Assembly: GCA_046563655.1 (NCBI GenBank)
Contig: CM102283.1
Coordinates: 10,043,868 to 10,063,867, forward strand
Length of the DNA: 20,000 bases
DNA from: Yuukianura sp. NJ FZ-2021
Taxonomy: Eukaryota
Reading direction: 5' to 3'
Shown in pieces: positions 1 to 20,000 of this stretch (position 1 is the stretch's first letter; each line of letters begins with the position of its first letter). A program made the position numbers and the translations under genes. The notes under the pieces are model-generated. The model was not told the DNA's origin. It did no database searches and saw only the letters and a program-made list of their open reading frames with translations.

Positions 1-171
1 AAGTTATGGTAAAGAATCTACAACATCCGGATTGCCAGGAAGGAATTCTCAGTTTCAAACAGAAGAGAAAACCCAACTGGACTCATACTTCTATGGATAT
101 TTGTACAGAAACTAATTAGTACAATTGAATTCATTAAAGAGTAAGGAAGAACTTTGACTGAGGTTGTAGTA

Positions 172-3100
172 TCAGGTAGACACAACGGAATCAACAATAC
201 TTGCGGCAGTTTTGCCTGTGAGAAGAGAGTGGCATGATTTGAACTGGGCTTTCCAGAAGTGGAGACAGGAGTCCAGGGACTGGAAACACAAGTTCCTCAA
301 CCAAATCCCCTCAGCAGTCACACCCACCACCTCCTGAAACACTTTGTTCTCAAAGGGCAAGTAGGACAGGATGAACTGACCTGGTTTCCGTCTCGACGCA
401 GTGAGGACGTAGTGCGTTCTGTTCGGCTTCTTGTCCTTGACTCCCTGCAAGTACTTGGAGGCCTCTTGCAGGCTCTCGTAGTCCTCCCTCTTGAAATATT
501 TAAACCGAATCATCTCCCGCGCAAAGGCCGCCTGTGGATTCACGAACCGAACAATGATTTCATCCAAGTCCTCAAAGTCCACGTTCCCAATGGACAGCAC
601 AGACCCCAGCTCAGACTCACTCCGTTTGTCCTTCTCCACGATGTTGAGGTGCTGGACCACTCCAGGAGCCACGTTCCAACTCAACGTCAACACATCGAAC
701 CCCTACAACAATCAAAGTCAACTCAAACTATTCAAAAATGTCACAGTACCCCAACCACACTCCAAATTGAACAATACAAAGCACAATTTAACTAAACACT
801 ATAAAACATTCAAAAATGAATTTAGAAAAAACTTCTAAGCTTTTTCTAAACGTCGTTCCTTTGATTAATTTGAAATATTTCAAACTTTGTTCGTCATATT
901 GTTCAACCAATTTGGAATCTCTTGGGGTGGAATGAGATTTTTAGAAAAAAGTTAGTTTTTTGGTTGAAATGGACTGAAGTTGGATGGTTACCTTGGTGGA
1001 TGGTCGGAAGATGACGTCGCCCTGGTCCATGTCTCTCAGCATCTCTTCTGCCTCTGTGAAAGTGATGTTCTTGTAGGAGGGATGAGTGACATTTCGACGG
1101 ACGAAGCCAGGGAGGGGTTTGGCCACTTTCCTCAACTGCTTCATTCTTTCACTCTCCGCCTCTTCATCATAGTAGGGGTCCTTGATCGGCCTGGAACCAA
1201 AACCAAAGTGTGAACATTTGAACTTGTGCCATTTTGTAATTGAGATGTTACATGTATTCGTGATTGTGGAGATCGGCTGTGGTGGCGCTGGCTTTGAGGA
1301 AGAACTTGGTCGTGTCCACTGAGAGGATTCTCACTTGGATTGGAAGACGGAGAGACACGAGTCTGAGAATGTCTTGTGCCCTGGGCACTTTGTCACCCAG
1401 TTTGTCGAGGGGGATGATGCCAGTGATCCCATTGCCCAAACTAATGTGAACAGCATAAATCTCTCCTGGACAAGCGTCCAGGTCAAAGTGTTCCCACAAC
1501 TACAAACCAACAGTCAGTTAGCACATAATAAAGATAGGAGAGCAGTATTTGGACTTACACTTTCCACTTGTGGAAGATGTTGCTCACAGAAGGGGCAAAT
1601 GATGTGTCCAGTGGCAGGGTCAGTGAAGGGGTCAACCTCATTCCAGTCTTCCAAAGTAGGCTTCCGTCGTTTCACATCTAAAAACACAAATCCAAAGTTG
1701 GTTCATTGTTTTATTTTGTATTTTTGAGTGGGTAGTGTTACCGTTCATGTAGGCAGTGACCAATTTCCCCTCTCGAACAGTTTCCTCCCTTTCCTTGGTC
1801 AAAATGTAGAAGATCTGAGTAGGGTCAGGAACTTGGAATGGAGCTCTAACTTCATGGTAGGGATGAGCTAGTTCTGTGACGATGCTGTTGAGGAGGAGAG
1901 TCAAGTCTCCGTAGCCCTGTCTGCGCAGAGTGTCAATGTACTTGGTCAAATCCAGTGCCACGAGTCTGTCCAGACACTCTGGCTCCACCATCACTCGCTC
2001 CATGATGTCACAGTCACCCACAAAAGTTGACTCCTCCTCTGATGAAAGGGCGGCTCGAGCCACTGCCAGCGCAAATCCATAGTGCTGCGGATGAATTCTC
2101 GTCTGGTCTCTGGGGTCAACGATCGCACTGCAACACAACCACTATTAATCAACAACTCCAATTTTACTTTCACAATCTTACTCTTCCGGCAAAGTGTCTC
2201 TGAACCGGATGAATCCAGCAGCATTTTTGTAGACGCAAGGTCCGATTCCAAACTTGGTGGCCAAATCCGCTCTGTTTTCCACGATTCTAAACTCCTCCTT
2301 CTTTACTTTCTGAAAAAACAAAAAAAGAATTTAATTAGCCAAAGTGAAGTTGAGTAGACTAGAAAGTAAATGTAATTTGGAAGTACGCGGAGGAGAGCAG
2401 TGGCTTTGTGAAATCCAAATCCAGCGACGAACTGGAGGAGATGAGAGCGATGGGGGTGGGCGACTGCGTCGTTGATGTCCACTCCCGTCTCACAAGCACG
2501 GTTGACCATCTCCACCTCCAGGCATCGCCACAACTCCTCCTTCGCAAGGTGGCGCTGGAAGGAAGACATTGTTAGTCCAAATGATTGAGTGGATGGTTGT
2601 AAAAAGCATACCTGGTACTTGTCCAAGTGGAGACACAGAATGTCTTGGTCTCTGTTAAAAAGCTGAGCCACTTCGTGGAGAGGATCCTGGACATAACGCC
2701 CCAGAGACACCGCTTGGCGCAAGGAATCACCAGCACAAGGAAACTCCTCCTGCAAAGCTCAAATTGAAGAGAGAGCAAGAGGAGAATGGTAGTTTTACCT
2801 TGGCAGTGGCTGTGCGGGAGTACACTTTGGCCACTTCGTTGTCCAGGATGAGGACTGGAAGGACTTTGAAGTTGAGGTGAGTGTCGGGGAAGGAGAACAG
2901 AAGTTGTCTCACTTCATCCTCCAAAGTGAGAGCCCCACGACACTCCCCACCTATGACGACGACATGCGGCTTCGTCTCCTCCACCACTTGTCTCAGTCTC
3001 CCTCTGTCCTCCTCCTAAAAGTCAAAGTGCAATTCAAAATTAAAACAAAATTGTTTAATTCAAAAGTAGAAAAGTTGAGGATTTGGAAAAAGTAAAAAAG

Positions 3101-5911
3101 AAATACTTGGATTTGGTCCACGTCTTCCAAGGTTCCTCTGAATCTCCTCGTCAAAAGGTTTGTCAGAGTGATTCGTTGTTGCACAAGTCCGTTCCTGTCC
3201 AGCACGACGCAGTCCACGGGTGAATTGTGTTCATATGCAAGTGCCATCACACGAACTCCGTCTGAAGTGTCCCAGTCACCCTCCTCATTGTCCCTCTCGT
3301 ACTTGACAGTGTAAGGGGCACTCTGATATTTACAACAACATTCAGTTATTCCACTTCAATTTCAAACTATTCCACAACTTACCTTTACGAGGTCATAGAT
3401 TTTGTCACAGCACCGCTCAGAAATTCGTTTCATCGCTTTCTTGAGAAGCTGATGACGAACCTCTGCTCTCAAATCGGGGTACAAGAACTTGGTGAACGCA
3501 AGGTCAACAATCTTCTCACGAATTCCGTTCCACTCAGCCGCAACTGCGTCCTCCGAATCCTAAGGAAAAACAAACTTGACTTTTGTTCTAATTAAGAGAC
3601 ATAAGAGTTTAGTTACGGATTTGAAGAAGGTCTTGGCTTGATCCACGAGACTTTGAGCTGCGTCTCCTCTAGCCGGAATCCAAGCTCCAATTTCCATCTT
3701 GATGAGTCCCTCCTTCTCCGCTTGTGTCAGTTCCAAAAACTCTATTCCGTCCATTTCCCCAACTGGCTTCTCCTTTAAAAACTTTAGCCTAAAGGAAAAC
3801 AAAAAAACATTAAGGAACAGGAATACTACGGCGGAATTGAATAACTGAAAAGACTTACGAGAAGAGCGGATGGTTTTCGTCAATAGCAGAGAGCCCTCGG
3901 CGGGTAGGACAAACGGAAATTGTGGCCTTCTCCAGGAAAACTTTCCTCACAGTCCTTCGAACTCTGAAATCTTTTGCAAAGTTGATTGCGAGCATATGCT
4001 TGCCAGCTAATGAAACAGTCTCCGCATCCTTCCCGCATCTACAACACAAATGAGGGGATTTTAGAATTTCATTCAGTTAGCACTCTCACAAATATGAACT
4101 TACGCTGCTGCAAAAGTGTTTAAAACGTCGGCCAAAGAGACTTCCGTTTGGATGACAGAGTGGAGGAGTTTGTTGGATTCCAAGTTGTGGCCAAACTCCT
4201 CGGCAGAGAGGCCAAAGAGGGGCAGCATTCTGTGGATGCCGAGTCGGATGCAGAGTCTGTACTGGCCGCCCGTGCTCCTCTTCCAACCACTGCTCAAGGG
4301 CGCAGGTTCCACTTCCATCTCCACTTCCCTCTTCTTCATCGCCTCCCTCATCTGCCCCACTTGATCCCCATAGTAAGTGGAAAACATGCCACCAAGGTCA
4401 TCCAGCTCCACCACCGAAGTAGACCCACCAACATCCTCCACATCTTCATCCGTTATCTTCCTAATTTCATTGTCAAACAAAAACTGTTCTCCCAACCCCT
4501 CCTGATACGCCTTCATGTTGACAAAGAGCTGGAGAAGACGCTGTTGTCGCTGGTGCATTCGACAGTACTCTTCATCCAGACTGTAGATCGTCCACAGGTC
4601 ATACACACTCAGCTCCGGCTTCACCACCTCCTTTCGGTAAAAGTAAATGTAAGGCACTTCACACTTCTCATCTCGAATCAACCTCACAATCTTCTGGATC
4701 TTGCTCAGGTACGTCGTCTTCCTCCGCTTCAACTCACTCCAGTCTCTTCCTGGCCCTCCACTCACAATGGACACATCCTCATCCCAATCTTCTGCGTTCG
4801 TCACTCCAGCATCCAGGGCCTCCTTCAACACAGACGGAGCAAAGCCCTGTTTGAAGATCCACATCACTTCTTCATTCAACTCGGGCCCAGTAGGATGGAG
4901 GGGAAAACGTCGGAGTTGATAGCGCTCAGGAACGTCAGTGGAACGAATTGTGGCAGCCTCGTCACTAATCCCTGCCTCTTCCAGAAACACAGGCTCAAAC
5001 GAAGTCCCTTTACGCTTTCTGAAATTAGGACAAAATAGTTGAAACATAAAAGGAATTAAATTACAAGTGGATGTGCATACCTCCTTTGACTTTTAGTTGT
5101 GGATCTTCTCTCTTCAGGATCTCCTTCATCCGAACTAATGTCCTCTTCATAGTCAGAGCGGCTGTCGTCAGAGGAACGTTCGTTGTCGCTGTCAATGGTA
5201 CACAAGTGCCCGTAGTCAAAGTCACCCCCAAAGATTTCCTTCGCTTCTCTCACAGTTTCGTCGCTGAATTGAGGTGCAGCCGTAATTTGGCGGAGGATGG
5301 GTTGGTCGTTGTCATCTACAATAAAATTATCATCCGAATCTTCTGACTCTTCCTCCACTGACACTCGTCGCTCTCCGAGTTTCGGTCGTTTGGAACATGG
5401 CTTAGACGCAGGTTTCTGGTTCACAAAGGTCAAATGTGAGTCTCAATTAATAGATGGTAACTTGTTGAGAAAATGGTTGACTAGCCTCAGATTGTTCCTG
5501 ACTGCTCTCCTCCGAGTCTGAGTCCACAATCCGTTTCACCCGTTTGTATCGGCGCTGGACACGAATAAATGATCAACTTAAATGAAAGAGATACAAGGAA
5601 TGAATGATTTGTGACTTTGGGCTTACGCGTATCTTGACTCCGAGGTTTTCTTCCAGCAGGTCGTAGTCGTCATCCTCCAGTCGATCGTCGTCGTAATCCT
5701 CATCCTCGTCCTCACGTTGTTCCTGTTGCTCAATGTGTTTTGGTGAGGTTTGAGCGGGGACTTGGATATGGATTTTGGATGGAGACAAGACTGATGTGTC
5801 TCCTTCATCTATAGTGACGACGTCGATTATGCTGGATTCGGAATCACTCCCTCCGTCTCCTTCCGACGTGGGAAGGCGAAGATCCAGAGGTTGGTCAACA
5901 GGAAATGACAT
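172..5911 (-). CDS. SPT6: Transcription elongation factor / histone chaperone SPT6, about 17 exons, roughly 1,490 aa, diverged
   Basis: Spliced translation gives SPT6 hallmarks in order: DDRLEDDDYDLLEENLGVK, DNFIVDD, EAKEIFGGDFDY, IRSTDVPERYQLR, EVPYIYFYRKE, AVSLGRYVQDPL, GVDINDAVAHP, TRIHPQHY, ICPFCEQ, an S1-like region, and tandem SH2 (VIFRPSTK, FEDLDEIIVRFVNP, PGQFILSYLP). Intron phases were followed by hand and stay in frame to TGA at 172-174. One donor near 5485 is ambiguous. Confidence 0.95.
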
Positions 5912-6894
5912 TGAATCGGAGTTGCTCTTAACCACGGCTACAACGTACACAAAGTGGAGAATTAGTTGAATACTTACACTAAAGGGGGCCAGTAGTGGAA
6001 TTGATGTTAATTACCTGATTTACTGCCACAAGTTACATACAACGATTGATCCTCTTTCCTCTGCCAACTGAAGATTACGAAAACTGAAAAGAAAAGGAGA
6101 TGAGTGGTTTACGGAATGCAATGATAGAAAGAGCATTCCAAGGCCAAAATACCCGCCGGAAAAAAAAACTAAACAAAAGAGACGGGTCAGTCCAGTTGGC
6201 GCCCAAAGAGCACCGTCACTTTTTTAACTCAAACAAAAAGTACAACTCATAAGAACAATCACTAATTAACTTTCCTTTACTTTCAAGCCAGACGATCTTG
6301 CCAGTAGTGTAATTAATCCACTCAGCAGTGTCACTCTTTCTTTTTTCTTCTTCTCAAATTCCCTTTCCTTTTCAACGCTTTACTCTCCGTATCCGGCGGG
6401 CGGGAACTTCAAAATTTTGAATTTTCTTCTTGTACATAGTTGCTCATTTTCAGAGCGGCACCCTGAACGAAACGGTCTTTGCCAAAAATAATAACCAACC
6501 GCTCATTTCCGCTTCGTTTCCACAAGATTAAGTGTCAAAATCTCGTTGGATTTGATTTTATCTGAACATAAGAATGAGCTAATTATGAGTGACTTTAATT
6601 TTACTACTCTGAATAATTACAATTACTTCACTGTTGTGTTCTGAAGTCGGGGATGCGTCCGGTACCGAGAGCGGTCCTGGTTTTATCGTTTCGAGTGGGT
6701 TGCCGCTTTTGTGCTTAACAGTTGTGCTTCTCTCTTCCCAAATTTTTAATTTTGTAAAACAAGTAAGGATTAAATGTCAAAGTTTTCAATGGAAAACAGA
6801 AAGTAATTGAGTGAAAACGTTGATTTGGGGAATGTTCCAAGAATGGTATGGTTGTTGGTGTGGGTCAGTTTAGGAAGTGCGTAAGTGTGGTCTA
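5912..6894. promoter_or_regulatory. Divergent (head-to-head) intergenic/promoter region with E2F-like sites
   Basis: About 1 kb between two outward-facing ATGs. Contains TTGGCGCCCAAA (6196-6207) and GGCGGGCGGGAACTTCAAAATTTTGAA (6395-6421). Confidence 0.5.
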
Positions 6895-8971
6895 ATGGCC
6901 GTAAGTTCCAAGAGCGGGACAAGGACGTTGAGCTGGAGTGACGAGATTGGGTTGTTGCCCCTCTTCATTACGCTTCTCCTTCCGGTCGTGATTGGGGTCA
7001 TTGTGCTTGTGAAATGCGTGTGGAATCAGTGCTGCCTTCGAAAGACAACTGCCAAGTAAGGGTCTACTGAGTAACGCTACTTGAACACATCACTCACTCT
7101 AACTCTAATTCCAGGTCATACACGGTCAAGCCCACTCTCAAGTCTTGGAGAGGGACAGAAACACAGGAAAACACTCGTGCAGCAACGGAAGGAAAGGATG
7201 CTGAGCCAAGCACAAGCGGAAGTAGTCGTGTTCCACCTACAGCCCAACACATTGTGCACAATTCCTTGGACTTGCCTCCAGCGGAAGAAGAGGATCGCCC
7301 TATTCCCCCTCGGAGGAGTGGAAGTGGGCAGTGGAGACGAATGGTGGGAGCTCAAGGGACTCAAAACAGTACAAATGTAGGGACTTCATTATGGAAATGC
7401 ATGGGACACTGTTCCTAACCAATGTTTTCACTTGCAGGATAACCAAGTGAACTTCTCGGGTGATTCTCAAGATTCTCGCGGGTACACGGAGTTCAGTGGA
7501 CGAGGACCCCAGCAGAACTCCAGACAGGGTGACCCACACTACGTGACTGTCTCAGACGACTCGGGTAACAACCATTTACTCTCCCTCAACAACGTTCTCA
7601 TTTGACATTGACTTGATCATTGTACAGAGGAAATGTATGCTGCCATAGAAGGAGAGGGGAACTACATGCGGATTCCTGGAGATGACTCTAGGCACTGGCA
7701 AGGTAACTACACAATTTCCACTTCCCTAAACACGAAAATAATACTCGTCATTTTTGATTCCAAAAGTAGAGAGACGGGAAGGAAACTCTCCTCTGCCACC
7801 AGTCCCTCCACCCATTTCACCAGCATTCCTCACATCAGCCGCACAACTAGCTCAGCCACCATCCCTTCCTCCGTCTCTGGACCCCATCGTCCCACCAATC
7901 TATGCACAAGTGACGAAAACCAAAAAGTCAGGTCCCACCAAACATTGTGATGTGTCCAGTACTACGGCCTCCACTTCTAGTCAAATCCCATCAACCACAA
8001 CTACGCAATCACCCTGTCCTCAACCTTCGTCTTCGTCTCACAAGCGACACAATCACACTCAAGTCGTGTCGGATGGTGCAGAAGGGTGTACAGAGATTCG
8101 ACGGTGGTCAAAGGCTGATATTAATTACTCTGAATTCGAAGTGATTCGAGAGGCCCCCTTTGCTTCCAAACCAACAACGTCCACTGGAGTGGACCTTCTG
8201 GATGAAGACAACTACAACATTGTGGCCGAAGTGAGAACGACAGCACGCCTTCCTTCTCGTCGGCGGCCTGAGAGCGTCCCAATCGCTTCTTGCAGCAGAA
8301 CACTCCCGTATCCAACGACCAGCAACAGCATTCTCCACCATCCCTATGCCGAAATTTCCAATTCACCCCCTCTCCCTCCTCTGGACACGACTGTCCATTC
8401 CAGAACTGAAGATGGACACTACTCCACGGTGGAGCGGAGTGGAGAGTGTTGGAAGGATCCATCCCACCATCCCTACACAGAACTGACCAACAGAACTCCC
8501 ACCGACCACTACCAACAAATCGGAGAGAGAGGGGGGAAGCGGAACAACGTCTACCAGAAGATTAGGCGCAGAGGAGCGGAGGAGTCTGAGGAGGATGAAG
8601 AGGACGAAATGTATGAGAAGGTCAAGGGCCCCCCTCTGCCCACTCATGGGAATCCAAGTGCTCTCAAACACGGCTATGAAAAGATCAAGCGGAAAGGAGA
8701 GAGTGAGGATGGTTCCAGTTCCTTCCCACCCGCCCTTCCTCCGGAGTCTGATGAAGACGGGAGTTTGTACGAACAGGTCAAGTACACACCGCCCTATGAA
8801 CGACTCCAGGAGTCTGCCGAGGACTTGGACAAGAGGAAGGAGTCGAGTGGCAAGAGTCCATGCGTAGCAGAGGCAGTGCATGGTCCTACTCCGCTCCTCC
8901 ACGACAATGTATCCAATCTCTACGCTCGTGTGGACCTCACCAAAAAGAAACGAAACACGATTCACCCTTAA
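6895..8971 (+). CDS. Single-pass transmembrane, tyrosine-motif-rich adaptor-like protein, 5 exons, about 600 aa
   Basis: Exons about 6895-7055, 7115-7343, 7438-7564, 7628-7702 and 7767-8971 join in frame through GT-AG introns. Short N-terminus, hydrophobic IGLLPLFITLLLPVVIGVIVLV, then KCVWNQCC, then a Pro/Ser-rich tail in which 17 of 20 Tyr are YxxPhi. Confidence 0.75.
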
Positions 8972-9490
8972 ACTCCGCATGCGTATTTGAATGTTAAGTT
9001 AATAGAATAGTTGCAAGAGATTATGTGTAAGTTAGTAACGCTAACCTCTCATCCTCTACAGTCTAATTAATTACCTAACTTAGGTTTCATTGTATTCCTC
9101 TTTTTGTACTGCGACAATTGAGAAGGGAATTAAAAGAAGAATGATTGGGAGAGCTAACATGGGATTTTATTAATTTTGTAAACTGGATCGTGATGAGTAT
9201 AGATGAGTGTGTGATCCTAATCCAGTCCGAGTACTTTCCTCCGAACAGCTGACAGCCTGTGTGACACAATGGAATCTCTTCCTACTAGGTAACACAACAT
9301 TCATAGCAACAACCTAACCAATTGGTAGTAAACCATTCGGTCGTTATAAGAAAGGGTGCGGTGGTTACACTTTGTGTGTACAAAAGGTATTACATTCATT
9401 TATTGCAACCTCGTAGAACCTTCTGGAAGGTGTCTCCTCTGGCGAGGATTTGTTCAAAGTTTTGGTTGTGTTTTGCGGAGCGTGGACAAG

Positions 9491-9856
9491 AGCGGACGTC
9501 TATCTGTTGTCATTCTCAATTAACTGCTTAATTTTATCCAGGGGTCGGTGGAAATCAATAATCGGTAAGTTACACTGGAAGGTCAAAGTGACCTTTAGTT
9601 TTCGCATGCAATAATTTCATAGTAATTCTTGTGGGATGGATCTCATATCCTATGCATTGAGATTATCAATTAAATCAAGGAACAGTGCACTTCCTTTACA
9701 ATTTTCAATTAATCAAGTTCTAATGAGTCTTTGCTTGTACAGGTGGAGTTATCGAGTGGTTGCAGTCGACTCTCGACTGGAGTGGACGTCTTTGTCATTC
9801 TGATTAATTTCATCCAGGGATCCGTGGAAATCAATTAATCGGCATTCGGTAAGTCA
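9491..9856 (+). repeat. Diverged direct repeat, two ~75-80 bp copies (about 9491-9572 and 9781-9856), probably duplicated 5'UTR mini-exons
   Basis: Both copies read GGACGTCT..TTGTCATTCT..TTAATTT(T/C)ATCCAGGG(G/A)TC(G/C)GTGGAAATCAAT..TCGGTAAGT, an acceptor-like CAG followed by a GTAAGT donor. Confidence 0.7.
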
Positions 9857-10000
9857 ATTAACCTTCACTCCCTCACAATTCAACTTTCGTATCCGCTGCC
9901 CTTGTGGATGTAAAGTAGGGAAGTACCGGTGGACATTAGTTAATATTCTTAACCCATTCTGTTCTGTTGCAGGTACTAAACTTTGGTAATTGTTAATCAA

Positions 10001-11207
10001 ATGGCGCCCATCACGTCGTTCGTTGACTACCTGCAGCGATTGATGGATCAAGACAGCGACCGATTGAGTAGGCAGTGGATTACGAACAATCGTAGGAAGA
10101 ACACGGCAGGTGTATGGATGGTGTTCCAAATTCTGCTACTGGATGGTGAAGAGACTGGTTACATAATTTGTAGCCAGTGTAATCGCCTGCATCGACGTAA
10201 AGACGGGGTTGAGATATTGACGGAACACAAGTGTGTGCAAGAGGCTCTTCTTGCTGCTTCCCAGAATACTACGAAGCTCCTTGAAAAGACGCTACTGGAG
10301 GGAACAATTCAGATATTGGACACGACGAATCAGTCCCTTCCAGTTCAGGCCGACTTCCGAGCACTGGAAGATGAATTGAAGAAGGCGATGGAAGAAGTCA
10401 ACAAAAGTCGAGCCAGAGAAGACAAACTCAAGGATGAATTGGAAATTTTGGAAGCAGTACAGCACAGCATGGTGCAAGAGATTACTCAACTGAAAGTTGA
10501 AAACACAACACTGAAAGAGAGAATCGAAGCCATGGAAGCTAAGGAGCTGCAAAATGCAATGGTGTCACAGTCGAAGAACCATCAGGAGGTGTCGACACAG
10601 ACACAGTCAGATCCAATTGAAGGCCCAGAACTGTTCACGAACGCTTTTCCTAACCCGAACAATGTAACCAAGCAGCCGTTGACGGTATGTTCGAAATTTA
10701 ACAACTTTAACTTCTAGAATTACGAAAATTGAAAAAAAAATGGAATTTAGAAACGAAAAAGTTAAAACTGATTTTGACGTTGATGAATTTTTGTGTTTAG
10801 GGCCGAACTGGAAATAATCTGGCTTCTGTCGTGGGCAATACTAGTCGAGCTCCAACCGCTCTCAGTGTCAACGCAACCGCTCCAAACTCGCAGCTCAACA
10901 ATCTGACAAAGGAAACAGTTACGGTATGTTCGAAATTCAACAACTTTAACTTCTAGAATTACGAAAATTGAAAAAAAAATGGAATTCAGAAACGAAAACG
11001 TTAAAACTGATTTTGACGTTGATGAATTTTTGTGTTTAGGGCCGAACTGGAAATAATCTGGCGTCTGTCGTGGGCAATACTAGTCGAGCTCCATTGTCTC
11101 CGTCCACAAACAATGTCAACCGTGGCATACAGCGCCAACCAAGCACTCGGGCACCACAAACCAAGGCTCCTCCAAAGTATTTGCTCCCTAGACTTCTAAA
11201 GAAATGA
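10001..11207 (+). CDS. BED-type zinc finger + coiled-coil protein, 3 exons, 324 aa
   Basis: Exons 10001-10684, 10801-10923 and 11040-11207, both introns phase 0. N-terminal VWMVF..DGEETGYIICSQC..G..ILTEHKC fits the BED pattern (W..F, CxxC, HxC). It is followed by a heptad-rich Glu/Lys/Leu helix and VSTQTQ. Confidence 0.75.
10682..11093 (+). repeat. Intragenic tandem duplication, period 239 bp (116-nt intron plus exon 5' part)
   Basis: Introns 10685-10800 and 10924-11039 are both 116 nt and differ at about 3 positions. Both following exons start GRTGNNLASVVGNTSRAP. Confidence 0.95.
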
Positions 11208-11221
11208 GATTGGGACGTTTT

Positions 11222-11337
11222 TAATAAGTCGTAACTAATAAGCCGTAACTGATAAGTCGTAACTAATAAGTCGTAACTAATAAGTCGTAACTAATAAGTC
11301 GTAACTAATAAGTCGTAACTAATAAGTCGTACTAATA
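11222..11337. repeat. 14-bp minisatellite (TAATAAGTCGTAAC), about 8 copies
   Basis: Read directly. Two units carry single substitutions and the last has a 1-bp deletion. Confidence 0.97.
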
Positions 11338-11680
11338 GCAAGTATGCTGCATTAATGTTTGTACAGAATCATTTTCCGATTCTGATGGGATCTACACTGG
11401 TCTTGACTTTTCCCCCGCCATTTTGATATTCTGTTCACCTCTGAATCCTACATGAATGACTACATTTACCTTGCATTTGCTAACAATTAATTACTCATTG
11501 GATTTTTTCCGTCCTTCAAGGAAAAGAAACTGATTCGACTTTTATAATTTTTTGATTCCGTACGTAATTTGAACAATGACTTAACTCAAGTTGAAAATAA
11601 ATCACTCGTGACATTGGAGTGGCGTTGTAAGGAGAAGTGATAAAACACTTCTAAAATTTTTATTATTGAATTGATAGAAG

Positions 11681-13275
11681 ATGGATTTGTCGGCGGCTTT
11701 GACTAGAGAAGGAATTGGTGCGGAATTGGGATTAGGAGTTGCTGCCACCGCTGCACTTTTGACCAAAACACAGCCACCTCAGGTAGTGCCCAATTGTATT
11801 GACAAGTATTGAATGTGTTGAATACTGGATCAGCTGTTTTGTTTTGTGTCACTTAGGTATGTCAGCTACCGTCGGAAAATGTGTCCTCAACGCTTCAAAT
11901 GGATTCATTGGCTCAGGAGATTCAATCCTTGGACCAAGGGCAACTGGAACAATCGTGGACACAGGAATTTACATCTGCACAGGACAATCAAGCAGCACAG
12001 GTTAGTTCAATTCCCAATTGGAACTTCCAGGGTCCTCTAAAAAGTAATTTCGGTTTAGAGGCATGGAGTCGAGACGTGGACCAGGCATAGACAGAATCAG
12101 TTGGACAACAATGGACAGAGGAGTTGGAGCCAAGGAGATTGACAATGGAATTGCCTAGTGCTCCTGGTCCACAGTGGAGAAGGAATTGAGTGGCCAGGAA
12201 TCCCAGTTGGCTAGTCGATGGGCCAACGAATTCCAGTTTCAATTTAGTCCTGGAACGAGTAACTGGGTCCAGGAATTCACTATGCAAAATGAGCAGGAAC
12301 AGTTTCTGCACAAACTGCAAAGTGAATGGGATCAACAACTGGAAGAAACACACTCCTGGCTAACAACGACAAATCCAGCATTGAACCAGGCAACTACTCA
12401 ATCCATCACTAATCACACCAACTAAGTACTTCTCTTGCTTCTTAATTTTACTTCTTTTGAATTGTAGGAATACAAGTTTAGTGGAGAGAATGGATTTATG
12501 TCAAGTAAGGAGCCACTGGCTGAAGGGAGAGCCCTGTTGGAGCAAGGGAACCTTCCGAGTGCAGTTGTTGCCTTTGAAGCGGCTGTCCAGCGGAATCCAG
12601 AGGACTTGGAAGGTTGGGTGGAGCTGGGGAAGACACAGGCACAGAACGAACAAGACCCCAACGCCATTCCAGCCCTCAACCACGCACTCAGCATTCAGCA
12701 CAACAATTTAGCACCTCTCCTGGCCCTCGCCGCTTCTCTCACCAATGAAGCCTTCCAGCTCCAGGCAGCACACACACTCAAGGGAATACAAATCAAAATA
12801 TAGTAACTATGAGTGAATTCAAATGTTAACATTGTTTGTTTGCAGAATTGGCTAATTGGAAACCCCAAATACTCTCACCTCCTCCCTTCATCTGGATCCC
12901 AACCAACGGACTCCAGGATTTCCAGTGTCGTCTCCAAGTAAGCAACAACAATTTCACTCTCAAATGGATTTACTTAAGAATTTCCTTTAACTTAGAGAGG
13001 AGTTAAGGGCTATCCAAGAATCCTTCCTTGAAGCTGCTCGTCTCAACCCCAATCTGGATCTGGATCCAGACGTACAGTGTGGCCTTGGGATTTTGTTTAA
13101 CCTTGGAACCGACTACGAAAAGGCTCCTGTTTTTGAGCTGCTCTCAGCCTCCGCCCAAATGTAAGGAAAAACAACGTTTAATCCTAGTCACAAAATGTAT
13201 ATTCCAATGTACAATATTTTGTTGTAGGATTCTCTGCTGTGGAATCGGTTGGGCGCTACGCTGGCGAATGGTGGT
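11681..13275 (+). pseudogene. PEX5: Peroxisomal targeting signal 1 receptor PEX5, disrupted and 3'-truncated
   Basis: WxxxF/L repeats (WTQEF, WTEEL, WANEF, WVQEF) and TPRs: [65 protein letters not shown]. Lesions: TAG 12088-12090, frameshift near 12177, GG instead of GT donor at 12783, small deletion near 13126, TGA 13134-13136. The last TPRs are absent and the 5' end is uncertain. Confidence 0.9.
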
Positions 13276-14171
13276 CTGAGAGCCCTCCATGTGACGCTTC
13301 ATCCAATGCAAAACGCCAAGTTGAGAACTCTGTCCTTGGAAAAGCCCTGGAACTCTACCCCTCCAGCCCCCCTCTCCTCCTCCTCTACATGAATGTCGAA
13401 GTACTTTAACTTTTTAACTTTGGTTAGGTTCAGTTGACTCATTTTGTTTGTTTTTGCAGAGTGAGTGCAGTGTGGTGGGGAAACTGTGGCGGTCCCCCGT
13501 CAAGACAGTCAAGGAACGGAATGCGAGTGACTTTTGCACTCTGGATTGGACTCCCGTCTTCATGGCCTACACTTTGTCCAGACAAATGGAGGAGATTGAG
13601 GAGGAGTCGGCAGTAGCCCTGCATGAATTTGGAATTGGTAAGGATGGGAATGTTTTTGGAAGGAATGTTCAAGTACTCATTGGTTTTTGTTGCAGGGGGA
13701 CCAGCAGTGCCTCCGGATACAATTTTCTACAAAGTGGATGGGATTCTGAGTGGTGCTGAGAAGAATGTGTTGAGTGGTCACTGCCCCTTGATCTGGAGAC
13801 TTCATCTCAAGCATTTGGCGATGAGGGCGAAGGAGGGGAAGGACAGGAGGAGAGCAGAGGGACTTTTGTATGAAGCCATTCGACAGTGTCCCACGAGCAA
13901 GTGTCTGTACTTGGATGGAATCCTGTACTTTCCTCATCTCATGCACCAAGTGCTGGACCTCATGAGTCAAAATGAACTGCTCATCCGAATGCCACTCGAG
14001 GAACTCCATCTCCTCTCAAAGTTCAAGGGGAAGGAGGATGAGGAAGTGGCCGTTGTGGACACTTTGAAGTCCAAATCCAAGGGAAGGAAAAACCTCAAGA
14101 AAAAGAAGAAGGGAGTGACGAAAAGAGGGAGCGAAGAGGATCTCGTTCCAGTAGAAATAGTTAGTGACTAA
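13276..14171 (+). pseudogene. NRDE2: 3' fragment of nuclear RNAi/exosome regulator NRDE2
   Basis: LGKALELYP.., GHCPLIWRLHL, GLLYEAIRQCPTSKCLYLDGILYFP and QVLDLMSQNELLIRMPLEEL match the NRDE2 C-terminus. Two introns (13401-13459, 13638-13695) are retained. There is a frameshift near 13330 and most of the gene is missing. Confidence 0.85.
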
Positions 14172-14487
14172 CAAATTCGTATGTAATCCACATTACTACT
14201 ACTTTTCGGTAGCCTAGGAAACTAAATTGTACTTTTATCTTATTAATTCCAAAGCATAAATGGATAAAGGTTAGGATAACCCACAATCAATTAGTCAACA
14301 GCATTACTTCACCTAAATATGAAATACGGTAGTATTTACCTTAAAAGTAAAACTATACCTTATGCTAGCTCAGTTATAAATCATGGCAAGGTATTTAGTT
14401 GTGTAATTATGCTAAAAGCAATTAGTTGCGTAATTAAGATTAAATTGCGAATTACTTATTGCGCGATGAGTAACTAATTACTGTGAA

Positions 14488-15634
14488 TCACTCGTAGTGG
14501 TTGAGTTCACCAGCGATGTGTTCGTTGTCCTTGATCTTCCTCATGACTTTCTTCTTGGCTGGTTTTCAGAGTTTGGGATTTGATTTCTTGTTCCCTCGAC
14601 CCTCCATGAACTGAATTCCCTGTTTCTCCAAGTACTATTCCATTTTGATGTCGTCCATCCCATCAACTGCCAAACCGCGTTATAACTTCTGAAATTCCTC
14701 GTCCACCACCCGACGAGCAGTCTTGTCCTGGAAAAACAACACTTTCTTCTTGTCCTGTCTTGTGATTGTGATTATCTCAGAATCCAGTGCCTCAAAACAC
14801 GAAATTCAATTACTTTAGAATTTTATTTAAATTACGACTACTTAAATTTTCATTTTAGTAAGAGTGGACTCACTTTTAGAACTCGTTCTGCATGGGGCAC
14901 AGATTCCAGTACAGCTTCACGGAAAATTCCACTGAGGCCCTTCATGTCTTGCAGTCTGAGGAGTCTAAGCAGCGACTTCTTATCCCGACATCGCAGTGGC
15001 GGCTGGGAAATGTACTTGTCCTCTTCAGTTCGCTCGATCTTCGAATTATTCGGAAAGGCTTCCTGGATAAGCCACTAAGAGAATCACAAGTTTTAGAAAC
15101 TTCAAAAGCAAAGTACCGTCTGGATGCTACAGGTCAACTTACGGCTTTAACTTGTTGCTCACATCCAGCTGATTGGTTTCATCCAGGATTTTGTCTACTG
15201 ACAACGGAGAGTCCTCCCCTTCTTGGAACTTTCCTCTCAGATCCTTCAAAATCTTGGTCAAAATCCCAAACTTGTAGGCAGAATTGGGTCCACTCCAACT
15301 TTTAAAAGTGGGCGGAGGAGCAGAGCTAAAAACAGAAATCAATCAATTAACTAGTGAAACAACTGACTTAATCTTATGATGCACACTTCACTTACCCTGG
15401 TTTAGTTGCAATTGACCTCCTCTTCTCCTCTGGTATCTGGTTCATCCCTTCGTACCCTATTCTCCACCCTGTAAAAACAGAACCAATTAATTAACACTAT
15501 CTAAACTAAACGATTACTCTAATTCTAATCGTCCATTACTCTTATCTTCAATTACTCTAATGATTTGCTTACGTGGGTGTTTCCTTGGCTCTCTTGAGGA
15601 ACCGTTCTCTTTCTCGTCTCAGCTCTGGATCCAT
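14488..15634 (-). pseudogene. GTF2E2: General transcription factor TFIIE beta subunit, disrupted, 5 exons
   Basis: MDPELRRERERFLKRAKETP, YKFGILTKI, ILDETNQLD, RDKKSLLRLL, DKKKVLFFQDK, VDEEFQKL*R, NEHIAGEL. In-frame stops at 14680-14682 (TAA at a conserved Trp), 14635-14637 and 14566-14568. Frameshifts near 15437 and 15144. Confidence 0.93.
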
Positions 15635-15739
15635 AATTATCACTTGTGCAATACTACAAGTTAATTATTAATTAACTTTAAACGATCACTCTCACTCTTC
15701 AAGTTTAGAATGAACTCTGCTTCACTAACTTCCACTTCT

Positions 15740-15908
15740 TATTTTGTTTTGATTTTGACTTTTGTTTTTTGAAAAGAGTTGGCGCACTTTGTGTCAAGTT
15801 CAAAGTTGAGCAATGTCTAATGCTGAGATAACCATGTCAGCAGCTTCTGTTATTCTCCGAGGATTAGCTCTTCAGACGAAAGGACAAAACCAAAAGTTGT
15901 CGGAGCAG
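15740..15908 (+). repeat. Inverted repeat, left arm (partner 16962-17138)
   Basis: 15740-15780 is the exact reverse complement of 17098-17138. Colinear similarity with scattered mismatches continues to about 15908. Confidence 0.95.
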
Positions 15909-16961
15909 GACTCTTTGTGTTTTGGTTTTCTGTGCACAGAATGGACTGCGCGTGTTTCATCCTCGCTTGACAGTACAAAAATACTCAGGGCCGTGTGCTA
16001 CTAAGTTACGGCCCATCTTCCGAATAATTATTAATAAAGAATAATTATTATTATTATTAACATCATTCACTGTTAAGGACTTCAAATTACAGTTAAGCAA
16101 AATGAAATAATTACTACTAGTGTATTTCATGTCCCTTAACCACAAAAAAAAACTAATTCCAAGACAACTTCCATTTTTGCGTTTCAGCTATGGTTAAACA
16201 GTGGATTTTCTAATTTAAACCAAAACTACAAAGAAACTTTGTGAAAATAATGCAAAAACAGTAAAATTTGAAATGATGTTTAACTTTTAATTTGTTTGAA
16301 CAAGCGAAAATGGATTTCGAATAACTTTTGTTTGTGGAATTGAAAAAACGGAAACAGAAAAAAAGTGGAGTGAACTCCTGCACACTCTTCCTGTTCTCAG
16401 CAACTTTCTATGCTTTTCACACATAAAAAATTCACCTAACTTTTTCTGGCCAAGTGAAGTGATGATAGAAAATCATCATGAATGACTTTACACAAGAAAG
16501 TTCTGACCACTGTCGTTTTTCTTTCTTCACAAGAAACTTTCATACAAAAAGTACAAAGAAAGTTAGAGAAATCTAAGGATGTAGGAAAAGTGAAATTGGA
16601 AAGCTTGTTGTACTTTTATTTAGATTTGAGAAGCGAAACTGCATGGAGAAAAATTGAGTTTGGTGTACAAAAACAAAAATAAAATTGAAGTTGAGTCAAG
16701 TCCAATAGATTCGGCCGGTCCTGCGGAACTTTCTCTGTTTTTCTCCATAAAATGTTTGATTTTTGGGGGGTTTGGAGTTGGGATGGTCCCTGCATGCATT
16801 TTTTCCATTGCCACCTCACGCCCTTCACCACCCCCAACTCCAAAAGAGTAACACTGCTACTCCTTTCGGCTTCATATAAAAGGGAAGCTCCACAAATTCT
16901 CTACTGCTCTGAACTATTTATGGGAATCTCATCCTGGGTGCGGACCGAGAGAGCGAACAAG

Positions 16962-17138
16962 CTGCTTTTACAACTTTTGTTTTTGTCTTGGATTGCGCAA
17001 GTCAGGTGGAAGTAATCCTCGGAGAGCAACAGAAGCTGCTGACAGCTTATCTTAGCATTAGACACTGCGGAACTTTACACTTGAGACAAAGTGCGGGAAC
17101 TCTTTTCAAAAAACAAAAGTCAAAATCAAAACAAAATA
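16962..17138 (-). repeat. Inverted repeat, right arm (partner 15740-15908)
   Basis: Reverse complement reads TATTTTGTTTTGATTTTGACTTTTGTTTTTTGAAAAGAGTTCCCGCACTTTGTCTCAAGT..GTCTAATGCTAAGATAAGCTGTCAGCAGCTTCTGTTGCTCTCCGAGGATTA..GACAAAAACAAAAGTTGT, matching the left arm. Confidence 0.95.
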
Positions 17139-17231
17139 GAAATTAGAAGTTTAACTTCAATTTAAAGTTAAGCCTGATTGATTAAAGTTAATCATTGACT
17201 AATTCCTCAATTAAGTTTTAGTTTTTAGAAG

Positions 17232-19827
17232 ATGTCTGACAAGGAAACGAGTAGTACGGAGAACCCGAAGAGACAGCGGTTAGAAGACGACCAGTCCGAA
17301 GCAACAATCACCGCAGAAGGTCAAGTGACTGATGAAAATGTGAGTAAAGGTCAAGAGTCTTCAGACGATGAGTTCATTGGACCTCAGCCAGTCACTGAAC
17401 AGGATCCACACAAATCGGAAAAAGTCAAGCGGAAGAAAGGTCAGTCAAACAATGATAACATTTCAAAACAAATCCTAAGTGTCCGATTTTATTTTCAGTT
17501 CTTGCCTATGATAAGTTATACCTCGATAACCTTCCAGCTTCCAGATGCAGACTACTACGAAAAGAGTTTTATGCATCGAGAGCCATTGTCTCACATAGCA
17601 GTTACATAGCAAGTCAAACACATCTCAATCCCAAGTCATTCAAGGTTCAATTTTTATTAATAATTTGTGGTTTTTTTCAGAACTGACTTCCTCATTACTG
17701 CCAGTTGTGATGGTCACATCAAGTTCTGGAAAAAACAGGAATTGGGAGTACAGTTTGTCAAACACTTTTGACCTCACTTAGGAAATATCCAAGACATTTC
17801 AGTCAAGTCTACCGGGACTCAGCCTCAATTCCCAATGACAAAAGCCTCAAGGTCTTCGATGTTGTCAACTTCGGTAAGTTTCACTTTTACAACTTAGATT
17901 TCATGAAATTACTAGCATGCTAATGAAAGGTTTGTTTTGTAGATATGATCAACACGTTCAAATTGGACTTTGTACCGCAAGCATGCGAATGGATCCATCG
18001 TTCTGGAGATGCAGTTGTGCTCTGGCAGTGTATGATTTAAAGTCATTGATTTTATTACAAATTACTAGCTAATTCAATTAATACTAACCTAATTAATTAA
18101 TTTCAAATGTTTCTAACCCTGTTCTAGGTCTAATGCTGACTCCAATCTGATTTACATTTTTGACGGACACGGAGGGAAGGAACCTCTGCGCATTCAGGAT
18201 AAAATCCATAGTCTACCAGTGACTATCATCAAGTACGCTCCAAAGTTAGACGCCGTCAACTCCGGAGATGTCCAGGGAATGGTTGAGTACTGGACATGAT
18301 CCAAGACAGAATTTGCATTCCCAGCCAACCTTCACTTACGTTCCAAACTGGACACGGACTTGTTTGAATTTGTCTCCAACAAGTTGAAAGTCTGTTGCTT
18401 GGCAATTTCACCAAACGAAAAGTACTTTGCTACTCTCCTGATCGAAGAGTAAGTATCTAAATCCCTATCTTAATTATCTTATCGTAGACTTATCCTAATT
18501 ATCTTGTTATCTTAGACTTAACTTTGTGATTATCTCTCCAGGTCTGTCTGTTCCACCTTCTGACTGGGAAGTTAGTTCGAGTATTTGACGAAGACTTGCC
18601 GCAGATTCTTGAGCATCAAGCCAAGGCTCAGCTGATCCCGAACATGGAATTCGGAAGACGCATGGCTGTGGAACGGGATTCAGAAAACAACAACGTTTTA
18701 AAAGAGACGAACATGCTGTTTGCCGACAGTTCCAACTTCCTCCTCTACCCCACCGTCCTTGGCATCAAAGTGGTCAACATCGTCACCAACAAGTTGGAAC
18801 GTCTCATTGGGAACTCAGAAAACCTTCGATTCCTGCGTCTCGCTCTCTTTCAAGGGAAACCCAAGAAGAACCTTGGAGTTCCCACACTGGAGATGGAGTT
18901 CAAAATCCAGCACTGGGCTCTGTTCTTCCAGACCCAACTCTTTTCTGCACAGCCTACAAGAAGAATCGCTTCTATCTCTTCTCGAGATGGAAGCATGAGT
19001 GAACAAGGATGTGTTCAACGAAAAACCAACCAAAGAAGATATCATCTCTGCCACAGACACAGCTGGTAAGATAACATGAAGTGGACAAAGCATTTATCTC
19101 AGCTTATCCTAACTTTATCTCAGGTTTATCCTAACCTTATCTTTCTTTTTGAAGCTACTAAGAAGATTTTCGAGACTGCTGTGATGCACACGACGAAGGG
19201 TGACATTCATATCAAGCTGTTCGTGAAGGAGTGTCCCAAATCAGCTGAGAATTTTTGTGTGCATAGGTTAGACCTAACCTGCATGCGAAGAATGGGTACT
19301 ACAATGGGAACATCTTCGATCACGTCATCAACTCTAATTCATGATCCAAACAGGAGACCCTTCAGGTTCTAACTAAAAACTAAAACTAAAGTTACTGAAA
19401 CGGAATTTGACCTGTGACCTTGAACTTTTGTTTGTCGTAGGAATTGGAACTGGTGGTGGAGAGAGTATTTGGGGAGGGGAGTTCGAAGACGAGTTTCATC
19501 CAAGTTTAAGACATGATCGACCGTACACGCTGAGCATGGCCAATGCCGGTCCAAACACAAATGGATCCCAGTTCTTCATCAACATCACACCCACCGTAAA
19601 GTTATACACATCCACTTTTTTCAATTTTTCCATTTTAAACAAGCGAAGGTGACTGATTGGTTGTTTATTTTTGGCTTAGCTTTGGCTGGACAACAAGCAC
19701 ACTATCTTTGGCAGAGTGACACGCGGAATGGAGACTGTCCAGTCCATCTCCCTCGTAAGACTAACTCCAAGACAGACAAGCCCTGCGAGGCGACGACGTC
19801 TCCATCATCAACATCTCTCTCAAATAA
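17232..19827 (+). pseudogene. PPWD1: WD40-repeat cyclophilin PPWD1, full length but multiply disrupted
   Basis: [131 protein letters not shown]. Lesions: 7-bp duplication 17531-17544, stops at about 17607, 17769-17771 and 18297-18299, several small deletions, and a 20-bp insertion at 19265. Confidence 0.95.
19261..19284. other. 16-bp palindromic insertion flanked by a GCAT duplication inside a PPWD1 exon
   Basis: GCAT-AGGTTAG-AC-CTAACCT-GCAT. Removing 20 nt restores [12 protein letters not shown]. Confidence 0.85.
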
Positions 19828-20000
19828 AATGTCCAGTATTTTACACAAACTTTATTTCTGAACATCCTCATCAAAAAACGAAACACAAGAGATATGAATT
19901 AATTAATCGTTGTAGAATGGAGTGAGGTACAAAAAGTAACTAAATTAGCGTTGACGCTAAAAAGTTGATGAGTTTTGAGACACTTCCGACACCGATTTAG

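What the first reader, a model, noticed from the sequence alone, without database searches (positions are those of the whole stretch)
11681..19827. Four consecutive housekeeping genes (PEX5, NRDE2, GTF2E2, PPWD1) all decayed in place beside intact genes
Seen: all four keep their introns, so they are not retrocopies. Each has independent lesions: nonsense substitutions, indels, a dead splice donor, a TSD-flanked insertion and a large deletion. The adjacent ~4.5 kb of SPT6 coding sequence has none that I could find. Established: TFIIE-beta is a core Pol II initiation factor and PEX5 the PTS1 import receptor, both normally single-copy and required. Inference: this is a degenerating duplicate segment, such as a segmental or whole-genome duplication homeolog, a non-recombining sex/B/germline-restricted chromosome, or a decaying haplotype in an asexual lineage. 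The intact left-hand genes would be the retained or neofunctionalised members.
Basis: partly seen in the sequence, partly recalled or inferred. Interest (0 to 1): 0.75.

Follow-up and report, generated by a model that had tools for sequence, protein, structure and literature searches.

The report
Subtelomeric patchwork of dead gene copies
At the end of a springtail chromosome lies a real patchwork of broken copies of four housekeeping genes, taken from more than one chromosome and spread to other chromosome ends; this is a known kind of chromosome-end junk, though the working originals of two of the genes are missing from this genome assembly.

Summary
The lesions are real, but the genes did not decay in place. 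The window is the last 20 kb of contig C1 in a springtail-like genome. Its right half is a mosaic of segments shared with other chromosome ends. PEX5 (intact parent on C6) is cut short and fused to the last fifth of NRDE2 (intact parent on C4). GTF2E2 has five copies and PPWD1 three, all broken. They share lesions, so each died once and was then amplified; their sequences show conversion tracts. Contigs from two studies carry the PPWD1 frameshifts. No intact canonical GTF2E2 or PPWD1 is in the assembly. Most contig ends lack telomeres, and reads hold an unassembled, diverged PPWD1 copy, so a missing parent locus is likelier than true loss. The intact SPT6 is an old divergent paralog (39% identical to the canonical gene), not a retained partner. 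The scan noted similar patchworks elsewhere in this genome. Side lead: the genome also has divergent TFIIE-alpha-, TFIIE-beta- and RPB2-like genes.

The parts
172..5809 (-). Intact, divergent SPT6 paralog (5' end uncertain, up to about 5960); chromosome-specific, not part of the mosaic
   Evidence: Pfam SH2_2, HTH_44, SPT6_acidic; 633 of 1634 aligned residues identical to the C8 SPT6 model, most introns shared; no stop or frameshift; canonical gene at C8:3.84 Mb
6843..8971 (+). Open gene of no family, with a hydrophobic segment and a tyrosine-rich tail; pieces also occur near two other sites
   Evidence: No Pfam hit over cut-off; 6949-8069 matches C8:41.1-42.3 kb (95%), 8026-9198 matches C5:2.245 Mb (92%)
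9169..9286 (-).
   Evidence: Translation with a stop; at least 10 matches elsewhere, most near contig ends
9474..11804 (+). Segment shared with C2:643-645 kb; holds an unnamed ORF, a 239-bp duplication, a 14-bp tandem array (11222-11337) and PEX5 exon 1
   Evidence: 86% identity; the C2 copy carries a differently deleted PEX5
11681..13274 (+). PEX5 pseudogene, truncated in exon 7
   Evidence: 83% DNA match to C6:49.6-51.3 kb; intact 9-exon, 511-aa parent with four WxxxF motifs, whose TPR exon hits PEX5 structures
13280..14171 (+). Last 258 codons of NRDE2, fused to PEX5, one frameshift
   Evidence: 252 of 258 residues identical to the intact 7-exon, 1279-aa gene at C4:10777-15026
14488..15634 (-). 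GTF2E2 (TFIIE-beta) pseudogene, five exons, five lesions
   Evidence: Spliced alignment to P0121; human TFIIE-beta hit, E 7e-11; broken sisters on C4, C5, C7, C8
15727..17151 (.). Non-coding element with long terminal inverted repeats, many copies, mostly near contig ends
   Evidence: Arms 15727-15831 and 17047-17151, 88% complementary; full copy at C2:129.9-131.3 kb, 90%
17232..19827 (+). PPWD1 pseudogene, full length, about 13 lesions; the contig ends 173 bases later
   Evidence: sisters at C7:10.125 Mb and C8:15.262 Mb; contig end

Best explanation
A subtelomeric mosaic of duplicated (unprocessed) pseudogenes with no protein function. SHOWN: genomic pieces from at least two loci (PEX5 from C6; NRDE2 with its GTF2E2 neighbour from C4) are joined end to end at the tip of C1, and the same blocks occur at other ends. 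GTF2E2 and PPWD1 were each inactivated once and then copied, and the copies have since swapped tracts. INFERRED: the joins arose by repair of broken chromosome tips using other ends as template (terminal translocation or break-induced copying), and the blocks then spread by ectopic exchange. INFERRED: working GTF2E2 and PPWD1 genes exist but lie in unassembled DNA, probably at a chromosome end or in a gap.
For: Window = last 20 kb of C1. TTAGG arrays at 3 of 15 contig ends examined: C4 start, C7 end, C8 start. Gene-bearing DNA matches of 400 bases or more: C7 end, C8 end, C4 start, C8 start, C6 start, C5:2.24 Mb, C2:0.64 Mb; 7 of 7 point towards the nearer contig end, as the window does. Intact parents on different contigs. 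Shared lesions. dN/dS among copies 0.40-0.86 (10 GTF2E2 pairs) and 0.63-0.74 (3 PPWD1 pairs). Conversion: window and C4 share 20 of 21 polarised sites in 14460-14844, C4 and C7 share 10 of 10 in 14910-15061. PPWD1-pseudogene contigs are about 4-7 times deeper than PEX5-region contigs in X1, X2 and X3 (a rough guide only). A further PPWD1 copy is in the reads: X3 record 23 has 23 substitutions and 9 gap letters over 19676-20000, and X3 and X4 show a different last intron, whereas C7 differs by 0 substitutions and 5 gaps and C8 by 1 and 0. A 100-N gap cuts the C4 GTF2E2 copy. Both known parents lie within 52 kb of a contig end.
Against: No intact canonical GTF2E2 or PPWD1 found in the assembly, and no read shown proves one; the diverged PPWD1 contig could be an older pseudogene. 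The intact NRDE2 sits tail to tail with a dead GTF2E2, so GTF2E2 may have died at its native site. Two of the seven matches are 0.64 and 2.24 Mb from an end. One of three short GTF2E2 5' fragments (C8:15.247 Mb) is inverted. PEX5 window vs C6 has dN/dS 0.27 (dS 0.22), below the roughly 0.35 that I estimate for one fully neutral branch, so that copy may have worked for a time. Runs join 13275 to 14439, not to 13280. The window's own end has no telomere in the assembly.
Confidence: 0.82

Rival explanations
1. Same mosaic, but canonical TFIIE-beta is truly lost (unitary pseudogene, later amplified), and the divergent open TFIIE-beta-like gene on C4 does its job.
For: 5 of 5 canonical copies share one frame-breaking deletion, including the copy beside intact NRDE2. 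An open 4-exon, 264-aa paralog with matching intron positions lies at C4:15.077 Mb. Three protein or family searches found no open canonical copy.
Against: A conserved TFIIE-alpha is present at C8:3.31 Mb (57.8 bits), and a separate divergent alpha-like gene at C5:9.76 Mb could partner the divergent beta. Close relatives keep intact canonical proteins, 81-88% identical on the exon searched. 12 of 15 ends examined lack telomeres. TFIIE-beta is essential in yeast (recalled).
Confidence: 0.07
2. Decaying homeolog, divergent haplotype or introgressed segment: one block duplicated whole, worked for a time, then decayed.
For: PEX5 pairs have low dN/dS: window-C6 0.27, C2-C6 0.22, window-C2 0.06 on 43 codons only. 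NRDE2-GTF2E2 adjacency is kept in four copies.
Against: The PEX5 parent lies between POMT2-like and P5CDH-like ORFs on C6 (names recalled), not beside NRDE2. Divergence differs twenty-fold between parts. The two left-hand genes have no whole twin.
Confidence: 0.05
3. The block is partly an assembly chimera: real pseudogene segments from several ends stitched onto C1.
For: Runs of both studies show 13275 joined to 14439, and no listed piece spans the stretch. Window and C4 differ at only 3 of 600 sites in 14080-14680. The contig stops inside the repeat.
Against: The window's NRDE2 piece has its own 2-bp insertion, and 12 of the 33 variable sites in 13280-13910 are its own. The runs differ from the window at many sites, so they are probably other individuals. 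This rival changes the order of parts, not their nature.
Confidence: 0.06

Closest known systems
Human subtelomeric duplicon patchworks (PMC2323237, eight passages read; bioRxiv 10.64898/2026.07.10.737660, abstract and opening paragraphs read)
   Same: Mosaic of blocks shared among non-homologous ends, orientation kept towards the telomere, tip translocation and gene conversion, pseudogene copies beside functional members, variation between individuals, poor assembly.
   Different: Here the cargo is single-copy housekeeping genes of a compact springtail genome, every amplified copy is dead, blocks are 1-7 kb, and two parents are unlocated.
Duplicated (unprocessed) pseudogenes (general class, recalled)
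   Same: Introns kept, stops and frameshifts, near-neutral divergence among copies.
   Different: They were amplified after death and fused to pieces of unrelated genes.
Specialised polymerase machinery: plant Pol IV/V (recalled; PMC2834690 seen in a listing only) and Paramecium developmental paralogs (PMC12716044, 12 of 17 passages read). Applies to the SPT6 side lead only.
   Same: Divergent paralogs of a second-largest subunit and of transcription factors beside canonical ones.
   Different: No expression, complex or function is shown here; RPB1 was not searched.

Membership tests
Subtelomeric segmental-duplication mosaic | Lies at a chromosome end | tested here: inconclusive
   Last 20 kb of a 10-Mb contig without a telomere; the 97% sister on C7 is 60 kb from a TTAGG array, the C4 sister 9 kb
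Subtelomeric segmental-duplication mosaic | Blocks shared among ends of non-homologous chromosomes | tested here: met
   C7 end, C8 both ends, C4 start, C6 start
Subtelomeric segmental-duplication mosaic | Blocks of different origin and age joined | tested here: met
   Parents on C6 and C4; dS 0.011-0.22
Subtelomeric segmental-duplication mosaic | Orientation to the chromosome end kept | tested here: met
   7 of 7 gene-bearing matches of 400 bases or more; 2 of 3 short GTF2E2 fragments
Subtelomeric segmental-duplication mosaic | Ectopic exchange or conversion among copies | tested here: met
   Switching site patterns, 20 of 21 then 10 of 10; assembly mosaicism not excluded
Subtelomeric segmental-duplication mosaic | Structure varies between individuals | tested here: inconclusive
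   Alternative joint 13275 to 14439 in 3 of 4 runs; polymorphism or misjoin
Duplicated pseudogene | Introns kept and reading frame broken | tested here: met
   4 of 4 genes
Duplicated pseudogene | Intact parent exists | tested here: inconclusive
   Met for PEX5 and NRDE2; not found for GTF2E2 and PPWD1
Whole-genome or segmental homeolog; divergent haplotype | One collinear intact counterpart of uniform divergence | tested here: not met
Degenerate sex, B or germline-restricted chromosome | Sex- or tissue-limited depth | not testable with these tools
   Runs carry no sex or tissue labels
Degenerate sex, B or germline-restricted chromosome | Decayed copies confined to one chromosome | tested here: not met
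   Dead copies on six large contigs: C1, C2, C4, C5, C7, C8
Processed pseudogene | Introns absent | tested here: not met
Unitary pseudogene (true loss) | No functional copy in the organism | tested here: inconclusive
   None in the assembly, but ends are incomplete and a diverged PPWD1 copy is in reads

The most novel reading that the evidence does not exclude
This springtail has no working canonical TFIIE-beta. The gene died beside NRDE2, its corpse was amplified at chromosome ends, and Pol II initiation now uses a 33%-identical paralog that belongs to a set of divergent Pol II genes (RPB2-, TFIIE-alpha-, TFIIE-beta- and SPT6-like). A likelier, separate lead (my estimate about 0.4) is that this set forms a second, specialised transcription machinery beside an intact canonical one.
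Probability: 0.07. Interest if true: 0.88.

Novelty: new member of a known kind. Interest (0 to 1): 0.38.

Why it matters
As it stands, it shows human-style subtelomeric shuffling in a small hexapod genome, with dead housekeeping genes as traceable markers of the order of events. It also warns that this assembly would falsely suggest loss of TFIIE-beta and PPWD1. If canonical TFIIE-beta were really gone, it would be the replacement of a core initiation factor in an animal. The side lead, a set of divergent Pol II paralogs that includes the window's SPT6, deserves its own follow-up.

Tried and rejected
I first read a frameshift into the C4 NRDE2. Homologs read the same frame and the spliced gene is open; the lesion is in the C7 copy. 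An apparent SPT6 frameshift at 4812 is an alignment artefact inside a 330-codon open exon. Search for a same-species intact GTF2E2 in metagenome contigs: 36 loci, best 82% over the full length; the tool may omit the window's own genome. No PPWD1 or PEX5 match beside any of these 36 loci (most are short). Complex prediction of the divergent alpha-like and beta-like exons: no answer, score 0.01. No RNA holder listed. Loose ends at 18069 and 18102 in X2 lie in an AT-rich intron and were not counted. X1 record 4 and X3 record 19 (15318-15647) fit the assembled C8:15.247 Mb fragment, not an intact gene. The DNA search scored only 40 of 88 candidates, so absence rests on the protein searches. A look-up of earlier notes by sequence found nothing. 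Five paper searches (listings of 20 of 141, 20 of 72, 15 of 253, 2 of 2 and 15 of 105 papers) showed no springtail report of either feature; this is not proof of absence. PMC13194869 (passages) has no mention of subtelomeres. No supplements were read.
Full report
Setting. The window is G000:C1:10043868-10063867, and the contig ends at window base 20000. The genome has 98.7 Mb in 22 contigs. TTAGG arrays occur at 3 of 15 contig ends examined. The best named relatives are springtails: Allacma fusca and Orchesella cincta for PPWD1, Orchesella for TFIIE-beta.

Observation. All four genes keep introns and are broken. PEX5 has two stops, two frameshifts and a dead donor. GTF2E2 has three stops and two frameshifts. 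PPWD1 has 5 stops and 9 frameshifts against P0007, 13 events in all, largely reproduced with two other references. The NRDE2 piece has one frameshift. Contigs of four runs (two samples at most, two studies) were laid on 11400-20000. Long pieces from both studies cross the PPWD1 lesions without coding gaps, so these are not consensus errors. Only the best-supported rows were shown, so the other three genes are only partly checked in reads.

Anatomy. The right half is a mosaic. 9474-11804 matches C2:643-645 kb (86%). 11672-13274 matches C6:49.6-51.3 kb (83%), where PEX5 is intact: 9 exons, 511 residues, four WxxxF motifs. At 13274 the PEX5 match stops in exon 7, and at 13280 NRDE2 starts at residue 1022. 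Its parent at C4:10777-15026 is intact, 1279 residues, downstream of a RAD51C-like ORF (name recalled). So the 'large deletion' is a fusion of DNA from two contigs. 13280-20000 matches the C7 end (97%), 15734-20000 the C8 end (96%), 13280-15602 the C4 start (97%). An inverted-repeat element at 15727-17151 separates GTF2E2 and PPWD1. Of the seven gene-bearing matches of 400 bases or more, 7 point towards the nearer contig end as the window does; five lie within 70 kb of an end, two at 0.64 and 2.24 Mb. Of three short GTF2E2 fragments, one is inverted.

Order of events. All 5 GTF2E2 copies (C1, C4, C5, C7, C8) lack the same base at the end of exon 3. All 3 PPWD1 copies share 8 lesions at the same codon. 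Each gene therefore died once and was copied afterwards. Copies diverge near-neutrally: dN/dS 0.40-0.86 for 10 GTF2E2 pairs and 0.63-0.74 for 3 PPWD1 pairs (Nei-Gojobori, no transition correction). Ages differ: dS is 0.011 (PPWD1, C1-C7), 0.05-0.19 (GTF2E2) and 0.22 (PEX5 to parent). Site patterns switch along GTF2E2: window and C4 share 20 of 21 polarised sites in 14460-14844; C4 and C7 share 10 of 10 in 14910-15061. This fits conversion among ends, though assembly mosaicism could contribute. PPWD1-pseudogene contigs are deeper than PEX5-region contigs (X1 1583 vs about 230; X2 32 vs 7; X3 207 vs 43), suggesting more copies than the three assembled; the tool warns that depth is no copy number.

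Missing parents. Searches of the own genome found no open canonical GTF2E2 or PPWD1. I think the parents are unassembled. Twelve of 15 ends lack telomeres; both known parents lie within 52 kb of an end; a 100-N gap cuts the C4 GTF2E2 copy. The reads also hold a PPWD1 copy unlike any assembled one: 23 substitutions and 9 gap letters in 325 bases, and a different last intron in X3 and X4, against 0-1 substitutions for C7 and C8. Whether that copy is open is not shown. For GTF2E2 there is no such direct sign, and the intact NRDE2 adjoins a dead copy. True loss is therefore not excluded.

Results against the reading. PEX5 window vs C6 has dN/dS 0.27, somewhat low for a copy dead from birth. Three of four runs join 13275 to 14439 at about single-copy depth, skipping the NRDE2 piece, and no record shown bridges the assembled junction. 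The window's NRDE2 piece has private changes, which favours polymorphism over a misjoin, but this is unproven.

The left side. The window's SPT6 is open but is the weaker of two SPT6 genes: 633 of 1634 residues identical to the C8 gene, and 27-31% to its best database hits. It is an old paralog, unrelated to the young duplications. That these act together is inference only.

Comparison. The block works like human subtelomeric duplicon patchworks, which arise by tip translocation, keep their orientation, undergo conversion and carry pseudogenes (PMC2323237, passages; 10.64898/2026.07.10.737660, abstract and opening). Four of six features tested were met and two were inconclusive. It fails the tests for a homeolog, a single degenerate chromosome and retrocopies. 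The scan noted similar patchworks in other parts of this genome; those notes are leads, not support.

Verdict. Real, explained, a new member of a known kind. Interest 0.38, raised a little by the unlocated TFIIE-beta and by the divergent Pol II paralogs.

Noticed in passing
window 172-5809 (-); G000:C8:3841367-3849056: Two SPT6 genes; the window's is an intact paralog only 39% identical to the canonical one.
   Followed up: partly
L051 977-2068 (-), G000:C4:15.077 Mb: Open 4-exon, 264-aa TFIIE-beta-like gene lacking the usual N-terminus, about 33% identical to canonical proteins.
   Followed up: partly
L112 1276-2109 (-), G000:C5:9.76 Mb: Divergent TFIIE-alpha-like gene with winged-helix and zinc-ribbon-like parts; match weak and below the Pfam cut-off.
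   Followed up: partly
L115, G000:C3:9.51 Mb: Fourth RNA polymerase second-largest-subunit gene, nearest to RPB2. With the three genes above it may form a specialised Pol II set.
   Followed up: partly
window 19259-19281: The 20-bp insertion in PPWD1 is a small inverted repeat of telomere-like sequence with a 5-bp duplication, shared by all three copies.
   Followed up: partly
window 15429-15441, 17531-17544, 19783-19792; C7 and C8 sisters: Many lesions are 5-8-bp tandem duplications, a possible signature of end-joining repair.
   Followed up: no
L007/L002, G000:C6:49171-51301 (-): The intact PEX5 model has no N-terminal cysteine motif (recalled as typical of PEX5) and uses GC donors; another first exon may exist.
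   Followed up: no
window 10001-11196 (+): ORF with a Cys/His cluster and coiled coil, a duplicated 239-bp intron-exon unit and a 14-bp tandem array behind it; related to C2:644 kb and C3:8.63 Mb.
   Followed up: no
window 6843-8971; G000:C8:41144-42274, C5:2244735-2245880: Pieces of the window's unnamed gene are inserted among NRDE2 fragments on C8, suggesting that exchange also ran outward from this end.
   Followed up: partly
L026 8300-8900, L022 9200-9550, L032, L034: GTF2E2 fragments are nested in broken CTDNEP1-like copies at four other sites.
   Followed up: partly
window 720-970: Short inverted-repeat-like element in an SPT6 intron, with at least eight matches on C8 and C2.
   Followed up: no
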